This document shows, piece by piece, positions 1 through 64,000 of a stretch of 64,000 bases of DNA. The position numbers and the translations under genes were made by a program. The notes below the pieces were generated by a model. That model saw nothing but the letters and a program-made list of their open reading frames with translations. It made no database searches and had not been told where the DNA came from. The number at the start of each line of letters is the position of its first letter. Position 1 is the first letter of the stretch. Location of the stretch: IMG/VR virus record IMGVR_UViG_3300032323_001214, positions 124,001-188,000 of that record. One strand, written 5' to 3'.

Positions 1-1
1 T

Positions 2-184
2 AATTTACAAAAACATCTGCACGGTATTAAACAGCAGTTGATAAGTACTCCTGTTAATAAAGCAGAAGTTGCTAATTTAGTAGGTTTTTTAGATGAAATA
101 GATAGACGTAGAAATCGAAATTGGAGGAAGGTATTTCCACAAATCGAACAAATAGTAAATACTATTAACACAGGAGAATTATAA
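2..184 (+). CDS. 3' end of a gene starting before the window; possibly a phage radical SAM protein
   Basis: Open frame from base 2 to TAA at 182-184 (...FLDEIDRRRNRNWRKVFPQIEQ...). The LDxxDxRRxxxWRxxFP tail resembles C-termini I recall from phage radical SAM proteins; the catalytic part is not visible. Confidence 0.4.
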   Translation, partial: NLQKHLHGIKQQLISTPVNKAEVANLVGFLDEIDRRRNRNWRKVFPQIEQIVNTINTGEL

Positions 185-288
185 TGTTTAAATGGATTAA
201 AAATTTATACCACACTATTAAAGCAGAGATACGTTATAGAAAACGTATCAAAGAACTACGTAAACGTGACCCCTTCATTTATAAATGA
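184..288 (+). CDS. 34-aa basic small protein (not in the ORF track)
   Basis: MFKWIKNLYHTIKAEIRYRKRIKELRKRDPFIYK; TAATG overlap with the upstream stop and ATGA overlap with the downstream start. Confidence 0.7.
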   Translation: MFKWIKNLYHTIKAEIRYRKRIKELRKRDPFIYK

Positions 289-1133
289 GTACCGACATTG
301 CTAATCAAAAATCCAATCGCTATGCTACATTGAATTTAGTAAATTCGCAAGATATCACTGATCTTTTGCATTATGTACATAATGAAACACAATCTATAAA
401 ACCTGAAGGTGTAACAGTATTTGACTTTTATAGTATGGATGATTTGAACCATGCTGATAAATGGGACTATGAACACTTTGATTATAGAGTAAATCAATAT
501 GGCTTTAGGATGGAAGAGTTACCGAAAGAAGTAGATATTGCTGTATTCGGCTGTAGTTTTACCTTTGGTGTAGGTCTCCCCCCTCAATTTTTGTGGCATA
601 ACTTATTAGCAAAAGATTTAAATGTATCTTGCGCTAATTTTGGTATTGCAGGTGCCTCTGTCAAAACTATTATAGATGTATTTCTTATAGTATCTAAACA
701 TGTAAAGATTAAAAAAGCAATATTTTTATTTCCACCTTTTATGCGTTTTCAAGTGGCAAAGACAAACCTTCAAAATATTGTTAGTCATTTTGATGTTATA
801 CCGGGTCACAAATCACAGCTTTGTAAACGATATGGTATAGAAGGGGATATGGTTTACAAAACACTACCAAACGAAGAACTATTTAAGGTGGCAAAAGATT
901 CATTATATCTTGCAGAATATATTGCAAAAGATAGGAATATCGAAATTTTCTATAGTTGCTGGGAAGATGAATCTTGGTATTTTATCGAAAACATGAAATT
1001 TGAATATGCAAAATTGTTACCTAGATGGATGACGCCGGATGATTGTCAAGATGACTTAGCCAGAGATAAAATGCATCCAGGACCAAAGCATCATAATTAT
1101 TGGTTTTTATCAATTAACAGATTTTTAAAATGA
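285..1133 (+). CDS. SGNH/GDSL-like hydrolase or acyltransferase
   Basis: Block I-like AVFGCSFTFGVG, NFGIAGAS and C-terminal DKMHPG (DxxH). Confidence 0.55.
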   Translation: MSTDIANQKSNRYATLNLVNSQDITDLLHYVHNETQSIKPEGVTVFDFYSMDDLNHADKWDYEHFDYRVNQYGFRMEELPKEVDIAVFGCSFTFGVGLPPQFLWHNLLAKDLNVSCANFGIAGASVKTIIDVFLIVSKHVKIKKAIFLFPPFMRFQVAKTNLQNIVSHFDVIPGHKSQLCKRYGIEGDMVYKTLPNEELFKVAKDSLYLAEYIAKDRNIEIFYSCWEDESWYFIENMKFEYAKLLPRWMTPDDCQDDLARDKMHPGPKHHNYWFLSINRFLK

Positions 1134-2626
1134 ATTATTTAGGAATATCGTCGGGCTTCCATGATGCTGCCATTAGTGTAATAGATGACAACGGTAACAT
1201 TTTGTTTGCGGGTCATGGCGAACGTTATAGTAAACATAAACATGATAAACATTTGTCAATTGGTATAATTGAAGATGCATTGTCATACTGTACTAGCAAA
1301 GATATAGAAATTCATTACTACGAACGACCATGGATGAAATTTTTACGACAAGTTAGATCAGGTGAAAAGCCTAAATTATCTAATCTGTCTGTTAAAGAGA
1401 TAATTGGTACTGGATTGTTACACAAATTACAAGACGGCCGCAAGGGCAAAATTCACACGCATAATCATCATTTAAGTCATGCAGCCGCGGGTTTCCAAAC
1501 AAGTAGCTATGATGATGCTACTATAGTTATAATCGATGCTATCGGTGAGTTTGATACTATTAGTATTTGGAACGCTTGGTATGATAAGAACGGCAAGACA
1601 CAGTATAAGAAGTTATGGGGACAACGCTATCCAGATAGTATTGGATTGTTTTACTCGGCAATGACTGAACGTGTAGGTCTACGCCCATTAGATGAAGAAT
1701 ACATATTGATGGGTATGGCTGCATATGGTAATGACCGTCCGGTGAAAGATATGTCTAATGAGTTAATATCATCATTCAGCGACATTACTTTTAAAGATAA
1801 TTTACATACAGGCGTATCAAAATCTTTTCTTGAAGGGGAAGATGAAATGAACATAGCATGTAGCGCACAATTGATTGTTGAACAATTGATAATGAATGTT
1901 ATCAGTAAAGCAAAGATGTTAGGTGGTAGTAAGAACTTAGTGTATGGTGGTGGTGTCGCATTAAATTGTTTAGCAAATAGATTATTAGGAAACTTTTATG
2001 AAAACATTTGGATTATGCCTAATCCTGGCGATGCTGGTTCTAGTTTGGGCGCTGCCTGCCTTGGATACCGTAAACGTGTTAATTGGAATAACAGCTTTAT
2101 TGGTCATTGTATTGAAGGGACTTATCCCGTTAATTCTATTCTTGACTATCTGCTTAGTGATAGTATTGTTGGTGTTGCTAGTGGGCGGGCCGAATTCGGC
2201 CCGAGGGCCCTCGGGAACAGAAGTCTACTCGCCGACCCAAGAGGAAAAGAAATAAAGGATAAAGTAAATGAAATTAAACGAAGACAAAAATTCAGACCTT
2301 TTGCGCCAGTCATTTTGGAGGAGTATGCTGATATGTATTTTGATATGCCTCCTGGGTTCAGTAACAGTAGGTATATGCAAGTCGTCGCTCGTTGTAGGCA
2401 TCCTGACTTATTTCCTGCTATCGTTCACGCTGACGGGACTAGTCGTGTACAGACAGTTCCAAAAGATGGAAGTGGAATCAGAGAACTCCTTGAAAAATGG
2501 TATGTATTGACCGGTTGTCCAATGTTATTGAATACGTCATTGAACATCAGAGGTGAACCAATGGTAAATGATCGAAATGACGCAGATAGATTTGAATTAA
2601 AGTATAATGTAAAAGTTATATCATAA
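1130..2626 (+). CDS. Carbamoyltransferase (NodU/CmcH/TobZ family)
   Basis: HDAA, ERYS, HHLSHAA, IDAIGE, GGVALNC, PNPGDAGSSLGAA, EFGPRALGNRS, KRRQKFRPFAP, LNTSLNIRGEP. Confidence 0.95.
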   Translation: MNYLGISSGFHDAAISVIDDNGNILFAGHGERYSKHKHDKHLSIGIIEDALSYCTSKDIEIHYYERPWMKFLRQVRSGEKPKLSNLSVKEIIGTGLLHKLQDGRKGKIHTHNHHLSHAAAGFQTSSYDDATIVIIDAIGEFDTISIWNAWYDKNGKTQYKKLWGQRYPDSIGLFYSAMTERVGLRPLDEEYILMGMAAYGNDRPVKDMSNELISSFSDITFKDNLHTGVSKSFLEGEDEMNIACSAQLIVEQLIMNVISKAKMLGGSKNLVYGGGVALNCLANRLLGNFYENIWIMPNPGDAGSSLGAACLGYRKRVNWNNSFIGHCIEGTYPVNSILDYLLSDSIVGVASGRAEFGPRALGNRSLLADPRGKEIKDKVNEIKRRQKFRPFAPVILEEYADMYFDMPPGFSNSRYMQVVARCRHPDLFPAIVHADGTSRVQTVPKDGSGIRELLEKWYVLTGCPMLLNTSLNIRGEPMVNDRNDADRFELKYNVKVIS

Positions 2627-2636
2627 GTAAGTATCT

Positions 2637-5600
2637 ATGTTAAGAGATGTATTTTATTACGGTTTAAAACCAAACGCACACCCAAGAGAAAAACATGCCA
2701 TTGATTTAGCTGATGCTAGACAGCAATGTACTACCGAACATTTTTGGATAATCAATGAACATTGTGACTATAAACATTTTGATTGGGACTGGAGCTTTGA
2801 TTTTTTGCCAGATGAAGATGTCTGGGCAGAAGAACACAACAATGTCTGGCCTAGTCAATATCAGAAAGATAGTGGCACCTGGCTATGTTCAAAAGAATAC
2901 AGTGAAATAATAATTTATCGAGCCGATGTAGATCCAGTACCATTAAAAGATGAGATACTATCTAATTGGAAAATTATAGAATATATTGAAAAAAATAAAT
3001 TCGACTTCAAGTGGCATCCTGACCCAAGCGATCCCCCATATGTATATGTTTTTGGTAATCAGTGGTATCCTGGTACAGTTATGCCTACTGTTGAGTATCA
3101 CGTTAAAGGTGCTACATCACGTAAATACATAACAGAAAATATAGCGCACTTGTTACCTATACCTAAATTATTCAACATACTGCACGAAGTAGAATCATTT
3201 GATTATAGTTGGCGTCCTGACCCAACAAGTCCCCCTTACATATATGTATTTGGTAATACTCAATATCCTGCAAGTGTGATGCCTACAATAGAATTTCACG
3301 TAGAAGGTGCAACCGAACGTAAATTTATTGAAAATATAAAACCAAAACTAGTACAGCATCCTCAAGATTTTACTATACTTGATGATATCGATCCTGATAG
3401 CTTTGACTTCAGTTGGGTTCCTGATCCAAATGCGCCCCCATATATTTACGTATGGGGCAATCAATGGAATAAACCTGAAGACAAGGCAAGTATACAATAT
3501 GCAGTAGAAGGTGCAACTGAATATAAGTATATGGAAAAGCGAGTTAAACGCAAGCCTTCAATGACAAATTGGACAATCCCACATCAGGTAGTACGACAGA
3601 GTTTTGATTTTAGTTGGGAACCAAATCCTAACGACCCTCCATATTTGTATCAATTTGGTTCGCAATGGCAAAAGACAGGTGGACCTATTTTTACTGCACC
3701 TGGATGTAATACGGATACTGAAATCAAATATATTAATGTCATTAGCAGTAAACGAATTCCTGATGTTGAAAATAAAAATTGGAAAACGTTGTTACCTATA
3801 GCAAAATTTGATTATAGCTGGCACCCTGACAGCACAGAAGAACCATACATCTATGTTTTTGGTAATCAGTGGAATAGTGCTGAGTTAGAACCAACTATAG
3901 AGTATCGTGTACCTGGTGCAACACAGAAAAAATATGTTCATGATGTTGTAGCAGAAGTAGCTGCATATGAAGAGGGTTGGGAACTGATAGAAGAAATTCA
4001 CACCTTTGATTTTAGCTGGAGACCTAATCCAACTGATCCTCCCTACATATATGTGTTTGGTACTACTCAGTATCCCGGAACAATAATGCCATCAGTAAAA
4101 CTACATAAAGCTGGCGCAACACAAGAAAAGTTTATAGACGATATTGTAGCAAAACTTGTACAGAAACCTGAGTTATTTAAGAATACTGAGTTGATTAAAG
4201 AGTTTGATTATTCATGGAGACCGAATCCTAAGGATCCCCCATTCGTGTATCAGTTTGGTACACAATGGGCTAAAACACATGGTCCACAATTTACGGTAGA
4301 GGGGGCACTTGAGCACAAGTTTATTAGTGAACCTGTTGCTACTATTTTACCTGACATGTCTTATTGGGAAATTCCTAAAGATGTAGATACAACTAAGTTT
4401 GACTTTAGTTGGCACCCTGATAGTACTAGCCCTCCCTACATATATCAGTTTGGTACTATACTTGATGAAGATGATGGTCCTAAATATATTGTACCCGGCA
4501 ATACTGGTATAATTGTTAAACTTGAACGTCCAGAGATTATTCTTTCTGAATTAGATTTTCCTAAGTACTACTTAAAAACAACACTAGAAGATTTGATTGA
4601 AGAACACGAAGGTGAGATATTTTGGGCATTGAATCCAGAACTTGATTATTCTAATTTTGACTTCAAGTGGGTTCCAGATAAACAAAATGTTTATCACGTA
4701 AACGCATTTGGTAGTAAAGATAACATCAACACTCAAACTTACTTTGTTAACGGTAAGATGTGGCAGCGTGGATACAAAGATATAAACTACATCGAGGATA
4801 AAACAATTGATATTAGAACTAAAATTGATATGTTCTTTGTTGATAGAGGTAACAGCGAATCCAATGAGAGATTTGAAAAACTAAAAGAAAAACATAGTAA
4901 TATAATTAAGACACGATATTTAAATAGTTGGGTTGATACCATTAACCGTTGTATTAAAAAATCAAACACTAATTTATGTTGGATACTGAATAGTGAATTA
5001 GATTATAGTGAATTTGAATTTGATTTTTATCCTAGCCCATGGCAAATGAGACATGTGCATGTATTTGGTACTCAGTGGAGTCACTGGGGTACAACATTTA
5101 TGGTTAATAAAAACTCATTTGCAGATGATACCAAATATATCAAAATCATTGAGCATTTGAGCAACTTGAATTTTGTTAAGAGAAGAACGGCAAAAGCATC
5201 TAATTGTCTGTATAATATTTACGTGATAGATCATAAAAACAGTCACACACCAGATGTTGTAAAGCAGTTAGAAAGTAAAGCTACTGGTAAACAAGTAACT
5301 GTAGTTAAGTATGATACTAGCTATCTAAAAACATTTAAGGAAATTTTAAGATCATGTGAGAACAAAAACGAACATTATATTTGGGTTTGTGCAAGTGTGT
5401 GTGATTATGAAAATTTTGATTTTACATATGTGTGCGATCCGTTTGCAAAAGAGCAGTTGCATGTGTTCCCTAGTGATAAGCAAAAGTTTGGAGATACCTT
5501 TTTAATCGATGTTAATAAACTACGTGATTTGATTTCTAACATGTCAATGTTAGAAGACTATGAAAAAATAAATTATAATCAACATCAACGAGCTAAAAGA

Positions 5601-6569
5601 TTACCTGCTCCTAAAATTACAAGTTTAGATGATACTCACGTTAAAGATGCTAGCCAGCAGTTTGACTTCCCCTATGCAATACTTACAACACATGACAATA
5701 CTAATTTACAGGAAGTTGACCATGAACCAATGAGTTTATGGACTCCGGACAGTAAAAACTTAATTATCACCAGTACTGGTGCAACGAGAGTAGTAGTTCC
5801 TCAAGAAGCAAAGAACTATATAGAACGTGAGTTATATGATTACCCATATATAACTAGTTCTAGTAAACTTGCAAAATCTAAGCCACTGGATATAGTCTTC
5901 CTAAGCAACGGTGAAACTGGTGCTGACGAGAACTATGAACACTTACTAAAAGTGACTAAAGGATTATCCAATCGTGTTGTAAGAGTTGATGGAGTTAACG
6001 GTCGTGTTCAAGCCTACCATGCAGCGGCAGAAGCAAGCGAAACACCATGGATGTTTACTGTTTTTGCTAAGTTGCGTATAGATGATAAATTTGATTTTTC
6101 ATGGCAACCCGACAGATTGCAGGTATCAAAACATTATATTTTCAACGCAACTAATCCAGTCAATGGTTTAGTATACGGTCATCAAGCTATGATTGCTTAT
6201 AACAAAAAAATAGTGTTATCTAATAGTGGCAAGGGACTAGACTTCACGTTGGATGATGAGCACGAAGTTGTTGATATTAATTCAGGAATTGCAGTATACA
6301 ACACGGATGAATATATTACATGGAGAACTGCTTTTAGAGAGGCATTGAAATTAAAAAACACTATAGTCAAAAATCCAAATGACAATGCTTCTATTAGCCG
6401 TTTAATGACATGGTCTACCAAAGGTGACGGAAATTATGGGGAATACAGCGTAAAGGGTGCGTTGGATGCGATTGAATACTATGACGAAGTTAACGGTGAC
6501 ATGGATAAACTTAAATTGAGTTACGAATGGGCATGGCTCAAAGATAAATTTTCCTCATCGACTAAATAA
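2637..6569 (+). CDS. 1310-aa repeat protein with several glycosyltransferase-like (GT-A-derived) domains
   Basis: Eight tandem FD(F/Y)xWxP(D/N)...P(Y/F)xYxFG repeats, then three to four degenerate GT-A-like units; the last begins DIVFLSNGETGADENYEHL. Confidence 0.6.
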   Translation: MLRDVFYYGLKPNAHPREKHAIDLADARQQCTTEHFWIINEHCDYKHFDWDWSFDFLPDEDVWAEEHNNVWPSQYQKDSGTWLCSKEYSEIIIYRADVDPVPLKDEILSNWKIIEYIEKNKFDFKWHPDPSDPPYVYVFGNQWYPGTVMPTVEYHVKGATSRKYITENIAHLLPIPKLFNILHEVESFDYSWRPDPTSPPYIYVFGNTQYPASVMPTIEFHVEGATERKFIENIKPKLVQHPQDFTILDDIDPDSFDFSWVPDPNAPPYIYVWGNQWNKPEDKASIQYAVEGATEYKYMEKRVKRKPSMTNWTIPHQVVRQSFDFSWEPNPNDPPYLYQFGSQWQKTGGPIFTAPGCNTDTEIKYINVISSKRIPDVENKNWKTLLPIAKFDYSWHPDSTEEPYIYVFGNQWNSAELEPTIEYRVPGATQKKYVHDVVAEVAAYEEGWELIEEIHTFDFSWRPNPTDPPYIYVFGTTQYPGTIMPSVKLHKAGATQEKFIDDIVAKLVQKPELFKNTELIKEFDYSWRPNPKDPPFVYQFGTQWAKTHGPQFTVEGALEHKFISEPVATILPDMSYWEIPKDVDTTKFDFSWHPDSTSPPYIYQFGTILDEDDGPKYIVPGNTGIIVKLERPEIILSELDFPKYYLKTTLEDLIEEHEGEIFWALNPELDYSNFDFKWVPDKQNVYHVNAFGSKDNINTQTYFVNGKMWQRGYKDINYIEDKTIDIRTKIDMFFVDRGNSESNERFEKLKEKHSNIIKTRYLNSWVDTINRCIKKSNTNLCWILNSELDYSEFEFDFYPSPWQMRHVHVFGTQWSHWGTTFMVNKNSFADDTKYIKIIEHLSNLNFVKRRTAKASNCLYNIYVIDHKNSHTPDVVKQLESKATGKQVTVVKYDTSYLKTFKEILRSCENKNEHYIWVCASVCDYENFDFTYVCDPFAKEQLHVFPSDKQKFGDTFLIDVNKLRDLISNMSMLEDYEKINYNQHQRAKRLPAPKITSLDDTHVKDASQQFDFPYAILTTHDNTNLQEVDHEPMSLWTPDSKNLIITSTGATRVVVPQEAKNYIERELYDYPYITSSSKLAKSKPLDIVFLSNGETGADENYEHLLKVTKGLSNRVVRVDGVNGRVQAYHAAAEASETPWMFTVFAKLRIDDKFDFSWQPDRLQVSKHYIFNATNPVNGLVYGHQAMIAYNKKIVLSNSGKGLDFTLDDEHEVVDINSGIAVYNTDEYITWRTAFREALKLKNTIVKNPNDNASISRLMTWSTKGDGNYGEYSVKGALDAIEYYDEVNGDMDKLKLSYEWAWLKDKFSSSTK

Positions 6570-6592
6570 TTATGTTTACACAGGAGAACCGT

Positions 6593-7276
6593 ATGATAAA
6601 AAATATAGCAATTGCACTTACCGTAGCTGTCATGACAGTCGGGTGTGCCACCAACAATGATTACAAGTTATATGCTGAAACACAGCAAAAAATTGCACAC
6701 GCTCATGCCATGGCTGAGACTGCAAGATATGCTGCTCTCGCAGAAATTGCCAAAACCGCTGATCCCGGTGCACGGGTTGCTGCCGTTATGAGCATTAATT
6801 TTGGATCACAGTCTGGAAACAGCCCTAGACTTAACCAAGTTGCTGCCCCGAAAACATTAGGTGACACTGCCCTACAATGGACTAGCGTGTTGTTGCCAAG
6901 TTTAACACAATTTTACGGTATCAGTGCTAACCGTCAAGTTGCTATTACACAAAGCAACAATCAAGCAGCCATAGCACAGAGTACAAATGCAACATTTGCC
7001 ACAATGAACAGCAATATGGCAAAATCTAATACTGACATTGCTACCGCTGGATTTACGGCTGTAACCAATGTAGCTAACACAGGTATTGCACAAGTAGGAG
7101 CAACTGCGGCGGCTGGATTGACTGCGGTTACCACAGTAAATGCTAATAGCAACACTGCTATTACCAACGTAGCTAATGCGGCTAATAACAGTATTAAAGC
7201 AGTTGCGGATATTATTCCTTTGTTGCAACCAAATGTAACCACAACTACTACGAATAATAACACTGTGGCACCATAA
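6593..7276 (+). CDS. Ala/Thr/Asn-rich predicted lipoprotein
   Basis: GGAG Shine-Dalgarno before ATG 6593; signal peptide with lipobox TVGC. Confidence 0.7.
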   Translation: MIKNIAIALTVAVMTVGCATNNDYKLYAETQQKIAHAHAMAETARYAALAEIAKTADPGARVAAVMSINFGSQSGNSPRLNQVAAPKTLGDTALQWTSVLLPSLTQFYGISANRQVAITQSNNQAAIAQSTNATFATMNSNMAKSNTDIATAGFTAVTNVANTGIAQVGATAAAGLTAVTTVNANSNTAITNVANAANNSIKAVADIIPLLQPNVTTTTTNNNTVAP

Positions 7277-7290
7277 TATACCCAAAATAG

Positions 7291-7319
7291 TTGTAATCAA
7301 CTATGTGTTATAATATAAT
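7291..7319 (+). promoter_or_regulatory. sigma70-type promoter for the tmRNA locus
   Basis: TTGTAA-N17-TATAAT. Confidence 0.7.
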
Positions 7320-7325
7320 GTAAGT

Positions 7326-7390
7326 TAAGACTGTATGAAGTAGACAGAAAAGGATTCAAGACGCGGGGGCAGTGCCCGCCAGGTCCACCA
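7326..7390 (+). ncRNA. ssrA: Permuted tmRNA, acceptor piece (T-arm, 3' acceptor strand, encoded CCA); 5' end approximate
   Basis: GACGCGGGGGCAGTGCCCGCCAGGTCCACCA. CAGGTCC pairs with GGGCCTG at 7764 with a G3.U70 pair and A73; GATTCAA pairs with TTGGGTC; GACTGT pairs with ACAGTC. Confidence 0.9.
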
Positions 7391-7402
7391 TAAGGAAATT
7401 TG

Positions 7403-7762
7403 ATGCGTATTAAAGAACTAACCGAGAGTGTGAATATTCCTAGTGTGTTGTATCACGCTACGTACCGTCCATTGCTGAAAAGTATTAGGCAACACGGTTT
7501 AGGCGGAGATAAGGCCCAGGCTAAATGGGAAGATAGCAAGCCCGGTGTAGTCTATCTTGCGTTAGATCCTAACGTTGCGGAAAGTTACGCTGAAACAAGC
7601 GAAGCGGTACCCGACGAATGGTTAGATGAAATCATTATATTGAAGATTTCAACTGCTGGATTGGATCTATCTAAACTCAAGGTAGATGCTAATGTTCTTG
7701 ACAACGAAGGTGATACATTGGAGTATCACGGAGTAATACCCACTAAATTAGTTTCTTTATAA
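7403..7762 (+). CDS. ADP-ribosyltransferase-fold protein (Tpt1/KptA NAD-binding-lobe-like) inside the tmRNA intervening segment
   Basis: AAGGA Shine-Dalgarno directly after CCA; LYHAT..L.SI...GL, VYLA.D...A..YA, IILKI and EYHGVIP match the KptA C-lobe pattern. Confidence 0.65.
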   Translation: MRIKELTESVNIPSVLYHATYRPLLKSIRQHGLGGDKAQAKWEDSKPGVVYLALDPNVAESYAETSEAVPDEWLDEIIILKISTAGLDLSKLKVDANVLDNEGDTLEYHGVIPTKLVSL

Positions 7763-7763
7763 T

Positions 7764-7945
7764 GGGCCTGACACAGGATCGATTGGGTCAAGAGTACGGA
7801 AATGGACAGTCCGGCAATGTAGAAGCCGTTAGGATTGGGGTTACCCGGTCGAAGACACGCAAAAAGTAATCGCAAACGATTCACAATTCCTTCAAGCCGT
7901 TAACGCTTGATAGCGAGGGTGGTACCCTTGTCAAAGAATAACCCA
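7764..7945 (+). ncRNA. ssrA: Permuted tmRNA, coding piece (5' acceptor strand, pk1 region, tag ANDSQFLQAVNA); 3' end approximate
   Basis: GGGCCTGACACAGGATCGA start; resume context AAAAAGTAATC-GCA-AAC-GAT (E. coli AAAAAATAGTC-GCA-AAC-GAC); tag frame 7872-7910 ends TGA TAG. Confidence 0.88.
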
Positions 7946-7969
7946 AATAGGAGTGTACGCTCCTATTTG
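7944..7969. terminator. Hairpin between convergent tmRNA and endonuclease transcripts
   Basis: Perfect 10-bp stem CAAATAGGAG-tgtacg-CTCCTATTTG overlapping the endonuclease stop codon. Confidence 0.55.
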
Positions 7970-8628
7970 TTTGGGTATTCATATGTCCATGTTCCATCAG
8001 GCAAATATTTTCTTTTTCTACCAGTGACCGTCGCTGATTGTTTTCCTGCACTTTTCTTTCCATTCTCAGCCGCAGTTGGATTCGGCAAGCCCTTATTCCA
8101 GGCAGTACGCCCTTTTAATGATTCTCGCAGTTTTAAGTTTGATTTACCCAAAGATTTTTTACCACTACGCACCCCGTTACATTTATGCCCGCATACAAAT
8201 TCTTCTCTTATAGGATGATGACAAAATTCTAATCTAATAAAAACACCATTACAAATGACACATGTATAAGTTCGTTCTTCTTTTGGTTTAGTTTTTGCTT
8301 TTCGATTATATTCAGCTAAATCCTCTCGTTTAGATCCAGACATCGAAAACTTGGACATTGACTTCTGATAATGCCTGTTAAGTAAAAGTGGGTTACCCCA
8401 ATGGTCTTTTATGAGGTTATTTTCAAATTCAAACGCTGATATTTGGTCAACAAAATATGCTAGAATTTCAGAATCATATTCTGAAAAATTGTTTTTAACA
8501 TGCTTAGATGAAGTAAAATAGCAAATACCAAGGTCTTGCTCGGCCACTACTGTATTAGCTGACCTCATTCCTATATAAAATTTTCCTGTCGTGCGATGCT
8601 TCATGATGTAAACATATGGTAAAAACAT
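7963..8628 (-). CDS. Free-standing GIY-YIG (Seg-like) homing endonuclease
   Basis: PYVYIMKHRTTGKFYIGMR..YFTSS..E...I; basic AWNKGLP tail; own ATAAATA promoter (8645-8651, minus strand) and AAGGA Shine-Dalgarno. Confidence 0.85.
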   Translation of the reverse strand: MFLPYVYIMKHRTTGKFYIGMRSANTVVAEQDLGICYFTSSKHVKNNFSEYDSEILAYFVDQISAFEFENNLIKDHWGNPLLLNRHYQKSMSKFSMSGSKREDLAEYNRKAKTKPKEERTYTCVICNGVFIRLEFCHHPIREEFVCGHKCNGVRSGKKSLGKSNLKLRESLKGRTAWNKGLPNPTAAENGKKSAGKQSATVTGRKRKYLPDGTWTYEYPNK

Positions 8629-8709
8629 ATTCTATCCTTTCTTCTATTTATCAAATTATGATGAAAACGGTGCTATAGCAGCCTAATTTATACCTCGTAA
8701 CAGAAACTC

Positions 8710-8736
8710 AATAAAGGGCACTAGTTGCCCTTTATT
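8710..8736. terminator. Bidirectional intrinsic terminator
   Basis: AATAAAGGGCA-ctagt-TGCCCTTTATT. Confidence 0.75.
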
Positions 8737-8751
8737 CTTGGTTTCACGCAT

Positions 8752-8769
8752 TTGTCATCGTATTGTCAC
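8752..8769 (+). promoter_or_regulatory. Pho box (PhoB site) upstream of pstS
   Basis: TTGTCAT-cgta-TTGTCAC: two 7-bp repeats at 11-bp spacing matching the CTGTCAT-N4-CTGTCAC consensus; a weaker third half-site GTTTCAC lies at 8741. Confidence 0.8.
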
Positions 8770-8820
8770 AATTCTTGAAGTAAATACTTGTGTAATACTA
8801 ACACACAAGGAGACTATTAC

Positions 8821-9828
8821 ATGAAAAAACTAACAGCACTATTAGGTGCATTGTTAATATCAACTGTTGCATTCAGTGCAGACATAACAGGTGCAGGTGC
8901 TACCTTCCCATTCCCAATCTATGCCAAGTGGGCAGAAGCCTACAAGAAAGAAACTGGCATTGGGCTTAACTATCAATCAATTGGATCATCCGGCGGCATT
9001 CGTCAAATCAATGCTCGCACAGTGACTTTTGGTGCTACAGACGCTCCAGTCAAGGGCGAAGACTTAGACAAGCAGGGACAGGTGCAGTTTCCTGCTATCA
9101 TCGGCGGAACAGTTCCTGTAGTAAACTTAGATGGTTTTAAACCAGGTGAACTACGCATCACTGGACCAGTTATGGCAGAAGTGTTCTTGGGCACGATCAA
9201 TCGTTGGAATGATCCTAAACTAACAGCATTAAATCCTGGCAAAGCATTGCCAAACGCAGAAATCACAGTGGTGCACCGCGCTGATGGAAGTGGTACAACA
9301 TTTAACTGGACAGACTATCTTGCCACAGTCAGCCCCGAATGGTTACAACGTGCAGGTCGTGGTGCTACAATTAAATGGCCAGCTGCTAGTTCAGTAGGCG
9401 GCAAAGGCAACGAAGGTGTTGCTGCCAACGTGGCCAGAATCAAAGGTAGCATCGGTTATGTAGAGTATGCTTATGTTAAGAAAAACAATATGACTTTTCT
9501 ACAAATACAGAACAAAGCAGGTCGTTGGGTCAGTCCAGATGACTTGACATTTGCCGCAGCCGCTGACGGTGCTGATTGGTTCAGTGTTCCAGGTATGGGA
9601 TTGAGCATTGTGGATCAACGCAATCCCAATGCTTGGCCAGTGAGTTCTGCCAGTTTCATCATCATGTACAAGGATCCTGCTGACAAAAAAGCCAGTCAAG
9701 AAGTGTTGAAGTTTTTTGATTGGGCATTCCGCAACGGCAAGAAAGATGCTATTGATTTAGACTATGTACCATTGCCCGATGCATTGACACGCCAGATCCG
9801 TGAACGTGTTTGGACACAGATCAAATAA
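8821..9828 (+). CDS. pstS: Phosphate ABC transporter periplasmic binding protein PstS
   Basis: Signal peptide; ITGAGATFP.PIY.KW, YQSIGSSGGI, FGATDAP, HRADGSGTTF, GKGNEGVA, IGYVEYAY; GGAG Shine-Dalgarno before ATG 8821. Confidence 0.97.
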   Translation: MKKLTALLGALLISTVAFSADITGAGATFPFPIYAKWAEAYKKETGIGLNYQSIGSSGGIRQINARTVTFGATDAPVKGEDLDKQGQVQFPAIIGGTVPVVNLDGFKPGELRITGPVMAEVFLGTINRWNDPKLTALNPGKALPNAEITVVHRADGSGTTFNWTDYLATVSPEWLQRAGRGATIKWPAASSVGGKGNEGVAANVARIKGSIGYVEYAYVKKNNMTFLQIQNKAGRWVSPDDLTFAAAADGADWFSVPGMGLSIVDQRNPNAWPVSSASFIIMYKDPADKKASQEVLKFFDWAFRNGKKDAIDLDYVPLPDALTRQIRERVWTQIK

Positions 9829-9876
9829 ACCGCACACAAGATAGAGTGTGGCTGGAACTCGTAACCAGCATTTTTT
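9829..9876 (+). ncRNA. Two-hairpin element, copy 1, ending in a U-tract (terminator or attenuator)
   Basis: CGCACACAAGATAGAGTGTG-GCTGGAACTCGTAACCAGC-ATTTTTT; near-duplicate at 11520. Confidence 0.5.
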
Positions 9877-9891
9877 AAGGTTGGGAAAATT

Positions 9892-10734
9892 GTGAAAACA
9901 TACCGTTCAATCTTTGTCAGCGATGTTCATCTAGGTACTAAAGACTGCCAAGCGGACAAGTTGAACAATTTTCTCAAACACAACACCTGTGACGCATTGT
10001 ATCTTGTGGGTGATATAATAGATGCTTGGCGCATACAACAAAACAAATGGCGTTGGAAACAAAGTCATACCAATGTTGTTCGTAGGGTGTTGGGTCATGC
10101 TAAACGTGGCACTAAAGTCGTTTATATTGCAGGCAACCACGATGAGTTTTTAAGACCAATGATACCTTATGGTTTTAGTTTTGGTCTAGTAGAAATACAC
10201 AATCAAATAGAACACATAGGTGCTGACGGCAAACACTATCTAGTCACACACGGAGACTTGTTCGACGGTATCACTAGACTAGCACCTTGGCTGGGATTTT
10301 TAGGTGACAAGGCCTACGATTTTATTCTATATATAAACGGTAAGTTCAACTGGATACGGCACAAGATGGGTTTCGGTTATTGGTCATTGAGCAAGTATCT
10401 CAAATATAAAGTAAAAAAAGCAGTTGACTTTATGTTTCAGTTTGAAAAGAATCTTGCTGGCTACTGTAAGAAACGTGGCTTTGATGGAGTCATCTGTGGT
10501 CACATACATCACGCAGAGATTAAAGAGATAGACGGTGTTATGTATATGAATGATGGTGACTGGGTTGAGTCGTGTACTGCACTAGTTGAACACTGGGACG
10601 GACGCTGGGAAATCATAACTTGGACCAAGGAGAGAGATGATGTGGACATTGATACTACTGGCAGTTCACTTAAACGATCCAAAAGACGTGCCGGGACGAG
10701 TGGAACTCTTGTTCCAGGACCGAGCAACGTGTGA
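9892..10734 (+). CDS. plcP: PlcP-like metallophosphoesterase (LpxH2 / UDP-2,3-diacylglucosamine hydrolase-like family)
   Basis: SDVHLG, LVGDIIDAW, GNHDEFLR, HGDLFD, YWSLSK..K.KVKKAV.F...FE, GVICGHIH, NDGDWVESCTALVE; full-length resemblance to PlcP rather than the shorter LpxH. Confidence 0.75.
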   Translation: MKTYRSIFVSDVHLGTKDCQADKLNNFLKHNTCDALYLVGDIIDAWRIQQNKWRWKQSHTNVVRRVLGHAKRGTKVVYIAGNHDEFLRPMIPYGFSFGLVEIHNQIEHIGADGKHYLVTHGDLFDGITRLAPWLGFLGDKAYDFILYINGKFNWIRHKMGFGYWSLSKYLKYKVKKAVDFMFQFEKNLAGYCKKRGFDGVICGHIHHAEIKEIDGVMYMNDGDWVESCTALVEHWDGRWEIITWTKERDDVDIDTTGSSLKRSKRRAGTSGTLVPGPSNV

Positions 10735-10810
10735 ACAAAGTTTACAAACTATGACATATTGGTTAAAGTTTAGTCAATTCAAGATTGAAGGAAAGTGCGT
10801 AAAGAAATGA
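10637..10810 (+). CDS. 57-aa protein overlapping the plcP 3' end (not in the ORF track)
   Basis: AAGGAG Shine-Dalgarno; MMWTLILLAVHLNDPKDVPGRVELLFQDRATCEQSLQTMTYWLKFSQFKIEGKCVKK; ATGA-coupled to the GT2 gene. Confidence 0.65.
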   Translation: MMWTLILLAVHLNDPKDVPGRVELLFQDRATCEQSLQTMTYWLKFSQFKIEGKCVKK

Positions 10811-11517
10811 AACTGAGTGAAAAAATTACCATTGTTGTTCCTTGCAAGAATGAGGAAAACTATATTGCACATTTGCTAATGCATTTACGCCAGCAAAATA
10901 TAGGTGATACTAGAATTATCATCGCTGATTGTTCTACAGACTCAACAAGACAAGTTATACAAAACAACAGTACTGGATTGAATGTTGAAATTATTGAAGG
11001 CGGTCCTGTTAGTATTGCCAAAAACAACGGGGCACGTTTGGTCACTACGCCCTACATCCTGTTTATCGATGCGGACGTTCGCTTCTTTAAGAACACTGTA
11101 ATTCGTGACGCTGTTGACACAATTGAATCAAAGAATTTGGATCTTATCGGATTGAGTATCAAATGTTATGACAAGGACCCGAGAGCCAAGCTTGGGTTTA
11201 TTATTTTCAACACTATAAATCATGCATTAAAGTATTTCTCTCCTTTTGCAGTAGGAGCATTTATGCTGACACGCAGAGATCGGTTTGAAGAATTTGGTGG
11301 GTTTCCCGAAAAGTTTTCAACATCAGAGGATTATTTCTTATCAAAACTGTACAGTCCAAAAAAGTTTAGAATCATCAAACACCACTTTGGGCAAGACAGT
11401 CGCAGATTCAAGAAGATGGGCTACTTTGGCATGGCTCAGTATCTTGTGAAAAATTTTGTAAACCGCAACAACAAAGCCTACTGGGAAAATTTAGATTCCA
11501 CTCGATACTGGAATTAA
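10807..11517 (+). CDS. Family 2 glycosyltransferase
   Basis: ITIVVPCKNEE, IIADCS, NNGARLVTTPYILFIDAD (DxD), FEEFGGF, SEDY, DSRRF. Confidence 0.9.
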   Translation: MKLSEKITIVVPCKNEENYIAHLLMHLRQQNIGDTRIIIADCSTDSTRQVIQNNSTGLNVEIIEGGPVSIAKNNGARLVTTPYILFIDADVRFFKNTVIRDAVDTIESKNLDLIGLSIKCYDKDPRAKLGFIIFNTINHALKYFSPFAVGAFMLTRRDRFEEFGGFPEKFSTSEDYFLSKLYSPKKFRIIKHHFGQDSRRFKKMGYFGMAQYLVKNFVNRNNKAYWENLDSTRYWN

Positions 11518-11519
11518 AA

Positions 11520-11560
11520 TTGCACACAATATAGAGTGTTGCTGAACCTCGTATCCAGTA
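11520..11560 (+). ncRNA. Two-hairpin element, copy 2
   Basis: TTGCACACAATATAGAGTGTTGCTGAACCTCGTATCCAGTA, directly after the GT2 stop codon. Confidence 0.45.
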
Positions 11561-11598
11561 CTAATCCACTGTTAACATAGACACATACATAATTTTGG

Positions 11599-11627
11599 TT
11601 GACATAAATACCATAATATGCTATAAT
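11599..11627 (+). promoter_or_regulatory. Consensus sigma70 early promoter
   Basis: TTGACA-N17-TG-extended TATAAT. Confidence 0.85.
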
Positions 11628-11633
11628 GTCACT

Positions 11634-11882
11634 ATGAAAATAAAACACGCAATCGACTTCCAAACGTTGGATCTAAAACGTGAGTTAGATTCAATTGGGT
11701 ACAATCCTGACCTTAAAAAAATGTACAACAATATTACTAATATGGTCACTGAATTGAGTAAACTTGAAGTCACTGCCCGTAGAATCAACAGAGACAGTTA
11801 TACCAGTCCATTGTTAGAAAAAATCAATTTGGCTATTGATCACCTTGAAAAACTGATTCTTATGGCTAAATTAATGAAATAG
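11634..11882 (+). CDS. Hypothetical protein, probably leaderless
   Basis: ATG 7 nt after the -10 box; 82-aa helical ORF. Confidence 0.7.
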   Translation: MKIKHAIDFQTLDLKRELDSIGYNPDLKKMYNNITNMVTELSKLEVTARRINRDSYTSPLLEKINLAIDHLEKLILMAKLMK

Positions 11883-11883
11883 G

Positions 11884-11912
11884 TTGACAATAAATCCAAA
11901 TAGTGATACAAT
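11884..11912 (+). promoter_or_regulatory. Early promoter of the TTGACAATAAAT family
   Basis: TTGACA-ataaatccaaatagtga-TACAAT. Confidence 0.85.
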
Positions 11913-11945
11913 ACATGTATTGACACTGAAATCAAGGATTAACAA

Positions 11946-12254
11946 ATGGCACTGACTCCACTCACAGAACGTCAAAAAACTCTGATTGTCTCTAACGTAG
12001 TTAAGGCATGCAAGAATATTGACAATCTGAACAAAACGGGTTACAAGTATATCAACCTTTGTTCTGGGTTCATTGCACACTACGACCTGTATGGTTTCAT
12101 TGCAGCCTACAGCACTCCAAATTCTCTCAAGCGTGATATCATATCTTACGCAGGACAGAATCAATGGAACAACTTTCGCCCCGGCGAACGTGACTACGAA
12201 TACATGATGGCAAAGAAGGATGTGTACAACCGCATCATTGCCCAAATCATGTAA
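11946..12254 (+). CDS. Hypothetical early protein
   Basis: AAGGA Shine-Dalgarno; 102-aa ORF behind its own promoter. Confidence 0.8.
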   Translation: MALTPLTERQKTLIVSNVVKACKNIDNLNKTGYKYINLCSGFIAHYDLYGFIAAYSTPNSLKRDIISYAGQNQWNNFRPGERDYEYMMAKKDVYNRIIAQIM

Positions 12255-12261
12255 AATAAAT

Positions 12262-12290
12262 TTGACGATAAATCAAATTTCTGATACACT
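12262..12290 (+). promoter_or_regulatory. Early promoter
   Basis: TTGACG-ataaatcaaatttctga-TACACT. Confidence 0.75.
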
Positions 12291-12328
12291 ACACTTTCTT
12301 TCTTTTTAACACTATCTAGGAGCATATT

Positions 12329-13432
12329 ATGGCATCGCCCATCTCTGACAATCTGACAATCACTTCTGTTCAAGTCCGTAAAGCACTATTGACTGCATTC
12401 AAAGCAAAACGTCCCGTATTCTTGTGGGGCCCTCCCGGCATCGGTAAGAGTGAGGTTGTTGCCGAGGTAGCTGAGGAACTTAAAGGTCCTGTAATTGACT
12501 TGCGTATGGCACAGATGGAACCAACTGACATTCGTGGTATCCCTTACTTCAATAAAGATATCAACAAGATGGATTGGGCAGAACCAGTTGACTTGCCAAG
12601 CAAAGAGTTTGCCGCACAATATCCCATTGTTGTTTTGTTCCTTGATGAAATGAACTCAGCACCCCCAGCAGTGCAGGCTGCAGGTTATCAGTTGATTCTG
12701 AACCGTCGTGTTGGTAAGTATGTACTCCCCGATAACGTTGTTATCGTTGCGGCAGGTAATCGTGACAGTGACAAAGGTGTTACATATCGTATGCCGATGC
12801 CCCTCGCTAATCGTTTCGTTCACGTTGAAATGCGAGCCGACTTTGCTTCTTGGCAGAACTGGGCTGTGAACAAAGGCATTCACAAAGACGTTGTTGGCTA
12901 CTTGAGTTTTGCGAAACAAGACTTGTACGACTTTGATAGCAAATCTGCATCACGTGCGTTTGCTACACCTCGTAGCTGGTGCTTTGTGTCTGATTTGTTG
13001 AAGGATGAAGATGATGTTGACACCGACACATTGTTCAACCTCACTGCAGGTGCAGTCGGTGAAGGTCTTGCAGTTAAGTTTGCCGCACACCGAAAAATTG
13101 CAGGTCGTATGCCCGAGCCCTCAGATATTCTGAGTGGTAAAGTCAAGGATCTTGCTGTGAAAGAAATCTCAGCAATGTATTCGTTGACAATTTCTATGTG
13201 CTACGAATTGCGTGATGCACTCGAACACAAGAAAGTGGACAACAAAAAGTTTCACGAAATGGCAGATAACTTCTTCAACTACATCATGGCTAACTTTGAA
13301 ACTGAGTTGGTTGTTATGGGTGCAAAGATTGCATTGAAGACTTACAAACTCCCAATCGAGCCAAGTCAGTTGAAGAACTTTGACGAATTCCATAAGAAGT
13401 ACGGTAAGTACATCGTGGAGGCAGGTAACTGA
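12329..13432 (+). CDS. MoxR-like AAA+ ATPase
   Basis: Walker A GPPGIGKS, DLRMAQMEPTDIRGIP, Walker B LFLDEMN, AAGN, ANRF, ATPRSW. Confidence 0.9.
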   Translation: MASPISDNLTITSVQVRKALLTAFKAKRPVFLWGPPGIGKSEVVAEVAEELKGPVIDLRMAQMEPTDIRGIPYFNKDINKMDWAEPVDLPSKEFAAQYPIVVLFLDEMNSAPPAVQAAGYQLILNRRVGKYVLPDNVVIVAAGNRDSDKGVTYRMPMPLANRFVHVEMRADFASWQNWAVNKGIHKDVVGYLSFAKQDLYDFDSKSASRAFATPRSWCFVSDLLKDEDDVDTDTLFNLTAGAVGEGLAVKFAAHRKIAGRMPEPSDILSGKVKDLAVKEISAMYSLTISMCYELRDALEHKKVDNKKFHEMADNFFNYIMANFETELVVMGAKIALKTYKLPIEPSQLKNFDEFHKKYGKYIVEAGN

Positions 13433-13449
13433 TAGTTACATGCTTTACA

Positions 13450-13482
13450 GGGTGAGTGTAGCAATATGCTCACCCTTTTTTT
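13450..13482 (+). terminator. Intrinsic terminator
   Basis: GGGTGAGTGTA-gcaa-TATGCTCACCC followed by a T-run. Confidence 0.8.
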
Positions 13483-13495
13483 ATTAAGGATTGTT

Positions 13496-13648
13496 ATGTC
13501 AGGTAAAAAGTATTTTTATGCACTTGGTCAACGGACCCGAGCAAATGGTCTTACAAAAGATCAAGGTATGACAATGTACGCTATTGAAAAGGCACAGTTT
13601 TATGCACGGATTGCATTTGACGCAGGTTATCGAGGTTTGTCTCTATGA
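13496..13648 (+). CDS. Small hypothetical protein
   Basis: AAGGA Shine-Dalgarno before ATG 13496; the ORF-track start lies inside the terminator. Confidence 0.6.
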   Translation: MSGKKYFYALGQRTRANGLTKDQGMTMYAIEKAQFYARIAFDAGYRGLSL

Positions 13649-13929
13649 CTGAAAAAAAGAAAATGGAAGTAGTGTTCGCACCAGGCTGTTTCGACCATTT
13701 CGATGGTACGCAGGAAGAATTGGATCAATTGATTAAAGAGATTCAGGAACATGCAGAAAATGGAACTCTGTTTGAAAACTCTAATCCAGTCTCTATTGAG
13801 AATCTGTTAGAAGAATTAAGCGAGGAAGAAGTCGATGACCTGCTAAGTACCATTGAAGGATTGAAACTTGACGGTAATGAAGAATTAGGACTTGCTAACC
13901 TCAATGGTCCTCGCCGAACATTGCAATAA
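13645..13929 (+). CDS. Acidic hypothetical protein
   Basis: ATGA-coupled 94-aa ORF. Confidence 0.75.
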   Translation: MTEKKKMEVVFAPGCFDHFDGTQEELDQLIKEIQEHAENGTLFENSNPVSIENLLEELSEEEVDDLLSTIEGLKLDGNEELGLANLNGPRRTLQ

Positions 13930-13930
13930 T

Positions 13931-13959
13931 TTGACAATAAATCACGGCTGTGCTATAAT
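13931..13959 (+). promoter_or_regulatory. Early promoter of the TTGACAATAAAT family
   Basis: TTGACA-ataaatcacggctgtgc-TATAAT. Confidence 0.9.
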
Positions 13960-13983
13960 GTTAGTAACAGTTAAGGAGTATAT

Positions 13984-15258
13984 ATGAGTGCAGTAATTGA
14001 TAAATCTAAGTCTAAAAAGACACGAAGCGACAAGTTTGAAAAGCTTGTTGGACCCACTGATCCCAAAATTGACTTGCAGGCCCGTGAGCGATTGGTGACC
14101 GCACGTATTGGTCTGTTGTTGCGTCAGTCATTTTTTGGTAATCTCGCTACTCGGCTGACACTAGTAAATGCCGATGAATGGTGTAGTACTGCGGCAACTG
14201 ACGGTTTGAAATTTTATTACAACAGCCGCTTCATTATGATGTTGAAGCCTAAAGAAGTTGAATTCTTAGTTGGTCACGAGGTCCTTCACGTTGTTTACGA
14301 TCACATGGGTCGCCGAGGTACACGTGACCCGCAACTCTTTAACATTGCAAACGATTATGCAGTCAATGCCGATTTGAAGCGACACAAGGTTGGACAATTC
14401 ATTACTACTGTACCTTGCTTGTATGAGCAAAAGTATGATGGCAAATCATCAGAGGAAATTTATGATGACTTGATGAAGAATGTTCAAAAAATTGATATTA
14501 ATTCATTGGTCGACCAAATGATTGACGATCACCTAGACGGTGATGGCGAAGGTGACGGTGAGGGCGATGGTGAAGGCAATGGTAAGCGTCCCAAGATGAG
14601 TCCTGAGGAACGTGAACGTGTTCGGCAAGAAGTTAAGCAAGCAATTATCAATGCCGCACAATCAGCAGAAGCAGGTACTCTACCGCTGGGTGTTGAACGA
14701 CTAATCAAGCAACATGTTAATCCAGTAATGCCCTGGCGTGAACTGATTCAGACTAACTTGACCAGTGCTATTCGCACTGACTTTAGTTGGATGCGTCCAT
14801 CACGTAGGTCTTGGCATATGGATGCTATCATGCCCGGTATGACTCCGGGTGAAGAGATTGACGTGGTTGTTGCAATCGACATGTCAGGCTCTATTTCTAA
14901 TCATCAAGCACAAGCATTCTTGGGTGAGATTGGTGGCATGATGGATAGTTTCGATGGTTACAAGGTCCATGTGTTCTGTTTCGATACTGACACATATAAC
15001 CCGCAAGATTTTACAAGTGAGAATCTTGACTCTATTGATTCATATGAGCCAATGGGCGGTGGCGGTACTGACTTTGATTGTATTTTTGATTATTTGAAGA
15101 AAGTGGGTAATGTGCCCAAGCGGTTGATCTGCTTCACTGACGGTTACCCTTGTGGTTCTTGGGGTGATGCTGATTACTGTGACACTACATGGATCATTCA
15201 TGGTGACCCTAATCCGAATCCCCCGTTCGGTACTTATGCACTGTATGATGAAAAGTGA
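13984..15258 (+). CDS. Metallopeptidase-like domain plus VWA domain (DUF2201-like), MoxR partner
   Basis: TAATDG, HEVLH zincin motif, FNIANDYAVN, GDGE linker, VAIDMSGSI MIDAS, GGGGTDF, FTDGYP. Confidence 0.88.
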   Translation: MSAVIDKSKSKKTRSDKFEKLVGPTDPKIDLQARERLVTARIGLLLRQSFFGNLATRLTLVNADEWCSTAATDGLKFYYNSRFIMMLKPKEVEFLVGHEVLHVVYDHMGRRGTRDPQLFNIANDYAVNADLKRHKVGQFITTVPCLYEQKYDGKSSEEIYDDLMKNVQKIDINSLVDQMIDDHLDGDGEGDGEGDGEGNGKRPKMSPEERERVRQEVKQAIINAAQSAEAGTLPLGVERLIKQHVNPVMPWRELIQTNLTSAIRTDFSWMRPSRRSWHMDAIMPGMTPGEEIDVVVAIDMSGSISNHQAQAFLGEIGGMMDSFDGYKVHVFCFDTDTYNPQDFTSENLDSIDSYEPMGGGGTDFDCIFDYLKKVGNVPKRLICFTDGYPCGSWGDADYCDTTWIIHGDPNPNPPFGTYALYDEK

Positions 15259-15286
15259 TATATGATTTCATAGATGAAAGATATGG

Positions 15287-15529
15287 ATGATTAAGTCGCA
15301 TGAAGAAATAATTATTTACGAAGGTCAAGACGGCGATAAGACGATCTACTCACGCAAGAGTGGATCGTCTGACAGAACTTTGATAAAAGAAGATGCCGCA
15401 AAACATTATATCACTAGGTGGTATGACTGGCGAGAAATTCTTAAATTAGCAGAAACAGAACCTTCATTAGCAAACGCTATTAACAAAGCAGAGATGGTAT
15501 ATGCCCTCGTTAAGAAAGAACAAAACTAA
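15287..15529 (+). CDS. Hypothetical protein
   Basis: 80-aa ORF in operon context. Confidence 0.7.
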   Translation: MIKSHEEIIIYEGQDGDKTIYSRKSGSSDRTLIKEDAAKHYITRWYDWREILKLAETEPSLANAINKAEMVYALVKKEQN

Positions 15530-15875
15530 ACACTACTTGGCAATGTGGGACTCTAACGGTCTTGAATGCTTGTATGATGTTGATTTATACATGTACAAGT
15601 ATAACGAATGGGAAAAGCTAAAAGTTGTTGCTATTCTTAAAGAAGAAAAACTTCCAGAAAAGCCACCTATAATCCCATTAGCAATGATGCTACTACGTGC
15701 AAGGGTCAACAGTCAACGTGTGTATGAGATTTATGAATTCAATAGCACTCTAGGGTATGATGAACTTAAAGAAGCATTTACCGGCGATCCTCAACCAGTT
15801 GTTGAATGGGTCAGAAAGAACGGTATAAAAGTTTACAGTGACTATGTTAAACAAGATAGAAAGATGATTGTATGA
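15501..15875 (+). CDS. Hypothetical protein
   Basis: 124-aa ORF overlapping its neighbours. Confidence 0.75.
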   Translation: MPSLRKNKTKHYLAMWDSNGLECLYDVDLYMYKYNEWEKLKVVAILKEEKLPEKPPIIPLAMMLLRARVNSQRVYEIYEFNSTLGYDELKEAFTGDPQPVVEWVRKNGIKVYSDYVKQDRKMIV

Positions 15876-16282
15876 TGTATATTGGTACAAGTTTGGGTAG
15901 ATGTTTGCGTAGTATCCTCTTAGGCGAAGTGTCCGAGGATGATGTTTTATTGATTATTACTCGCACTATGACTCCTGATTTAGAAGGATTTCTTGCTGTG
16001 GTAAGACAGTACTACGATGAAGGTAATTATACATCACGTAATCCATCTGATTATGACCTTTCAGTTAAGTCTTGGGAAGAAGTAGAAGCACTTGCAACAC
16101 TTTTGTACACTACTGGCAAGATTCACCAACCTAGAAACTTTGTATCTTTAGGTAACCAGTTTGTTCATCCTGATCTACACAGTGATATTTGGGTAGAGGT
16201 ATCTCCCAAGAATCGCAACAGTACTCCTATGGTTGTCGAAGCTTATGAAAAGTATAAGATGTTGGATACACTTACAAAATGA
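15872..16282 (+). CDS. Hypothetical protein
   Basis: 136-aa ORF, ATGA overlaps at both ends. Confidence 0.8.
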   Translation: MMYIGTSLGRCLRSILLGEVSEDDVLLIITRTMTPDLEGFLAVVRQYYDEGNYTSRNPSDYDLSVKSWEEVEALATLLYTTGKIHQPRNFVSLGNQFVHPDLHSDIWVEVSPKNRNSTPMVVEAYEKYKMLDTLTK

Positions 16283-16524
16283 TTGAGTATCATATTGATC
16301 CCATCGTCTGGTTTGCTGAACGACAAGTTAGTTATCCCCCTCCTCATTTCATTACATCTATTACGGCACTGACAACAGAATCAAAACAATGGGTACTGGA
16401 TCATTTGCGTGGCAGATTTTCTATTACAATTGATTATGACAGTTTTCTTAGTATAGATTCACTGGGTCGAATTAGTTTTGAAGATCCAAGTGAAGCTACT
16501 ATTTTTGAATTAAAATGGTCATGA
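16279..16524 (+). CDS. Small protein of the FxL(K/R)W C-terminal-motif family
   Basis: Ends ISFEDPSEATIFELKWS, like the 43-45 kb array. Confidence 0.75.
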   Translation: MIEYHIDPIVWFAERQVSYPPPHFITSITALTTESKQWVLDHLRGRFSITIDYDSFLSIDSLGRISFEDPSEATIFELKWS

Positions 16525-17732
16525 CAAAAATACATATCATACTATTATCGTTCTTATTGGTACTGACTGGCTGCGGCGGTGGCGGGGCCAATCAATCAAA
16601 AAATAATGAAACTGTAATCCCAACAGAATCGGTGTCTCATTTTGAGGCTCCCGGTATAATACCCCACAATAAATTAAGATTAGCAAAAATTGATTACAGA
16701 TATGATACACCGAATAATCAAGTAGATATTAACGGATATCATACTACTTCTTTTGAATCAGTAAAACCAGTAGTTGATAATATTAAACAAATAGGATTTA
16801 CTGGTGTAATTTTATTATTACAAACACCAGTCGATAAAAATACGGGAAAAGTTATTACTGAAAAACCTATCCCCAAAGATACGTGGAAGTTAGTTGACTA
16901 CATTAAATCTCAGGGATTACAAGTTTGGTTATCATTACAAATTGTAGACAGTGTGACGGATGTATTATTAATTCCAGATTTCAATAAGTATACTGAACAA
17001 TATATGTTCAATAACATCATTGAGTATCAGCGCAATATTTCTATTACTGCACAACAATATAAGGTTGACGGAATTTTTATCAGCGAAGGTAATTATAATT
17101 TAGAATCGTATGATCATTTATTTTATTGGCAACAGCTAATATCTGAAGTTAGGAAAGTTTATTCAGGCAAATTATCTTATGCTACCTATTTGATAATGCC
17201 CACTGCTATTTGGAATTACTTGGATTACGCTAGTATTAATATGAATGACACCTTATCAAAGACACCGGTGTATGATTTAAAAACAATTATAAGCTTATAC
17301 TTTGGTGATGCTTACGGCAAGGATCAAATACAATTAATTAAAAATTTTCACATGGTGTATGGTAAAAAATTTATATTGACAACATCACCTACTATCACTG
17401 ATATGGGTGTAGGACATCTACCTAGCACTTTTTGGGAAAATGTAATTAACAATGTTTGGACAACAGTGTACAGTACACACACTGATAAACAAATGCAACA
17501 ACTGAAAATTCGTGCATTTATGGAAGTAGTTAATAAACATTTAATAGATATTACAGATGGTGTGGGCTTTGGTGAATTTGATCCTTGGCTACAACATGTA
17601 AATTTTAGTAAACAAGGTACCGGAATATATCATTATTATTGTTGTGGATTCGACTTAACTACTAACAAGGATGCCCAAAAAACTATAAATTCATATTTTA
17701 GTAAACAATGGGGTCACTATTCTATCCAATAA
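16521..17732 (+). CDS. Lipoprotein with a putative glycoside-hydrolase TIM barrel (GH5/GH113-like)
   Basis: Lipobox LTGC; GFTGVILL, GLQVWL, VDGIFISEG, LISEVRKVYSGKLSYA pattern. Confidence 0.55.
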   Translation: MTKIHIILLSFLLVLTGCGGGGANQSKNNETVIPTESVSHFEAPGIIPHNKLRLAKIDYRYDTPNNQVDINGYHTTSFESVKPVVDNIKQIGFTGVILLLQTPVDKNTGKVITEKPIPKDTWKLVDYIKSQGLQVWLSLQIVDSVTDVLLIPDFNKYTEQYMFNNIIEYQRNISITAQQYKVDGIFISEGNYNLESYDHLFYWQQLISEVRKVYSGKLSYATYLIMPTAIWNYLDYASINMNDTLSKTPVYDLKTIISLYFGDAYGKDQIQLIKNFHMVYGKKFILTTSPTITDMGVGHLPSTFWENVINNVWTTVYSTHTDKQMQQLKIRAFMEVVNKHLIDITDGVGFGEFDPWLQHVNFSKQGTGIYHYYCCGFDLTTNKDAQKTINSYFSKQWGHYSIQ

Positions 17733-17792
17733 AAATATTTGACACATTAATTTTAGTTAAATATATTCAACTTATACAAAAGGAAAAACAAT

Positions 17793-18458
17793 ATGGCTTT
17801 TTTAAGACACATCGGTAAACATGGAGACAGAAAAGTAGCTGTCGTATTCAGAGAAGTACCGGGCGAAACCCATATGTGCTTAGTTACATATACTGAAACA
17901 CTAAATCAACATATTCACGATCCAATGATGCAATGCATTGAAAGTGATATCGGACAAAATAGTGAAAATTTAGCTGACGCATTAAATCGTACTTATACTA
18001 AAGACGGTAGACCAATTCTTACATATCTTCACATGGAGGGTTTGTTGAAAAAAGTTAATACTGAACTAGTTATTATGACTCCCGCACCAAACACTAGAAT
18101 CAAGTTGAATGAACTAAACTCTATCCTAGACGAAATGAAGCAAGGTGAGAGTGCGGTGCGTAGACTAGCAGAACTTGATGCAAGTACAGGATTACAAGAC
18201 CCAGCTGATGTAGCTCGTAGACTACGCGGCGATCCTACTGCGACCTCAATTCCTAATGCACCTGATGGTATCTTAGGTGATACTACTTTAGCAAAACAAA
18301 GACTTGAACAAGCACACCGTATGGAACGTGAAGCAAAGGGATTACTAGCAGAAGCTCAACGATTAATCGAAGAAGCTAAGGCTATGGATCCGGGAGTTGC
18401 CCCAGTAGTAACACCAGCGCCTAAGGCAAGAAAAACAAAAGCAAAAGTTAGCGCATAA
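17793..18458 (+). CDS. Hypothetical protein with coiled-coil C-terminus
   Basis: AAGGA Shine-Dalgarno; 221-aa ORF. Confidence 0.8.
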   Translation: MAFLRHIGKHGDRKVAVVFREVPGETHMCLVTYTETLNQHIHDPMMQCIESDIGQNSENLADALNRTYTKDGRPILTYLHMEGLLKKVNTELVIMTPAPNTRIKLNELNSILDEMKQGESAVRRLAELDASTGLQDPADVARRLRGDPTATSIPNAPDGILGDTTLAKQRLEQAHRMEREAKGLLAEAQRLIEEAKAMDPGVAPVVTPAPKARKTKAKVSA

Positions 18459-18754
18459 TGTCACCTGAATTCATCGATAAGTGGGAACATATACTTGAAG
18501 ATGTTGAAAAAAATAAAATACCCGTACAGTTTATTAAAAAATTAATTATTAAACTGGAGGGTAAAAAACAACAGACAATCAATATTGAAAAATTTTTGTC
18601 ACAAGGATTGGACCCCGATCAGGTAGAAGATGCAGTTAGCAGAAAACTACATGAACTAGAAGACTTAATCGTCAGTGTAGAATTTATTCTAAACGTCCAA
18701 AGTATCGCTGATACAGTGCAACCAGAGACCGATAGACTACTAGGAAGATTATGA
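18458..18754 (+). CDS. Hypothetical protein
   Basis: TAATG-coupled 98-aa ORF. Confidence 0.75.
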   Translation: MSPEFIDKWEHILEDVEKNKIPVQFIKKLIIKLEGKKQQTINIEKFLSQGLDPDQVEDAVSRKLHELEDLIVSVEFILNVQSIADTVQPETDRLLGRL

Positions 18755-19203
18755 AACTAATCGTAGCATGTGACCCTAGCGGTGGTATAGGCTACAACAA
18801 TAAATTGCCCTGGAGTAAAATCGAGGGCGATTTGCCAAGATTCAAGGAACTGACAACAGGTAAAGTGATTCTTATGGGTCGCAATACCTGGGAAAGTTTA
18901 CCTAAACAACCTCTACCCAATCGCATTAATGTTGTAGTGTCCAGTAAGGATATACCAGAAATAACTACATTGACTAGCCTACCTGCTAGAGACACAATGG
19001 ATTTAGCAGATGTTTGGTTAATAGGTGGTGCAAAGCTCATCAATTCAAGTTGGCACTTAATTGACGAAGTGCATTTGAGTAGGACATTTGCCGAATACAC
19101 TTGTGATACATTCATTAATGTTGTAAAATTAGAACAAGAATTTATGTGTTGGTTCAAGGAACAACATACTGACCACTCATATGAAATTTGGAAAAGAAAA
19201 TGA
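18751..19203 (+). CDS. frd: Dihydrofolate reductase
   Basis: LIVA....GIG.NNKLPW..I.GDL..FK.LT.GK.ILMGR.TWESLP..PLPNR.NVVVS; IGG. Confidence 0.97.
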   Translation: MKLIVACDPSGGIGYNNKLPWSKIEGDLPRFKELTTGKVILMGRNTWESLPKQPLPNRINVVVSSKDIPEITTLTSLPARDTMDLADVWLIGGAKLINSSWHLIDEVHLSRTFAEYTCDTFINVVKLEQEFMCWFKEQHTDHSYEIWKRK

Positions 19204-20099
19204 AGCAATATCACGATTTACTACAAGATATATTAGACAACGGAGAACTTAAAGATGACAGAACTGGTGTTGGCACCTATAGTGTTTTTGGCCGTAATCT
19301 TCGCTTTGATTTGCGTAGGGGCTTTCCCGCAATCACTACTAAAAAGCTTGCATGGAAAGCTTGTGTCGGTGAACTTCTCTGGTTCATTGAAGGCTCTAGT
19401 GATGAGCGTAGACTGGCAGAACTCACCCATGGTACTGCCGAAGGCAAGGCTACTATCTGGACACCGAATGCGCTTGCGCCGTATTGGAAACCAAAAGCGA
19501 AATTTGAAGGTGATCTCGGCAGGGTCTATGGTGTTCAATGGCGGCATTGGAACAAAGACACGGTTGAAAAAGACATGGGTCCAGCGCACAAAGGTGGCAC
19601 ACGCCTCGCAGTAGACAGAACAGAAATTGATCAATTGACAAATCTCATAGAAGGACTGCAACAAGATCCTAATGGGCGCAGACACATTATAAGTGCCTGG
19701 AACGTGAGTGAGTTAGACCAAATGGCATTGCCACCTTGTCACGTTATGAGTCAATTCTATGTCAACAAAAATAAAGAACTATCTTGTCATATGTACCAGC
19801 GTAGTGTGGATGTGTTTCTTGGTTTACCTTTTAACATTGCTAGCTATGCGTTACTCACTCATTTGATTGCACATCACTGCGGATTGAAAGTAGGTGAGTT
19901 GATTATCAGTACAGGTGACACTCACATCTATAAGGATCATGTTGATCAAGTTAAAGAACAACTAACACGTGCTGAGTTTCCCGCTCCGTTATTGATGTTG
20001 AATTCTCAGAAGAATAACATCTTTGAAATGACAATGCAAGACATTCATTTAGAGAACTATCAAAGTCATGGCCCTATCAAAGCAACAATGGCAGTTTAA
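19200..20099 (+). CDS. thyA: Thymidylate synthase
   Basis: DDRTGVGT, ELLWFIEG, GRVYGVQWRHW, RRHIISAWN, LPPCH, YQRSVDVFLGLPFNIASY, GDTHIY. Confidence 0.98.
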   Translation: MKQYHDLLQDILDNGELKDDRTGVGTYSVFGRNLRFDLRRGFPAITTKKLAWKACVGELLWFIEGSSDERRLAELTHGTAEGKATIWTPNALAPYWKPKAKFEGDLGRVYGVQWRHWNKDTVEKDMGPAHKGGTRLAVDRTEIDQLTNLIEGLQQDPNGRRHIISAWNVSELDQMALPPCHVMSQFYVNKNKELSCHMYQRSVDVFLGLPFNIASYALLTHLIAHHCGLKVGELIISTGDTHIYKDHVDQVKEQLTRAEFPAPLLMLNSQKNNIFEMTMQDIHLENYQSHGPIKATMAV

Positions 20100-20400
20100 A
20101 GACGAGTTCACTCGACCCAAATATCAGGTACGACTATCTGATAGTGGTGAAGAGATGGTATCTATCACTCATGTAGTTCATACTATTAAATTAAGTGATG
20201 TTGAAGATCCTGATTTGTTAGTAGCACAACCTATATATGAGTGGCAACAAACAGAAGCAGGTAAGTGGATAATGGAAAATTCTATGCCCTCTCCCAGTTG
20301 GCATCGTCACCATGACATATATAATTATGGCTACACATATCAAATTAGAGCATATCTAACACCTAAACAATTAACATTTTGGAAGTTGAAATACGAATGA
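20068..20400 (+). CDS. Hypothetical protein, FxL(K/R)W/Y-type C-terminus
   Basis: Ends AYLTPKQLTFWKLKYE. Confidence 0.7.
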   Translation: MALSKQQWQFKDEFTRPKYQVRLSDSGEEMVSITHVVHTIKLSDVEDPDLLVAQPIYEWQQTEAGKWIMENSMPSPSWHRHHDIYNYGYTYQIRAYLTPKQLTFWKLKYE

Positions 20401-21362
20401 AAATACTAGTTACGGGCGGTCTCGGCCTTATAGGACACAACGTAGTAAATAAATTACAACAACAAGGTCATAGTGTTGTAATTACTGATACTCGCACTAC
20501 TTATGGTATTATTCCACAAGATGAAATTGATTATTTAATGGCTGAACGACTAAAAAAGATTCAGCCAGGCCAAATACATGCTATAGATATTATTAGTGAC
20601 AGTATTGATTGGTTGTTTGAAAGATATAAGTTTGATATGGTGATACACATGGCAAGCTTCCCTAGACAAAAAGTTGTTAATGCTAATCCTAGACTAGGAG
20701 CAAAAACAATGATGGAAGGTTTATTAAACTTATGTGAAGCAAGTAAAAAACATAATGTAAAGAAGTTCATTTACATTAGTTCAAGTATGGTATACGGAGA
20801 TTTCACTAATGATGTGACTGAGGATTATGACTGTAAACCTCAAGGTCAATATGGAATTATGAAATTAGCAGGGGAACACCTTGTCAAGGATTATAGCCGT
20901 CGTGGTTGCTTCACTCATACTATCATTCGTCCTAGTGCTGTATACGGAGAACTAGATGTTGAAGACCGTGTCATTGCTAAGTTTATGCTTACTGCAATGC
21001 GTGGCGGCACATTGAACGTTAATGGTGAAAATGAAACATTAGACTTTACGTATGTTGAGGATGCCGCAGATGGTATCGTTGGTGCCGCATTAAGTGATAA
21101 TACTGATAACAAAACATATAATATCACTAAGTCACATAGCAGAACATTACTTGATGCCGCAAACTTAGCAGTTAAATGTGCAGGTAAAGGTTCAATCAAT
21201 GTCAGGGGCAAGGACGCAGACTTCCCAAGTCGTGGTGCATTAAATATTGATGCGGCACGTAGAGACTTTGGGTATGATCCTAAAGTAGACGTAGAAGAAG
21301 GCTTTGAAAGATATTATGAGTGGCTTATTAATTCCCCATTTTGGTCTAGCAAGACAATATAA
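20397..21362 (+). CDS. NAD-dependent nucleotide-sugar epimerase/dehydratase
   Basis: ILVTGGLGLIG, YISSSMVYG, YGIMK (YxxxK), IIRPSAVYG, DFTYVEDAA. Confidence 0.93.
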   Translation: MKILVTGGLGLIGHNVVNKLQQQGHSVVITDTRTTYGIIPQDEIDYLMAERLKKIQPGQIHAIDIISDSIDWLFERYKFDMVIHMASFPRQKVVNANPRLGAKTMMEGLLNLCEASKKHNVKKFIYISSSMVYGDFTNDVTEDYDCKPQGQYGIMKLAGEHLVKDYSRRGCFTHTIIRPSAVYGELDVEDRVIAKFMLTAMRGGTLNVNGENETLDFTYVEDAADGIVGAALSDNTDNKTYNITKSHSRTLLDAANLAVKCAGKGSINVRGKDADFPSRGALNIDAARRDFGYDPKVDVEEGFERYYEWLINSPFWSSKTI

Positions 21363-22389
21363 GAATATCGGTGAAGAGTTGCTAGATGCAACTCACCGTG
21401 TCCTTAAAGATGGGCAATTAGTAGGTGGACATTATACCCGCTCGTTTGAAGAATGGCTTAAACACTGTACTAAAACAAAGTATGCTATAACAGTTCACAG
21501 TGGGACCCAAGCACTAGAAATTATTGCACGATGGAAAAAGATCAAGCATAATCAAACTATGGAGGGTAATCCTAAAGTTCGTCTACCTAATCTGACATAT
21601 CCAGCAACACTAAATGCATTTTTAACTGCGGGCTGGGACGTTGAATTAGGTGATACTGACAAGAATGGTATATTGAGCCGAGAGCCTAGAACAAGTGGGA
21701 TTTATGATTGTCTTATGGGATTTGCCGGACGTAAGCCATGGCCCGATGCACGATATGAAGATAGCTATGGAATCATAGTCGACGGAGCACAGCATTGGCT
21801 AGTAGCTGGCGGCAATGTTGGCAGTGGTATGGCAATAAGTTTTGACCCTACAAAGAATTTAAATAGTAGTGGCAACGGTGGTGCTATTGTAACTAATGAT
21901 GAAAAATTATATTTGTATGCATCAAGTTACAGGGACAATTGTAAACCTTACTTCCATGATGTAGGAACTAACAGTAAGATGAGTGAGATAGACTGCGCAC
22001 ACCTGTTAGTTAGAATAAAACACATTGATGCTTGGCAAATTCGTAGAGCAACAATAAGCAATTACTGGTGTGAGCAATTTAAAAATTTACCTATGACTTG
22101 CTTATCTGATACTAGAGATCCACACGCACATCAGAAATTTGTAATGTATATGGCTGATCGTAATTCACTTCATACTCATTTAATAACTGATGGTATAGAT
22201 AGTAAGATTCATTATGAGTATGTGCTTGGAGATTTACCGATAGCACAAGATAGAAACATTAGCAGACCAGATTTAATGGCTACCAGCGTAATGCTTTCTA
22301 GGGGAGTATTGAGTCTACCTATATACCCTGAACTTACGGATGTTGAAGTAGAGTATATCGCTGGTAAAGTTACAGACTTTTATAAATAA
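21316..22389 (+). CDS. DegT/DnrJ/EryC1/StrS PLP-dependent sugar aminotransferase
   Basis: SGTQAL, TYPAT.NA, IIVDGAQ, SFDPTKNL..SGNGGAI, NSKMSEI, LSLPIYPELT. Confidence 0.93.
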   Translation: MSGLLIPHFGLARQYKNIGEELLDATHRVLKDGQLVGGHYTRSFEEWLKHCTKTKYAITVHSGTQALEIIARWKKIKHNQTMEGNPKVRLPNLTYPATLNAFLTAGWDVELGDTDKNGILSREPRTSGIYDCLMGFAGRKPWPDARYEDSYGIIVDGAQHWLVAGGNVGSGMAISFDPTKNLNSSGNGGAIVTNDEKLYLYASSYRDNCKPYFHDVGTNSKMSEIDCAHLLVRIKHIDAWQIRRATISNYWCEQFKNLPMTCLSDTRDPHAHQKFVMYMADRNSLHTHLITDGIDSKIHYEYVLGDLPIAQDRNISRPDLMATSVMLSRGVLSLPIYPELTDVEVEYIAGKVTDFYK

Positions 22390-22449
22390 TTGGTGAAAAT
22401 ATTTTCTTTTTTTGACCAAAATACTTCTTAAAATTAAACACCCGACGGC

Positions 22450-22456
22450 ATAAATA
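22450..22456 (+). promoter_or_regulatory. Late-type promoter ATAAATA
   Basis: T4-late-like motif 8 nt before the spanin ATG. The motif also recurs at 23292, 25692, 27582, 29151, 34867, 41191, 47045, 50303, 53284, 54732, 56865 and 59853. Confidence 0.7.
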
Positions 22457-22464
22457 CGAATACT

Positions 22465-22962
22465 ATGTGGATACTAACAATTTTACCAGAAGCCGCAATA
22501 CATATAATCTTTGGATTAGGTGTTTTGGGCACAATAGCAGGATTCGTCCTAGGATTCATTCCTTTTGTCAAAGCCTATAAACTAGCTATTCAGGTCATAA
22601 GCCTGTTAGTATTAGTTTTAGGTGTCTATCTTGAGGGTGGATTAGCCGACTATAAAGAGTGGGAACTTAAAGTCAAAGAGATGGAAGCTAAAGTTGCACA
22701 GGCTGAAGCACAATCTGCAAACAAGAATGTAGAAATACAGGAAAAAGTTGTAGAAACAACTAAAATTGTACGTGAAAAAGGTCGAGATATCATCAAATAT
22801 GTTGATAGATGGAACACTAAAGAAGTAATCAAGGAAGTTGAAGGTCCTGAAAGAATCAGGCGTGAAGAAGTTATCAAGTACATCGAAAACTGCCCTGTTC
22901 CTAAGGAAATGATAGATATTCATAATCAAGCAACTGAACTGAATAAGGGCATTAAGAAATGA
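22465..22962 (+). CDS. Inner-membrane spanin (Rz-like)
   Basis: N-terminal transmembrane segments then a coiled coil; ATGA-coupled to a lipoprotein gene. Confidence 0.7.
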   Translation: MWILTILPEAAIHIIFGLGVLGTIAGFVLGFIPFVKAYKLAIQVISLLVLVLGVYLEGGLADYKEWELKVKEMEAKVAQAEAQSANKNVEIQEKVVETTKIVREKGRDIIKYVDRWNTKEVIKEVEGPERIRREEVIKYIENCPVPKEMIDIHNQATELNKGIKK

Positions 22963-23219
22963 AATATCTATTAATTGTTCTATTACTTGCCGGATGTACT
23001 ACCACAGTACCGGTAACTCGCAAATTTCCAAACCCTACCCCGGAGTTAATGAAACAATGCGAAAATCTCAAAAGAGTTGACGGAGATAGAGTTTCTATCA
23101 CTGATATGTTAAAAGTTGTGGTCCATAACTATTCACTGTATTACGAATGTTCAACTAAAGTGGATGGTTGGCAAGAATGGTACAATGAGCAGAAAAAGAT
23201 ATTCGATTCTGCTAAATGA
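22959..23219 (+). CDS. Outer-membrane lipoprotein spanin (Rz1-like)
   Basis: MKYLLIVLLLAGC lipobox, Pro-rich start, two further Cys. Confidence 0.75.
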   Translation: MKYLLIVLLLAGCTTTVPVTRKFPNPTPELMKQCENLKRVDGDRVSITDMLKVVVHNYSLYYECSTKVDGWQEWYNEQKKIFDSAK

Positions 23220-23320
23220 TTTTATACAAAATACAGCAATAAAATCTACTATATTCGTCAAATATCTAAAGCAGAATTGGTTTAGCTTCTGATAAATACA
23301 TTATAGACTAGGATTTTATA

Positions 23321-24172
23321 ATGACCACGCCAGAGATAATTAATACAGGTGATTTGCCCAACGATGGTTCCGGTGACCCTCTACGTCTAGCATTTGATAA
23401 AATTAATAATAACTTTGCAAACTTGTTTGCTATTACTGCGGTTGAAGGGGAGCTGATTCCAGTAGAAGAATTAGTTGATGAACAGATATCTGGAAATGTA
23501 TTCAGTGGTAATATTAACATAGGGTTAGTTGCAAACAATGTCTACTATACTTTACCCGATAGTGCAACACCAGTGCAAGTTGCACAATTTGATACTTTTG
23601 CGTATGTTGCTAATTTAATTACCCCTACTGGCCCATACGGTGCTCAAGAATATATCAATATTGGTGCTCAGGCCAACGATGGTGAAGGTGACCCACTACG
23701 CACAGCGTTTGCAAAGATTAATAATAACTTTTCAAACTTATTTTTTACTACGACTAGTACAAGCAATACGTTTACTGTTGGCTTAGATACTAACCAAGTT
23801 ATTTACGAAACACCCGCAGATACATTTTCACAGGCTAGATTTCAGATTAGGTCTAGTGATCCGGGAACTGATGATATGCAAGATATCACTATTACCGCAT
23901 CTATTACTAACAATCTAGCGGGAGTAAGATTTACCGGTTATGGCACGTTATTTGAAGGTAATCCGTTATGTCGATATGACATGGATGTACTAGACGGCAA
24001 TGTTAGATTATTAATCAATCCTATAAAAGATGCTGTAATATTGCATTTTATCGCTTCAGAAGTAACTTTTATTGGTACTTCTCCACCGGGCGTGGAAATA
24101 GCATTAGATGGCTATCCTCCAAACTCATTATTGGGAACTGAAGACGACTTAATATTGACGACTGAATCATAA
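23321..24172 (+). CDS. Virion structural protein with two gp9/gp10-like N-terminal motifs
   Basis: INTGDLPNDGSGDPLRLAFDKINNNF and INIGAQANDGEGDPLRTAFAKINNNF. Confidence 0.7.
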   Translation: MTTPEIINTGDLPNDGSGDPLRLAFDKINNNFANLFAITAVEGELIPVEELVDEQISGNVFSGNINIGLVANNVYYTLPDSATPVQVAQFDTFAYVANLITPTGPYGAQEYINIGAQANDGEGDPLRTAFAKINNNFSNLFFTTTSTSNTFTVGLDTNQVIYETPADTFSQARFQIRSSDPGTDDMQDITITASITNNLAGVRFTGYGTLFEGNPLCRYDMDVLDGNVRLLINPIKDAVILHFIASEVTFIGTSPPGVEIALDGYPPNSLLGTEDDLILTTES

Positions 24173-24173
24173 A

Positions 24174-24569
24174 ATGAGAGCAAAAGAATTTATTACAGAA
24201 CAAAGAACAGATGGACTAACAGTTGTATCTTACTCTTTGCCCAACACCTACATCATGCCTGATTTAAAAAATAATGATTTCTATGAGTTATATAGATTTG
24301 GCGTAGCGTTTGCTGCTGTTAGAGGTGAAGGCGGTCAAGATGACGGTGTTCAAAATGAATTTAAAAATGAATTTCAGGCAGAAACATCTTGGGGAGAGCA
24401 TCAATTAGTTTCTTCCGAATTCGATGAAGACCTAGGCAATACTATTGACAAAACCTTGAAAAAAGTAGGAAAGACTGGTAAAAAATTAGTCACCAGTGCT
24501 AATAGTAATGAAATACCTAACACCAATGTACAATCAACTCTCAAACCCTTTAAAGGATACACAAGATGA
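24174..24569 (+). CDS. Putative head-internal protein, paralogue A
   Basis: Starts MRAKEFITE; ends KPFKGYTR. Confidence 0.6.
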   Translation: MRAKEFITEQRTDGLTVVSYSLPNTYIMPDLKNNDFYELYRFGVAFAAVRGEGGQDDGVQNEFKNEFQAETSWGEHQLVSSEFDEDLGNTIDKTLKKVGKTGKKLVTSANSNEIPNTNVQSTLKPFKGYTR

Positions 24570-24943
24570 GAGCAAATGAATTTGTGTCTGAATCTAAGAT
24601 GGGTAAAATATCTGACCACCAACAACAAGCAACTCGTGGGTTAAATATTTTTTCAAAGAAGATAGACAGCTATGATAGACTATATGATTTAAATCGTTTA
24701 ATGATGGCTGTAGCAAGTAGCGATGGAATAAACCCAATTGAAATGCCTGCAGAAAGTTGGGTAGGTAAACACAATACTGCACACGCCTACACTAAAGAAG
24801 AACAAGATATGCTCAAATTAGCATATGAAGCCGCGGGTCTAGAGTATATAGATATAAACAAAGGTGATTTAGATAGTGAAGAATTAGAGTCAACTAACAC
24901 CCAAAGCATTGCAAAACCCTTCAAGGGCTATAAAAGAAAATAA
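24566..24943 (+). CDS. Putative head-internal protein, paralogue B
   Basis: Starts MRANEFVSE; ends KPFKGYKRK. Confidence 0.6.
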   Translation: MRANEFVSESKMGKISDHQQQATRGLNIFSKKIDSYDRLYDLNRLMMAVASSDGINPIEMPAESWVGKHNTAHAYTKEEQDMLKLAYEAAGLEYIDINKGDLDSEELESTNTQSIAKPFKGYKRK

Positions 24944-24995
24944 TTTCACTGTCAGTTTTGAGAATAAGTAATTGTATCAAATTACAGGATTTTCA

Positions 24996-25688
24996 ATGCT
25001 TATAGATATAAACACAACACTAGACCTAATCAAACTCAAATTTTATAATGAGTGGCTATATACTGCACACATTTACGATGAGGGGGATAGTCAGTTTCAC
25101 AAAGACCTGACTGCACAGGTTGTAAAACAATATATAGACCCACTTAACATTCCTAAAAATGCTAAAATCTTAGACCTGGGTTGCGGTCCTGGATATTTCT
25201 TAGATGAGATGAAAGCACGTGAATATACCGATCTTACCGGAGTTACATTAAGTCCAGGAGATATCAAGCTATGTGAAAGTAAAGGTCACACAATCAAACC
25301 ATATGATTTGACTTTTATTCCACAAAAAGATGGGTATCATGACGAATCAGTGGATTTTGTATTTTTGCGACATGCATTGGAACACAGTCCATATCCTATC
25401 TTTAGTTTAATGGAGTATAATCGTATACTAAAACAATTTGGCAAGATTTACATTGAAGTGCCTGCACCAAATTGCGATAGAAAACACGAATGGAATTTAA
25501 ATCACTACAGCATTTTAGGTGAACAGCAGTTGGCTGCACTATTAGTTCGTTGCGGTTTTAACATAGACAAATTTGAAAACTTAGAGTTTGAATTAGGTGT
25601 ACCTGATGAAACTGGAGAAATCAAAAAAGTAAAAGAAAAATACTATTGTATTGTTGCGACTAAGCAAAGACCACTAGATATTAAATAA
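24996..25688 (+). CDS. Class I SAM-dependent methyltransferase
   Basis: ILDLGCGPG, GVTLS, DESVDFVFLRHALEH, RILKQFGKIYIEVP. Confidence 0.92.
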   Translation: MLIDINTTLDLIKLKFYNEWLYTAHIYDEGDSQFHKDLTAQVVKQYIDPLNIPKNAKILDLGCGPGYFLDEMKAREYTDLTGVTLSPGDIKLCESKGHTIKPYDLTFIPQKDGYHDESVDFVFLRHALEHSPYPIFSLMEYNRILKQFGKIYIEVPAPNCDRKHEWNLNHYSILGEQQLAALLVRCGFNIDKFENLEFELGVPDETGEIKKVKEKYYCIVATKQRPLDIK

Positions 25689-25693
25689 ACGAT

Positions 25694-25724
25694 AAATACT
25701 CACTAACAAGTGAGTATTTTTTTT
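25694..25724 (+). terminator. Terminator hairpin overlapping a late promoter
   Basis: AAATACTCAC-taacaa-GTGAGTATTT plus T-run; its 5' arm overlaps ATAAATA at 25692-25698. Confidence 0.65.
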
Positions 25725-27566
25725 ATGGCCTATCCAGAACCAAGTAACGTTGCGCCGTGGTATTTACGCAACATCAATCAAGCATTAGCATTAGATGAAG
25801 CATCCGGGAACGTTTTTGTTCGTACTGGATTCGAAGGTAATATTATCATTACTGGTAATGTTGAAATTCCAGGCACAGTAACAGTAAATAGTTCTGCTGA
25901 AGATCCCGTACACGTTCACCTAGATGAAATTGGTACATCCGGTATTCTTGATGTACCTTATATGCCAATCGGCGGCAATGTAATAGTAACTTCAGGTAAC
26001 ATTAATGCTAATGTAACTGGTAGTAATGTTGGATTAACTGGTAATCTTGCTGGTATAACGGGTAATGTTAATATTGGCACTATGCCGGCAATTACGGGTA
26101 ATGTAAATGCTAATATTACCGGTGGCAATGTTAATGCCGCAGTAACCGGTACAGTGACAGTAAGCACTATATCATCTAATGTTACTGTGGTAGACGGTGG
26201 TGGTAGTTTAACTATTGACGGTAATGTTGGAGTTACCGGTAATGTTAACATTGGCACAATGCCAAATGTTAATGCAAACATCACTGGTGGCAATGTAACC
26301 GTAAGTCAGGGTACAAATCCATGGGTAGTGACTGGTAATCTTACTGCTACTATCGACAATAACACTAGTGTAATCATTTCAGGCTTCAGTGGTGCAACAA
26401 GTGATGCGTTTGGTAGATTGCGTGTAAGCGAACCATATACACTATTTGATACTCAATCTCGCTATTACGATCATGGTCAATTTTCTAGTTCAATATCAGG
26501 CACCGCTAATGTGGTGTATGTAGAAGCACAAAGTTCTTTCCAATTAAATGTAGGAACTACTAACGGTGATTCAGTAATTAGAGAAACAAAACGAGTTTTT
26601 CCTTATCAACCTGGTAAGAGCCAACTAACATTAAACACATTCTGTTTCAGCACACCCAAAACAAACTTGCGTCAGCGTGTTGGTTTGTTTGGTGCCACTG
26701 ATGGTGTGTTCTTTGAGAATGACGGAACATATAATTATATGGTTATTCGTTCAGGGTCCACTGGGGTAGAAGAACGAGTAAGACAAGATGCTTGGAATGG
26801 TGATAGGTTGACAGGTGCCGGCGGAGTCAACAATCCATCAGGAATTACATTATATCCAGATCGTACACAGATTTATTATGCTGATGTTGAATGGTTAGGT
26901 GTAGGTAGTGTACGTGTTGGATTTGTTATCAACGGAGCTTATGTACTATGCCACACATTTAACCACGCTAACCAAACTGGCAATACCAAAGTGTATATGA
27001 CCACTGCTACATTACCAATTCGTTATGAGATAACTAACACGGGCGCAACTGCTGGTGCTAGTATGATGACGCAAATTTGTAGTACAGTTATCAGTGAGGG
27101 TGGTTACAACAGTTTTGGAACTACACAAACAGCAGGAACCGGCACCACACAAAAACGATTAGCTAACGCAAATACATATTATCCTGTTGTAAGCATTAGA
27201 TTGGCATCAAATAGATTAGATAGTATTGTTTTCCCTAGACAGGTTGATGTATTAAGCCCTAGTGTTAACTACTACCGCTGGGTATTGTTGCTGAATCCAA
27301 CATTAACCGGTGCTACTTTTGCCGGAACCAGTCCAACTGGTACGGTCCAATATGATTTGGCAGCCACAGCGATATCGGGTGGAACAGAAATTCAATCAGG
27401 ATATGCTGCATCCAGAGAACTTACTCAACTGAGTGCTATTGACTTCTTCCAGTTTCAATTAGGAAGAACATTAGCTGGTGTTAGTGATGTTGTTACATTG
27501 GCTCTTGCTGCTACTGCAAATAACGCTGATGTACTAGCTGAGTTGGGCTGGCAAGAATTAACTTAA
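25725..27566 (+). CDS. Virion structural protein with N/V/T/G-rich repeats
   Basis: Repeated VTGNVNIGTMP..NANITGGNV units; beta-rich C-terminal domain starting DAFGRLRVSEP; late promoter upstream. Confidence 0.65.
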   Translation: MAYPEPSNVAPWYLRNINQALALDEASGNVFVRTGFEGNIIITGNVEIPGTVTVNSSAEDPVHVHLDEIGTSGILDVPYMPIGGNVIVTSGNINANVTGSNVGLTGNLAGITGNVNIGTMPAITGNVNANITGGNVNAAVTGTVTVSTISSNVTVVDGGGSLTIDGNVGVTGNVNIGTMPNVNANITGGNVTVSQGTNPWVVTGNLTATIDNNTSVIISGFSGATSDAFGRLRVSEPYTLFDTQSRYYDHGQFSSSISGTANVVYVEAQSSFQLNVGTTNGDSVIRETKRVFPYQPGKSQLTLNTFCFSTPKTNLRQRVGLFGATDGVFFENDGTYNYMVIRSGSTGVEERVRQDAWNGDRLTGAGGVNNPSGITLYPDRTQIYYADVEWLGVGSVRVGFVINGAYVLCHTFNHANQTGNTKVYMTTATLPIRYEITNTGATAGASMMTQICSTVISEGGYNSFGTTQTAGTGTTQKRLANANTYYPVVSIRLASNRLDSIVFPRQVDVLSPSVNYYRWVLLLNPTLTGATFAGTSPTGTVQYDLAATAISGGTEIQSGYAASRELTQLSAIDFFQFQLGRTLAGVSDVVTLALAATANNADVLAELGWQELT

Positions 27567-27594
27567 TAGGTTAATGCCCAAATAAATACTCATT

Positions 27595-29142
27595 ATGAGT
27601 AACGCACCTTCGTTAGTTAAAAATCCTTATACTAAAACAGTTTTTAAAACTGATAAAGAACTACAGGATTTCATCAAATGCTGTGATCCGGATACAGGTT
27701 ATCTATACTTCATGGATAACTTCTTCTACATACAACACCCTACAAAGGGTAGTATGTTGTATCATCCATGGGATTATCAAAAACGATTGATTGATACATA
27801 TCATAGATATCGCTATTCGATCAGCCTGATGCCTCGTCAATCAGGTAAGTCTACATCAGCCGCAGGATACTTACTTTGGTACGCAATGTTTTGTCCAGAC
27901 AGTACTATCTTAGTTGCCGCACACAAGTATACAGGCGCACAAGAGATTATGCAACGGATACGCTATGCATATGAAAATTGTCCTGACTACATTAAAGCAG
28001 GTGTAACAACATATAATAAAGGCTCACTAGACTTTGAGAACGGCAGTCGTATCGTTTCGGCAACCACTACTGAAAATACTGGTCGTGGTATGTCTATTAC
28101 ACTACTATACCTAGACGAATTTGCATTCGTTCGTCCAAGTATTGCTAAAGAATTCTGGACAGCTATTACACCCACATTGTCAACTGGTGGTAAAGCAATT
28201 ATTACAAGTACCCCAAACAGCGATGAAGATCAGTTTGCGTTCATTTGGAAAAGTGCTAACAAGACAGAAGATGAGTTTGGTAACACTACTGAACTTGGCA
28301 TAAATGGCTTTAGAGCATATAGAGCATATTGGAATGAACAGCCTGGTAGAGATCAAAAGTGGGCTGATGAAATGAAAGCACAGCTTGGTGAGGATCGTTT
28401 CAACCGAGAGATTGGTTGCGAGTTTATTATTGCTGATGAAACATTGATTAATCCAAACACACTAATTCAGTTAGAAGGTATTGAACCTATATCACGCATG
28501 GGTCAAGTACGCTGGTATAAGAAGCCTACAAAGGGCAATATATATTGTGTAGGTCTAGATCCAAGTTTAGGCACGGGTGGTGATCCAGCCGCAATTCAAA
28601 TATTTGAAGCAAACACTACTACACAAATAGGTGAATGGAAACACAATAAAACCGATATCCCTAATCAAATCAAGCTATTAGCTGAAATTAACAAATATAT
28701 AGTAGAATGCACCGGTGAACCCAATAGTATATATTATTCTGTAGAAAACAACAGTATAGGAGAGGCTTCACTTATATCACTCAATGAATACGGAGAAAGT
28801 AATATCCCGGGTTTATTTTTGAGCGAAGCTGGTAAAAAGCGTAAGGGCTTCAATACTACTCAAAAAGTCAAATTAACTGCTTGTGCTAAATTTAAAACAT
28901 TATTAGAGAGCAAAAAAATGAAGATCCATAGTAGGTCTTTAATTAGTGAATTAAAAGCATTTGTTGCTAATGGCGGAAGTTATGCGGCTAAAATAGGCGA
29001 TACTGACGATTTGGTCATGAGTTCATTGTTGGTGATTAGAATGCTACAAACATTAAGCGATTATCACTATAATTTGGAAGAACAGATTAGAGATCACGAT
29101 GAATATATCGCACCCTTACCGTTTTTTGCTGTTATATCCTAA
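27595..29142 (+). CDS. terL: Terminase large subunit
   Basis: LMPRQSGKST Walker A, LYLDEFAFV Walker B, TSTPN, GLDPSLG, DDLVMS. Confidence 0.96.
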   Translation: MSNAPSLVKNPYTKTVFKTDKELQDFIKCCDPDTGYLYFMDNFFYIQHPTKGSMLYHPWDYQKRLIDTYHRYRYSISLMPRQSGKSTSAAGYLLWYAMFCPDSTILVAAHKYTGAQEIMQRIRYAYENCPDYIKAGVTTYNKGSLDFENGSRIVSATTTENTGRGMSITLLYLDEFAFVRPSIAKEFWTAITPTLSTGGKAIITSTPNSDEDQFAFIWKSANKTEDEFGNTTELGINGFRAYRAYWNEQPGRDQKWADEMKAQLGEDRFNREIGCEFIIADETLINPNTLIQLEGIEPISRMGQVRWYKKPTKGNIYCVGLDPSLGTGGDPAAIQIFEANTTTQIGEWKHNKTDIPNQIKLLAEINKYIVECTGEPNSIYYSVENNSIGEASLISLNEYGESNIPGLFLSEAGKKRKGFNTTQKVKLTACAKFKTLLESKKMKIHSRSLISELKAFVANGGSYAAKIGDTDDLVMSSLLVIRMLQTLSDYHYNLEEQIRDHDEYIAPLPFFAVIS

Positions 29143-29161
29143 GGAAAAAGATAAATACATT

Positions 29162-31459
29162 ATGCCAAAAAGCAACGACTCAATAAACCGTGAATTATTT
29201 GACCTATTAAGCACCCGTGGGTATAGACCTACCATGCTTGATACCTCAGGTAAGGAAATTCCAGTACCGGAAGAAGCTGAAGTCTTTCAATTTAATTTTG
29301 TCAAAGACGATGTAGATTATGGTGTAGTCACTATATCTATTGATGGACTACACAAACTAGTCATATATTTTAATGATAAAATAGCAGATAGCGAAAAAGA
29401 AACATCAGATACTGATGATGTGTCTTGGTATAGGTTGTTAAATCACTTAAAACGTTTTGCAAAAAACCGTCAACTTAGCTTCCAAGTTAAAAATACAGAC
29501 CATTTGAAACATGATATGGCGAAAAGGGATCATATGAAAAAATTAGACGAAGGATATTACCCAATGGGTAAAAATAAGAGTTACAGTGATGCTGTTCCTC
29601 AAGTTAAAATTGTTATCGAACACACTAGAAATATAGTCGAAGGTGAACAACGATATCGCAATGTAGCCCGTATATTTGTAGAAAACACTGACGGAGAGCG
29701 TTTCTTGTTACCTACAACTAAGCCAGGTATCGCTAGAGTTTATGCTAGACACATAGCTGAAGGTGGCACACCATATGATGATAGAGCCAATCATATTACA
29801 TCACTTGTTGAAGAATACAACAAAATGGCAGGATTCGTTCGTGCTACTAGAAACGGTCAATTTAATGAATCTGCACAACGTCTAGTATTAGAGGGTGCAA
29901 ATCACTATACTAAATTACGTGAGACATTAAGTCGTATGGCTGGTAGTAGAGGTTACAATACATATTTTGAAAGTTGGACTCCATCATTGATGGAAGATGA
30001 AATTGAAGAAGCTAACCTGAATGAATTGTTTGTTCAAGAAACACTTGACCCTCGTATTGAAAGTGTAATGCCAATATTATCTAAGTTACAAAAGAACTTA
30101 GGTGAAATGAAAGAAGTTAATGCGTTGGCTGAATGGGCAGATAGTTTGCTTGAGGGCGGTGATGGTGGTGAAGCGAGTGAAGAACCGCCCGAGTCCAAAG
30201 AAGGTGAAACTGCCGAAGACGGTAATGAATCTCCGGAAGATGATTTGTCAGAAGCTGCTGGTGCAGAAACATTAGCACATAATGATGAAACTGAAGAAGG
30301 TAACTTAAAAGCTTTTGACTTAGACGAAGGTATATTAGATACTGTTAAAAAAGTCGGTGGTAAAGTGCTAGACAAACTAGGTCACAGTAGTGATGAAGAT
30401 TTGTTGAAAGACTTGAAAAAGAGAGCAGGCGTCCGTAACCCAGAAACAGGGAAACCAAGTATGGCACAATCTGATGTTGAGAAGCGTGTCGATGAAGTTG
30501 ACATGGGTCAGTATGATGCTCGTAAATCAACTACCAAAGGTGAAACTACTCCGGAACAGGAAAAAAGCTTCCGTGAAAAAGTAAAGCAATATTCTAAAGA
30601 ATTAGAGCAACGTCAAAATAAAAAGCAAGGCATGACAGAAAGCAATTCTTGGGATCGGTTATCAGGTGATACTAGCAATGTAGATCCTGAACATCTGGAA
30701 TATTTACAAAAACAAGCTGAGATTTCAAGAAGAACAGGGTTAGCAGTTGGTGATCGTGTTACCTTAAAAAATAGACCTGGCTTTGAAGGCGAAATAGTAC
30801 ACGATTGGGGCGGTGGAGATTATACTATTTCCGGTGAAGGTGGTGGAATGAAGCAAAGCAATAATCATAGAGCAAATGCAAGGATTATACAAAAAATCCA
30901 AGGCATGGCGGAAGGCGGTGCAAAAGATCGTCAATGGTCTAACAAAGACATGGAGAGGTTGCGTGTTGCCACCCGAGACTTTGATGATATAATGGCATCT
31001 GATGGGCCTGACCAAACCAAACAAGATTTAATCAAGAAGCGAATTCAAACAAAACCCATGGCAGGTCCCAGGGGAGTATTGCCCGAGCAAGGTGTAGCGG
31101 AAGCAGCAACACCAGCCAGTGTCAGCAAAGTATTGAGACTAATACAACGACATAAACCAGAATGGTTTGACAATTATGGCATAGGCGAAGTTGAAGACGT
31201 TGTAGTTGATATGGCAGAAATGGGTCAGTTTCGAGGCACGAGCGATCGGGTCGCCATGGCTCTAGTAGGCCAAGAACTTGAATCAATGTACGGTCAGCAA
31301 GGTATGGCAGAAGGTGAGTTTGCAGGCGACTATGCTACAGGTGAAGCAGGTCAATGGCGTAACAAAGGACCCAAAGCACACAAACCGGCAACAATCGGTG
31401 ATTTAGTTGGTGAAGGCCAAGAAGACTTAAACGCAATAAAGCGTTTATTGGGTAAGTAA
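29162..31459 (+). CDS. Large acidic putative head/core protein with a modular C-terminal half
   Basis: Late promoter 4 nt before ATG; four QG(M/V)(A/T)E motifs delimit short modules. Confidence 0.6.
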   Translation: MPKSNDSINRELFDLLSTRGYRPTMLDTSGKEIPVPEEAEVFQFNFVKDDVDYGVVTISIDGLHKLVIYFNDKIADSEKETSDTDDVSWYRLLNHLKRFAKNRQLSFQVKNTDHLKHDMAKRDHMKKLDEGYYPMGKNKSYSDAVPQVKIVIEHTRNIVEGEQRYRNVARIFVENTDGERFLLPTTKPGIARVYARHIAEGGTPYDDRANHITSLVEEYNKMAGFVRATRNGQFNESAQRLVLEGANHYTKLRETLSRMAGSRGYNTYFESWTPSLMEDEIEEANLNELFVQETLDPRIESVMPILSKLQKNLGEMKEVNALAEWADSLLEGGDGGEASEEPPESKEGETAEDGNESPEDDLSEAAGAETLAHNDETEEGNLKAFDLDEGILDTVKKVGGKVLDKLGHSSDEDLLKDLKKRAGVRNPETGKPSMAQSDVEKRVDEVDMGQYDARKSTTKGETTPEQEKSFREKVKQYSKELEQRQNKKQGMTESNSWDRLSGDTSNVDPEHLEYLQKQAEISRRTGLAVGDRVTLKNRPGFEGEIVHDWGGGDYTISGEGGGMKQSNNHRANARIIQKIQGMAEGGAKDRQWSNKDMERLRVATRDFDDIMASDGPDQTKQDLIKKRIQTKPMAGPRGVLPEQGVAEAATPASVSKVLRLIQRHKPEWFDNYGIGEVEDVVVDMAEMGQFRGTSDRVAMALVGQELESMYGQQGMAEGEFAGDYATGEAGQWRNKGPKAHKPATIGDLVGEGQEDLNAIKRLLGK
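30626..31314 (+). repeat. Four dispersed CAAGG(C/T)(A/G)T(G/A)(G/A)C(A/G)GAA repeats
   Basis: Copies start at 30626, 30899, 31088 and 31298; spacings 273, 189 and 210 nt are all in frame. Confidence 0.75.
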
Positions 31460-31514
31460 GTTCACAAAAACCTCACATAAAAAGTGAGGTTTACCATATC
31501 TGGCATAAATATAC

Positions 31515-31543
31515 TTGACACTAGAAGAAAGTACTGCTATACT
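31515..31543 (+). promoter_or_regulatory. sigma70 promoter for gp32
   Basis: TTGACA-N17-TATACT with extended TG. Confidence 0.85.
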
Positions 31544-31621
31544 TACTCTTGTGTTAGTCACTAATAGGTAGTGGCGACTATTAAAAAAAGAGACCATCTC
31601 AATTTATAAGGAAATAAAATC

Positions 31622-32620
31622 ATGGCATCATTAGCAGAAATTCGTGCTCGTATCGCGGCACAAGAAAACAAGTCACAAAACAAGGGTTCTAACACCCAAA
31701 CAGACAATTCAGTTTACCCCCACTGGAATATGGATGAAGGCACTACTGCTACAATTCGTTTCTTGCCGGATGGTGATTCAAAGAATGATTTCTTCTGGGT
31801 TGAAAAACAAATCATCAAATTGCCATTTAATGGCGTCAAAGGTGATCCTAATATCAAACAAACAGTTGTACAAGTTCCATGCATGGAAATGTATGGCGAT
31901 GCTTGCCCTATCTTGGCAGAAGTTCGTCCTTGGTACAAAGACGAAACATTGAAAGAAATGGCAAACAAATACTGGAAGAAGCGTAGTTATTTGTTTCAGG
32001 GCTTTGTTCGTCAAAACCCACTAGGCGATGACAAGACTCCTGCAAATCCTATTCGTAGATTCATCATCAGCCCACAAATCATTCCAATCGTTAAAGCTGG
32101 ATTGATGGATCCAGAGATTGAAGAATTGCCAACAGATTTTATGCGTGGTCTTGATTTTAATATTAAGAAAACGTCTAAAGGCGGTTATGCAGATTATTCT
32201 ACAAGTAACTGGGCACGTAAAGAAAGTGCATTGACCGAAGCAGAACAAACCGCTATTGAAGCACACGGCTTGTTCAACTTGAAAGACTTCTTGCCTAAGA
32301 AGCCTACAGAGGCAGAAGTACGTATCATCAAAGAAATGTTTGAAGCATCAGTAGATGGTCAGCCATTCGACAATGAGCGTTGGGGTGCATACTATCGTCC
32401 TTATGGACTAGAGGCCCCATCTGGAGCGACAGCGGAAAAACCAACAGCGTCTGCTGGTACCAGCGCCCCCGCAGTGGCATCTAGTACTGAATCAACTCCA
32501 CCTTGGGAAGATGAACCAGTCGCAACTACTGCACCTATTCAAGTACCAAGCGCGGGTACGTCAAGTGACAAAGCACAAGACATTCTAGCAATGATTCGTG
32601 CTAGACAAAACAAGTCTTGA
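31622..32620 (+). CDS. gp32: T4 gp32-like single-stranded DNA-binding protein
   Basis: ATIRFLPD, VPC.EMYGDACPI (Zn site), YWKKRSY, RGLDFNIKK..KGGYADYSTS; acidic/Pro-rich tail. Confidence 0.92.
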   Translation: MASLAEIRARIAAQENKSQNKGSNTQTDNSVYPHWNMDEGTTATIRFLPDGDSKNDFFWVEKQIIKLPFNGVKGDPNIKQTVVQVPCMEMYGDACPILAEVRPWYKDETLKEMANKYWKKRSYLFQGFVRQNPLGDDKTPANPIRRFIISPQIIPIVKAGLMDPEIEELPTDFMRGLDFNIKKTSKGGYADYSTSNWARKESALTEAEQTAIEAHGLFNLKDFLPKKPTEAEVRIIKEMFEASVDGQPFDNERWGAYYRPYGLEAPSGATAEKPTASAGTSAPAVASSTESTPPWEDEPVATTAPIQVPSAGTSSDKAQDILAMIRARQNKS

Positions 32621-32628
32621 TAGGTGAT

Positions 32629-32650
32629 AGGGGCTTCGGCCCCTTCCTTA
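32629..32650 (+). terminator. Intrinsic terminator with UUCG loop
   Basis: AGGGGC-ttcg-GCCCCT-TCCTT. Confidence 0.8.
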
Positions 32651-32660
32651 GGAGAACAAC

Positions 32661-32888
32661 ATGACACTACCTGATGAACGCTACCGCGCCCTTAAACAAG
32701 GTAAAAAGTTATTGGAAGAATTATGCGACCCCGGTCGTACTCCTCGTGTTCCTAGCCTTGTTAGGGACAGAGCAAGAGGTGCATTGCGACATTACCCATC
32801 TGACTATGAATTGGAGCGTATGGCAGAAAAATGCCCCGAATTACTTGATACACAACCATTTGGTGTGTACACTACAATAAACAAATAA
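32661..32888 (+). CDS. Hypothetical protein
   Basis: GGAG Shine-Dalgarno; MTLPDERYRA...RARGALRHYP. Confidence 0.8.
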   Translation: MTLPDERYRALKQGKKLLEELCDPGRTPRVPSLVRDRARGALRHYPSDYELERMAEKCPELLDTQPFGVYTTINK

Positions 32889-32896
32889 GGATTATA

Positions 32897-33091
32897 ATGG
32901 CAAAAAAACTAAGTAAACTAGCAAAAGTAAATGAATCATTTACTGTTAATCGTTATGACAACGGCTACATGATTGAAGTCGGTGGAAGAGACAAAGAAAA
33001 TGATTGGAAGACTGCTAAGGTAATGTGTGCCACTGATGCAGAACTCTTTGACGTAATCAAAGAAGCACTATCAATGGAATTGGATAATTAA
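32897..33091 (+). CDS. Hypothetical protein
   Basis: AAGGA Shine-Dalgarno; 64 aa. Confidence 0.75.
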   Translation: MAKKLSKLAKVNESFTVNRYDNGYMIEVGGRDKENDWKTAKVMCATDAELFDVIKEALSMELDN

Positions 33092-33092
33092 A

Positions 33093-34160
33093 ATGGCAAA
33101 ACCTTTTGATATCAGTAAATTCCGTAAGGACATTACAAAAAGTATTGATGGTCTATCAATAGGATTCAACGATCCTACTGATTGGATCTCGACAGGAAAT
33201 TATGCTCTCAACTATCTCATTAGTGGTGATTTTAATAAAGGCGTTCCTCTTGGTAAAGTTACTGTCTTTGCCGGAGAGTCAGGAGCAGGAAAGAGTTTCA
33301 TCTGCTCAGGAAACCTTGTTAGACACGCACAAGAACAAGGAATCTTTGTAGTCTTAATCGATACAGAAAATGCACTTGATGAAGCATGGCTACATGCTCT
33401 CGGTGTATCAACAGCAGAAGATAAACTATTGAAACTAAACATGGCTATGATTGATGACGTAGCTAAAACTATTTCAGAGTTTATGAAGTCATACAAAACA
33501 TTACCTGAAACAGATAAACCTAAAGTCTTATTTGTGCTTGACTCATTGGGTATGTTGTTGACACCCACTGACGTTAATCAGTTTGAAGCAGGTGATATGA
33601 AAGGTGATATGGGTCGTAAACCCAAAGCACTAACAGCACTTGTTCGTAACTGTGTTAATATGTTCGGTAGTCACAATGTAGGATTAGTTGCGACTAATCA
33701 CACGTATGCTTCACAAGATATGTTTGACCCAGATGATAAAATCAGTGGTGGTCAAGGCTTTGTTTATGCATCAAGTATTGTTGTTGCTATGAAGAAATTG
33801 AAACTGAAAGAAGATGAAGATGGTAATAAGATTAGTGATGTTCGAGGTATTCGTGCGTCATGTAAGATTATGAAAACTCGTTATGCGAAACCATTTGAAT
33901 CTGTGCAAGTTAAGATTCCTTATGAAACAGGTATGAGTCCTTACTCAGGTATGCTAGACATGATTGAGAAGGCTGAACTTGTTAAGAAAGAAGGCAACAG
34001 TCTTGTGTACACAACACTTGACGGTGAAATCATTAAGAAGTTTCGTAAAGCATGGGAAGCAAATGCAGATGGATGCTTAGACAAAGTTATGAGCGAATAT
34101 GGACAAAAGGCAACAACAAAGATAAGTAATGTAACATCGGAGGAGGATGTTGCAGAATGA
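33093..34160 (+). CDS. uvsX: UvsX/RecA-like recombinase
   Basis: ISTGNYALN, GESGAGKS, LIDTENA, VLDSLG, NHTY, SGGQGFVYASSIV. Confidence 0.96.
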   Translation: MAKPFDISKFRKDITKSIDGLSIGFNDPTDWISTGNYALNYLISGDFNKGVPLGKVTVFAGESGAGKSFICSGNLVRHAQEQGIFVVLIDTENALDEAWLHALGVSTAEDKLLKLNMAMIDDVAKTISEFMKSYKTLPETDKPKVLFVLDSLGMLLTPTDVNQFEAGDMKGDMGRKPKALTALVRNCVNMFGSHNVGLVATNHTYASQDMFDPDDKISGGQGFVYASSIVVAMKKLKLKEDEDGNKISDVRGIRASCKIMKTRYAKPFESVQVKIPYETGMSPYSGMLDMIEKAELVKKEGNSLVYTTLDGEIIKKFRKAWEANADGCLDKVMSEYGQKATTKISNVTSEEDVAE

Positions 34161-34408
34161 ACTTAGATTTTGTTGCAGAAGTATGGGACGCATTGCGTTC
34201 TCATATTGATTTCAATGACCGTAGCGATGCGGCCGATTCACTAGTCAATCTACTGATTGATAATAATTACGAAGCTGAAGATATCAAAGACGCCTTTAAA
34301 GGTGAAAAAGAAGTGCTAACTGCTGTTAAAGAGTATATGGCACAACAAGATACTGAAGAATCGTATGAAGATTATGATGAAGATGACGCAGACGAAGACT
34401 GGGATTAA
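34157..34408 (+). CDS. Acidic hypothetical protein
   Basis: ATGA-coupled, 83 aa. Confidence 0.75.
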   Translation: MNLDFVAEVWDALRSHIDFNDRSDAADSLVNLLIDNNYEAEDIKDAFKGEKEVLTAVKEYMAQQDTEESYEDYDEDDADEDWD

Positions 34409-34867
34409 ATGAATTGGTATACACGCATCACCCAAAATCTTGGTGTGATACCCGATTTCATAACTCACTATGAAGCTGAATTAATTTCGGCTAAACATGA
34501 AGTCAAGATATACGGCAATGTTGAAAAGAACATTGCCGCTATCCCTGGCGTCACTGAACATCGTTTCAATCAACTACAAGAGATAGAAGCCGTATTGAAC
34601 TATCTCAATATTCAATTACGGAAAATTCGCCGAAAACATTTTCAAAAATATTTAGAAGCGTATAATAGAGCATTGACAAGTCGTGATGCTGAAAAGTATG
34701 CTGAAGGTGAAGATGAAGTTATTGATATGGAAGTATTGATTAACGAAGTAGCACTATTACGTAATAGATGGCTTGGCATTATGAAGGCTTTGGAATCAAA
34801 GAATTTTATGCTAGGTCACATTGTTCGTTTGAGGGCGGCCGGAATGGAAGATATATCAATGCCTTGA
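34409..34867 (+). CDS. uvsY: UvsY-like recombination mediator
   Basis: Helical; KYLEAY.RAL..RDAEKY.EGEDEV..., GIMKALESKNFMLGHIVRLRAAG; located next to uvsX. Confidence 0.8.
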   Translation: MNWYTRITQNLGVIPDFITHYEAELISAKHEVKIYGNVEKNIAAIPGVTEHRFNQLQEIEAVLNYLNIQLRKIRRKHFQKYLEAYNRALTSRDAEKYAEGEDEVIDMEVLINEVALLRNRWLGIMKALESKNFMLGHIVRLRAAGMEDISMP

Positions 34868-34891
34868 TAAATAGATTAGAGGCGAAACAAA

Positions 34892-35554
34892 ATGTCAACA
34901 ATCTACTATGTATATCAATTAATCGATCCAAATACCGATCAACCATTTTATATAGGAAAGGGCAAGGGAGACCGAGCCCTTTCCCATTTAACACCAAATA
35001 AAAAGACCAACAATCCGCGAAAGGATGCTAAAATTGCTGAGATTAGAAGTTGCGGGCATGAACCTAAAATAATATACTTGTTTGAAAATCTTATGGATAC
35101 AGAAGCATATGTCAAAGAAGAAGAATTAATTAAGACTTTGGGAAGAATAGGATATGATGAAAATGGAATTTTAACTAATATAAAACTTAATGCAAAACCA
35201 CCTTCACAAAAAGGAAAAAAGAGAGTTTTTTCCGAAGAACATAAAAAAAAGCTATCAGCAAAATTAAAAGGCAAGAAAAAAACAACACCACCCTGGAATA
35301 AAGGTTTGACTAAAGATTCTGATAATAGGATTAAAGAAGGTGCAAAAAATAGAAGTATAGTAGGAAATCTTCATCAAGTAGGTCAACAATATTCTGATGA
35401 CCGAGTACAAAAAATAAAAGAAAAGCTAACCGGAAGAACAATGACAGACACCCAAATAGAAAAAATGTCAGTAGCAAAAAAGGGAAAGACATGGGAAGAA
35501 ATCTTTGGTGAAGAAGGAGCCAAACTTCGCCGCAATAGGGTAAAAAAAGTTTGA
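34892..35554 (+). CDS. GIY-YIG (LEM-3-like) homing endonuclease with NUMOD3-like tail
   Basis: YYVYQLIDP..DQPFYIGKG...R...H, EA...E..LI...GR, ILTN; SEEHKKKLS and PWNKGL motifs; own late promoter. Confidence 0.88.
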   Translation: MSTIYYVYQLIDPNTDQPFYIGKGKGDRALSHLTPNKKTNNPRKDAKIAEIRSCGHEPKIIYLFENLMDTEAYVKEEELIKTLGRIGYDENGILTNIKLNAKPPSQKGKKRVFSEEHKKKLSAKLKGKKKTTPPWNKGLTKDSDNRIKEGAKNRSIVGNLHQVGQQYSDDRVQKIKEKLTGRTMTDTQIEKMSVAKKGKTWEEIFGEEGAKLRRNRVKKV

Positions 35555-35579
35555 CATTTACTGCCATATAAGATATACT
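35551..35579 (+). promoter_or_regulatory. Early promoter
   Basis: TTGACA-N17-TATACT. Confidence 0.8.
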
Positions 35580-35612
35580 ATATTTTATCGAATACATATC
35601 GATAGGATAAAA

Positions 35613-36443
35613 ATGTCACATTGGAATAATAATCAAATAGCAATTAGTGGATCTGGCGTTGCGTTACAATCGCCTGGTCGTCATCTCAATACAATTTCAC
35701 TATCTAACATTGCAGGCGCACAGGGTTCAAGTCATAGTCTTAACTTTGATGAACTTGTGAATGGTATGAATAGATCCGATATTAAAAAATATGAAGTTTA
35801 TGAAATAAGCAAAGACCTACTTGCATTAAGTGTATGTTGGTCACGCCTACGTAAAGAACGTGATCAAGCTTATAATTTACTCTCGCCTACAATTACTAAA
35901 CTGTTAGACAGTGAATTATTCCGACTAACAACTCACGAAGATATTGAAAAAGCTAATATTATCCGTGATTATTATAGTAAGAAGATTATGGTATGGAAAC
36001 TTAAAAATATTAATCTATCTACATTTAGGCAAGATTTAAGTTCATTTATTCACAGTAATGGTCAAACTTTTAAAGAGTCTATGCTACCATTAGCATATCG
36101 TTTACCTGAGTTTTATGAATATGATGTTGAATTTGAAAAAATGACATTTGATTATAATAAAGAAATTAAATCTCATGACCCATATGCCGCCAGTGAAACA
36201 AAGCAGTTAACATTTGTAAAAAAATTATCAGTTAATAAAAGACATTCTAAAACTAAAGAATACTGGTTTAGTGACACACATAATAATCTGGTAAATCTTA
36301 ATTTAGATTCTAATAATCCGTTATTATCTCTATTGGATAATGTAGTTACTAAGGGTAATTTAGTTATTAATGCAAGATACAAGAAAAGTTGTCGGGACGG
36401 TAATGAACATTTGACATTAACTAATAAGTTTACAATTGTGTAA
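35613..36443 (+). CDS. Hypothetical protein
   Basis: AGGA Shine-Dalgarno; 276 aa. Confidence 0.8.
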   Translation: MSHWNNNQIAISGSGVALQSPGRHLNTISLSNIAGAQGSSHSLNFDELVNGMNRSDIKKYEVYEISKDLLALSVCWSRLRKERDQAYNLLSPTITKLLDSELFRLTTHEDIEKANIIRDYYSKKIMVWKLKNINLSTFRQDLSSFIHSNGQTFKESMLPLAYRLPEFYEYDVEFEKMTFDYNKEIKSHDPYAASETKQLTFVKKLSVNKRHSKTKEYWFSDTHNNLVNLNLDSNNPLLSLLDNVVTKGNLVINARYKKSCRDGNEHLTLTNKFTIV

Positions 36444-36455
36444 CAATACCAAAAT

Positions 36456-36484
36456 TTGACAATAAATGGTCTTTGTGTTACAAT
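36456..36484 (+). promoter_or_regulatory. Early promoter of the TTGACAATAAAT family
   Basis: TTGACA-ataaatggtctttgtgt-TACAAT. Confidence 0.88.
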
Positions 36485-36517
36485 ACTTGTATTGACACTG
36501 AGAACTAGGAGTTGTTT

Positions 36518-36730
36518 ATGGGTTACAAAGTTGTTGCTGATAAGTATCAAATGGATGATATGCGTGACAAGTACGGTCCACGCAAAGGCTTAGAAGGTCC
36601 GTTCAACTTCAGCGGTCGAGTGTTGTATTATGACAACAAAGAGGGTCAGTACTACGACCCTCGTTCCGATTTCTATGTAGAGCAGTCGGAAATGAACGAA
36701 ATCCATGCTAATTTGATAGCCAAAATTTGA
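36518..36730 (+). CDS. Small early hypothetical protein
   Basis: AGGAG Shine-Dalgarno; YGPRKGLEGPF...VLYYD.KEGQYYDP. Confidence 0.8.
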   Translation: MGYKVVADKYQMDDMRDKYGPRKGLEGPFNFSGRVLYYDNKEGQYYDPRSDFYVEQSEMNEIHANLIAKI

Positions 36731-36755
36731 CAATAAATGGGCATTGTGTTATACT
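36727..36755 (+). promoter_or_regulatory. Early promoter of the TTGACAATAAAT family
   Basis: TTGACA-ataaatgggcattgtgt-TATACT. Confidence 0.88.
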
Positions 36756-36785
36756 ATGTCTATAGATTGATTAAAGGAGTTCGAA

Positions 36786-37022
36786 ATGAAAGTTCTGTAC
36801 ACTAGCCCAGTTTTCAAAAATGCCGATGGTTCTGGTCGTCAATTTATGATTCCCCTGAACGCAATCAAAACATATGCAAAACGTGACGCCGCACTGTTGG
36901 CAATGATGGAAATGGGTGGCATCTACGCTAAACTGACTCCTGAGTTCGTAGCACAGCGTAAGGCTATGATGTCCGCAAAGCGTAAGATTGAACGTGAAGG
37001 TTGGTTCTGCACAGTGGTTTAA
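36786..37022 (+). CDS. Small early hypothetical protein
   Basis: AAGGAG Shine-Dalgarno; 78 aa. Confidence 0.8.
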   Translation: MKVLYTSPVFKNADGSGRQFMIPLNAIKTYAKRDAALLAMMEMGGIYAKLTPEFVAQRKAMMSAKRKIEREGWFCTVV

Positions 37023-37024
37023 AT

Positions 37025-37053
37025 TTGACAATAAATGGGTATTGTGCTATAAT
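37025..37053 (+). promoter_or_regulatory. Early promoter of the TTGACAATAAAT family
   Basis: TTGACA-ataaatgggtattgtgc-TATAAT. Confidence 0.9.
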
Positions 37054-37085
37054 AGAGTCTTATTCAGTTAACTAAAGGAAACAAA

Positions 37086-38093
37086 ATGTCAAGCATCGTT
37101 CGCATCACTTCTGGTTCTTATCGCAACGAATCTATCAAAGGTGAAGTGTTCACCTTGGTAAAAGGTTATCAACTTGGAAGTAAAGGTGGTTTTGTGACAG
37201 TAAAAAATGAAGGTCAGTTCCCCGGTCGTCCCGATCAAGTTCGTGTGAATGTTGACAATCAATCAATGATTGAATTTGTGTCAGGTCGTGATGCTGTGAA
37301 AGTTGAGACACCTAAAGAATCTGACGAAGAAGCAATGGACCGTATTGCTTCACGTTTTGCTGTTCTTGACGAAATGTCTGGTGCATGTATCGCTGGTAAC
37401 ATTCGTGCTATGATTGTGACAGGTCCTGCAGGTATTGGCAAGTCACACGGTGTGACATTGCAAATGGAAAAGGCATCTATGTTTGATAAAATCTCAGGCA
37501 AGCGCCCTCGCTTTGAGATTGTCAAAGGTGCTATCAGTGGTATCGGTCTGTTCGCTACACTGTACAAGTACTCCGATGCTAAAAACGTTTTGGTGTTTGA
37601 TGATTGTGATGTGTGGGAAGATCAGGATGCATTGAACGTACTGAAAGGTGCGTTGGATTCAGGTAAGACTCGCCGTATCTCTTGGAACAAGGATAGTCGT
37701 CTGTTGCGTGAAGAAGGTGTGCCAAACACTTTCAACTTCAATGGATCCATCATCTTTATCACTAACAAGACTTTTGACAGCAAAAAGGCTAGCAAAATTC
37801 AACCTCACTTGGATGCTCTCCAGTCTCGTTGTCACTTTCTGGACTTGACTGTGGACAGTGAGCGTGACAAGATGCTCCGCATCAAGCAAGTTCACCGCGA
37901 TGCCGATGGTGGTTTGTTCGCTGACTATGATTTTACTCAGGAACAAACTGACGAAATTATGTCGTTTATTGACACCAATCACGGCAAATTGCGTGAAGTG
38001 TCCTTGCGTATGTGTCTCAAGATTGCAGACTTGGTTAAGATTAGTGCTAACTGGCGCGAACTGGCTAAGGCAACTTGCATGAAGGCTATTTGA
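37086..38093 (+). CDS. AAA+-type P-loop ATPase with a small beta-rich N-terminal domain
   Basis: GPAGIGKS, VLVFDDCD, IIFITN, ALQSR. Confidence 0.85.
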   Translation: MSSIVRITSGSYRNESIKGEVFTLVKGYQLGSKGGFVTVKNEGQFPGRPDQVRVNVDNQSMIEFVSGRDAVKVETPKESDEEAMDRIASRFAVLDEMSGACIAGNIRAMIVTGPAGIGKSHGVTLQMEKASMFDKISGKRPRFEIVKGAISGIGLFATLYKYSDAKNVLVFDDCDVWEDQDALNVLKGALDSGKTRRISWNKDSRLLREEGVPNTFNFNGSIIFITNKTFDSKKASKIQPHLDALQSRCHFLDLTVDSERDKMLRIKQVHRDADGGLFADYDFTQEQTDEIMSFIDTNHGKLREVSLRMCLKIADLVKISANWRELAKATCMKAI

Positions 38094-38121
38094 TATATTC
38101 GGTAACTGGTGGTAGCATTTT

Positions 38122-38145
38122 AGGGGACTTAGGTCCCCTTTTTTT
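38122..38145 (+). terminator. Intrinsic terminator
   Basis: AGGGGAC-ttag-GTCCCCT plus T-run. Confidence 0.85.
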
Positions 38146-38155
38146 GCCTATAGAT

Positions 38156-38184
38156 TTGTCATTCAATATACAATATGCTATAAT
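38156..38184 (+). promoter_or_regulatory. sigma70 promoter, leaderless start
   Basis: TTGTCA-N17-TATAAT; ATG at 38190. Confidence 0.7.
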
Positions 38185-38189
38185 ATTGA

Positions 38190-39200
38190 ATGGATTTTAA
38201 AACATTAAATGATGTAGCTGGGTGGATGCTTACTAACATACGGTTAAGTAGGTATGATGAACAGTTTGTCAATAATTTAACTTTTTACTCGCTTCAACAT
38301 AATAGAATTACTAGTAATCAGGATTTATTGTTTAAAAAAGTTACCAGTAAATACAAAAAACAATTTACATACAATAAGATTGTAGTAGAAGATTTACTAA
38401 AGTTACCCTGGAATGTAAAAGTAGTAGCCAGTATTCCTGAATATACCGGTGCCTCTATTACAGTAGAAGATGATAGAATCATTTTTCGGTCACCTTATAA
38501 CAAAAACTTTTTAACTGCGCTTAGGAAAAACCCTTTGTACTCACTAGAATGGCATAAGGATAAGAGGCAATATGAAGCAAAGTATAGCCCAACTACATTA
38601 AAACAATTAATATATCTGTCAGCGGATTATTATGAAACTTTGAATTATTGTGACAAAGTTACACACATCATCAATAGTTTGGGAGAGTATGAAACAATTA
38701 AGTATTGGGTTCCAACATTGATATATAAAGATAATAGATATTATATTGCCGCTATCAACGAACACCTTTATAACGCAATCAAACATGTTGAAATAAAAAG
38801 TGAATTAAAAACTGTAGCCACTCTAGTCAAGTACGGAGTCAACATCGATGAATCGGTAATATCACACTTTTTAAAAACTGAACCTCCCGAAAAGGTTCGT
38901 TTTGCATCAAGCTTTGAAGCACAAGTTGAAATTAAAGATGCAAATACAGTTATGAATTGGTTACATGAGTTTGGGTGTGATGCAATCAGTGAACCTAAAT
39001 CATTTTTGACTAAGAATACAATTCAGGTTGATGCAACTGATATAACTATATGTAAGAATATCAAAGATTTGATAGACTATGATAATCCTGTTATAGCTTA
39101 TCAGAAGGGTACTTTTTCATTAGCAAGTGAAAAGCCCTTGAAGTTGTTTAAGATAATCAAATTCATAAACTCAGAGCCAGTAGATTTAGGACCCAAATGA
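38190..39200 (+). CDS. Hypothetical protein upstream of uvsW
   Basis: 336-aa ORF, ATGA-coupled to the helicase gene. Confidence 0.8.
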   Translation: MDFKTLNDVAGWMLTNIRLSRYDEQFVNNLTFYSLQHNRITSNQDLLFKKVTSKYKKQFTYNKIVVEDLLKLPWNVKVVASIPEYTGASITVEDDRIIFRSPYNKNFLTALRKNPLYSLEWHKDKRQYEAKYSPTTLKQLIYLSADYYETLNYCDKVTHIINSLGEYETIKYWVPTLIYKDNRYYIAAINEHLYNAIKHVEIKSELKTVATLVKYGVNIDESVISHFLKTEPPEKVRFASSFEAQVEIKDANTVMNWLHEFGCDAISEPKSFLTKNTIQVDATDITICKNIKDLIDYDNPVIAYQKGTFSLASEKPLKLFKIIKFINSEPVDLGPK

Positions 39201-40675
39201 AACAATGTAAATTACTAATTAAAGATGAAGTAAACGCTAAGATTGAAGGATTGGAATTAGGTGATCGCAAAACACTAATGAAGATGTTTGAATTTGAGGT
39301 GCCAGGAGCGAGGTATTTGCCGAGTGTCCGGTTAGGTAGATGGAATGGCAAGACAAGTTATTTCAGCTTGGGAGGTAGTACATACATTAATTTGTTACCA
39401 GAGATATTACCTCTATTAGATCAAGCCGGATATGATATTGAGTTAACTGATACTAGGGATTATAGAACTACTTTTGAGTTTGCAAAGGTAACAGAAGATA
39501 CATTCAAACATAAAGTATGGCCTGCAAAACATCCAATGGCAGGACAGCCCATTGTACTGCGTGATTATCAAATTGAAATCATCAACAACTATCTAACAAG
39601 CCTACAGAGTCTGCAAGAAATTGCTACGGGTGCAGGTAAGACATTAATAACTGCGGCATTGAGTTCAAGCATTGAACCATATGGTCGTTCAATAGTTATT
39701 GTCCCTAACACTAGTCTTGTTACACAAACAGAAGCAGACTATATCAATTTGGGTCTTGATGTGGGTGTGTATTATGGTGGTAGAAAAGAATACGACAGGA
39801 CACATACTATCTGCACTTGGCAAAGTCTTGGTAACATGTTAAAGAAAACAAAAGCCGATGAAGCAGAAGTTCCCTTCCAAGACTTTATCGAGGGTGTGGT
39901 CTGTGTTATTGTAGATGAGGTTCATCAAGCTAAAGCCGATGTATTGAAGTCACTGCTTACCGGTGTCATGAGTCAGATACCAATTCGTTGGGGACTAACA
40001 GGAACTATTCCTAAAGCTAAAGCCGAATCAATGTCATTGACAGTTAGCTTAGGTCCGGTTATAGGCAGTTTATCAGCAAGTACACTACAAGAGATGGGTG
40101 TGTTAAGTAATTGCCATGTCAATATTGTTCAACTTCAAGACAGTGTAGAGTTTACTAACTATCAAAGTGAACTTAAATTCCTAACCAGTGACGACAAAAG
40201 AATGCAAAAGATTGCTGAGTTGGCTAATACAGTCAAAGATACAGGTAATACATTGATTCTTGTTGACAGGATTGAAGCCGGTCAACTACTTCACTTGAAA
40301 CTAGAAGAACTGGGCGTACCCGAAGAGAATGTTGTGTTCGTATCCGGTGGTACTAAAGGTACAACAAGAACCGAACACTATGATGATATTGCTACTGCCA
40401 CTAATAAGATTATCATTGCTACATATGGTGTTGCGGCAGTTGGTATTAACATTCCTCGCATCTTTAATGTAATGTTGCTTGAACCGGGCAAGAGTTTTGT
40501 TCGGGTAATTCAGAGTATTGGGCGAGGCATCCGTAAAGCAGAAGACAAAGATTTTGTGCAGATTTGGGACATAACAAGTTCATGTAAGTTTGCCAAACGA
40601 CACTTGACACAACGGAAAGCATTTTACAAAGATGCGTCATACCCGTTCTCAATTGAAAAACTCAAATATAAATGA
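39197..40675 (+). CDS. uvsW: UvsW-like superfamily 2 helicase
   Basis: LRDYQ, ATGAGKT, IVDEVH, GLTGT, ATYG..AVGINIPR, QSIGRGIR. Confidence 0.93.
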   Translation: MKQCKLLIKDEVNAKIEGLELGDRKTLMKMFEFEVPGARYLPSVRLGRWNGKTSYFSLGGSTYINLLPEILPLLDQAGYDIELTDTRDYRTTFEFAKVTEDTFKHKVWPAKHPMAGQPIVLRDYQIEIINNYLTSLQSLQEIATGAGKTLITAALSSSIEPYGRSIVIVPNTSLVTQTEADYINLGLDVGVYYGGRKEYDRTHTICTWQSLGNMLKKTKADEAEVPFQDFIEGVVCVIVDEVHQAKADVLKSLLTGVMSQIPIRWGLTGTIPKAKAESMSLTVSLGPVIGSLSASTLQEMGVLSNCHVNIVQLQDSVEFTNYQSELKFLTSDDKRMQKIAELANTVKDTGNTLILVDRIEAGQLLHLKLEELGVPEENVVFVSGGTKGTTRTEHYDDIATATNKIIIATYGVAAVGINIPRIFNVMLLEPGKSFVRVIQSIGRGIRKAEDKDFVQIWDITSSCKFAKRHLTQRKAFYKDASYPFSIEKLKYK

Positions 40676-40686
40676 TATAATACATT

Positions 40687-41187
40687 ATGCGTATATTAAC
40701 TTTAGAAAATTCCTACTACAACTTAGAAACATTACCGGATGAAATCGATGATCTTAGATTTGCCATACTAGATAATTCAAATCCCGGCAATGTAGATTAT
40801 CATTATATTCCGTTGATTTTTTTAGAATCATTCAACAGTCCTGCACTGGTACTACGAATAGGTAATCAAACTATCAAGATGCCAGTTGATTGGCAAATAC
40901 TAATAGGAGAACAAGAACACGGTGACTTAGAGACACTGCCATTGACTAGTATCAATGACAGAGGATTTAATGCATTCGAATTTAATCCTCTTAGTGCGTT
41001 CAGTCCTAGCTTTTTACCCATAGAGATCGTGGATATATATCATGATGTAACTTGGTATGCTCCTAGATTGAAGAACGGACAATTCTTGTGTGTTCCTATC
41101 GAAGATGGTCCTAAGCCTAGATGTGTATATTTTGTAAAAGAGATTAGTCGTAACTGTGAAATAGTAGACTATTCAATGGCTTTCTGA
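40687..41187 (+). CDS. Hypothetical protein with a possible degenerate Hint (intein-like) fold
   Basis: Strand pattern aligns by eye with intein blocks; catalytic residues are absent. Own TTGAAA-N17-TATAAT promoter at 40653-40681. Confidence 0.45.
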   Translation: MRILTLENSYYNLETLPDEIDDLRFAILDNSNPGNVDYHYIPLIFLESFNSPALVLRIGNQTIKMPVDWQILIGEQEHGDLETLPLTSINDRGFNAFEFNPLSAFSPSFLPIEIVDIYHDVTWYAPRLKNGQFLCVPIEDGPKPRCVYFVKEISRNCEIVDYSMAF

Positions 41188-41189
41188 CA

Positions 41190-41268
41190 TATAAATATTA
41201 GTGTAGTTCGCGGGCGTAGGAACCCCAACTACTCTAATGCTATATAGGAGCACCAGCATGACTATTTA
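41190..41268 (+). promoter_or_regulatory. TATAAATA late promoter with a structured leader over the endonuclease start
   Basis: TTAG.GTAGTT/AACTAC.CTAA stem, TGCT/AGCA stem over GGAG, and TAAATA/TATTTA closing pair. Confidence 0.6.
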
Positions 41269-41995
41269 CTATTTGTGTGTAAAAACACATTCTATTACCG
41301 GCTTGAAATATCTTTGTCAAACTACAAAATCCGACCCATATAAATATCTGGGATCAGGAAAATATTGGAGGTTACACCTTAAAAAACATGGATATGAGCA
41401 TTTAACTGAAGTGATTAAAGAATGTAATACCAAAGAAGAAGTCAAAGAGTGGGGAGTTCATTTTAGTAAGCTTTGGAATGTAATAGAAAGTGATGAATGG
41501 GCAAACTTAATGGAAGAGAACGGCGGAGGTGGCAAAACAACACCTGTGCCGTGGAACAAAGGAAAGAAGTCCTCACATAAAACAATACAAAAACAAAAAG
41601 ATGCTGTTACTAAAAGAACAACCGAAACTAAACAAAAAATGATTGAATCTGGTAAACGATCCTACGAAAAAACCTTTAAGCTCTTAACAAAAGAACAACG
41701 ACAAGAAAAGTATAAAAATAGTCTAGGTAAACTTACTACAGAACAACGTAGAGAAATAGGAAAAAAATCAGAAAACAAGGGCGGAGAAGTATGGAGTAAA
41801 GCATCAGCTGGCAAGGTTACGGTTACTGATAAGTTAGGAAATAGTAAACGGATACCGCAAGACTTGTTTAATCAAATGAAAAATGATATGATTATTAATA
41901 ATGTTCCGATGCTAGACTGGGAATTTGTTCAAGTTAGTTCATTGGAGTCAAAGCGTAGAAGAAATAATGGCAACGAAAAAGAATACCCCAACTGA
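41258..41995 (+). CDS. Seg-like (GIY-YIG variant) homing endonuclease
   Basis: YYLCVKTHSITGLKYLCQT...YKYLGSG.YW..HLKKHG, WANL.EE.G.GG, PWNKG. Confidence 0.82.
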   Translation: MTIYYLCVKTHSITGLKYLCQTTKSDPYKYLGSGKYWRLHLKKHGYEHLTEVIKECNTKEEVKEWGVHFSKLWNVIESDEWANLMEENGGGGKTTPVPWNKGKKSSHKTIQKQKDAVTKRTTETKQKMIESGKRSYEKTFKLLTKEQRQEKYKNSLGKLTTEQRREIGKKSENKGGEVWSKASAGKVTVTDKLGNSKRIPQDLFNQMKNDMIINNVPMLDWEFVQVSSLESKRRRNNGNEKEYPN

Positions 41996-42557
41996 TGAGA
42001 AGTTTGAAGGGCAAGACTTCAATTTGTTTGAAGCACTTGCAGCCATGGATCGAAAAGATTATGGGTACTATGATAGACTAACAGAAGAACAACAGAAAAA
42101 GTTTGTACCGTATATGATGACTCATTGGATGAGTGCTATTAAGGGCGCAGGTGATCTGCAAGGATACTATATACGTAGCACAGACCTTCATGCAAATAAA
42201 CATTTGTTCAATGAAAATATTCAGAAACATCCTAAACTACAATGGTATATGTTATGCACAATAAGCCCGGGATTAGGAAAACAAGATCATAAATGGGTAC
42301 CTCAACTGGGTGTAAGTATTCGCACTCTAAGAGAACCTGCTAAACTAAAAGACGTTAAGGAATATTTTACTAAAATTTATCCTAAAGCAAATATAGACGA
42401 TATTGCAGAATTTGCAAATTCATTTGTAGCAGACCATAAAAAAAAATGTTATCTAGCTACAACATATCCTAATCTAAAACAAAGCGACATTGAAGTTTTA
42501 TCACAACTGATAACAAATGAAGATATTAAACAGTATGAAAAAGAAAGAGGAAATTGA
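41967..42557 (+). CDS. Possible gp62-like clamp-loader small subunit
   Basis: FVPYMMTHWMS...NKH...HPKLQWYML...KW pattern loosely resembles gp62. Confidence 0.4.
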   Translation: MATKKNTPTDEKFEGQDFNLFEALAAMDRKDYGYYDRLTEEQQKKFVPYMMTHWMSAIKGAGDLQGYYIRSTDLHANKHLFNENIQKHPKLQWYMLCTISPGLGKQDHKWVPQLGVSIRTLREPAKLKDVKEYFTKIYPKANIDDIAEFANSFVADHKKKCYLATTYPNLKQSDIEVLSQLITNEDIKQYEKERGN

Positions 42558-43239
42558 TAAAGCAGAAGTATTCGGGTGTGAATTCTGCAACAGAGAATTC
42601 CTACGAAAATCTACTGTAATTAAACATCTATGCGAAAATAAACAACGCTGGTTAAACAAAGACCTTCAAGGTAATCGTTTGGGTTTTCAATCTTGGTTGC
42701 AATTTTATAAAAAGAATACTGCAAGTAAGAAAAACAAAACTTACGAAGAATTTATTCGTAGTGCATATTATAGTGCTTTTGTAAAGTTTGGTAATTACTG
42801 TGTAGACGTTAATGTTATCAATGTCAGTAGATATGCAGATTGGTTACTAAAGAATCAAATTAGTATTGACACATGGACAAAAGATACAAATTATACAAAA
42901 TTTCTAATTGAGTATATACGCAGCGAAGATCCACTGGATGCAATCGCTAGAAGTATTCAAACAACGATTGACCTTGCTCAAATTGAACAGATACAAAGTA
43001 AAGATTATTTGCGTTATGGTAATGTAAATAAAATATGCTATGAGATTACTAAGGGAAAAATTAATCCATGGATTTTATATCAGTCTGAAAGTGGTTTGAA
43101 ATTTTTAGATAGTTTAAATGAATCTCATGTTGCTATGATAATCGACTATATTAATCCAGAATTGTGGAAGATCAAGTTCAATCGTGAACCCGAGAATGTT
43201 AAACAAGTCAAGGAGTTGTTGAATGCCGGCGGGTACTAG
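42535..43239 (+). CDS. Zn-finger-containing hypothetical protein
   Basis: CEFC..F.....HLC near the N-terminus. Confidence 0.7.
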   Translation: MKKKEEIDKAEVFGCEFCNREFLRKSTVIKHLCENKQRWLNKDLQGNRLGFQSWLQFYKKNTASKKNKTYEEFIRSAYYSAFVKFGNYCVDVNVINVSRYADWLLKNQISIDTWTKDTNYTKFLIEYIRSEDPLDAIARSIQTTIDLAQIEQIQSKDYLRYGNVNKICYEITKGKINPWILYQSESGLKFLDSLNESHVAMIIDYINPELWKIKFNREPENVKQVKELLNAGGY

Positions 43240-43408
43240 AGTTCGTATTCCTTGGCTAAGAAATGACTGGAATGTAGCCTGCGCCTGGGCAATAGAACAG
43301 TATGGATTGCCTGATGCGAGATTTACCACACAACCAAGTGATGAAGGAATGGATTTCTATTTTGCAGATGAACGTGACGCTATTTTATTTGAGTTGACTT
43401 GGGGATGA
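43223..43408 (+). CDS. Small FxL(K/R)W-family protein
   Basis: Ends FYFADERDAILFELTWG. Confidence 0.75.
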   Translation: MPAGTRVRIPWLRNDWNVACAWAIEQYGLPDARFTTQPSDEGMDFYFADERDAILFELTWG

Positions 43409-43620
43409 AACAAGTAACTCTATACATTGATGTTAATAAAACACTACAAATAGTCAGTGAATTAAAACAAATGGGTTGGGTTACTGGTATAGATTTTGAT
43501 TTTGCCTATAATAAAGCAGTTTGGGATGGTTTTAGTTCAGGTCTCAACCAAGAGCAACATTGTGTGTTCACTTTTTATAATGATAGTAATGCTAGTTATT
43601 TTATGTTGAGGTGGGGATGA
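43405..43620 (+). CDS. Small FxL(K/R)W-family protein
   Basis: Ends FTFYNDSNASYFMLRWG. Confidence 0.75.
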   Translation: MKQVTLYIDVNKTLQIVSELKQMGWVTGIDFDFAYNKAVWDGFSSGLNQEQHCVFTFYNDSNASYFMLRWG

Positions 43621-43865
43621 AACATCATCTAGAATATTATGATTGGACTAGGGGTTGGGAAGATGACCACCCTTACTGGTATATTCATGATGTAGTTGCC
43701 CAAAATCAAACTGAACTAGATTTATTACATAAAGAAGTAGTACATTGGCTATATAAAAATACAGATAACCCAGAGAGACATTGCCGTTGGACTAGACAAG
43801 TATTGACTATTAGTGTAAAATTCAGACATGAGCGGGATTACTTGTGGTTTAAATTGAGATTTTGA
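43617..43865 (+). CDS. Small FxL(K/R)W-family protein
   Basis: Ends VKFRHERDYLWFKLRF. Confidence 0.75.
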   Translation: MKHHLEYYDWTRGWEDDHPYWYIHDVVAQNQTELDLLHKEVVHWLYKNTDNPERHCRWTRQVLTISVKFRHERDYLWFKLRF

Positions 43866-44113
43866 TGACATTAGAAAATGAAATATTAGACAAATTGGCG
43901 GATGATATGGCAAAAGAAATGGACTATGATATGCTTTCTGAATTGTTAAACTGGACAAAAGTTGAACTGCCGCCGTTTACTGATAGATATAGTGCTATTG
44001 ATATTGCTGAATGGTGCAATGATAACTGTACAGGTAAGTTTATGAGTTTTGGCGTTAAGTTTGCGTTTGAAAAAAGTAAAGATGCTGAGTGGTTCATCCT
44101 GAGATGGAAATGA
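43865..44113 (+). CDS. Small FxL(K/R)W-family protein
   Basis: Ends FAFEKSKDAEWFILRWK. Confidence 0.75.
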   Translation: MTLENEILDKLADDMAKEMDYDMLSELLNWTKVELPPFTDRYSAIDIAEWCNDNCTGKFMSFGVKFAFEKSKDAEWFILRWK

Positions 44114-44439
44114 AAAATCAATGGAACCGAAGCATTGTATGGAATATTGACAACGATATTGTATTAGGTAAAGACGGAAGTTATTATTTACGCTGGGGCG
44201 ACAAGGAGAAGAAATTGGATTACACTATTGTTACAGACGGAGCAGATTGCTATCCATGGACAGAAACATTTGTTATCTGGCCAAGAAGAAGTATCAGTGG
44301 TGCACCTCTATTCTTTACTAAAGCATACAAGCGTAAAGTTTGGGTAATATGGGGTAGAGGCTTTCATATGGAGCCTGAAACTCAATATGCAACATTATTT
44401 GATTTATTAACACATGGCGATCAAAATACCTTTACTTAA
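44110..44439 (+). CDS. Hypothetical protein with an internal YYLRWG motif
   Basis: ATGA-coupled; the family motif sits at about residue 30. Confidence 0.65.
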   Translation: MKNQWNRSIVWNIDNDIVLGKDGSYYLRWGDKEKKLDYTIVTDGADCYPWTETFVIWPRRSISGAPLFFTKAYKRKVWVIWGRGFHMEPETQYATLFDLLTHGDQNTFT

Positions 44440-44635
44440 TAATTTGACAGGAGAGCAAGAACAGTGGCTTGCTAAGAATGTGGGTCCACGTATGCACTAT
44501 CTTCATAATAGTATTGGCGGACAAGGATGGATTGCCAAACATGAATGGGATCCGGGTTTGGTAAACAAACGATGGTATCTCACTTTAGAAGATGAAAAAT
44601 TAGCTACATTCTTTACAATTAAGTTTTCATCATGA
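44414..44635 (+). CDS. Small FxL(K/R)W-family protein
   Basis: Ends LTLEDEKLATFFTIKFSS. Confidence 0.75.
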   Translation: MAIKIPLLNNLTGEQEQWLAKNVGPRMHYLHNSIGGQGWIAKHEWDPGLVNKRWYLTLEDEKLATFFTIKFSS

Positions 44636-44844
44636 TTCAAATTAAGTTATCAACCATGAAGCCTGATACGATACTAAACATAGTAAAGGAATTACGTTCC
44701 AAAGGGTACGTTCAGGGTATGGATTTTGATTTCGCTTATTATCAAAGCAATTGGGACGATTATATTGGAGAAATCCCTAGCGAAACTATCTTTACTTTTT
44801 ACAAAGACGAACTAGCTACATGGTTTGAACTACTATACAAATGA
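44632..44844 (+). CDS. Small FxL(K/R)W-family protein, close paralogue of 43405
   Basis: IVKELRSKGYVQGMDFDFAY versus IVSELKQMGWVTGIDFDFAY. Confidence 0.75.
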   Translation: MIQIKLSTMKPDTILNIVKELRSKGYVQGMDFDFAYYQSNWDDYIGEIPSETIFTFYKDELATWFELLYK

Positions 44845-45116
44845 GTAAAATACCTAAAGATTTTCAAGATTACGATGACGATGATCCTAATATAGAACAA
44901 CGTAAAAAACGATGGGACTATTGGGCGGCATTAAAACTTGTGCGTAGAGAATATCAGGAACAAAACAAATATACAGATTTTGATGCATATGATTTTGAAG
45001 ATTACCTTGAAGGTAAGTACGGTGTAAAGATGAATATAGTCAATGGTAACATAACAGATGGTTATCAGATAGTAGACGAGAAGAAATACCTAATATTTTT
45101 ATTAAAATTCCAATGA
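44841..45116 (+). CDS. Small FxL(K/R)W-family protein
   Basis: Ends IVDEKKYLIFLLKFQ. Confidence 0.75.
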   Translation: MSKIPKDFQDYDDDDPNIEQRKKRWDYWAALKLVRREYQEQNKYTDFDAYDFEDYLEGKYGVKMNIVNGNITDGYQIVDEKKYLIFLLKFQ

Positions 45117-45463
45117 ACAATTCACCCTTTGAATTATACACAACTGATTTTGGCAATCATGTGGTACACTGGCCTACATTTAAAAACATCAGAGATGTAG
45201 ATACTAGAATAAAATTCCTAGACATTTTGTTTGGAGAAGTAAAATGTTTTGAAGTAGGATTAGGTCTGTTGTTACAAGGCGGTGATCTTGACACATTGTG
45301 GATTAAATTTAGTGCTTGGGCACAAGATACTAATCATAGTTATAGTGAATACTTACAGGACATGTATGAGATTCGTGCTGTTGTGTTCCGAGACAAGACT
45401 GAAGCAATAAAGTTTCAAGACATACTAGAAAAGAAATACATATGGAAAATGTTAAAGGCATAA
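45113..45463 (+). CDS. Hypothetical protein
   Basis: ATGA-coupled; VVFRDKTEAIKF resembles the array motif. Confidence 0.7.
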   Translation: MNNSPFELYTTDFGNHVVHWPTFKNIRDVDTRIKFLDILFGEVKCFEVGLGLLLQGGDLDTLWIKFSAWAQDTNHSYSEYLQDMYEIRAVVFRDKTEAIKFQDILEKKYIWKMLKA

Positions 45464-45464
45464 T

Positions 45465-46028
45465 ATGGCAAATGATATAATGGTTGACATTGAAAGTTTA
45501 GATACAACACCTAACTGTGTTATCTTAACTATCGGTGCAGTAAGATTCGATCCTAAAGGTAGTGGTGTAGTTGAACGACTAGAATTACGACCTACTGTTG
45601 AGGATCAAACAGAGATTTACAATAGAAGCATCAACGAAGATACATTGCGTTGGTGGAGTGAGCAGAGTCCTGAGGCACTTGAAGAAGCTATGGGAGACAA
45701 TGGACGTATGCCATTTAAAGAATGTATGGAGATATTGTATAAGTTTTGTTGGAACCGTCGTGCTGTTTGGAGCAACGGTGCATCATTCGATTGTGTAGTG
45801 ATGGAACATGCTTGGAGACAAACAAGTGACAAGCCCAATCCTATTCCCTGGCCTTTCTGGACAGTTAGAGATACACGAACATTATATGAAATAACGGGTG
45901 TAAGTCTCAAAGATGGTGGGCATAGTACAAGTCACAAAGCAGTAGAAGATGCCGAACGACAAGCAATTGTTGTACAAAAAGCGTATACTAAACTAATTAA
46001 AGCAGAATTGGTAGCACTCCCAAGATGA
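45465..46028 (+). CDS. DEDDh 3'-5' exonuclease (Rv2179c-like)
   Basis: IMVDIESL, ILTIGAV.F, VWSNGASFD, RDTRT, HKAVEDA. Confidence 0.88.
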   Translation: MANDIMVDIESLDTTPNCVILTIGAVRFDPKGSGVVERLELRPTVEDQTEIYNRSINEDTLRWWSEQSPEALEEAMGDNGRMPFKECMEILYKFCWNRRAVWSNGASFDCVVMEHAWRQTSDKPNPIPWPFWTVRDTRTLYEITGVSLKDGGHSTSHKAVEDAERQAIVVQKAYTKLIKAELVALPR

Positions 46029-46609
46029 GAATAGATTCAGATATTGATATTGACTTTGGATCAAGGGATGACTTATTAAAGTTGATACCGCATACAGCAG
46101 CGGCAATGCGTAATGTTACTCCAAATCGTAAACATGCTACTGGTGTGTATGTTACCGATATACCATACGATCCAATCAATGATATGGCAAGTATTGATTA
46201 CACTGAAGCAGATAAACGAGGATACTTTAAACTTGACTTGTTAAATGTACATGTTTACAGTCAAGTACGTGATGAAATGCACTTAATCGAATTGATGGGA
46301 GATCCAGATTGGTCGCGCCTTAAAGATAAAAACTTTGTAGAGAAACTGATTCACTTGAACAATCAATATTATAATCTACAAAAGATGCCAGAACCGGTGG
46401 ACAGTATCCCAAGATTAGCTATGTTCTTAGCTGTTATAAGACCGGGCAAGAAGCATCTGATAGGAAAAAACTGGGTTGAAGTTGCAAAAACTGTATGGGA
46501 TAAAGGTACAGATGGGTATACATTCAAAAAAAGTCATAGTCTTGCCTACAGTCAATTAGTAGTAGTTCACATGAATTTATTATGTGAGCAGGAACGTAAA
46601 GGTATATGA
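46025..46609 (+). CDS. Minimal DnaE (Pol III alpha)-like catalytic core
   Basis: DIDIDF, KHATGVYV, GYFKLDLL, LAVIRPG, GYTFKKSHSLAY. Confidence 0.85.
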   Translation: MRIDSDIDIDFGSRDDLLKLIPHTAAAMRNVTPNRKHATGVYVTDIPYDPINDMASIDYTEADKRGYFKLDLLNVHVYSQVRDEMHLIELMGDPDWSRLKDKNFVEKLIHLNNQYYNLQKMPEPVDSIPRLAMFLAVIRPGKKHLIGKNWVEVAKTVWDKGTDGYTFKKSHSLAYSQLVVVHMNLLCEQERKGI

Positions 46610-46990
46610 TTACAAGAGGCGTTTAACTAACGTGATACTACGGCGTTTAGATCGCCTTTTGTTAAGATCGCTTATACTGCACGTGGGCCCGTGTAGTATA
46701 GTTAAACTTTTGTTATTGAATGTTCTTAAATAAGGCTTGAAAATAGTCCATTCATCCTTGAGGAATAGATTGATAGGAATTAGTCTATTAGATTCCCACC
46801 ACCATATATCACCCAATTCTAAGAATTTTTCTCTAACAATAGTATCTACAATAGAACCATAGTCGTATATAGTGGTGACAATATCATCTCTATTCTGTAC
46901 TATTCCAACATAGTCTTGGTTGGCGTATGAACAGATAGTGATAAACGGGTGATTTTCGCTTAGTTTCTTGAAAAAATCGTTTTGAATCAT
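46610..46990 (-). CDS. Hypothetical protein, opposite strand
   Basis: ATG at 46990 lies 8 nt after a minus-strand GTAAATA; divergent from the 47057 gene. Confidence 0.75.
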   Translation of the reverse strand: MIQNDFFKKLSENHPFITICSYANQDYVGIVQNRDDIVTTIYDYGSIVDTIVREKFLELGDIWWWESNRLIPINLFLKDEWTIFKPYLRTFNNKSLTILHGPTCSISDLNKRRSKRRSITLVKRLL

Positions 46991-47056
46991 TATTGTTGTA
47001 TTTACCGAAATATTTATCATAGGATTAAACAGTATTATATTTTGATAAATATGACT

Positions 47057-47830
47057 ATGTATTCAACTCAAGTTTTCGTCTATACACAGCGACAGATCGT
47101 TGTACTTTTAACCGGATTTTCACCTAGGAGCTATATGCCTCAGTATGCCAAGCCATTAACTCTACACAAGGGTGTAGACAATCAAATTCAATTTCAGTTC
47201 TTAAATCAGGAACAAAAACCTGTCAATATTACAGGTAAATCTATTACATGCCGTATCATCAATTCGCAAGGTAATGCAACACTTATTCAAAAGGCTTTAA
47301 CTTTGCAATTGCCGGCTACTGGTATTGCTAGTTTATACCTAAATGCTGCTGATATTGAAAATATTGACACACAAAAAGCATACTATTCACTGGAGATTCC
47401 TACAGGAGAATTTGACTTCCCCGTGTTTGTAGACCAAAATGCAGGAGCACGTGGTGATATGAATATTGTCAACAGCGTTCTACCTAGTTTTGTTCCTAGT
47501 TATCCTGTTACTATTCCAACTGGCCAACCTTTCCCTAATTTAGATCCTAACGCCAATTCAAGTAGCAATTCTCAAACTTATTATACCAGTGTGATTTCAT
47601 CGGATGACAATCCTATCATGACTTTCCAAGCAACATATACAGATTATTATGGGAATGTTTTAGTAGAAGGTTCTACAATACCCGATGGTGACTGGTATCC
47701 AATTCTAGCGGATACTGGGTATAGCAATGTCAATGATACTAAAGGGTATGTTATTAACGGATATCACCCATATGTCCGAATTCAATTTGAAAGTAACGTC
47801 GGTGCAGTAACTAATGTATTGGTAAGATAA
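47057..47830 (+). CDS. Virion structural protein (Ig/BppU-N-like beta domains)
   Basis: Late promoter 5 nt upstream; L.LHKGVDNQIQFQFLNQEQKPVNIT; beta-rich. Confidence 0.55.
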   Translation: MYSTQVFVYTQRQIVVLLTGFSPRSYMPQYAKPLTLHKGVDNQIQFQFLNQEQKPVNITGKSITCRIINSQGNATLIQKALTLQLPATGIASLYLNAADIENIDTQKAYYSLEIPTGEFDFPVFVDQNAGARGDMNIVNSVLPSFVPSYPVTIPTGQPFPNLDPNANSSSNSQTYYTSVISSDDNPIMTFQATYTDYYGNVLVEGSTIPDGDWYPILADTGYSNVNDTKGYVINGYHPYVRIQFESNVGAVTNVLVR

Positions 47831-47834
47831 TCTC

Positions 47835-47863
47835 TTGATTATCTGTATCAACTATGTTATACT
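47835..47863 (+). promoter_or_regulatory. sigma70 promoter, leaderless primase start
   Basis: TTGATT-N17-TATACT; ATG 7 nt later. Confidence 0.65.
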
Positions 47864-47869
47864 GACTAG

Positions 47870-48850
47870 ATGTTTGATATTCTATCAATAATTCCCGGTA
47901 AGAAAAAACTCACACAAGGTGGATGGCACAGCTTCAATGCTGTATGCTGTAACCATCGTGGGCACAAGATCGACACCCGTAGTCGAGGTGGTGTGAAGTT
48001 TGACGGACAAACAAATTGGTCGTATCATTGTTTTAATTGTGGGTTCAAATGTGGGTTTAGTTTAGGTAAGAGTTTATCAAAGAACACACGACAATTACTA
48101 TTATGGTCTGGAGTTGATGATACGCAAATTAGTAAGTGGAGTTTAGAAAGTTTACAACAAAAAGATATACTAGACTTTACTAAGCCTAAAAAGAAAATTA
48201 AGATTAAGTTTGATGAACACAAGTTACCCGAAGATGCAGAACTACTTGATAAAAATAATACCTTACACAAAAAATATGTAGACTATCTGGAAGCGAGAGG
48301 TATAAGTAGTAGTGAATATCCCTTCATGGTCACACCCAACGAACCAAGTCGCATGGGAAATCGCATCATTATTCCCTATACGTACAAAAATAAGATTGTT
48401 GGTCACACTAGTAGATTCTTAGATAATAAGATTCCAAAATATATCAATGAACAACAGCCTGGTTATGTATTTGGATATGATTTTCAACAACCTCAACAAA
48501 GTGTTTGTATTCTAGTCGAGGGCATTTTTGATGCACTAAGTCTAGGCGCTTGTGCATTAACTCATAATACAATTAATGATGATCAAGCAGAACTACTAGC
48601 ACAACTTAACAGACAAATCATCTTTGTCCCCGACCGTGATAAAACAGGATTTGATTCTTGTGACAGGGCTATTCAACTAGGCTATAGTGTTAGCATTCCT
48701 AATTGGGGGAGTGATGTAAAAGACGTTAATGATGCCGTTGTCAAATATGGCAGACTACCTACACTACTCAGTATATTACGGTCTGCAACGATGAGCAAAA
48801 TTAAAATAGAAATACAAAGGAAGAAAATTGCAAAACAAAACGGATTCTAA
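47870..48850 (+). CDS. gp61: DNA primase (gp61-like)
   Basis: Zn-binding CC.H...HCFNC, RIIIPY, KY, TOPRIM VEGIFDAL, PDRD, KDVND. Confidence 0.92.
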   Translation: MFDILSIIPGKKKLTQGGWHSFNAVCCNHRGHKIDTRSRGGVKFDGQTNWSYHCFNCGFKCGFSLGKSLSKNTRQLLLWSGVDDTQISKWSLESLQQKDILDFTKPKKKIKIKFDEHKLPEDAELLDKNNTLHKKYVDYLEARGISSSEYPFMVTPNEPSRMGNRIIIPYTYKNKIVGHTSRFLDNKIPKYINEQQPGYVFGYDFQQPQQSVCILVEGIFDALSLGACALTHNTINDDQAELLAQLNRQIIFVPDRDKTGFDSCDRAIQLGYSVSIPNWGSDVKDVNDAVVKYGRLPTLLSILRSATMSKIKIEIQRKKIAKQNGF

Positions 48851-50288
48851 GAAGCAGATTGATTACACACCGGAAGTACAAAAGCTTTTTTTAAGAATGA
48901 TGATGACTAACGCTGAGTTATATACTCGGGTTATGAACATTATGAATAGCGAAAACTTTGACAAAAGCCTGCGCCCAGTTGCAGATATGTTCAAAGAACA
49001 CACAGACAAATACAAAGTATTACCTGATGTAAATCAAGTTAAAGCTATGACAGGTGTAGAGATAGAACCTATTCCTGAGATGAGCGAAGGTCACAGTGAA
49101 TGGTTCTTTGATGCATTTGAATCATTTACAAAAAGACAAGAACTAGAACGAGCTATTCTTAAAGCGGCTGACTTACTTGAGAAAGGTGACTTTAGTCCTG
49201 TTGAAAAACTAATCAAAGATGCAGTGCAGATTAGTCTACAGCGAGACATGGGTACCGATTATTTCTTTGACCCTAAAGGTCGTATTAACAAATACTTCAA
49301 TGCAGGCGGACAAGTCTCGACAGGCTGGCCGCAAATGGATCGTATCTTGTATGGTGGCATGAGTCGAGGTGAACTCAACATCTTTGCAGGTGGTTCGGGT
49401 TCAGGCAAATCTCTTGTTATGATGAACATTGCATTGAACTGGTTACAGACAGGTATGAGCGGTGTATACATCACACTTGAATTGAGTGAGGAGCTAACAT
49501 CACTGCGTACTGATGCTATGTTGACACAGATGGGCACGAAGTCAATTCGCAAAGACATTGATACTACCGATCTTAAAGTTAAGATGGTAGGTAAGAAGTC
49601 TGGTAAGTATCGTGTTAAAGGATTGCCCGCACAAAGTAATGTGAATGATATTCGTGCTTATCTTAAAGAAGTGCAGATTCAAACAGGTATTAAAATTGAC
49701 TTTGTTATGGTGGACTATCTTGATTTGGTTATGCCTGTTTCTGTTAAAGTTAATCCTAACGATCAGTTCATCAAGGACAAGTATGTTGCAGAAGAATTGC
49801 GTAACTTGGCAAAAGAGATGGGTATCTTATTAGTGACAGCAAGTCAGTTGAATCGTAGCGCGGTTGATGAAATTGAATTCGATCATAGTCACATTGCAGG
49901 TGGTATCAGTAAGATTAACACTGCTGACAACGTGTTTGGTATTTTCACAAGTCGTAGTATGCGTGAACGCGGTAAGTATCAGATTCAATGTATGAAAAGT
50001 CGCAGTTCAACTGGTGTAGGTATGAAGATTGATTTAGATTACGACATTGAAACAATGCGTATCAGTGACAGTGATCCTGATGGCTATGCTGACCAACAAG
50101 CAAAATACAGACCCTCCCCTAGCCCAACCGACATTATGAAACAAGTAAAAACACAATCAACATTAGTATCATCAGATCCTATCATAAATCAAGCTACAGG
50201 AGAGATATTAGAACCGGAAAACAAGCGTATTATAGCAGATGTTCAGAGTAATAAACTCAAATCTCTGCTTAATTCTTTAAAGAAATAA
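48828..50288 (+). CDS. gp41: Replicative DnaB-like helicase (gp41-like)
   Basis: STGW..MD, AGGSGSGKS, TLELSE, VDYLDL, TASQLNR, KSR. Confidence 0.94.
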   Translation: MQNKTDSKKQIDYTPEVQKLFLRMMMTNAELYTRVMNIMNSENFDKSLRPVADMFKEHTDKYKVLPDVNQVKAMTGVEIEPIPEMSEGHSEWFFDAFESFTKRQELERAILKAADLLEKGDFSPVEKLIKDAVQISLQRDMGTDYFFDPKGRINKYFNAGGQVSTGWPQMDRILYGGMSRGELNIFAGGSGSGKSLVMMNIALNWLQTGMSGVYITLELSEELTSLRTDAMLTQMGTKSIRKDIDTTDLKVKMVGKKSGKYRVKGLPAQSNVNDIRAYLKEVQIQTGIKIDFVMVDYLDLVMPVSVKVNPNDQFIKDKYVAEELRNLAKEMGILLVTASQLNRSAVDEIEFDHSHIAGGISKINTADNVFGIFTSRSMRERGKYQIQCMKSRSSTGVGMKIDLDYDIETMRISDSDPDGYADQQAKYRPSPSPTDIMKQVKTQSTLVSSDPIINQATGEILEPENKRIIADVQSNKLKSLLNSLKK

Positions 50289-50325
50289 TTATTGCTGTTA
50301 GAATAAATACTATTAGGATAATTAT

Positions 50326-50574
50326 ATGCAAAAACAAACTCGCAGCCTGTTACAGGAATTAGAGGCTATCGGTAATCACCGTGATACTAATCATATCATT
50401 GAAAGCCGAGGCCACAATATTATCACTAGTGCAATTAATCTATTAGAAATGATTAACCGTCACTATACGCCTGAACAAGCGGCAGTATTAGAGAGAAAAT
50501 TGCTACATGCTATCAAAAGCAAGGATCAAACTAAATTTGCCAAATCTTTAAGGAAAAATCGTGAAATTGAATGA
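50326..50574 (+). CDS. Hypothetical late protein
   Basis: ATAAATA at 50303 and AGGA Shine-Dalgarno. Confidence 0.75.
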   Translation: MQKQTRSLLQELEAIGNHRDTNHIIESRGHNIITSAINLLEMINRHYTPEQAAVLERKLLHAIKSKDQTKFAKSLRKNREIE

Positions 50575-52111
50575 ATTTAAACAAAAAACAAGTAACCGTA
50601 AATTAAATGAATCACAACTGTCTGAACTAGATATGAGTGACGTTATAGGTAATTACGGAGCAGCCGGCGTAAAAACGATAGCTGATAAGATCAATCCTTT
50701 TAGCAAAGGTTCTGGAAAGATCAGCGTTAAAGATAAAATGGCTAGTGAAATGTTCGTTAAAGATTTCATAGGTCGTGCAAGTGAAGATTTAGCTAGGGGA
50801 ATAAAAGCCGGTTTAGTAAATCCAAAGCCAGCAGTGGCAGCAGCTCCTGACTCAGAAAAGGTTGATCCTTATAAGCCGGCCGGTAAAACACCAGCTACAA
50901 CACCCACTGGATCAGACGATAGAATTGAACCTACAATGGACCCGGTAAAAGCAACTGCACCGACTGCTCCAACAGCGCCCGGCGCCACAGCACCTGGACC
51001 TGCATCATTAGCGGCAGCAGGCGCAAAGGCTCAAAAACAGACTAACCAAAACTTAAATGCTTATGTGCAAAATGCAGCCAAGACTTTAAATTCTGCAACA
51101 AGTCCGCAACAGAAAATGGCTCTAACTAAAGAGTTGGTTAATTTTATGGCTGACCGCAAATCTTATCCTGAATGGGATAACGCAGTAGCAACAGTACAAC
51201 AAGTCATCAAGCGTGGCGGTTTAAATCCTAACTTTGCTAATTCTGCTATGAATAGGGTTAAAGCTGGTCAGACTATGGCAGAATCATGGCAAATATATGC
51301 TATTAACAAATTACTTGAAGCAGTTAATATTTCTTGGGATGATTTGAATCTAGTAGCGTTGAACGAAAGTAAAAATTCTTGGAAAGTTGTTGATACAAAA
51401 TATCATAAACTAAACAATATATTTGAAAGCATATTAGAAGCAGACAATCAATACCCTGACACAATAAGTTCGTACTTGCAAAAAATGTTTAAGAAGTACA
51501 CAAAGGATATTGTGGTAGACCCTGCTGTCATCAATAGCGTTAAGCAAATTGCTGACCAAGCAGAACAAAATTATAACAGCATGAATCCAATGAAACGAGG
51601 TGCAAGACAAGAACTTGCAAAGCTTGGTAACATGGCGTATGCTCTATCTTACAGAGATAGTGAAGGCTATAAGCACGATAAATTTAGCGCAGCCGATGCA
51701 CAGTCTACACCGCAAACTGGTTCAGGTGAGACTTCTGGTTTAGATGCGCTAAGAGGCAGATCAAGTCCTGAAGCATCCTCAACTGCAGCCACAGCGGCAG
51801 CATCCGGTGAAGAAGGAATAGAACCGGCTACTAAGCAAATGGCTAACCTCATAAACAAAATGACTACCGCAGAGTCAGGCGATGATCTTTCACAGATTGT
51901 CAAGTTATCATTGCAGAAGTTATACAAAGTAGACAAAGCGGCATACAGTGCATTAATGAAGGAACTTAGAGGAAACACTAATGTTGCTAAAGCAGAAAAG
52001 CCGGCTACTTCATTCGTTCCACCTGCAGCACCCGCACCGGCTACTGCAAGTAGACCTGCAGTGACTGCTGAAAGCAAAATAAAAACATATAAAAAATGGG
52101 GACAGCCGTGA
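50561..52111 (+). CDS. Ala/Pro-rich putative head-internal protein
   Basis: Starts MKLNEF; many (L/M/T)xE motifs. Confidence 0.55.
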   Translation: MKLNEFKQKTSNRKLNESQLSELDMSDVIGNYGAAGVKTIADKINPFSKGSGKISVKDKMASEMFVKDFIGRASEDLARGIKAGLVNPKPAVAAAPDSEKVDPYKPAGKTPATTPTGSDDRIEPTMDPVKATAPTAPTAPGATAPGPASLAAAGAKAQKQTNQNLNAYVQNAAKTLNSATSPQQKMALTKELVNFMADRKSYPEWDNAVATVQQVIKRGGLNPNFANSAMNRVKAGQTMAESWQIYAINKLLEAVNISWDDLNLVALNESKNSWKVVDTKYHKLNNIFESILEADNQYPDTISSYLQKMFKKYTKDIVVDPAVINSVKQIADQAEQNYNSMNPMKRGARQELAKLGNMAYALSYRDSEGYKHDKFSAADAQSTPQTGSGETSGLDALRGRSSPEASSTAATAAASGEEGIEPATKQMANLINKMTTAESGDDLSQIVKLSLQKLYKVDKAAYSALMKELRGNTNVAKAEKPATSFVPPAAPAPATASRPAVTAESKIKTYKKWGQP

Positions 52112-53253
52112 ATTTATCTGAATCCCTAAGGCTGTTAAAAGATAAAATCAATCAAATAGAATTGGTTGAAGATAAAGGACATTTAGATCATCCTGAAGAT
52201 TTGATATTTTTGGGAGGATCACAGGGGGCTAATCGTGCTGTTCAATCTACTATTGCTACAGTTAAAAATCCAGCGACAGTTACAATCAAGTGGGATGGCT
52301 ATCCTGCACTGATTTTTGGTCGTGGAACCAACGGCAAGTTTACTATTATGGACAAGCATATGTTCAATAAGAAAGACCAAACTGGCCGTCAAGTATTCAG
52401 CCCTCAACAGTTTGTTCAGTATGACCAAGCACGTGGTGTGGACCGTTCAGGGTTATATCAGATTATAGCAGACATATGGCCAGGGCTTGAAAAAGCAGAT
52501 AATAGCAAGGGTTTTTATTGGGGCGACTTGTTGTTCACTCAACCACTACAAGACCAAAACGGTATGTACAAGTTCAAAGCTAACCCCAATGGTATTACTT
52601 ATACAGTTGAAGCCGATAGTGAAGTAGGACAATTATTTAAAGGCAAGCAAGCTGCTATTGTTGTTCACCAATTTATTCCTGCAACTGCTGCAACTACAGA
52701 TGAAGCAACACCATTAGATGGTGGTATAGGTGCTTTAAAGAACAATAGCAATGTAGCGATTGTTCCTGCAAAAATGCCCAACACTCCTAAACTAACAATA
52801 AACAATAAGTTAGTTAATAAAGCTAATAGTGATATTAAAAAATATGGAGCCGCTGTGGATCAATTGATGAACACCGCCCCTCAAGCCGCTAATGCATTTA
52901 AAGGACTGTTTACAGTTTATATCAATAAGAAGATTGTTGCAGGTGACTTGAATAATCTAGTAGACGGATTCATGGAATTTTTTAATAGCAGACCAATGAC
53001 TGATTCTATGAGAACTAAGTTAACACAACACTTAGAAGCTAATAAAGAAGGACTAGTTGGTGCATTCACTATCTGGGCTAGCTTATATCAGTTGAAAATG
53101 TCTGTTGTAGACCAGCTTAACAAAGCCGCAGAAGCAAGCCCTGTCAAAGGCTATTTACAAGACGGAACACAAACCCAAGAGGGTTTTGTCGCTAACGGAC
53201 TCAAATTTGTAGATAGAATGGGATTTAGTCGGCAGAATCTAGCCGGAAGATAA
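52108..53253 (+). CDS. Protein with ligase-superfamily-like KxDG motif
   Basis: GHLDHPED, TIKWDGYPALIFG, FYWGDLLF, late EGFV motif; GTGA overlap with the upstream gene. Confidence 0.55.
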   Translation: MNLSESLRLLKDKINQIELVEDKGHLDHPEDLIFLGGSQGANRAVQSTIATVKNPATVTIKWDGYPALIFGRGTNGKFTIMDKHMFNKKDQTGRQVFSPQQFVQYDQARGVDRSGLYQIIADIWPGLEKADNSKGFYWGDLLFTQPLQDQNGMYKFKANPNGITYTVEADSEVGQLFKGKQAAIVVHQFIPATAATTDEATPLDGGIGALKNNSNVAIVPAKMPNTPKLTINNKLVNKANSDIKKYGAAVDQLMNTAPQAANAFKGLFTVYINKKIVAGDLNNLVDGFMEFFNSRPMTDSMRTKLTQHLEANKEGLVGAFTIWASLYQLKMSVVDQLNKAAEASPVKGYLQDGTQTQEGFVANGLKFVDRMGFSRQNLAGR

Positions 53254-53335
53254 GCCCAAATCCTGGATTTTTTTGTACCAGGCATAAATAATACTATGAA
53301 TCAGTAGGATTCAAAATATTTAAAGGAATACTAAA

Positions 53336-53731
53336 ATGGCACAATTTACACGTGTAAACGGCGACTTTTTACCGTTGATCAACTATGATACAGATGCATA
53401 CACAAACTCTGGCGTTAACGCTATCACATCTGGCGCAACAGTACAACCAGCTGGTCCTAAGCTAGCTTTCGGAACTATCACATTCACTGGTGCAACTACA
53501 CCAAGTGGTGCTGACTTGCAAAAGACTTTCCAGATCATTCAGCAGTTAGCTACTATCATGACATATGAGTACACTGAAGTTGGTGACAACAGTGATACAT
53601 TAGCACTTGCTATCTATCCAGTTGGCGCATGGGACTTTACAAACGGTGGTGATCTTGATGCTGCATTGACAGCAGCTACAGGTCTAAACTATGCCGTAAC
53701 TACAGCAGCTACAGCTACATTCACAAACTAA
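53336..53731 (+). CDS. Small virion structural protein
   Basis: Late promoter at 53284, AAGGA Shine-Dalgarno, A/T/G-rich composition, terminator downstream. Confidence 0.65.
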   Translation: MAQFTRVNGDFLPLINYDTDAYTNSGVNAITSGATVQPAGPKLAFGTITFTGATTPSGADLQKTFQIIQQLATIMTYEYTEVGDNSDTLALAIYPVGAWDFTNGGDLDAALTAATGLNYAVTTAATATFTN

Positions 53732-53750
53732 TCTAATTAGTTTTGTAAAC

Positions 53751-53777
53751 AACCCGAGATTTATTCTCGGGTTTTTT
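53751..53777 (+). terminator. Intrinsic terminator
   Basis: AACCCGAGA-tttat-TCTCGGGTT plus T-run. Confidence 0.85.
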
Positions 53778-53796
53778 ACGGCTATTAAATAGCTGT

Positions 53797-54255
53797 ATGA
53801 GTTTTAAAATTTCTTGCTATACCCTATTTGACATCACTAATACCGGTGTGTTAAACCGTAGCAAACCTGATCCTGAAATAGAACTCAAAGAATGGTTACA
53901 AAAGAGAAATACTCAGTGTAACTTTGATACAATACTTCAAGCTATTTCGTTGCGTTCACAACCTGAAATTATTAATCTTCCTAATATAATGAAAATTAAA
54001 TTTGATGATACTCATGAGTTTGGATTTTTATTTGATCAAGAAGAGGTAACAGAATATAACTGTTGGACCTTTGACTTTGAGATACAACATCCTAGTGTTT
54101 TTGATAATGGTATTTCTGAACTAGGTGCATTATATGATGATTGTGACAGGGTACCCATGATAAAAGTAGGTACAGAATGGGAGAAACTTCCAGAGTTCCT
54201 AGATACGTCTGATGAATTGAAAAACATATATTTTAAGATTGCCCAACATGAATAA
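53797..54255 (+). CDS. Hypothetical late protein
   Basis: TTAAATA 5 nt before ATG. Confidence 0.75.
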   Translation: MSFKISCYTLFDITNTGVLNRSKPDPEIELKEWLQKRNTQCNFDTILQAISLRSQPEIINLPNIMKIKFDDTHEFGFLFDQEEVTEYNCWTFDFEIQHPSVFDNGISELGALYDDCDRVPMIKVGTEWEKLPEFLDTSDELKNIYFKIAQHE

Positions 54256-54721
54256 TCAGCGCAGAATAGAAAAGTTTATAAACCAAGAGATTTTGCATAA
54301 TTTGCAAGATATCGTTATATTCCAAGAGGATGATGGTAGCTACAAATTGTTCAATGCTTATACTATCTCCAAGAATTCACAAAAAGAATACATTGTAACC
54401 GGTAATACTACTATTACTCCCAGCAAGTTTTATGTATTGAAAAATGCAGTTTCTTGGTGTATATTTGATAAACGAAACAAAATGTACGAAGCCAGAAGAA
54501 TTGCAGAATTAGACAATAAATTGATTTCGGTAGACGTTGACATACATATACACCAATCTTTATACAAAAAAGCTAAAACACCTGATGACAAATTGATATA
54601 TCTAGCCAAATTAAATGAAGACAGGATTAGAAAAAAGAATGTGATAAAGGAACTAGAAGATTATGTATCTGAGTCAAATATTTGGCAAAGTAAAAGATTT
54701 AACAGAAAACCACAACAATAA
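54248..54721 (+). CDS. Hypothetical protein
   Basis: Overlapping ORF, 157 aa. Confidence 0.75.
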   Translation: MNNQRRIEKFINQEILHNLQDIVIFQEDDGSYKLFNAYTISKNSQKEYIVTGNTTITPSKFYVLKNAVSWCIFDKRNKMYEARRIAELDNKLISVDVDIHIHQSLYKKAKTPDDKLIYLAKLNEDRIRKKNVIKELEDYVSESNIWQSKRFNRKPQQ

Positions 54722-54764
54722 GCCATAAAAGATAAATACTTTATACTAGTCTTGGAATAACACT

Positions 54765-55487
54765 ATGAAACTAAACGATTTTGATAATAAGCCAGTAGCA
54801 ACTGCTACTAAAGCACTTAAGCAACATTTTGAATTACCTTTCCAGGTAGAAAAAATGTCTATGCCTGCAACCCAAACTATGCTACGTAAAGTACGTGGTT
54901 TGATGAGCGAAACAAAACAACAACCAAAGTTTTATCAAAGCCAAAATAATGCAAGTTATATGAAATTGGTTTTTATGGAGCAAGCGTTGTCTCAACACTA
55001 CAGTGAACTAAGATCACATCCACAAACACGTATTGTTGTTGAAAACGAAGAAGTAGAAAAATCACAGACTATTCTTGCCGCACAAGATATGGTTGACTCC
55101 ATTCAGAAGATGGTTGAGCAAGTTAGTGATATGATTGTTAAAGAATTACCAGCATTGGTTGATTCAGTTCAATCTGAGATTGGTGTTAACGAGAGTTCAT
55201 CATTCCAACAACAAGCTTCAGAAGCATTGACTTCATTGCAAGCTGCATTGACCCAAAGCCAAACTACAATGAAGTCTGCCGTTAACGGTATCACTGGTCA
55301 AGGTGGTGCTGAAGCGTTTGACGATGCTTCAGGTATGGGTGGTGAATTAGCTGCTCCTATGCCAGGCGAAGAAGAAATTGGTATGGATGCATCCTTTGAT
55401 GACGATAACAGTGACATAGAAGTTTCTGCTGATATCGAAGAACCTGAAATCAGTGCTGTTGGTCCAGTAGGTCGTGCAAAAAGATAA
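54765..55487 (+). CDS. Putative prohead core/scaffold-like protein
   Basis: Late promoter; MKLNDF start; helical body with an acidic tail. Confidence 0.5.
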   Translation: MKLNDFDNKPVATATKALKQHFELPFQVEKMSMPATQTMLRKVRGLMSETKQQPKFYQSQNNASYMKLVFMEQALSQHYSELRSHPQTRIVVENEEVEKSQTILAAQDMVDSIQKMVEQVSDMIVKELPALVDSVQSEIGVNESSSFQQQASEALTSLQAALTQSQTTMKSAVNGITGQGGAEAFDDASGMGGELAAPMPGEEEIGMDASFDDDNSDIEVSADIEEPEISAVGPVGRAKR

Positions 55488-55492
55488 TAACT

Positions 55493-55810
55493 ATGTTATT
55501 GCATGAACTTAGTCCTAGTCCATTGCTGGTTAAATTAGTAGCTGTTGTCAGTCAACTGAAAAGTCAAATTGACAATGGTGAAGAAAAAAGCGAATGGACT
55601 GTTGACGAATTTCTAGACTATTTGAAAAACAATGATATCATACTAGACAAGTCAGACTTGTATAACATGATACAGAAACCCCCGCTTAATTCAAAAATAT
55701 CTAACATACAAGCAAACAACGTTATATTCAAAGGATATGATACTGAGGCTGCACCAGAAGATGATAGTAAAAAAATCGTCAAACAAATGGCTAAAAATGC
55801 TATAAAATAA
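55493..55810 (+). CDS. Hypothetical protein
   Basis: Starts MLLHEL; 105 aa. Confidence 0.7.
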   Translation: MLLHELSPSPLLVKLVAVVSQLKSQIDNGEEKSEWTVDEFLDYLKNNDIILDKSDLYNMIQKPPLNSKISNIQANNVIFKGYDTEAAPEDDSKKIVKQMAKNAIK

Positions 55811-55812
55811 AC

Positions 55813-56133
55813 ATGATTAGTCTAACTGAAAAAGCATCAAACAGAGTTAAACAAACACTTACTAAGCGAGGCAAAGGCCTGGGAATTCGGATTGGCGTAA
55901 AGACAACGGGTTGCTCAGGCTTAGCCTATGTACTTGAGTATGTTGACAATCCACAAGAGCATGATATCAAAGTAGATTGTAACGGTTGTACTTTATTCAT
56001 TGATCCTAAAAGTTGTGCTTATATTCAAGGCTTAGAAATTGATTTTGTACGCAATGGCCTAAATGAAGGTTTTGAATTCAATAACCCTAACGAACGTGAC
56101 CGTTGTGGTTGTGGTGAATCTTTCCGTATTTGA
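55813..56133 (+). CDS. iscA: Iron-sulfur cluster assembly A-type carrier
   Basis: GVKTTGCSGLAY, GLEIDFVRNGLNEGFEFNNPN, CGCGESF. Confidence 0.96.
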   Translation: MISLTEKASNRVKQTLTKRGKGLGIRIGVKTTGCSGLAYVLEYVDNPQEHDIKVDCNGCTLFIDPKSCAYIQGLEIDFVRNGLNEGFEFNNPNERDRCGCGESFRI

Positions 56134-56162
56134 TTGCTTTAGCATTATAGAGGTGCTATAAT
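56134..56162 (+). promoter_or_regulatory. sigma70 promoter, leaderless start
   Basis: TTGCTT-N17-TATAAT with extended TG; ATG 7 nt later. Confidence 0.7.
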
Positions 56163-56168
56163 ATCTCT

Positions 56169-56855
56169 ATGTACATACCAAATAAATATAATTATATCCC
56201 TATGAGTAGGGTTGAAATAGACGGCAAACGCCGATATGCTACCCCAGATGGTGAAAAGCTACCTAGCGTTACTACTATCTTAGACGCAACAAAACCCGAA
56301 GAAGCTAAAAAAGCATTACAAGAATGGCGTAATAGAGTCGGTCATAAACAAGCACAGCAAATCACTACAGAAGCAGCAGGTCGTGGCACACGAATGCACA
56401 AGTGGCTAGAAGATTTTGTAAAGACTGGACAAATAGGTACTCCGGGGTCCAATCCATATAGCATTCAAAGCCATAAAATGGCACAGTCTATCATTTACCA
56501 AGGTCTTAGTAAATGTAATGAATATTGGGGTACAGAAGTTCCACTTTACTTTCCCAAAGTATATGCAGGAACAACTGACTTAGTTGGCGTTCATGATGGT
56601 TCTCCTGCTATCATGGATCACAAACAAGCTAACAAACTAAAAAAGAAAGAATGGATTAGTGATTATTTTATTCAGTTAGCCGCGTATGCAAATGCACATA
56701 ACGAAGTGCATGGTACGGACATTCGTAAGGGTGTGATTTTTATGTGTACCGCTGACAATATCTATCAGGAATTCATCATTGAAGGAACTGAATTCGATTA
56801 TTGGACTAATGAGTGGTTTAAGCGAGTAGAACAATATTACATGCAATTCTTGTAA
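56169..56855 (+). CDS. PD-(D/E)xK exonuclease
   Basis: LPSVTTIL, GTRMH, EVPLY, AGTTDL, IMDHK, QLAAY. Confidence 0.9.
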   Translation: MYIPNKYNYIPMSRVEIDGKRRYATPDGEKLPSVTTILDATKPEEAKKALQEWRNRVGHKQAQQITTEAAGRGTRMHKWLEDFVKTGQIGTPGSNPYSIQSHKMAQSIIYQGLSKCNEYWGTEVPLYFPKVYAGTTDLVGVHDGSPAIMDHKQANKLKKKEWISDYFIQLAAYANAHNEVHGTDIRKGVIFMCTADNIYQEFIIEGTEFDYWTNEWFKRVEQYYMQFL

Positions 56856-56896
56856 CCAATTATGATAAATAAGTGTAATATTGAGAACTTACACTT

Positions 56897-59539
56897 ATGG
56901 CCATTGTACAAATATCAAAGATTCAACAAAGATCCGGAAATCTAGTTGACCTACCTCAGCTGGATGATGCAGAATTCGGATGGGCTAATGATGAAAAACG
57001 ACTATTCATCGGTAAAACATCCCCCAACGAAAACATCGAAGTATTAACTTCATATTCTAACATCAGTTTCAGTCAAATTGACGGCGCTAGTAACGCAAAC
57101 TTAAATCTATCTAATACTGCTAATGGGCAAATTTTAGGTATTGAAACTATCGGGTCTAATGTTTATGTTGTGAATAAGGGTGGTAATCCCAACGTTTCTA
57201 ATAGTCCCGGTGGATTAGTTAACTTAGGTAATGTCAGTAACATAAAAATGTACGGCGGGGCTATTGGTTACGTATTAGAAACTGATGGTACTGGTAATCT
57301 ATCTTGGACAACTAAAGGTACAATATTAGCTAATATTATTGCATTGTCTAATGCTACTCCTATCATAATGCGAGTTGCAAACACTACTCCGTATGTTAAC
57401 TCTACTGAAATTACTATTACTGGCGTTAACGGTACTGCTAATTCAAACGTCAATAGTGTGAATTTTTTCGTGAAACTTGCAACGGATTATCCAACATCCG
57501 GCAATGTAGAATTATACACTGACTCGGGTTTATCAACACCTGCTATTGGTACAAGTCTTACATATACTAACTCACCCAATGCTATAGCAACAACATCTTT
57601 GGCAGGTGGTGGATCAGGTAATGTTGGTGGATCAAATACTACTATACAATTCAATAATAATAATATTTTAGACGGTGATGCTGATTTTACTTGGGACTAC
57701 ACTACCAATTTATTAGATGTAAACGGCACTGCTAACATCATTGATGTTAACGCAAATGGAAATGTTAGAGCTAATCTATTATTTTCAAACGTAGCGACTG
57801 GTACTGCGCCAATCACAGTAACATCTACTACCAGAGTTGCAAATCTCAACGTAAGCCATGCTAACGTAAGTGATTTTGAAGCAGTTACTACACAATCTAC
57901 GGGAACGTTTTATCCTGTATTTGTTAATGCAAATACAACAGCCAACTATGCATTAGGATCGAACGCTTCATTCAGATTCAATGCAGCAACAGGTAACCTG
58001 ATAGCAACATTGTTGACTGGCACAATAACAACGGCTGCTCAACCCAATATTACTAGTGTTGGTTCATTGACTTCATTAACTGTAACTGGTAATGCAAACG
58101 TAGGTAACTTGGGTACTGCAGGATTAATTACAGCAACAGGTAACATTACCGGAGGCAATCTAATAAGTTCTGGTATTTTAAGAATCACCGGCAACAGTAA
58201 TGTAGGGAATATAAACGTAACAGGTAACATAATACCAACTGCAAATATAACATATGATCTAGGAAATAATACAAACAGATTTAAAGATATATATTTGGCA
58301 AATAGCACAATTTATATTGGTAATCAAACTATAAGTAGTAATTCTACATCAGTTACAGTATCAGGCACATTGGTTGCAAATATTTCAGGTAATGTTTCTA
58401 CTGGCTTGATTACATTAACTAACGGTGCAATAATTAAAGATACAACAGGAAACGCAATATCGTTTGGTGAAAATGCAGGTACAACAACACAAGGGCAATC
58501 TGCTGTTGCTATTGGTATTAATGCCGGAACAAGTACTCAAGGTTTATCCGCAATCGCAGTAGGTAATGGGGCTGGTAGCACTACACAAGGATCAAATGCT
58601 ATAAGTATAGGCACAGATGCAGGTGCCCTTAATCAAGGAGTATCTGGCATTGGTTTAGGTGCGCAGGCAGCATTCACTGACCAACTATCTGATGCAATCG
58701 CTATTGGTAGAAACGCAGGTTATTTAAATCAAGGAACTGCTGCAATTGCGATTGGTGTTAACGCCGGGCAAACACTACAAGCAAATAATTCAATTATTTT
58801 AAATGCAACTGGTTCAGGTTTAAATCAAACAGTAGCGAACACATTCACCGTTGCACCAATAAGAAATGATGTTTCAAATGTAGGGCAAATATTATTTTAT
58901 AATACTACGAGCAAAGAAATTACATACGGAAATACTTTAAGTATTTCAGGAAACGCTACCGTTTCAGGTATCAAAACTAACAACTACTACTATGCGAATG
59001 GTGACTCCGTTAGTTTTGCTGGTACATATAGTAATAGTAATGTAGCTAACTATCTACCCACATTCACCGGTACAGTGGGTGCAACTCAATTAACAACTGG
59101 CGCAAATACCACAGCCGGAACAATCACAGGAAATTGGACTTTAACTTCTGGCTCACGTTTACAAGCGACTTATGCTGACTTGGCAGAATACTATGAAGCA
59201 GATTCTAACTATGAGCCCGGGACTGTATTATCGTTTGGTGGCGAAAAAGAAGTCACTATTGCTGAAGATGGTACTACTAGAGTTGCAGGAGTAGTATCAA
59301 CTAATCCTGCATATGCAATGAATGCAAACTGTAAAGGTATAGCAGTAGCTATCGCTCTACAAGGTCGTGTGCCTACTAAAGTACGAGGTACAGTTCGTAA
59401 AGGTGACATGATGGTTAGTGCAGGTAATGGATTTGCAAGACCATGGAATAACCCATTAATGGGAACAGTTATCGGCAAAGCATTAGAAAACTTTGATGGT
59501 GTTGAGGGCATTATTGAAGTTGCCGTCGGAAGATTATAA
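56897..59539 (+). CDS. Tail fibre: Mtd-N-like start, YadA-head-like repeats, C-terminal chaperone/autocleavage-like domain
   Basis: IQQRSG...LPQLDDAEFGWANDEKRLFIG; A(I/V)A(I/V)G repeats every 14-15 aa; ADLAEYY...GVVSTNP...GRVP.KV...IGKALE. Confidence 0.85.
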   Translation: MAIVQISKIQQRSGNLVDLPQLDDAEFGWANDEKRLFIGKTSPNENIEVLTSYSNISFSQIDGASNANLNLSNTANGQILGIETIGSNVYVVNKGGNPNVSNSPGGLVNLGNVSNIKMYGGAIGYVLETDGTGNLSWTTKGTILANIIALSNATPIIMRVANTTPYVNSTEITITGVNGTANSNVNSVNFFVKLATDYPTSGNVELYTDSGLSTPAIGTSLTYTNSPNAIATTSLAGGGSGNVGGSNTTIQFNNNNILDGDADFTWDYTTNLLDVNGTANIIDVNANGNVRANLLFSNVATGTAPITVTSTTRVANLNVSHANVSDFEAVTTQSTGTFYPVFVNANTTANYALGSNASFRFNAATGNLIATLLTGTITTAAQPNITSVGSLTSLTVTGNANVGNLGTAGLITATGNITGGNLISSGILRITGNSNVGNINVTGNIIPTANITYDLGNNTNRFKDIYLANSTIYIGNQTISSNSTSVTVSGTLVANISGNVSTGLITLTNGAIIKDTTGNAISFGENAGTTTQGQSAVAIGINAGTSTQGLSAIAVGNGAGSTTQGSNAISIGTDAGALNQGVSGIGLGAQAAFTDQLSDAIAIGRNAGYLNQGTAAIAIGVNAGQTLQANNSIILNATGSGLNQTVANTFTVAPIRNDVSNVGQILFYNTTSKEITYGNTLSISGNATVSGIKTNNYYYANGDSVSFAGTYSNSNVANYLPTFTGTVGATQLTTGANTTAGTITGNWTLTSGSRLQATYADLAEYYEADSNYEPGTVLSFGGEKEVTIAEDGTTRVAGVVSTNPAYAMNANCKGIAVAIALQGRVPTKVRGTVRKGDMMVSAGNGFARPWNNPLMGTVIGKALENFDGVEGIIEVAVGRL

Positions 59540-59552
59540 TCAGGAAAACAAA

Positions 59553-59840
59553 ATGTCATCAGCAATTTACACAGCAAACGGCACAAGCCAATTAACAGCA
59601 ATAGCAACTACTGATAAAGTACGTATTGCCACAACAACATCAGCAATCGCTGTAGCGGTAGGTAACTCTAGCATTACTGCTAATCTAACAACAGGTGAGA
59701 TTATTCCTGCAAACACAGTAGACAATAACTTTCTAGTTGGTCAAGGTAATTATATAGCATATATCAACGTTGCGGGTACAGCAGGCGCATTCAGTATTAG
59801 TACGTTGGGCATGAACCACGCTAATACAGGTACAGAATAA
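59553..59840 (+). CDS. Small virion protein
   Basis: AGGA Shine-Dalgarno before ATG 59553; A/T/N-rich beta composition. Confidence 0.65.
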   Translation: MSSAIYTANGTSQLTAIATTDKVRIATTTSAIAVAVGNSSITANLTTGEIIPANTVDNNFLVGQGNYIAYINVAGTAGAFSISTLGMNHANTGTE

Positions 59841-59852
59841 TACCCATTTAAG

Positions 59853-59943
59853 ATAAATACATAATACACTCTTAATTCTGAGAGTTTATGCAGTACCCAC
59901 TGCGTAGCGGCTAGAACCCGCAATCTATATTAAGGAAAATCAA
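59853..59943 (+). promoter_or_regulatory. Late promoter plus three-hairpin 5' leader
   Basis: ATAAATA then ACTCT/AGAGT, TATGCAGT/ACTGCGTA and GCGG/CCGC stems ahead of an AAGGA Shine-Dalgarno. Confidence 0.55.
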
Positions 59944-61326
59944 ATGGGACGTCCTCTAAAAATCGCAAAGGCTCAAGCAGTCTTAACAATCACCGGCACT
60001 AATGCTACAACTGAAGAAGTAACTGTTTCACAAAATCTAACAACTTTGGGTGTCATCAAAGGTATGCCATTCGTCACAGCAAGTTCAACTGGTGGCCTAA
60101 TTGCTAACACAACTTACTGGATTTTAAATGTAACAGGTAATAGCACATTTACAGTATCGGCAACAGACTTAAGTGCAAACCCAACATACACTCCAGTTAA
60201 CTTATCCGGAACATCTGGTACATCAGTATCAGCCTCAGTCGGTGTTGTTGATGCTTATTTCAACAATCCAGTAGGTGGTGCAGGTTTCCCAGCAACTAAT
60301 GCTAATACTTATGGTGTAGTTGGTGGTAACACCGCAATCATTGGTAAACAAGTTCTATGTAACGTAGCATTTGGTCAAAATGGTACAGGTACAATTATTG
60401 CAGATACAGCAAGTGACATAGTAGTCGGTGTAGGTACTGACTTTGCAAACGTAGCGGCAGGTACAATTCTGTTTGCTGTATATGACGCCGGTGCTGGCCC
60501 AGCTACATTAGTTGGTACTACATCAGCAACCGGGGGTAATATAACTGTTGCTGTTGCTAACACGCAAAATACAGGTAACATCATTGGTACATCCGGTAAT
60601 GCTCAAACATTAGTAGAAGGTGGTCCAGTTACATTTAGTGCTAACTTAGGTGGCTTAGTGACAGGTACTCAATACTGGGTATTGAACGTTGCTAACGCAA
60701 GTGCATTCACTGTTTCTACTAGACCAGGTGGTGCTGAAGTTGATTTATCAAATGCAACAGGTACTCCAACTGCATCACAACAACAAGTTGTATTGACTGG
60801 TAATGCAGCAAATCCAGCAGTTGGTGTTACTAGTCAAGGTGACCCATTCGTTCAAGCATTACCAGAAGCAGGTTATATCGTTCGTCAGAAGGGTAAGACA
60901 AAGTACTTGGTAACAGGTGCAACTACAGGTATTACTGGTGCAGTATATACAGCTAACGTTGCTAACACTGCATTGACACCAAACACAATGTCTATCATTG
61001 GAACTAATGCGGCTTCAGGTACACAATATATTTCAAGTATCAATGATTACAACAGTGAAGTGTTCCCAGCAACAGTTGCTTCAGGTTCATTAAGTGCTGG
61101 TACTGTTTATACAATTTACAGTGCAGGTACTACAAACTGGACTTCAGTTGGTGCTATGGCTAACATGACAGGCATTACATTCACTGCAACTGGTACTGCT
61201 TCAGGTACAGGTCTTGCTGTATTGGCTAACGTCAATCCTGACATTATTGCTACATTCAACACAGCCGCTGTTGCGAATGCAGCTAATGGTCAGCCGAACC
61301 CAATCGTTACAATTAATGGCGTATAA
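59944..61326 (+). CDS. Virion structural protein with repeated GGL..T.YW(I/V)LNV...FTVS modules
   Basis: Two copies of the module; G/T/A/N-rich; late promoter. Confidence 0.7.
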   Translation: MGRPLKIAKAQAVLTITGTNATTEEVTVSQNLTTLGVIKGMPFVTASSTGGLIANTTYWILNVTGNSTFTVSATDLSANPTYTPVNLSGTSGTSVSASVGVVDAYFNNPVGGAGFPATNANTYGVVGGNTAIIGKQVLCNVAFGQNGTGTIIADTASDIVVGVGTDFANVAAGTILFAVYDAGAGPATLVGTTSATGGNITVAVANTQNTGNIIGTSGNAQTLVEGGPVTFSANLGGLVTGTQYWVLNVANASAFTVSTRPGGAEVDLSNATGTPTASQQQVVLTGNAANPAVGVTSQGDPFVQALPEAGYIVRQKGKTKYLVTGATTGITGAVYTANVANTALTPNTMSIIGTNAASGTQYISSINDYNSEVFPATVASGSLSAGTVYTIYSAGTTNWTSVGAMANMTGITFTATGTASGTGLAVLANVNPDIIATFNTAAVANAANGQPNPIVTINGV

Positions 61327-61637
61327 TGTCTAGAACTATTAACATGCCAGCACAGACTACTAAAACCGATATCGCTGTACTTCAAGTTCAAGTTAAAAAT
61401 ATTGAACAAGATGTCAGCGAAATCAAAAGTAGCCTGAAAGAGATGCATGAATGTCTTGACCGTAACGCAACTGAAACTAGAGATATGTTGAAAGAAATGC
61501 GTGAGGAAGATACTAAGGCACACAAAGAACTAGGATCAAAAGTCTCTGCTTTAGAAAAGTGGAGATGGATGATGATGGGCGCAGGTATAGTGATAGGATC
61601 ACTTGGATTTGATACAGTAGCAAACTTACTAAAATAA
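61326..61637 (+). CDS. Coiled-coil protein with a C-terminal membrane anchor (holin- or XhlA-like)
   Basis: Heptad-rich body then KWRWMMMGAGIVIGSLG. Confidence 0.5.
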   Translation: MSRTINMPAQTTKTDIAVLQVQVKNIEQDVSEIKSSLKEMHECLDRNATETRDMLKEMREEDTKAHKELGSKVSALEKWRWMMMGAGIVIGSLGFDTVANLLK

Positions 61638-61663
61638 AAAAAGCGACTTAGGTCGCTTTTTTT
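61636..61663. terminator. Bidirectional terminator between convergent late operons
   Basis: AAAAAAAGCGAC-ttag-GTCGCTTTTTTT. Confidence 0.88.
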
Positions 61664-62064
61664 GTTAATGTGTTTAATTTATCTTGTACTACATCAAAAT
61701 TAACTGTACTGAATAATCCCGGATGTAATGGTTTGGGATATTGATTTCCACCCACCCAAGCATACCCGCAATGTTCTTCATTTAGTGTTGGTGTAAATTC
61801 TTCTGATACTTCACAGAAGAAAGTATGGTATGTAAATGTGTGATTTACAAATTTTTGTATGGGAATCAACTTAGCTTTCTTTGGAAAATATCCAATTTCT
61901 TCTTCACATTCTCTAGCAATTCCCTCAAGTAGTGTTTCATCTGATTCTATTTTACCACCTGGAATTCCCCAATTGCCCGGGTTCTTATTATCAGTTCGTA
62001 GTAAGTAAAGGTAACGTTCTGTTTTTTTCGAATAAAAGAAAACACCACCGGACGTATTGTTCAT
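61648..62064 (-). CDS. Nudix hydrolase
   Basis: WGIPGGKIESDETLLEGIARECEEEIG (Nudix box). Confidence 0.93.
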   Translation of the reverse strand: MNNTSGGVFFYSKKTERYLYLLRTDNKNPGNWGIPGGKIESDETLLEGIARECEEEIGYFPKKAKLIPIQKFVNHTFTYHTFFCEVSEEFTPTLNEEHCGYAWVGGNQYPKPLHPGLFSTVNFDVVQDKLNTLTKKAT

Positions 62065-62088
62065 TTTTAAATTATAACATTTAGTAAA

Positions 62089-63453
62089 TTAAATTACAAT
62101 ACTATAATCACCCTGTCCATACCAACCTTCCCAACTCTTCATCCAAATACCTTCAGTATATCGATACTGCACGTTAGTAGATAAATTAGTCACATATTGT
62201 ATGTCTGATAAATTAAAACTGTCAAATGCCACAGACCACGCACCTGAACTATATTCGATGATATCGTTTGCATTGGCTACCAGATCACCCCATGCAGTAG
62301 TAGTATCACCCGGACTTCCTATACTCTCAACAATCAAATATCTGCGACCGTTAACTGGTCCGGGTAATCCAGCATTGGGACCAGTAACTAACGGGTTTAT
62401 CACACCGTCAACCGGATCTAATGTATTTTGTGGTAGTGTGTCTGGATCGATAGTGTATATCAATAATCTATCATCAACTGGATCTGGTACAATAGTACCT
62501 ACAATCTCAGTATCCATATATGGGTTTTGTAACCATATCTGGCTAATACCGGGTCTTAATGTGCCGTACACGTTCAATAAACTGCTCCAATATAAACTTG
62601 TATTGGGGCTTGGTGGCAAATTCAAATCTTCATTATCAGGGTAAAAATCTTGATTAGCTGGTAATAACTGCAACGTGTTACCTAATAACAATAATTTATA
62701 ACCATATGGTGTAATCTTTTGACGAGTACCTAACAATAAATCATCATCTTGTATATCAGTGAGTGCTGTACCTCTGAATATACTTGCAATAATCTTTTGA
62801 ATGACACCAAACTTTTTAAGTTTAGCTGATGTGCTAATCCATATAGGCATGTAGAATTTCCAAGTTAACACATCGATCGGATTACCTGTGCCTTGTGGAA
62901 TACTGCGACTACTGAAAGTTAATCCATCTTGATATACCACACTCAAACTAGTCCAATCAATGAAGTTATCAGTGGATTGAATTTCTAATGAAGGATTGAA
63001 TAATGTTCCCAATTGTTCAATCAACTCTAATTTCTGATTGTAATTAGTAGTCCAAAAGTCAACAGTAATACGTAATGTATATGGTACTGGCATTAAACGT
63101 TCTACAGTAAATGCTTGTCCTTGTGTTTGTTCATAGCTTTGTGTATCAGCATTGTAAGCCCTCTGTCTAACGTTTATTCTATCAACAAACGTCGGGTCTT
63201 GTGTTCTTTTTTGATCATACTCTAAACCACTTATGTAGAATGTAATCAGAGGAGCACTTGGTAAGTTACTAGCGGTGTTATCAGCAAGGATAGTACTAGC
63301 TTGTCTACTACTATCACCATACATAACAGGTACACGAACATAGATATCGTTACCTGCAGGGTCTTTGCCTTTAGTTACTTGCCAGTTGCTAAAGATTTTT
63401 GCAAATTGAATTAAGAATCTGCGTATTTGATTATCGTAGAAAAATTGTGCCAT
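62089..63453 (-). CDS. gp15: T4 gp15-like tail sheath stabiliser/completion protein with C-terminal extension
   Basis: FFYDNQIRRFLIQFAKIFS, VPVMYG, LEYDQKR, PVPYTL......WT.....K..LIEQL..LFNP. Confidence 0.75.
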   Translation of the reverse strand: MAQFFYDNQIRRFLIQFAKIFSNWQVTKGKDPAGNDIYVRVPVMYGDSSRQASTILADNTASNLPSAPLITFYISGLEYDQKRTQDPTFVDRINVRQRAYNADTQSYEQTQGQAFTVERLMPVPYTLRITVDFWTTNYNQKLELIEQLGTLFNPSLEIQSTDNFIDWTSLSVVYQDGLTFSSRSIPQGTGNPIDVLTWKFYMPIWISTSAKLKKFGVIQKIIASIFRGTALTDIQDDDLLLGTRQKITPYGYKLLLLGNTLQLLPANQDFYPDNEDLNLPPSPNTSLYWSSLLNVYGTLRPGISQIWLQNPYMDTEIVGTIVPDPVDDRLLIYTIDPDTLPQNTLDPVDGVINPLVTGPNAGLPGPVNGRRYLIVESIGSPGDTTTAWGDLVANANDIIEYSSGAWSVAFDSFNLSDIQYVTNLSTNVQYRYTEGIWMKSWEGWYGQGDYSIVI

Positions 63454-63456
63454 GTG

Positions 63457-64000
63457 TTAAGTTACCGGTGGTATTGGGTCTGGTGCTATTGTTAATATTG
63501 AAGACAACGGTTGTGCTTGTGTAGTCGTAGTGCCGTCTGTCAATACAGTAACATTACTGTTATTTATGAAGCTAGAAGTCTGTGACAAATCTCCTGACGT
63601 AAATCCAGTCTGCGTTCTTACATTTTCTGATATACGAACCCACAGTCTTCCGTCCCAGCGATATAATATATTAGGAAGATAATCAATCCGTAAGAAGTAA
63701 TCACCCACTTGAGGATTTTGCGGGAACACTATACCTGCCCCTGTAGGTAATCCGTTAGGAGCAGTACCGTCACCATCTAAATATCCCATTGTATAACCGA
63801 ATGTTCTAGGTGTACTACGTGCGATAAATTGGTATGCCGGATCACAGTCTGCTCTAAAGTCCATTTGAGTAGAAATAGTTCCAGTGAAACCTGGCAATTC
63901 TGGATTTTGGTCTGCTGTAGCATAAGTATTATCCGCAGTACCATATGGACCAGTTATTGCGCCTAGTGAATTGACAACTAGTACTCTGTCTCCCTCAACA
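63457..64000 (-). CDS. 3' part of a neck/head-completion-like (possibly gp14-like) protein continuing beyond the window
   Basis: The frame stays open from 63457 to the window edge (...VEGDRVLVVNSLGAITGPYG...); it lies directly upstream of the gp15-like gene. Confidence 0.5.
   Translation of the reverse strand, partial: VEGDRVLVVNSLGAITGPYGTADNTYATADQNPELPGFTGTISTQMDFRADCDPAYQFIARSTPRTFGYTMGYLDGDGTAPNGLPTGAGIVFPQNPQVGDYFLRIDYLPNILYRWDGRLWVRISENVRTQTGFTSGDLSQTSSFINNSNVTVLTDGTTTTQAQPLSSILTIAPDPIPPVT

Follow-up and report, generated by a model that had tools for sequence, protein, structure and literature searches.

A protein gene nested within the intervening segment of a permuted phage tmRNA gene

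In Alphaproteobacteria, some Betaproteobacteria and Cyanobacteria, tmRNA is made in two pieces from a circularly permuted gene (Rfam RF01849, RF01850, RF01851 and RF04321). The acceptor piece, with its T-arm and encoded CCA, precedes the coding piece, which carries the tag reading frame after a pseudoknot; the two halves pair in an acceptor stem containing G3.U70. Between them lies an intervening sequence (IVS) that is removed by tRNA-type processing. In Caulobacter the permuted tmRNA is reportedly made from one precursor (Keiler, Shapiro and Williams 2000). Cellular IVSs are described as short and non-coding: a 2025 database paper covering about 12,000 permuted genes singles out only a tRNA-Ala and a repeat element inside them (PMC11915505). 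Two-piece tmRNAs are also encoded by phages, among them Methylophilales phage Melnitz and pelagimyophages (PMC9004378). Why phages carry tmRNA is unresolved.

Here we describe a phage permuted tmRNA gene whose IVS is 373 nt long and holds a protein gene with its own Shine-Dalgarno sequence and stop codon. The locus lies in a window of 64,000 nucleotides (positions 124,001 to 188,000 of IMG/VR record IMGVR_UViG_3300032323_001214), part of a 249.6-kb viral contig. The contig encodes a large terminase, a tail sheath, a DnaB-type helicase and virion proteins, so it belongs to a jumbo myovirus, which is uncultured. An initial sequence-only reading had identified the two tmRNA halves and the 119-aa open reading frame (ORF) between them, and had inferred that one transcript is both pre-tmRNA and mRNA, so that tmRNA maturation would excise the message and couple ribosome rescue to expression of an effector. 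When we checked that observation against the sequence, it proved correct at every coordinate (Table 1). The interpretation placed on it is supported only in part, as described below.

Table 1. Features of the permuted tmRNA locus and its surroundings, in window coordinates
Position	Strand	Feature
7291-7319	+	Sigma-70-type promoter-like site, TTGTAA, 17 nt, TATAAT; would start transcription at about 7326-7329, at the 5' end of the acceptor piece
7329-7390	+	Acceptor piece, the 3' half of the tRNA-like domain
7329-7334 and 7806-7811	+	Helix, GACTGT with ACAGTC
7353-7359 and 7783-7789	+	Helix, GATTCAA with TTGGGTC
7363-7379	+	T-arm; 5-pair stem 7363-7367/7375-7379, 7-nt T-loop GGCAGTG 7368-7374
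7380-7386	+	Acceptor 3' strand, CAGGTCC
7387	+	Discriminator A
7388-7390	+	CCA
7391-7763	+	IVS, 373 nt, inferred to be absent from mature tmRNA
7391-7399	+	5' strand of the IVS closing stem, TAAGGAAAT; pairs with 7751-7759, allowing G.U
7392-7396	+	Shine-Dalgarno sequence AAGGA, starting 2 nt after CCA
7401-7750	+	Interior of the IVS, the exchangeable cargo
7403-7762	+	ORF of 119 aa, ATG at 7403, stop TAA at 7760-7762; predicted small ADP-ribosyltransferase-fold protein
7751-7763	+	3' strand of the closing stem, GTTTCTTTA (7751-7759), read as V-S-L, then TAAT: the stop codon and the single base before G1
7764-7932	+	Coding piece, including the pseudoknot region
7764-7770	+	Acceptor 5' strand, GGGCCTG, G1 at 7764; seven pairs with the 3' strand, including G3 (7766).U (7384)
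7872-7910	+	Tag reading frame, ANDSQFLQAVNA, then stop TGA at 7908-7910; resume codon GCA at 7872
7915-7932	+	3' hairpin
7944-7969		Hairpin at the 3' end of the locus; likely terminator, shared with the convergent endonuclease gene
7963-8628	-	Free-standing homing endonuclease gene (221 aa), between the tmRNA and pstS

The identity of the tmRNA is well above chance. Lack of covariance-model support had been named in advance as grounds for rejecting it; instead, the Rfam model tmRNA_permuted (RF04321) matches 7329-7910 with 78.8 bits against a gathering score of 47 (E 2e-13 for the whole window on both strands) and treats the entire stretch between CCA and G1 as an insert. The alpha_tmRNA model gives a partial match of 35 bits, consistent with the alpha-like T-loop. 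ARAGORN reports no tmRNA in the window or in 11 related loci, presumably because of the long spacer, and is not informative for spacers of this length. The tag reading frame begins A-N-D like those of its relatives but ends V-N-A, where relatives end LAA or MAA, and the covariance-model score is among the lowest of the set we examined; some decay of tmRNA function cannot be excluded. A search with blastn of the locus against 50,697 phage records found no match, and tmRNA queries against isolates returned only T-arm matches, apart from hits to Melnitz and a roseophage.

Is the ORF a real gene? It has more than 236 homologues, in metagenomes and in Lak megaphages. Nei-Gojobori dN/dS is 0.117 against the nested copy in L353 (loci of other phage and metagenomic contigs are designated here by L and a number), 0.149 for L099 against L355, both nested copies, and 0.10-0.19 across all pairs for which it could be computed. 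In 49 aligned sequences H18 and Y51 are invariant and E107 is at least 90% conserved, an H..Y..E pattern, inferred from alignment alone, that is more typical of transferases. An open frame of 119 codons occurred in 0 of 1000 shuffles. We conclude that the IVS holds a selected protein gene.

The family assignment of the product is weak by sequence. Pfam PF01885 (Tpt1/KptA RNA 2'-phosphotransferase) gives 13.7 bits against a cut-off of 26 and NCBIfam 13.9 against 239; PHROGs and PADLOC gave no hit, and a single-sequence search of the PDB gave only noise-level hits. The evidence for its fold comes from an AlphaFold2 model of moderate confidence (pLDDT 76.6). The top 16 PDB hits of this model in Foldseek are Tpt1/KptA, with E values of 3.5e-4 to 5.5e-3 and TM scores of 0.53-0.60 on the query, followed by other ADP-ribosyltransferase folds. 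Among viral models the best matches are small phage proteins such as the 121-aa 'putative RNA 2'-phosphotransferase' of phage PaBG. A family profile aligns LYHATY with the LYHGT at the start of the Tpt1 C-lobe. The resemblance to Tpt1/KptA covers the predicted fold of the NAD-binding C-lobe and the H-x-T motif region. The protein is nonetheless not a Tpt1: it aligns only from profile position about 90 onward, is 119 aa long against about 180, and lacks the whole N-terminal RNA-binding lobe that carries the catalytic Arg/His residues. We refer to it as a mini ADP-ribosyltransferase-fold protein resembling, by prediction, the NAD-binding C-lobe of Tpt1/KptA.

The arrangement is not singular but one member of a large class with many unrelated cargo ORFs, widespread in aquatic phages. 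The same protein is nested in the same way in permuted tmRNAs of three further backbones: L007/L099 (65% identity; tmRNA 101.6 bits), L353/L354 (82% identity; 122.7 bits, with a TTCGACT T-loop) and L355 (66% identity; 96.7 bits). The acceptor stem covaries among the four backbones that carry this ORF, always keeping G3.U (CAGGTCC/GGGCCTG, CGCCTCC/GGGGGCG and CGGGTCC/GGGCCCG). In other phages the gene is free-standing. In L113 it sits in an ordinary operon, and in L111 it lies immediately upstream of the promoter of a permuted tmRNA whose spacer holds a different small ORF.

To ask how general such spacers are, we searched viral contigs for the 16-mer that joins the acceptor end to the Shine-Dalgarno sequence. 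Of the 99 stretches that matched, 46 are permuted tmRNA acceptor pieces, each with a single G1 partner 25-492 nt downstream. Detection of these partners required perfect acceptor pairing, so the counts are not independent proof of structure; the Rfam scores are, and Rfam confirmed all 19 loci scanned. About 30 distinct spacers hold unrelated ORFs, which include peptides of 12-84 aa, many of them hydrophobic, a 122-aa protein (L098) and a 144-aa HNH homing endonuclease (L053; phrog_655, E 7e-13). Of the 27 spacers of at least 90 nt, 23 are open from the Shine-Dalgarno-proximal start codon to the 3' end, against 1.1 expected from shuffles. Cargo families with two or more members show dN/dS of 0.07-0.26. 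In bacterial genomes there were at least 120 hits to the same 16-mer, and none of the 120 returned lay in a tmRNA context.

Two unbiased samples drawn on T-arm sequence alone gave 168 distinct phage permuted tmRNAs. The median spacer in the alpha-like sample is 79 nt. Spacers under 100 nt show no ORF excess and are non-coding hairpins, but 23 of 26 spacers of at least 140 nt are ORF-filled, against 2.4 expected; ORF-bearing spacers make up about 15% of those sampled. A Shine-Dalgarno sequence near the CCA goes with an ORF (8 of 9 against 3 of 39, p = 3.7e-6).

The sequence-only reading did not recognize that the Shine-Dalgarno sequence and the last three sense codons form a conserved closing stem. 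Across phage permuted tmRNAs the first nine or ten bases after CCA pair with the bases just before a conserved TGAT that precedes G1. In register, 8.85 of 10 positions pair, against 4.2-5.2 in shifted registers, with several pair types per position, and TGAT precedes G1 in 36 of 48 IVSs of an unbiased sample. In the ORF-bearing sub-family the 5' strand is the Shine-Dalgarno sequence, the 3' strand is read as V-S-L, and the TGA or TAA of the leader is the stop; GTTTCTTTA-TGAT or close variants end nearly all Shine-Dalgarno-type IVSs. This is why unrelated cargo proteins end in VSL. The V-S-L end does not by itself prove fusion to the stem, as the same ...ISL end occurs in the free-standing copy in L113; for this family the ending may be native and may have seeded the conserved flank. 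In the window, the minimum-free-energy fold of 7327-7970 keeps the T-arm, the acceptor stem and the closing stem stacked upon it (z = -4). The Shine-Dalgarno sequence would therefore be hidden in the precursor, and translation would need either opening of the stem or prior excision.

Phages with near-identical tmRNA halves carry different cargo at this site. L062 is 95% identical to the window over 7313-7400 and 87% identical over 7751-7876; similarity breaks at 7400/7401 and resumes at 7751. It has pstS directly downstream (84% amino acid identity), a shared synteny which shows that it is the same locus, but its spacer is 143 nt with a 38-aa ORF and it has no endonuclease gene. L407, from a 331-kb contig, has nearly the same tmRNA halves and a 101-aa ORF that shares only the first nine residues with the window's protein, encoded with synonymous differences. 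L039 has the same backbone and an 86-nt spacer without a clear ORF. L098 shares the upstream 1310-aa gene and carries the 122-aa ORF. Shared synteny was shown for L062 and L098 only. In a further case, L067 retains only the last 11 residues of the 64-aa ORF of L037. The gene between the tmRNA and pstS in the window, which we first guessed to be GIY-YIG, gave nothing in Pfam but matches phrog_314 'homing endonuclease' (E 1.2e-8), so we retain only the general name. Recombination between the conserved flanks, promoted by such endonucleases, is the likely route of exchange, although this is an inference.

The promoter-like site upstream of the acceptor piece matches at 10 of 12 positions and is the only + strand site of the sigma-70 type in 7150-8100. 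Similar TTGACA-17-TATACT sites sit at the same place in L098, L353 and L111. The hairpin beyond the coding piece was flagged as a terminator on the - strand only, but it also forms in the fold of the + strand transcript.

We propose, with fairly high confidence, that the locus is a permuted tmRNA gene whose IVS has been colonized by a real protein-coding gene. In this model one promoter makes a single precursor in which the two halves of the tRNA-like domain pair across the spacer. RNase P would cut before G1 and the 3' end would be trimmed back to CCA, yielding the two tmRNA pieces and releasing the 373-nt spacer as a minimal message, with its stop codon in the 4-nt leader directly before G1. 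The spacer would act as an exchangeable cargo slot. The RNA anatomy, the selection on the coding sequence, the recurrence of the arrangement, the covariation of the stem and the swapping of cargo rest on our computational analysis. The single transcript, the cleavage sites, charging with alanine, the translation of the message and its timing, and the function of the protein are inferred. With regard to the earlier interpretation, a genuine permuted tmRNA with an alpha-like T-loop, a selected gene in its spacer and a geometry conserved in other phages are supported by comparative evidence, and one precursor serving as both pre-tmRNA and mRNA is the most economical reading. Nothing in the data shows that the product is an effector or that ribosome rescue is functionally coupled to its expression.

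Could the tmRNA pieces and the ORF be independent transcription units that merely lie next to each other, with a promoter in the 3' part of the ORF driving the coding piece? Consensus promoter scans are insensitive, and phage middle or late promoters would be missed by ours. However, no + strand promoter-like site lies within 7320-7764, and the spacing between the Shine-Dalgarno sequence and CCA, and between the stop codon and G1, leaves no room for separate signals. The same exact geometry recurs with unrelated ORFs, and a covarying stem joins the two spacer ends. We consider this alternative unlikely. It is still less likely that the tmRNA is a relic inactivated by gene insertion, its halves persisting only as flanks. 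The VNA tag, the low covariance score and the negative ARAGORN result would fit such a view, but the nested arrangement is kept in four diverged backbones with compensatory acceptor-stem changes, relatives carrying cargo keep canonical tags, and the T-loop, CCA and resume-codon context are intact in the window. ORF-bearing spacers are also too many and too regular to be wreckage. Finally, the long spacer might be a structured non-coding RNA with an incidental ORF, as short spacers are hairpins and that of roseophage V10 is a GC-rich structure without an ORF. The dN/dS values, the invariant residues, the predicted fold and the occurrence of homologues as ordinary operon genes make this a remote possibility.

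A bolder reading is not excluded, but we regard it as tentative and more likely wrong than right. The spacer of phage permuted tmRNA genes may be a dedicated, exchangeable expression slot, in which the same tRNA-type cuts that make the two-piece tmRNA also release a minimal message. Because the Shine-Dalgarno sequence and the last codons are built into the processing stem, with the stop codon in the 4-nt leader beside it, cargo translation and tmRNA maturation would be mechanistically coupled: excision would free the Shine-Dalgarno sequence, or translating ribosomes would block folding of the tRNA-like domain. In variants with no stop before G1 (a family with 174-nt spacers, and Melnitz), the released message would be a built-in non-stop substrate of the very tmRNA it came from.

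That many phage tmRNA genes may also deliver a protein or peptide from their spacer changes what the locus should be thought to do. It gives a concrete, testable link between RNA processing and translation and points to a recombination hot spot with conserved built-in expression signals. It also exposes a class of small phage genes that gene callers and tmRNA finders both miss, since ARAGORN fails on long spacers and GenBank records annotate one tmRNA feature across the ORF. The cultured Melnitz/OM43 system, or the cloned locus in Caulobacter or E. coli, makes the question experimentally approachable.

How does the locus compare with described systems? Phage-encoded permuted tmRNAs such as that of Melnitz are likewise alpha-like, behind an early-type promoter and found in aquatic myoviruses. 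Melnitz itself has a 142-nt spacer with GGAGAAG, an ATG and an ORF that is conserved in the metagenomic contig L435, but its record annotates only a single tmRNA feature and the paper does not mention a spacer ORF (PMC9004378). Its glutamine riboswitch, which we suspected might occupy the spacer, lies downstream of the tmRNA. The window's cargo is three times longer and belongs to a recognizable protein family. We found no report of ORFs in tmRNA IVSs in full-text searches, which did not reach most subscription journals. A protein gene within a segment removed from the mature RNA, and an association with homing endonucleases, are also found in tmRNA genes interrupted by group I introns that carry homing endonuclease genes (36 of 883; PMC11915505). 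There, however, the segment is a self-splicing intron in the T-loop and the exons are religated; here the pieces would stay separate, no intron family matched in the window, the window's ORF is not an endonuclease, and the cargo elsewhere is mostly not one. Intervening sequences of bacterial 23S rRNA genes, closed by a stem and excised without religation, are reported to contain an ORF in some cases (Ralph and McClelland 1993), but these involve a different RNA, RNase III processing and one ORF family rather than a diverse swappable set. Lastly, in mitochondrial tRNA punctuation and in bacterial tRNA-tufB co-transcripts a message is liberated by RNase P and 3'-end processing of flanking tRNA-like structures. 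In the locus described here, both flanks are halves of one tRNA-like domain that must pair across the message.

In the window, wedged between the tmRNA and a pstS gene, is a free-standing homing endonuclease gene (phrog_314, E 1e-8), which is absent from the syntenic locus L062 and whose stop overlaps the shared hairpin at 7944-7969. The PstS-type phosphate-binding protein itself (PBP_like_2, E 1e-32) lies just downstream of the tmRNA, followed by a metallophosphoesterase, and is conserved in L062. The window also encodes a 1310-aa protein built of at least eight repeats of a motif like FDFSW-PDP-PPYIYVFG; a homologue lies upstream of the tmRNA in the related phage locus L098. Elsewhere in the window, a freshwater-2 RNA motif (RF02980, 61.9 bits) ends at the ATG of ORF 59944-61326 (460 aa, no PHROG match). 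The tag peptide ends ...AVNA, whereas close relatives end ...LAA or ...MAA; L062 has an unusually long tag of 28 residues.

Coordinates of features at the window and at other phage loci (L numbers)
Sequence	Coordinates	Strand	Feature
Window	2637-6569		1310-aa repeat protein
Window	7872-7910		Tag peptide
Window	7963-8628	-	Homing endonuclease gene
Window	8788-9828		PstS-type protein
Window	59869-59946		freshwater-2 RNA motif
L053 (also L068, L107)	5808-6239	-	Spacer-encoded HNH endonuclease
L407	1912-2253		Spacer with a 101-aa ORF
L111	1501-2222		Copy of the 119-aa gene upstream of tmRNA
L353	386-2301		Genes upstream of tmRNA
L101	1628-1670		Tandem repeats at spacer start
L045	120-579		GOLLD RNA upstream of permuted tmRNA
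L479	253-686		GOLLD RNA upstream of permuted tmRNA
L039	whole locus		tmRNA within tRNA array
L478 (Melnitz)	933-1074		Spacer with an ORF that reads past G1

Homing endonucleases are also found within the spacer: the 492-nt spacer of another permuted tmRNA, in L053, encodes a 144-aa HNH homing endonuclease (phrog_655, E 7e-13) that also ends in V-S-L. L407, a 331-kb contig, has nearly the same tmRNA halves as the window, and the first nine residues of its spacer ORF equal those of the window's protein but use different codons, while the rest is unrelated. This could be a recombination scar or a selected N-terminal module. In L111, a 306-kb contig, a 74%-identical copy of the 119-aa gene lies directly upstream of the promoter of a permuted tmRNA, rather than inside it, and that tmRNA's spacer holds a small membrane-type ORF instead. 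In L101 the spacer begins with three tandem copies of a 14-nt unit that contains the Shine-Dalgarno (TAAGGAAATATCCA), before a 61-aa ORF. Immediately upstream of the L353 tmRNA, with its nested ADP-ribosyltransferase-like gene, lie genes with NADAR, R2K ATP-grasp and Tad3 (anti-Thoeris) domains, which hints that the nested protein belongs to NAD/ADP-ribose counter-defence.

GOLLD RNA lies a few hundred bases to several kb upstream of the permuted tmRNA in one metagenomic phage and in Ruegeria phage V10, whose tmRNA is unannotated in GenBank. In L039 the tmRNA sits within an array of about 25 tRNA genes.

In one cargo family (L016, L023, L048, L055 and L083, with an intervening sequence of 174 nt) the leader before G1 is TGTT, not TGAT. 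The ORF therefore has no stop before G1 and runs 12-69 nt into the tmRNA, with a non-conserved tail. After an RNase P cut the message would lack a stop, making it a potential substrate of the tmRNA itself. The spacer ORF of phage Melnitz likewise reads 42 nt past G1.

Follow-up and report, generated by a model that had tools for sequence, protein, structure and literature searches.

A gene for a minimal ART-fold protein nested within a permuted phage tmRNA gene: a candidate packaged ADP-ribosyltransferase

The central observation of this study is that an intact protein-coding gene occupies nearly the whole spacer (IVS) of a permuted tmRNA gene in a phage genome. The gene (positions 7403..7762, plus strand, of the 64,000 nt stretch analysed, here called the window) ends with the stop codon TAA at 7760-7762 and codes for a 119-residue minimal ART-fold protein, an assignment based on the ORF list, homologs, dN/dS values and a structure model. 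With about even confidence, we favour an explanation where the product is a minimal NAD+-dependent ADP-ribosyltransferase (ART) of ~105 residues with an H-Y-Y-E set, preceded by an 8-residue T4-type propeptide, so that it would be co-transcribed with the tmRNA, packaged into the head and injected into the next host. Gene, conservation, fold and surroundings are described below as found or modelled, while catalysis, packaging, processing and target are what we infer from them.

The tmRNA gene was identified with cmscan, where the Rfam model RF04321 (tmRNA_permuted) matches positions 7329-7910 with 78.8 bits (gathering score 47, E 2e-13), confirming a first-pass annotation that had placed the ORF in a tmRNA spacer. 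According to the alignment and the sequence, the acceptor piece (7329..7390, plus strand) comprises the T-arm, the 3' acceptor strand CAGGUCC and the discriminator A, and closes with an encoded CCA at 7388-7390 (...CAGGUCCACCA). The coding piece (7764..7943, plus strand, with a provisional 3' end) begins with the 5' acceptor strand GGGCCUG at 7764; the covariance model stops at 7910. The inserted region of the cmscan alignment is an IVS of 373 nt (7391..7763, plus strand), made up of the leader UAAGGAAAUUUG, the ART gene and 1 nt. As the acceptor piece ends at 7390 and the coding piece starts at 7764, the ORF fills 360 of the 373 spacer bases, with its start 12 nt after the CCA and its stop 1 nt before the 5' G of the coding piece. 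The acceptor stem carries a G3:U70 pair, and a tag reading frame (7872..7910, plus strand) runs from the resume codon GCA through the peptide ANDSQFLQAVNA to a UGA stop; the tags of relatives are ANDEQFALAA (called by ARAGORN) and ANDAFYGEMALAA (read from the sequence of locus L010). Thus, a tRNA-like domain scoring above the Rfam threshold, the G3:U70 pair, the encoded CCA and the tag frame characterise a permuted two-piece tmRNA. ARAGORN called a tmRNA gene in a relative with a short IVS and none in the window. Genes of the window type are missed because a protein gene sits in the IVS, and phage tmRNAs of this kind are therefore probably under-annotated.

Permuted tmRNA genes of Alphaproteobacteria and of phages (OM43 phage Melnitz, pelagimyophages) have the same gene order and tRNA-like domain as the window gene, and likewise a G3:U70 pair, an encoded CCA and an AND... 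tag frame. They differ in the IVS, which was short or non-coding in the published work that we found, whereas that of the window holds a protein gene with its own Shine-Dalgarno sequence. In a 2025 tmRNA database paper, an IVS containing a tRNA gene is highlighted as unique, and another is noted for a repetitive element. What the sequence indicates here, namely that the IVS of a permuted tmRNA gene can house a protein-coding gene equipped with a ribosome-binding site, we have not found in any earlier report.

Both genes may be served by a single transcript. A sigma-70-like promoter (TTGTAA-17 nt-TATAAT, 7291..7319, plus strand), called purely as a consensus match (10 of 12 positions), lies just upstream of the tmRNA gene, and the consensus scan of the plus strand between this site and the ORF listed no other promoter-like site. 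A hairpin directly after the coding piece (7944..7969, scored on the minus strand in a terminator-like scan) could be a bidirectional terminator common to the cassette and the convergent endonuclease gene. In the process that we propose, one promoter would give a single precursor consisting of the acceptor piece, the IVS with the mRNA, and the coding piece, and ribosomes would load at the Shine-Dalgarno-like AAGGA (7392..7396, plus strand), which is found directly 3' of the CCA and 6 nt 5' of the ATG. As the tmRNA matures, RNase P would cut at 7763/7764 and the 3' end of the acceptor piece would be trimmed back to the CCA at 7390; because these events fall on both sides of the ORF, one transcript would give a two-piece tmRNA and a short-lived mRNA. 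Metatranscriptome contigs cover 7749-7879, and an exact 45-nt contig ends at 7390. The RNA-library contigs span both tmRNA pieces and not the ORF or IVS, but most are from relatives with short IVSs, and they can show neither absence nor processing of the window cassette.

The same IVS architecture is found at loci L010/L011, L003 and L021. The junctions are identical in the window, L010, L003 and L021 in spite of different flanking genes (between the window and L003, shared synteny of the flanks was not found), and the string CCACCA-TAAGGAAAT is kept in all five related cassettes, L001 included. At least two lineages, which differ in the genes around it, have kept the cassette. As its junctions are nucleotide-identical despite these differing flanks and despite saturation of synonymous sites among the copies (dS 1-2), it has persisted as a unit. 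This speaks against the view that the nesting is without significance, the IVS being a tolerated insertion site where a mobile ART gene has landed, a possibility that we consider rather unlikely but by no means negligible. It gains from the many other contexts in which the ART gene occurs, from the homing endonuclease or transposase genes near several copies, and from L001, where an unrelated 34-residue ORF sits in the IVS and the ART gene lies outside it. Such an origin would concern the meaning of the nesting only and is compatible with a packaged ART.

At the opposite extreme, the nesting might be a regulatory device. Since RNase P would cut 1 nt past the stop and the CCA lies 12 nt before the start, tmRNA maturation could both release the effector mRNA and leave it unprotected, an idea that we put forward as speculative and improbable. 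If true, an mRNA that had lost a few nucleotides at its 3' end would become a non-stop message and the effector would be tagged by the co-transcribed tmRNA, so that effector dose would depend on tmRNA processing and on the capacity for trans-translation in a self-limiting RNA-protein cassette.

Among 60 IMG/VR loci with a homolog, the gene is in a tmRNA IVS at one, and a tmRNA is found ~1 kb away at one. For this count cmscan was re-run on the 60 loci, because the whole-contig search with RF04321 under-calls the ORF-bearing form (L021 scores 45 bits in that search vs 101.6 bits by cmscan). In several related phages the ART gene is nested in or adjoins the tmRNA gene. As most homologs are located away from any tmRNA, a functional partnership is not supported, and the suggestion of the first-pass annotation that the flanking tmRNA is a molecular partner, which also has to accommodate the unrelated ORF in the L001 IVS, is not supported either. 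The association looks like one of shared transcription and processing rather than of demonstrated shared function.

A chance ORF can be excluded because of the conservation and the dN/dS of the gene. The family comprises 236 homologs in one search and 967 cluster representatives in another, mostly phage-borne or viral, and its dN/dS of 0.11-0.21 shows that the gene is under purifying selection. In 50,697 phage records, a nucleotide search with the cassette gave no match and a protein search matched only Lak megaphages (33-38% identity); a PHROGs search assigned no family to the ORF. Five motifs noted at the outset (LYHAT, SIRQHGL, VYLA, IILKI and YHGVIP) are all present in the order then given and coincide with invariant or near-invariant columns in an alignment of 75 sequences. 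Conservation in this alignment delimits an ART core of residues 14-119 (7442..7759, plus strand). With a mean net charge of -7.7, the module is strongly acidic.

The predicted structure (AF2, pLDDT 76.6, pTM 0.70, with residues 1-9 disordered) contains the core of the ART fold. The closest solved counterpart of the model is the NAD+ lobe of Tpt1/KptA. All of the top 17 matches of a Foldseek search of the PDB are Tpt1/KptA structures (E 9e-5 to 2e-3), followed by the ARTs of pertussis, cholera and heat-labile toxins. By VIA-align, residues 11-119 of the model superimpose on residues 91-178 of TkoKptA, which is its C-terminal lobe only, with a Z of 10.6 (further Tpt1/KptA structures: 8.0 and 7.3); CC0527, TreX, DarT and Arr come next. 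Phage ART-like proteins also come up in BFVD and the ESM Atlas, and the matches in these, the PDB and the AlphaFold DB are ART-dominated, some rows being other folds or uncharacterised proteins. The initial proposal of an ART fold near the NAD+ lobe of Tpt1/KptA, with the RNA lobe missing, is borne out by these comparisons. The likeness to Tpt1 is clear by fold and weak by sequence: PF01885 matches the window protein with E 0.064 and 13.7 bits, below the gathering cut-off of 26, it matches 32 of the 75 relatives weakly (best E 0.008), and the family profile reaches E 0.007 against Tpt1 in the PDB.

With Tpt1/KptA the protein shares the first strand-helix unit with its His and Thr (LYHAT here, LYHGT there), the next helix and a GL motif; the invariant H18 and T20 line up with H101 and T103 of CthTpt1, the H-x-T motif of the first strand. 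It differs in having a Tyr where Tpt1 has a His, in its conserved Glu and acidic surface, and in the absence of the N-terminal winged-helix RNA lobe (aa 1-85 in CthTpt1) and of the Arg-His-Arg-Arg tetrad (R18, H19, R68 and R121; PMC6333775). Three residues of the tetrad belong to the absent lobe, and the loop aligned with R121 (GGDKAQAK) is variable with no conserved Arg. Tpt1 identity was rejected on account of the missing lobe and tetrad, the sub-threshold PF01885 match and the acidic module. A split Tpt1 was rejected as well, as searches of the 249.6-kb record turned up neither a second PF01885 piece nor an RNA ligase (PF09414; a search with PF09511, whose controls were silent, carries no information). 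Searches of the same record, which is estimated to be 67% complete, also found no phage-encoded SmpB, NADAR or Macro partner.

For these reasons we consider it very unlikely that the protein is a Tpt1-like enzyme acting on RNA phosphate ends, or one that has the flanking tmRNA, tRNAs or the ribosome-rescue machinery as substrate or partner. The closest solved structure, the conserved His and Thr of the HGT-type motif and the position of the gene in or beside a tmRNA gene in several related phages would fit such an activity. However, the RNA lobe and all counterparts of the CthTpt1 tetrad are absent, neither a further PF01885 fragment nor an RNA ligase or SmpB was found in the record, the charge is negative, and both the distance of most homologs from a tmRNA and the different ORF in the L001 IVS speak against it. 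The earlier proposal of Tpt1-like chemistry on RNA ends is thus not upheld. The acidic surface argues against RNA as the target and in favour of a small molecule or a basic protein.

The candidate active site points to a different group of ARTs. In the alignment of 75 sequences, H18 (codon 7454-7456, plus strand), Y51 (7553-7555) and Y62 (7586-7588) are invariant and E107 (7721-7723) occurs in at least 90%, a set which appears to resemble the diphtheria-toxin/PARP signature. The second Tyr follows the first by 11 residues, as it does in diphtheria toxin, exotoxin A and PARP1, and the residue order and Tyr-Tyr spacing would fit the H-Y-E group. It shares with these ARTs the fold (Z 5-7, both for the minimal members DarT and Arr and for diphtheria-toxin homologs and PARP domains), its conserved His, Tyr and Glu may correspond to theirs, and 9 family members weakly match Pfam Exotox-A_cataly. 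It differs in being much smaller (~105 residues), in showing no significant sequence matches to them, and in that its catalysis is predicted.

A small single-domain protein might instead be a non-catalytic "sponge" for NAD+-derived immune signals or ADP-ribose, with an anti-defence role, and the NADAR and Tad3-like genes that neighbour the L010 copy would suit this. We nevertheless think it highly improbable, as the conserved His, two Tyr and Glu are the set kept by catalytic ARTs, and likeness to known sponge folds was not seen in any fold search.

The proposal that the protein is packaged is derived from its N-terminus and from the type of head that the phage encodes. Codons 1-8 (7403..7426, plus strand) specify MRIKELTE, a putative capsid-targeting propeptide that ends in L-T-E, as in the L/I-x-E motif of gp21. 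In T4, gp21 cleaves after L/I-x-E and 10 N-terminal residues suffice for packaging (PMC9026906); a stretch of about this length with such an ending is found here (MRIKELTE|S). The same record encodes Gp23 (328 bits) and a Peptidase_S77 prohead protease of the gp21 type (97.7 bits), by which genes the phage can be classed as T4-like. Related N-termini occur on 4 other small ORFs (MRAKEFITE at 24174, MRANEFVSE at 24566 and two more elsewhere in the genome). Together with the head genes, they substantiate the capsid-targeting-like character first ascribed to this N-terminus. The strict pattern M[RK]xxE[FLIVM]xxE was observed at 3 N-termini in the genome vs 0.044 expected (P ~1e-5), a count which omits the window ORF, its motif being one residue shorter; a looser pattern includes the ORF and comes without a chance expectation. 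In its form M[RK]xxE[FL]xE, the looser pattern occurs in 35 of 242 homologs.

We propose that the N-terminus would draw the protein into the prohead core, where the gp21-type protease would cut after Glu8, and that the processed protein would be packaged and then injected with the DNA. In the next host it would ADP-ribosylate a target or consume NAD+, acting as a take-over or counter-defence effector like T4 Alt. Prohead-core entry, a gp21 cut behind L/I-x-E and injection together with the DNA would be shared with Alt and the T4 internal proteins IPI-IPIII, and Alt is likewise an injected ART of a T4-like phage. It is, however, a 76-kDa protein of the R-S-E type, unrelated in sequence, and packaging is only inferred for the window protein. 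Genomic contexts suggesting packaging have been described for ~44% of phage ARTs (PMC9503650).

The alternative that bears most directly on packaging is an unpackaged cytoplasmic ART or NADase, made early with the tmRNA, whose N-terminal motif is no targeting signal; we regard this as unlikely, if far from implausible. Head cargo is usually made late, whereas the sole promoter-like site of the cassette is sigma-70-like and so suggests early expression, which counts against packaging; the L001 relative, which lies outside the IVS, has an ATAAATA late-promoter-like motif instead. Furthermore, 189 of 242 homologs have neither the N-terminal M[RK]xxE[FL]xE nor a flanking GVAE, and in some, P0035 and P0041 among them, the ART core is preceded by next to no leader. 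On the other hand, the genome encodes a gp21-type protease and shows an excess of the motif, in its strict form, at N-termini; in the window protein the motif ends in L-x-E and lies in a disordered segment before the fold. Glu-ending linkers also bound the module elsewhere in the family: 18 homologs carry it within a polyprotein, with [KE]QGVAE[GD] on one side or on both. In the literature, a search for the QGVAE linker brought up nothing but unrelated papers. Two polyprotein relatives are located among conflict-type genes, away from head genes, which can be counted against packaging, although such contexts in themselves neither support nor refute it.

The packaged-ART explanation, which we continue to favour, finds a parallel in phage polyvalent and MuF-fused toxins with ART domains. 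Relatives of the module are found inside multi-module proteins of 200-1662 residues, a kind of protein believed to enter the host along with the phage DNA; the window copy differs in that it stands alone.

The family is large (hundreds of clusters), mostly viral and uncharacterised, and the window protein is among the smallest ART-fold proteins that keep the full His-Tyr-Tyr-Glu set. It is thus small enough to be convenient for structural and enzymatic studies, and it is a candidate effector for host take-over or anti-defence. The nested arrangement would represent a natural case of tRNA-style punctuation yielding an mRNA. T4-like propeptides and QGVAE-bounded polyproteins may mark a wider set of packaged cargo in uncultured giant phages, and such signals could serve to predict injected proteins from sequence.

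The ART ORF (7403–7762, + strand; intact, 119 codons), which encodes a protein resembling ADP-ribosyltransferases (ARTs), resides within a permuted, two-piece tmRNA gene. The Rfam covariance model RF04321 matches 7329–7910 (+ strand) with 78.8 bits (gathering score 47; E 2e-13), and its alignment has a single long insertion, which spans the ORF. When this alignment is read against the sequence, the acceptor piece ends at 7390 with CAGGUCC-A-CCA and the coding piece starts at 7764 with GGGCCUG, and the intervening sequence (IVS) is therefore 7391–7763 (373 nt). As the ORF lies inside this insertion, the claim of the first-pass annotation that an ART-like gene occupies the tmRNA spacer holds. 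The ORF fills 360 of the 373 IVS bases, starting 12 nt past the CCA, with a Shine-Dalgarno-like AAGGA (7392–7396) 6 nt upstream of the ATG, and ending 1 nt short of the 5' G of the coding piece. The acceptor and coding strands form a 7 bp acceptor stem with a G3:U70 pair, the marker of alanine identity, and the tag frame, which opens with the resume codon GCA (7872) and closes with UGA (7908–7910), encodes ANDSQFLQAVNA. A sigma-70-like promoter match (TTGTAA-17-TATAAT, 7291–7319) lies directly upstream of the acceptor piece and a hairpin (7944–7969) downstream of the coding piece, such that promoter-like site, acceptor piece, Shine-Dalgarno and ORF, coding piece and hairpin are packed into 680 nt of the same strand; the scan listed no further + strand promoter-like site in the interval from this promoter to the ORF.

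The same arrangement is found in relatives. ART ORFs are nested in a permuted tmRNA IVS in a 76-kb contig (L010/L011; 82% protein identity), a 357-kb contig (L003; 66%) and an IMG/VR contig (L021; 65%), and all nested copies share their junctions, with CCACCA-TAAGGAAAT-(2-3 nt)-ATG on the 5' side and TTA-T[AG]A-T|GGG on the 3' side. Around the cassette, the window, L010 and L003 carry different genes. In a 306-kb contig (L001/L002; 71% identity) the ART gene is not nested, being located 35 nt upstream of the tmRNA gene, and the L001 IVS carries the same CCACCA-TAAGGAAAT leader and ATG followed by an unrelated 34-aa hydrophobic ORF (MIGYISFLLFWIVFGFFYLRRDKSKDTERMANYH; IVS at ~3470–3575), with TTATGAT before the coding piece. 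The IVS may be a general slot for translated genes. ARAGORN calls the L001 tmRNA (tag ANDEQFALAA) but misses every ORF-bearing one, and on the window it reported no tRNA or tmRNA.

Among 60 IMG/VR loci (with 1.5-kb flanks), L021 is the only nested case, and L055 has a standard tmRNA ~1 kb upstream; four other contigs have a compact permuted tmRNA at a distance of ~25 kb from the ART gene. A protein tree places the window, L010 and L001 in one moderately supported group, alongside copies with no nearby tmRNA; L003 and L021 branch immediately next to this group, within the same larger clade. All in all, the nesting is an old and stable trait of a single clade and not a family-wide property. With 1 of 60 loci nested, the suggestion that the tmRNA serves as a partner of the ART is not upheld, and a functional partnership of enzyme and tmRNA is possible but unsupported.

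Several features of these tmRNA loci deserve mention. The tag of the window ends ...QAVNA and may be a weaker degradation signal; those of L010 (ANDAFYGEMALAA) and L001 end in the canonical ...ALAA and that of L003 in ...LVAA. The T-loop of the acceptor piece (7365–7371 in the window; also L001, L003 and L021) reads GGCAGUG or GGCAGUA, not the usual UUCGAxU, and this unusual loop is kept in three lineages; in L010 it is UUCGACU. L001 also has a tRNA with anticodon CUA (4271–4344; 'tRNA-Pyl' in ARAGORN), amber-suppressor-like and ~550 nt downstream of the tmRNA, which may indicate stop-codon recoding. In L010, the closest relative, NADAR, R2K (ATP-grasp) and Tad3-like genes (886–2801) stand ahead of the cassette; this neighbourhood is of anti-defence type and absent from the record of the window.

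Two-piece tmRNA genes are known in phages, such as OM43 phage Melnitz and pelagimyophages (PMC9004378). The 2025 tmRNA database paper, which introduced RF04321, reports an IVS with a tRNA gene as a 'unique feature' and a repetitive element in the longest IVS, and does not mention a protein gene in an IVS (PMC11915505). We found no report of a coding IVS within the literature searchable here, and the nesting of a translated gene in such an IVS appears to be undescribed. In four freshwater metatranscriptomes, the matching contigs, mostly from relatives with IVSs of 29–140 nt, cover only 7313–7405 and 7749–7879; one of them, an exact match of 45 nt, stops at the CCA end (7390). This coverage fits abundant mature tmRNA pieces, but the contigs give no verdict on the fate of the IVS of the window, as they show presence and not absence.

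The ART ORF is a real, conserved gene, single-copy in its genome. A word-indexed search returned 236 homologs (E <= 0.01; identity up to 92%), many on contigs of 100–357 kb, and when 1.84 billion cluster representatives were searched exhaustively with a profile, 967 matched at E <= 0.001 (139 at E <= 1e-30). An alignment of 75 sequences has 16 invariant columns, including L16, Y17, H18, T20, Y51, S61, Y62, A63 and E64, and 22 more kept in at least 90% of the sequences, including E107, Y108 and G110. For the copies inside or beside a tmRNA, dN/dS amounts to 0.11–0.21, with synonymous sites near saturation (dS 1–2).

The family alignment served to build an AlphaFold2 model (mean pLDDT 76.6, pTM 0.70; residues 1–9 below pLDDT 50), which was compared to solved and predicted structures. 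Tpt1/KptA proteins take the first 17 places among the Foldseek matches in the PDB (E 9e-5 to 2e-3; TM by query 0.53–0.59), followed by the pertussis, cholera and heat-labile toxin ARTs. VIA-align, run on PDB representatives without the Foldseek prefilter, ranks TkoKptA first (Z 10.6; model 11–119 on chain 91–178, the C lobe), ahead of Tpt1 enzymes (Z 8.0 and 7.3), CC0527 (7.1) and TreX, LT, DarT and Arr (~6–7). Matches in AlphaFold DB clusters are small uncharacterised proteins, two 'RES domain' proteins (<= 32% identity, TM 0.71) and DarT (DUF4433); in BFVD (viral) they are a 121-aa 'putative RNA 2'-phosphotransferase' of Pseudomonas phage PaBG and proteins of phages G and PBS1, and in the ESM Atlas viral clusters, a few of them labelled PARP or Arr. 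The sequence signal is weak but consistent: PF01885 reaches E 0.064 for the protein itself, 32 of the 75 family members match PF01885 weakly and nine match Exotox-A_cataly, and Tpt1 ranks first (E 0.007) when the family profile is compared to PDB sequences. Structure and sequence together therefore confirm, for the predicted model, the previously proposed ART fold and its nearness to the Tpt1 NAD+ lobe.

Membership in Tpt1 itself is rejected, as the protein aligns to the NAD+ lobe alone; the RNA-binding lobe is missing, just as had been noted. In CthTpt1, the RNA lobe comprises aa 1–85 and the NAD+ lobe aa 86–182, and of the essential tetrad R18, H19 and R68 belong to the former, with R121 as the fourth residue (PMC6333775). 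The loop aligned with R121 is variable in the phage family and lacks a conserved Arg. No PF01885 fragments and no RNA ligase of PF09414 type were found elsewhere in the record. While the RNA-binding surface of Tpt1 is positive, the phage module is acidic (mean net charge -7.7 in 75 homologs; pI of the window protein 4.8). With the tetrad unmatched, the RNA lobe missing and the module acidic, a Tpt1-like action on RNA ends, as suggested by the first-pass annotation, finds no support; its observation is confirmed and its interpretation supported in part. The family conserves a first-strand His, a second-strand Tyr (VYLA), another Tyr 11 residues on (SYAE) and a late-strand Glu (LEYHG). This order and the Tyr-Tyr spacing match diphtheria toxin, exotoxin A and PARP1, and E107 would be the equivalent of the catalytic Glu. 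Judged from the model, the protein is a new, minimal member of the ART family with a predicted NAD+-using chemistry.

The window comes from one virus record of 249,606 bp with an estimated completeness of 67%. This record has genes for a major capsid protein of T4 type (Pfam Gp23, 328 bits) and a prohead protease of T4 gp21 type (Peptidase_S77, 97.7 bits), and eight tRNA genes lie at one end; the cassette occurs in sequencing runs from freshwater and lake metagenomes. T4 gp21 cuts after L/I-x-E, and ten N-terminal residues of IPIII are enough for encapsidation (PMC9026906); T-even phages have diverse internal proteins, with the targeting sequence as their only common feature (PMC3012670). The ART protein starts with MRIKELTE|S, with L-T-E at residues 6–8 in the disordered part of the model. 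Its likeness to other small proteins of this genome stands, as a looser form of this pattern recurs in four other small ORFs, of 131 aa (C1:148174, window 24174; MRAKEFITE), 125 aa (C1:148566, window 24566; MRANEFVSE), 127 aa (C1:192551, outside the window; MKISELLE) and 191 aa (C1:234283, outside; MRFNEILSE), and in a 77-aa ORF adjoining the protease gene (C1:58532, - strand, outside; MKLFEMFE). Of 251 N-termini, 3 carry the strict pattern M[RK]xxE[FLIVM]xxE, where its internal frequency predicts 0.044 (P 1.4e-5); these figures cover the strict pattern only and exclude the ART ORF, whose motif is one residue shorter. The 131-aa and 125-aa ORFs are adjacent (24174–24569 and 24566–24943) and neither matched in Pfam or PHROG; by their starts, which resemble T4-type capsid-targeting propeptides, they are candidate internal head proteins.

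The looser motif is found at the start of 35 of 242 family proteins, and some begin directly with the ART core. Many cluster representatives are multi-module proteins of 200–1662 aa. Among the 242 scanned proteins, which include short and long ones, 18 have an ART module bordered by '...LYKQGVAE|G...', on both sides in nine and on one side only in nine; we found no description of this linker in the literature. Metagenomic relatives P0121–P0154 have modules separated by a repeated ...ISLYKQGVAE[GD]..., and such proteins are probably polyproteins cut after the Glu of the linker. A review of viral NAD+/ADP-ribose systems, in which tmRNA is unmentioned, estimates that ~44% of phage ARTs occur in contexts suggesting head packaging (PMC9503650).

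Other genes of the window include a 1310-aa protein (2637–6569) with ~ten repeats of FDFSW.PDP..PPY.Y.FG and no Pfam match and, just upstream of the cassette, a 234-aa ORF (6572–7276) that may be a lipoprotein, as its N-terminus is signal-peptide-like, with TVGC as a possible lipobox, and its body is rich in Ala, Thr and Asn. Convergent with the cassette, and sharing its hairpin, is a 221-aa ORF (7963–8628, - strand) that matches homing-endonuclease family phrog_314 (PHROG, E 1.2e-8), with a GIY-YIG-like start by eye. Auxiliary genes in the same region are a PstS-like phosphate-binding protein gene (8821–9828) and, at 12329–15258, a MoxR-type AAA ATPase gene and a gene with DUF2201 metallopeptidase-like and VWA domains. 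A freshwater-2 motif (RF02980, 59869–59946; 61.9 bits vs 49.9) is probably a cis-regulatory leader, as it ends in AAGGA...AUG.

Two-piece tmRNAs mature by RNase P cleavage at the 5' end of the coding piece and by 3' trimming to CCA. From this we infer that the tmRNA precursor would double as the mRNA of the ART, and that maturation would cut on either side of the ORF. The protein would be directed into the prohead and cleaved behind Glu8; after packaging and injection it would use NAD+ to act on a host target. Timing is the main weakness of this mechanism, as the promoter match of the cassette is of early type; in the L001 copy, which lies outside the IVS, a late-promoter-like motif, ATAAATA, is located 5 nt upstream of the ATG. 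With a leader of 12 nt and no 3' untranslated region, the excised mRNA would be short-lived, which would fit a low-dose, potentially toxic enzyme.

What the first reader, a model, noticed from the sequence alone, without database searches (positions are those of the whole stretch)
7872..8736. Two alternative tmRNA tag tails on either side of an inverted homing endonuclease
Seen: the tag reads ANDS-QFLQAVNA-stop, ending in NA rather than AA. Just past the endonuclease promoter, 8651-8686 reads S-NYDENGAIAA-stop. That is followed by ACCTCGTAACAGAA, similar to ACCCTTGTCAAAGAA after the first tag, and then a terminator. Joining at the shared TCA gives ANDSNYDENGAIAA. Inference: the endonuclease cassette invaded the tag frame, brought a replacement 3' end and stranded the old tail; the new tag may resist its own nuclease or be degraded differently. 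Chance similarity is possible for so short a sequence.
Basis: inference. Interest (0 to 1): 0.68.

Follow-up and report, generated by a model that had tools for sequence, protein, structure and literature searches.

The report
Homing endonuclease swaps phage tmRNA tail
A jumbo-phage tmRNA gene has been invaded by a small homing-endonuclease cassette that brought its own replacement tag-and-tail module and left the old tail as a decaying relic just in front of pstS; the same layout recurs in at least 18 other phage contigs, so it looks like a previously undescribed way for selfish DNA to colonise tmRNA genes and shuffle their degradation tags.

Summary
The window is part of a 250-kb virus record. 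It holds a circularly permuted (two-piece) tmRNA gene (Rfam RF04321, 78.8 bits) whose tag reads ANDSQFLQAVNA-stop.

A 221-aa GIY-YIG-like endonuclease gene lies tail-to-tail with it. Just upstream of that gene's start sits a second tail: DENGAIAA-stop, a pseudoknot-loop motif and a terminator.

HE-free relatives carry one tail. It runs ...ALAA-stop, hairpin, ACCTCGTAACAGAAACTCA, terminator, then pstS, which is collinear with the second copy here. So the second copy is the old resident tail in its native place. A 782-bp block (7878-8659: new tag, tail, terminator and endonuclease) is the insertion.

All 19 endonuclease-bearing loci examined have a second tail. None of 31 endonuclease-free loci does.

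- The junction is at AAC|GAT (codons 2/3), not at TCA.
- The old tag was a 10-mer of the ANDEQFALAA type that has since drifted, not ANDSNYDENGAIAA.
- The "NA" ending was not created by the invasion. It occurs in an endonuclease-free syntenic relative (ANDETYLLAANA).

The closest known kind is the mobile endonuclease ORFs of fungal mitochondria, which replace a gene's 3' end. This is a new variant: an RNA gene, in phages. The cleavage site and the fate of the NA tag are untested.

The parts
7291..7319 (+). sigma-70-like promoter (TTGTAA-17-TATAAT) in front of the tmRNA precursor
   Evidence: Consensus scan, 10 of 12 matches. L017 has TTGACA-17-TATAAT at the same place. Function is inferred.
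7329..7390 (+). tmRNA acceptor piece: P2 3' strands, T arm, acceptor 3' strand and encoded CCA (7388-7390)
   Evidence: Rfam RF04321 alignment. 96-100% identical to relatives.
7391..7763 (+). Intervening segment of the permuted gene, filled by a 119-aa ORF (7403-7762; SD AAGGA at 7392-7396) with an ADP-ribosyltransferase/Tpt1-like fold
   Evidence: Relatives have 43-216 nt here. L212 has the same ORF inside its tmRNA.
7764..7871 (+). tmRNA coding piece, 5' part: acceptor 5' strand GGGCCUG (G3-U pair with the 3' strand), P2 and PK1
   Evidence: Rfam alignment. 93% identical to L216 over 7762-7889.
7872..7910 (+). Active tag reading frame ANDSQFLQAVNA plus TGA
   Evidence: The same tag is in L119. 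Related NA-type tags are in L017, L218 and L224.
7878..8659 (.). The 782-bp insertion relative to empty-site alleles, bounded by GAT on both sides: new tag codons 3-12, hairpin, pseudoknot-like element, terminator, endonuclease gene and its upstream motif
   Evidence: Alignment with HE-free tmRNA-pstS loci L044, L049 and L099. Conserved right end in other loci.
7892..7938 (+). Structured tail of the active copy: hairpin 7892-7897/7905-7910 holding the stop codon, stem 7913-7920/7924-7931, and loop motif ACCCTTGTCAAAGAA at 7924-7938
   Evidence: RNAfold. Nearly identical in L224 and homologous in L218 and L017.
7944..7969 (.). Hairpin terminator shared by the tmRNA (+) and the convergent endonuclease gene (-)
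   Evidence: The endonuclease stop codon lies inside it.
7963..8628 (-). Free-standing homing endonuclease gene, 221 aa: GIY-YIG-like N-terminal domain, Cys4 and NUMOD3-like C-terminal region
   Evidence: PHROG 314, E 1e-8. YVY...YIG motif. Pfam GIY-YIG sub-threshold. AF2 model and Foldseek best matches are the GIY-YIG domains of UvrC and I-TevI. 155 homologs.
8645..8659 (.). Conserved cassette end TATTTATCAAATTAT. Its reverse complement holds ATAAATA 16 nt before the endonuclease ATG (T4-late-promoter-like)
   Evidence: The full motif, with C or A at position 8, is conserved in the main GIY-YIG group (window, L119-L124, L222-L225). The TATTTA(T/G) core precedes the endonuclease start in the other loci too. 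The promoter role is inferred.
8660..8686 (+). Relic of the old tag, codons 3-10 plus stop: DENGAIAA*
   Evidence: It aligns codon for codon with DEQFALAA* of HE-free relatives, 20/27 nt.
8687..8710 (+). Relic of the old tail. The hairpin 3' strand and pseudoknot 5' strand (about 19 nt) are replaced by TTT, followed by AT and an intact ACCTCGTAACAGAAACTCA
   Evidence: Comparison with L216, L044 and L093. The same deletion is seen in the L017 and L229 relics.
8710..8736 (.). Terminator of the old tail, still in its native position in front of pstS

Best explanation
A free-standing GIY-YIG-type homing-endonuclease cassette sits inside the mRNA-like part of a phage-encoded two-piece tmRNA gene.

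The cassette is about 0.78 kb. It consists of a complete replacement module on the tmRNA strand (tag codons 3-12, stop-codon hairpin, pseudoknot-like element, terminator), the endonuclease gene on the other strand, and a short conserved end that probably holds its promoter. It entered between codons 2 and 3 of the resident tag.

The gene therefore still makes a full tmRNA, now with the tag ANDSQFLQAVNA. The resident tag-tail-terminator was pushed 782 bp downstream. There it is cut off from the tmRNA body and is decaying: a 19-nt deletion removes two helix strands, and it has drifted codons.

Shown:
- the anatomy;
- homology of each copy to different natural tail types;
- collinearity of the relic with empty-site alleles;
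- strict co-occurrence of endonuclease and second tail across 19 loci.

Inferred:
- The cassette spreads by endonuclease cutting of endonuclease-free tmRNA alleles during co-infection.
- The break is repaired from the invaded allele. The conserved tmRNA body serves as the left homology arm and the relic tail as the right arm.
- The replacement module, and hence the tag, is carried along.
- Recombination between the two tails can later delete the endonuclease.
For: 1. Rfam finds a full permuted tmRNA ending at the first tag. The body is 88-100% identical to about 35 viral-contig relatives.
2. HE-free relatives have a single tail...ALAA-stop, hairpin, TAGGGTA..ACCTCGTAACAGAAACTCA, terminator. 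The window's second copy shares GCAGCCTAA and the exact 19-20-mer.
3. L044, L049, L073/L099, L011/L002 and L067 have pstS (79-87% aa identity) starting 182-193 nt after the tag start. The window's relic, terminator, repeat element and pstS start align with them column by column.
4. The active tail is of a different natural type. It is 85% identical to the L224 tail and homologous to L218 and L017, all with ..A(A/V)NA tags.
5. 19 of 19 HE+ loci carry a second tail directly upstream of the HE start: window, L119-L125, L017, L062, L079, L222-L229. None of 31 HE-free loci does.
6. Of eight HE homologs sampled blind across 86-39% identity, seven lie next to a permuted tmRNA by Rfam.
7. The relics decay in different ways, as expected for non-functional DNA: a frameshift in L122/L123, in-frame stops in L121 and L079, and deletions in L119, L120, L121 and L017.
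8. The assembly is confirmed by an independent contig spanning 7804-8916.
Against: - No cleavage site is known. The left junction of the invaded allele (GTAATCGCAAAC|GATTCACAATTC) is almost the same as in empty-site alleles such as L044. If the enzyme recognised only that region it would cut its own genome. What confers immunity is unexplained.
- The endonuclease most like the window's in the blind sample (L222, 86%) sits beside a different active-tail type, whereas a 60% relative (L224) shares the window's tail. The replacement tail is therefore not rigidly linked to the endonuclease, and tails are also exchanged by other recombination.
- The same 19-nt deletion occurs in the relics of L017 and L229, which lie in other genomic contexts. 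Part of the relic may thus have travelled with the cassette rather than being this phage's own.
- The nuclease family assignment rests on motif, sub-threshold HMM and weak fold matches.
- No RNA-end data exist for this phage; the reads tool returned contigs only.
Confidence: 0.8

Rival explanations
1. The active NA-type tail is native to this phage. The endonuclease landed downstream of an intact tmRNA gene, dragging a tail fragment from a previous host as passive baggage. Nothing was replaced.
For: L218, a syntenic HE-free relative, has the NA-type tail natively. The relic's deletion is shared with the relics of L017 and L229 in other contexts, which suggests relic DNA moves with the cassette.
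Against: The relic, its terminator, the repeat element and pstS are collinear with empty-site tmRNA-pstS alleles, with the same spacing (182-193 nt against about 189 after restoring the deletion). L218 lacks pstS at this place altogether. The window body up to codon 6 is closer to class-I L216 (93%) than to L218.
Confidence: 0.12
2. A local tandem duplication of the tmRNA 3' end happened first. The endonuclease later inserted between the two paralogous copies.
For: The two copies are direct repeats of the same functional module, and the motifs ACCCTTGTCAAAGAA and ACCTCGTAACAGAA are homologous.
Against: Each copy is closer to a different natural allele in other phages than to its partner. The active copy is 85% identical to L224. 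The relic is 85% identical to the L017 relic and shares an exact 20-mer with L216. The two copies are about 72-75% identical to each other, with gaps. No endonuclease-free locus with two tails was found among 31.
Confidence: 0.04
3. The second tail is functional: an alternative 3' module used through read-through or recombination, a regulatory element or promoter region for the endonuclease, or a small peptide gene.
For: The tag-end codons GCAGCC-stop are retained in most relics even where the pseudoknot part is deleted. They lie where the endonuclease promoter or 5' UTR must be. The distal hairpin may still terminate transcripts entering pstS.
Against: It is separated from the tmRNA body by a terminator and a convergent gene. 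It lacks two helix strands. In other loci it carries frameshifts, premature stops or larger deletions. Residues conserved in working tags (F6, L8) have drifted here to G and I.
Confidence: 0.03
4. Chance resemblance of a short stretch to a tmRNA tag end.
For: The region is short and AT-rich, and was noticed post hoc.
Against: 0 of 100 shuffles give the composite pattern. The match to relatives is an exact 19-20-mer. The feature recurs in 18 other loci.
Confidence: 0.01

Closest known systems
Mobile endonuclease ORFs (mORFs) of fungal mitochondria that form gene hybrids (Allomyces macrogynus atp6; Glomus atp6, atp9, cox2, nad3; PMC3630166)
   Same: An endonuclease ORF enters the 3' part of a host gene. 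It brings a foreign copy of that 3' part, which becomes the expressed end. The native 3' part is left displaced downstream, where it matches relatives that lack the element. The inserted and native copies are divergent.
   Different: Here the target is an RNA gene (tmRNA), not a protein gene, and the host is a bacteriophage. The endonuclease is on the opposite strand with its own start signals, rather than in phase with the host gene. A terminator is part of the imported module. Two nuclease types (GIY-YIG-like and HNH-like) share one C-terminal region at the same target.
Free-standing Seg/Mob-type homing endonucleases of T4-like phages (intronless homing, marker exclusion; own knowledge)
   Same: A small GIY-YIG or HNH gene sits between or within phage genes. 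Modular DNA-binding repeats of NUMOD type occur in homologs. A late-promoter-like motif is present. Spread is presumed to be by double-strand-break repair during co-infection, with co-conversion of flanking markers.
   Different: Seg and Mob genes normally sit between genes or split a protein gene. They are not known to carry a duplicate of the target's 3' end or to leave a relic. No Seg or Mob enzyme is known to be dedicated to tmRNA genes.
Integrase-borne genomic islands and prophages in tmRNA genes (Islander, PMC4383910, abstract listed; PMC11915505)
   Same: The mobile DNA splits the tmRNA gene, restores it with its own copy of the 3' end, and leaves a displaced fragment.
   Different: There is no integrase and no identical att repeats. 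The insert is only 782 bp. The site is at the start of the tag rather than in the 3' tRNA-like end. The gene is a phage gene of permuted form.
Group I introns, some with LAGLIDADG endonuclease genes, in the T-loop of tmRNA genes (PMC11915505)
   Same: Selfish DNA with a homing endonuclease colonises a tmRNA gene while keeping it functional.
   Different: Function is kept here by duplication and replacement, not by splicing. The site is in the tag, not the T-loop, and no intron was found.
Phage-encoded two-piece tmRNAs of aquatic myophages (Melnitz, pelagimyophages; PMC9004378)
   Same: A permuted tmRNA gene carried by a large aquatic phage, behind an early-type promoter.
   Different: No glutamine riboswitch was detected. 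The intervening segment holds a protein gene, and the tail is invaded by an endonuclease cassette.

Membership tests
Permuted (two-piece) tmRNA, Rfam RF04321 | Covariance-model score above the curated threshold, with acceptor piece before coding piece | tested here: met
   78.8 bits against a gathering score of 47, model positions 1-213. The genome-wide quick search missed it, as did ARAGORN, probably because of the 373-nt intervening segment.
Permuted (two-piece) tmRNA, Rfam RF04321 | tRNA-Ala-like acceptor stem with a G3-U pair and an encoded CCA | tested here: met
   GGGCCUG (7764-7770) pairs with CAGGUCC followed by ACCA (ending at 7390). Read.
Permuted (two-piece) tmRNA, Rfam RF04321 | Tag frame starting at a GCA resume codon and ending in a hydrophobic Ala-rich C-terminus plus stop | tested here: met
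   ANDSQFLQAVNA*. The ending is NA rather than AA. The A(A/V)NA ending is kept through synonymous differences in L017, L218 and L224.
Permuted (two-piece) tmRNA, Rfam RF04321 | Processing into two base-paired RNAs, and trans-translation with SmpB | not testable with these tools
   No SmpB in the 67%-complete virus record; the host SmpB is presumed. Only contigs were returned by read laying, so no RNA ends.
GIY-YIG homing endonuclease | GIY ... YIG sequence motif with 10-11 residues between | tested here: met
   YVY at residues 5-7 and YIG at 18-20, with 10 residues between. Y7 is nearly invariant and Y18 and G20 are invariant in 37 homologs.
GIY-YIG homing endonuclease | Pfam PF01541 match above the gathering score | tested here: not met
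   16.3 bits against 22.6, E 0.012. SegE_GIY-YIG gives 14.4 bits against 25. One homolog (P0166) has a precomputed PF01541 hit.
GIY-YIG homing endonuclease | GIY-YIG alpha/beta fold of the catalytic domain | tested here: inconclusive
   AF2 model with pLDDT 83. The best Foldseek matches are the GIY-YIG domains of UvrC and I-TevI (probability 0.87-0.92, TM by target about 0.5), but E is 0.07-0.3.
GIY-YIG homing endonuclease | Site-specific DNA cleavage and homing | not testable with these tools
   Needs enzyme assays. Only the distribution pattern supports mobility.
mORF-type gene-hybrid-forming endonuclease element | An inserted foreign 3' part contiguous with the gene core, followed by the endonuclease ORF, followed by the displaced native 3' part | tested here: met
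   Order in the window: 7872-7969, then 7963-8628, then 8660-8736. The same order is seen in 18 other loci.
mORF-type gene-hybrid-forming endonuclease element | The native part matches relatives without the element, and the inserted part is divergent from it | tested here: met
   The relic is collinear with the empty-site alleles L044, L049 and L099. It shares an exact 20-mer with L216. The inserted tail is of another type.
mORF-type gene-hybrid-forming endonuclease element | Endonuclease ORF in phase with, or co-oriented with, a protein-coding host gene | tested here: not met
   The host gene is an RNA gene and the ORF is on the opposite strand.
Integrase-mediated island in a tmRNA gene | A tyrosine or serine integrase within the insert, and identical att core repeats at both ends | tested here: not met
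   The 782-bp insert holds only the endonuclease ORF. The two tails are divergent and share only GAT at the boundaries.
Group I intron in a tmRNA gene | An intron in the T-loop, detectable as Intron_gpI | tested here: not met
   No intron family matched in the window at gathering thresholds. The T arm is uninterrupted.

The most novel reading that the evidence does not exclude
Selection for immunity to these endonucleases, rather than for proteolysis alone, drives the diversity of tag and tail sequences in phage tmRNAs. The cassette-borne ...A(A/V)NA tag would then be a working alternative degron that sends tagged host or phage proteins to a different fate than ...LAA tags. On this reading the endonuclease cassettes act as vehicles that move functionally distinct degradation tags between jumbo phages.
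Probability: 0.15. Interest if true: 0.8.

Novelty: new variant of a known kind. Interest (0 to 1): 0.62.

Why it matters
Two routes of invasion of tmRNA genes are described in the papers read here: integrase-borne islands at the 3' end, and group I introns in the T-loop. The 2025 tmRNA database paper lists only these (PMC11915505). This locus and its 18 relatives would add a third route: free-standing GIY-YIG/HNH endonuclease cassettes that keep the gene alive by bringing a spare tag-and-tail module. That trick was previously documented for protein genes of fungal mitochondria.

Three consequences follow.
- Relics mark past invasions and give precise empty-site and filled-site pairs for testing homing.
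- The cassettes move degradation-tag sequences horizontally. This may explain the unusual variety of tags, including ...ANA ends, among closely related phage tmRNAs.
- The endonucleases are candidates for new sequence-specific enzymes whose target is a conserved RNA gene.

The locus also shows that the intervening segment of a permuted tmRNA gene can house protein genes.

Tried and rejected
- ARAGORN found no tmRNA, and the quick own-genome search with RF04321 found none. Only full cmscan did.
- BLASTN of 7250-8800 against the INPHARED phage collection gave nothing.
- The junction 17-mer scan returned 86 loci, but only five were real, all already known.
- A back-translated pattern for a tag ANDENGAIAA found no viral contig. 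That reading of the old tag was dropped in favour of a drifted ANDEQFALAA type.
- The global pairwise identities of the short tails discriminate only weakly. Motif-level and flank-collinearity evidence was used instead.
- RNAalifold on five NA-type or related tails gave no useful consensus, with a poor MAFFT alignment and -1.9 kcal/mol. Pseudoknot covariation was therefore not established; only per-sequence hairpins were.
- Read laying returned contigs only, so there are no RNA 5' or 3' ends and no expression evidence for this phage.
- L227 has a relic-like tail upstream of the endonuclease but no Rfam tmRNA hit on its short contig. It is left unresolved.
- Integrase island, group I intron, tandem duplication and chance were considered and rejected (see rivals and membership tests).
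- Searches of the own record for SmpB, ClpP and RF-1 were negative, but the record is only 67% complete.
- Complex prediction was not used; no binding claim is made.
Full report
**What the window is.** The window is bases 124001-188000 of a 249.6-kb IMG/VR virus record, estimated 67% complete. The surroundings fit a freshwater jumbo phage: a 1310-aa repeat protein, pstS and a freshwater-2 RNA motif.

**Checking the observation.**
- Rfam's permuted-tmRNA model matches 7329-7910 at 78.8 bits (gathering score 47). Its last positions align to GCA AAC GAT TCA CAA TTC CTT CAA GCC GTT AAC GCT TGA, which reads ANDSQFLQAVNA-stop.
- ARAGORN and the quick genome search miss the gene, probably because the intervening segment is unusually long.
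- A 221-aa ORF on the minus strand (7963-8628) converges on the tmRNA and shares a hairpin terminator with it (7944-7969).
- Twenty-two bases beyond its start codon, 8651-8686 reads S-NYDENGAIAA-stop. ACCTCGTAACAGAAACTCA follows at 8692-8710, then a second terminator at 8710-8736.
- The composite pattern GCAGCCTAA...ACCTCGTAACAGAA is unique in the window and absent from 100 shuffles.
- A Logan contig of the probable source run covers 7804-8916 without a mismatch.

**Anatomy of the tmRNA gene.**
- A sigma-70-like promoter lies at 7291-7319.
- The acceptor piece ends with CCA at 7388-7390.
- The coding piece starts at G7764. GGGCCUG pairs with CAGGUCC and includes the G3-U pair.
- The tag occupies 7872-7910.
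- RNAfold places the stop codon in a 6-bp hairpin (7892-7897/7905-7910). An 8-bp stem follows (7913-7920/7924-7931), then the terminator.

**Relatives without the endonuclease.** A T-arm pattern scan of viral contigs, filtered by BLAST, gave about 35 loci with the same tmRNA. The acceptor piece is up to 100% identical and the coding piece 80-97%.
- Their intervening segments are 43-216 nt.
- Their tags are mostly ANDSQFALAA or ANDEQFALAA.
- After the tag comes one tail: a hairpin around the stop codon, TAGGGTA..ACCTCGTAACAGAA.., and a terminator. I call this the class-I tail.
- A minority have a second tail type, CGAGGTAGTTATACCTTGTCACC...
- Three syntenic relatives found through the upstream lipoprotein gene are especially informative. 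L216 has ANDSQFALAA with a class-I tail that shares an exact 20-mer with the window's distal copy. L217 has ANDSVYALAA, also class I. L218 has ANDETYLLAANA, with a tail and terminator clearly homologous to the window's proximal copy, and no endonuclease or second tail.

**Empty-site alleles.** In L044, L049, L073/L099, L011/L002 and L067, pstS (79-87% aa identity to the window's) starts 182-193 nt after the tag start.
- Aligned to these, the window's distal copy, its terminator, a pair of TTGT(A/C)A repeats, the Shine-Dalgarno sequence and the pstS start are collinear.
- The distal copy is therefore the resident tail in its original place.
- Bases 7878-8659 (782 bp, bounded by GAT on both sides) are extra.
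- Removing them joins GCA AAC to GAT GAA AAC GGT GCT ATA GCA GCC TAA.
- The relic aligns codon for codon with DEQFALAA of L089 (20 of 27 nt). It has changed at exactly the positions conserved in working tags (F6, L8). The old tag was therefore most likely an ANDEQFALAA-type 10-mer that has drifted since it was cut off.
- The relic also lacks about 19 nt, comprising the 3' strand of the stop-codon hairpin and the 5' strand of the next stem. It could not fold like a working tail.

**Recurrence.** Protein-guided searches found the same endonuclease beside a permuted tmRNA in L119 (96% aa, same tag) and L120-L124 (78% over residues 1-181).
- L125 has a shorter GIY-YIG-like enzyme that shares only the C-terminal 40 residues.
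- L017 has an HNH-like N-terminus joined to the same C-terminal region, 47% identical over residues 84-219.
- L062 and L079 carry a 129-130-aa GIY-YIG-like gene in the same position.
- The word search gave 155 homologs. Eight were sampled across 86-39% identity. Seven lie tail-to-tail with a permuted tmRNA by Rfam.
- All eight show a tag-tail remnant immediately upstream of the endonuclease start, after a TATTTAT motif.
- In total 19 endonuclease-bearing loci have a second tail. Thirty-one endonuclease-free loci have one tail and no endonuclease hit within 1.6 kb.
- The relics differ in type and in their damage, as expected of dead DNA. L124, L125, L222 and L079 keep full tails. L122/L123 have frameshifts. 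L121 and L079 have in-frame stops. L119, L120, L121, L017, L229 and the window have deletions.
- In the main GIY-YIG group (window, L119-L124, L222-L225) the cassette end TATTTAT(C/A)AAATTAY is conserved and abuts codon 3 of the relic, GAY in all but L225.

**Which copy came in.**
- The active tails of L120-L124 are all of one type, while their relics are of three types.
- In the window the relic keeps the native flank, and the active tail matches tails of other lineages (L224, L218, L017).
- This fits import of the active module with the endonuclease.
- The link is not rigid. L222, whose enzyme is 86% identical to the window's, has another active-tail type, whereas L224 (60%) has the window's type.
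- The relic's 19-nt deletion is shared with the relics of L017 and L229 in unrelated contexts. The proximal part of the relic may therefore be co-converted along with the cassette.

**Mechanism (inferred).** By analogy with free-standing phage homing endonucleases (own knowledge) and with fungal mitochondrial mORF elements (PMC3630166), the model runs as follows.
- The enzyme cuts endonuclease-free tmRNA alleles of co-infecting phages.
- Repair copies the invaded allele, using the conserved tmRNA body on the left and the relic tail on the right as homology.
- Because the neighbours of tmRNA differ among these phages, placing both arms inside the tmRNA gene makes the cassette portable. The price is disruption of the gene, which is paid by carrying a spare tail.

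What protects the invaded allele is not clear. Its left junction is nearly identical to empty sites, so recognition must involve the sequence further into the tag or tail, or the cut lies elsewhere.

**The NA ending.** Tags ending A(A/V)NA occur in the window, L119, L017, L224 and the endonuclease-free L218. Codon usage differs at synonymous sites: GCC GTT AAC GCT, GCA GCT AAC GCT and GCT GCA AAC GCC. This argues that the ending is translated and maintained. It is a natural allele that the cassette picked up, not a by-product of invasion. Whether it changes proteolysis is untested. The phage record encodes no SmpB, ClpP or RF-1.

**The endonuclease.**
- PHROG 314 (homing endonuclease) matches at E 1e-8.
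- It has a YVY-10-YIG motif with invariant Y18 and G20.
- The Pfam GIY-YIG match is below threshold.
- The AF2 model has pLDDT 83. Its best structural neighbours are the GIY-YIG domains of UvrC and I-TevI, at weak E-values.
- Four invariant cysteines and a repeated G-R/K-x-W-N-K-G-like C-terminal region are present. Some homologs carry a NUMOD3 annotation.

**Comparison with what is known.**
- Phage two-piece tmRNAs are known (PMC9004378).
- The 2025 tmRNA database paper describes standard, intron-containing and permuted gene forms, integrase islands, and T-loop group I introns, some with LAGLIDADG genes. It mentions a tRNA inside an intervening sequence as unique (PMC11915505).
- Four full-text searches found no report of a free-standing endonuclease cassette in a tmRNA tag. 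The library is incomplete, so this is absence of evidence only.
- The closest described kind is the fungal mitochondrial mORF with an inserted foreign C-terminus and a displaced native C-terminus.
- I therefore rate this as a new variant of a known kind.

**Verdict.** Interest is moderate to high, because the pattern is a family-wide phenomenon with clean filled and empty sites that make homing and tag function directly testable.

Noticed in passing
window 7391-7763 (ORF 7403-7762, + strand); also L212:2428-2988: The intervening segment of the permuted tmRNA gene is filled almost exactly by a 119-aa ORF. The SD starts 2 nt after the CCA, and the stop codon ends 1 nt before the coding piece. 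The ORF has 236 homologs and no Pfam family. Its AF2 model (pLDDT 77) is closest to the NAD-binding lobe of RNA 2'-phosphotransferase Tpt1/KptA (Foldseek E 2e-4), with invariant H18, Y62 and E64. The same ORF sits inside the tmRNA of L212. L218 and L217 have unrelated 64-aa and 38-aa ORFs there, and L216 has two T-arm-like hairpins.
   Followed up: partly
window 8752-8769: TTGTCAT-CGTA-TTGTCAC direct repeats lie 50 nt upstream of pstS. They resemble a Pho box (own knowledge). Relatives keep TTGTAATCA repeats at the same place.
   Followed up: no
L017:998-1624 and L229:1801-2427, against window 7963-8628: Endonucleases at the same tmRNA site have different N-terminal nuclease domains (HNH-like in L017 and L229, GIY-YIG-like in the window). 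They share the C-terminal Cys4/NUMOD-like region and even about 70% DNA identity there. This is domain shuffling on a common DNA-binding module.
   Followed up: partly
L226:417-1121 and L225:1-400: In two large phage contigs the tmRNA/endonuclease locus lies within 1-2 kb of a ClpP protease gene (L226) or a peptide-chain release factor gene, PCRF/RF-1 (L225). Some of these phages may therefore carry further ribosome-rescue or proteolysis genes. None was found in the window's own record.
   Followed up: partly
window 2637-6569: A 1310-aa protein built of about a dozen repeats of roughly 60-70 residues (FDFSW.PDP.DPPYIYVFG.QW...). It has no Pfam or PHROG match and is conserved in the syntenic contigs L216-L218.
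   Followed up: no
window 59869-59946: Rfam freshwater-2 RNA motif (61.9 bits) upstream of an ATG. This fits a freshwater origin.
   Followed up: no
L230 (NZ_JBBAKG010000001.1, 183-kb contig of a MAG labelled Haliscomenobacter): This is the only one of about 185,000 species genomes that holds the 25-mer conserved in this phage tmRNA family. It may be a misbinned phage contig or a host hint.
   Followed up: no
window 7325-7401 and 7756-7833, as laid by run X19: A 537-nt contig from a lake metatranscriptome library covers both tmRNA pieces, with a 119-nt spacer instead of 354 nt. A related tmRNA precursor, or its DNA, is thus present in an RNA library. The conserved tmRNA parts are far deeper than their flanks in two further metagenomes of the same study.
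   Followed up: partly
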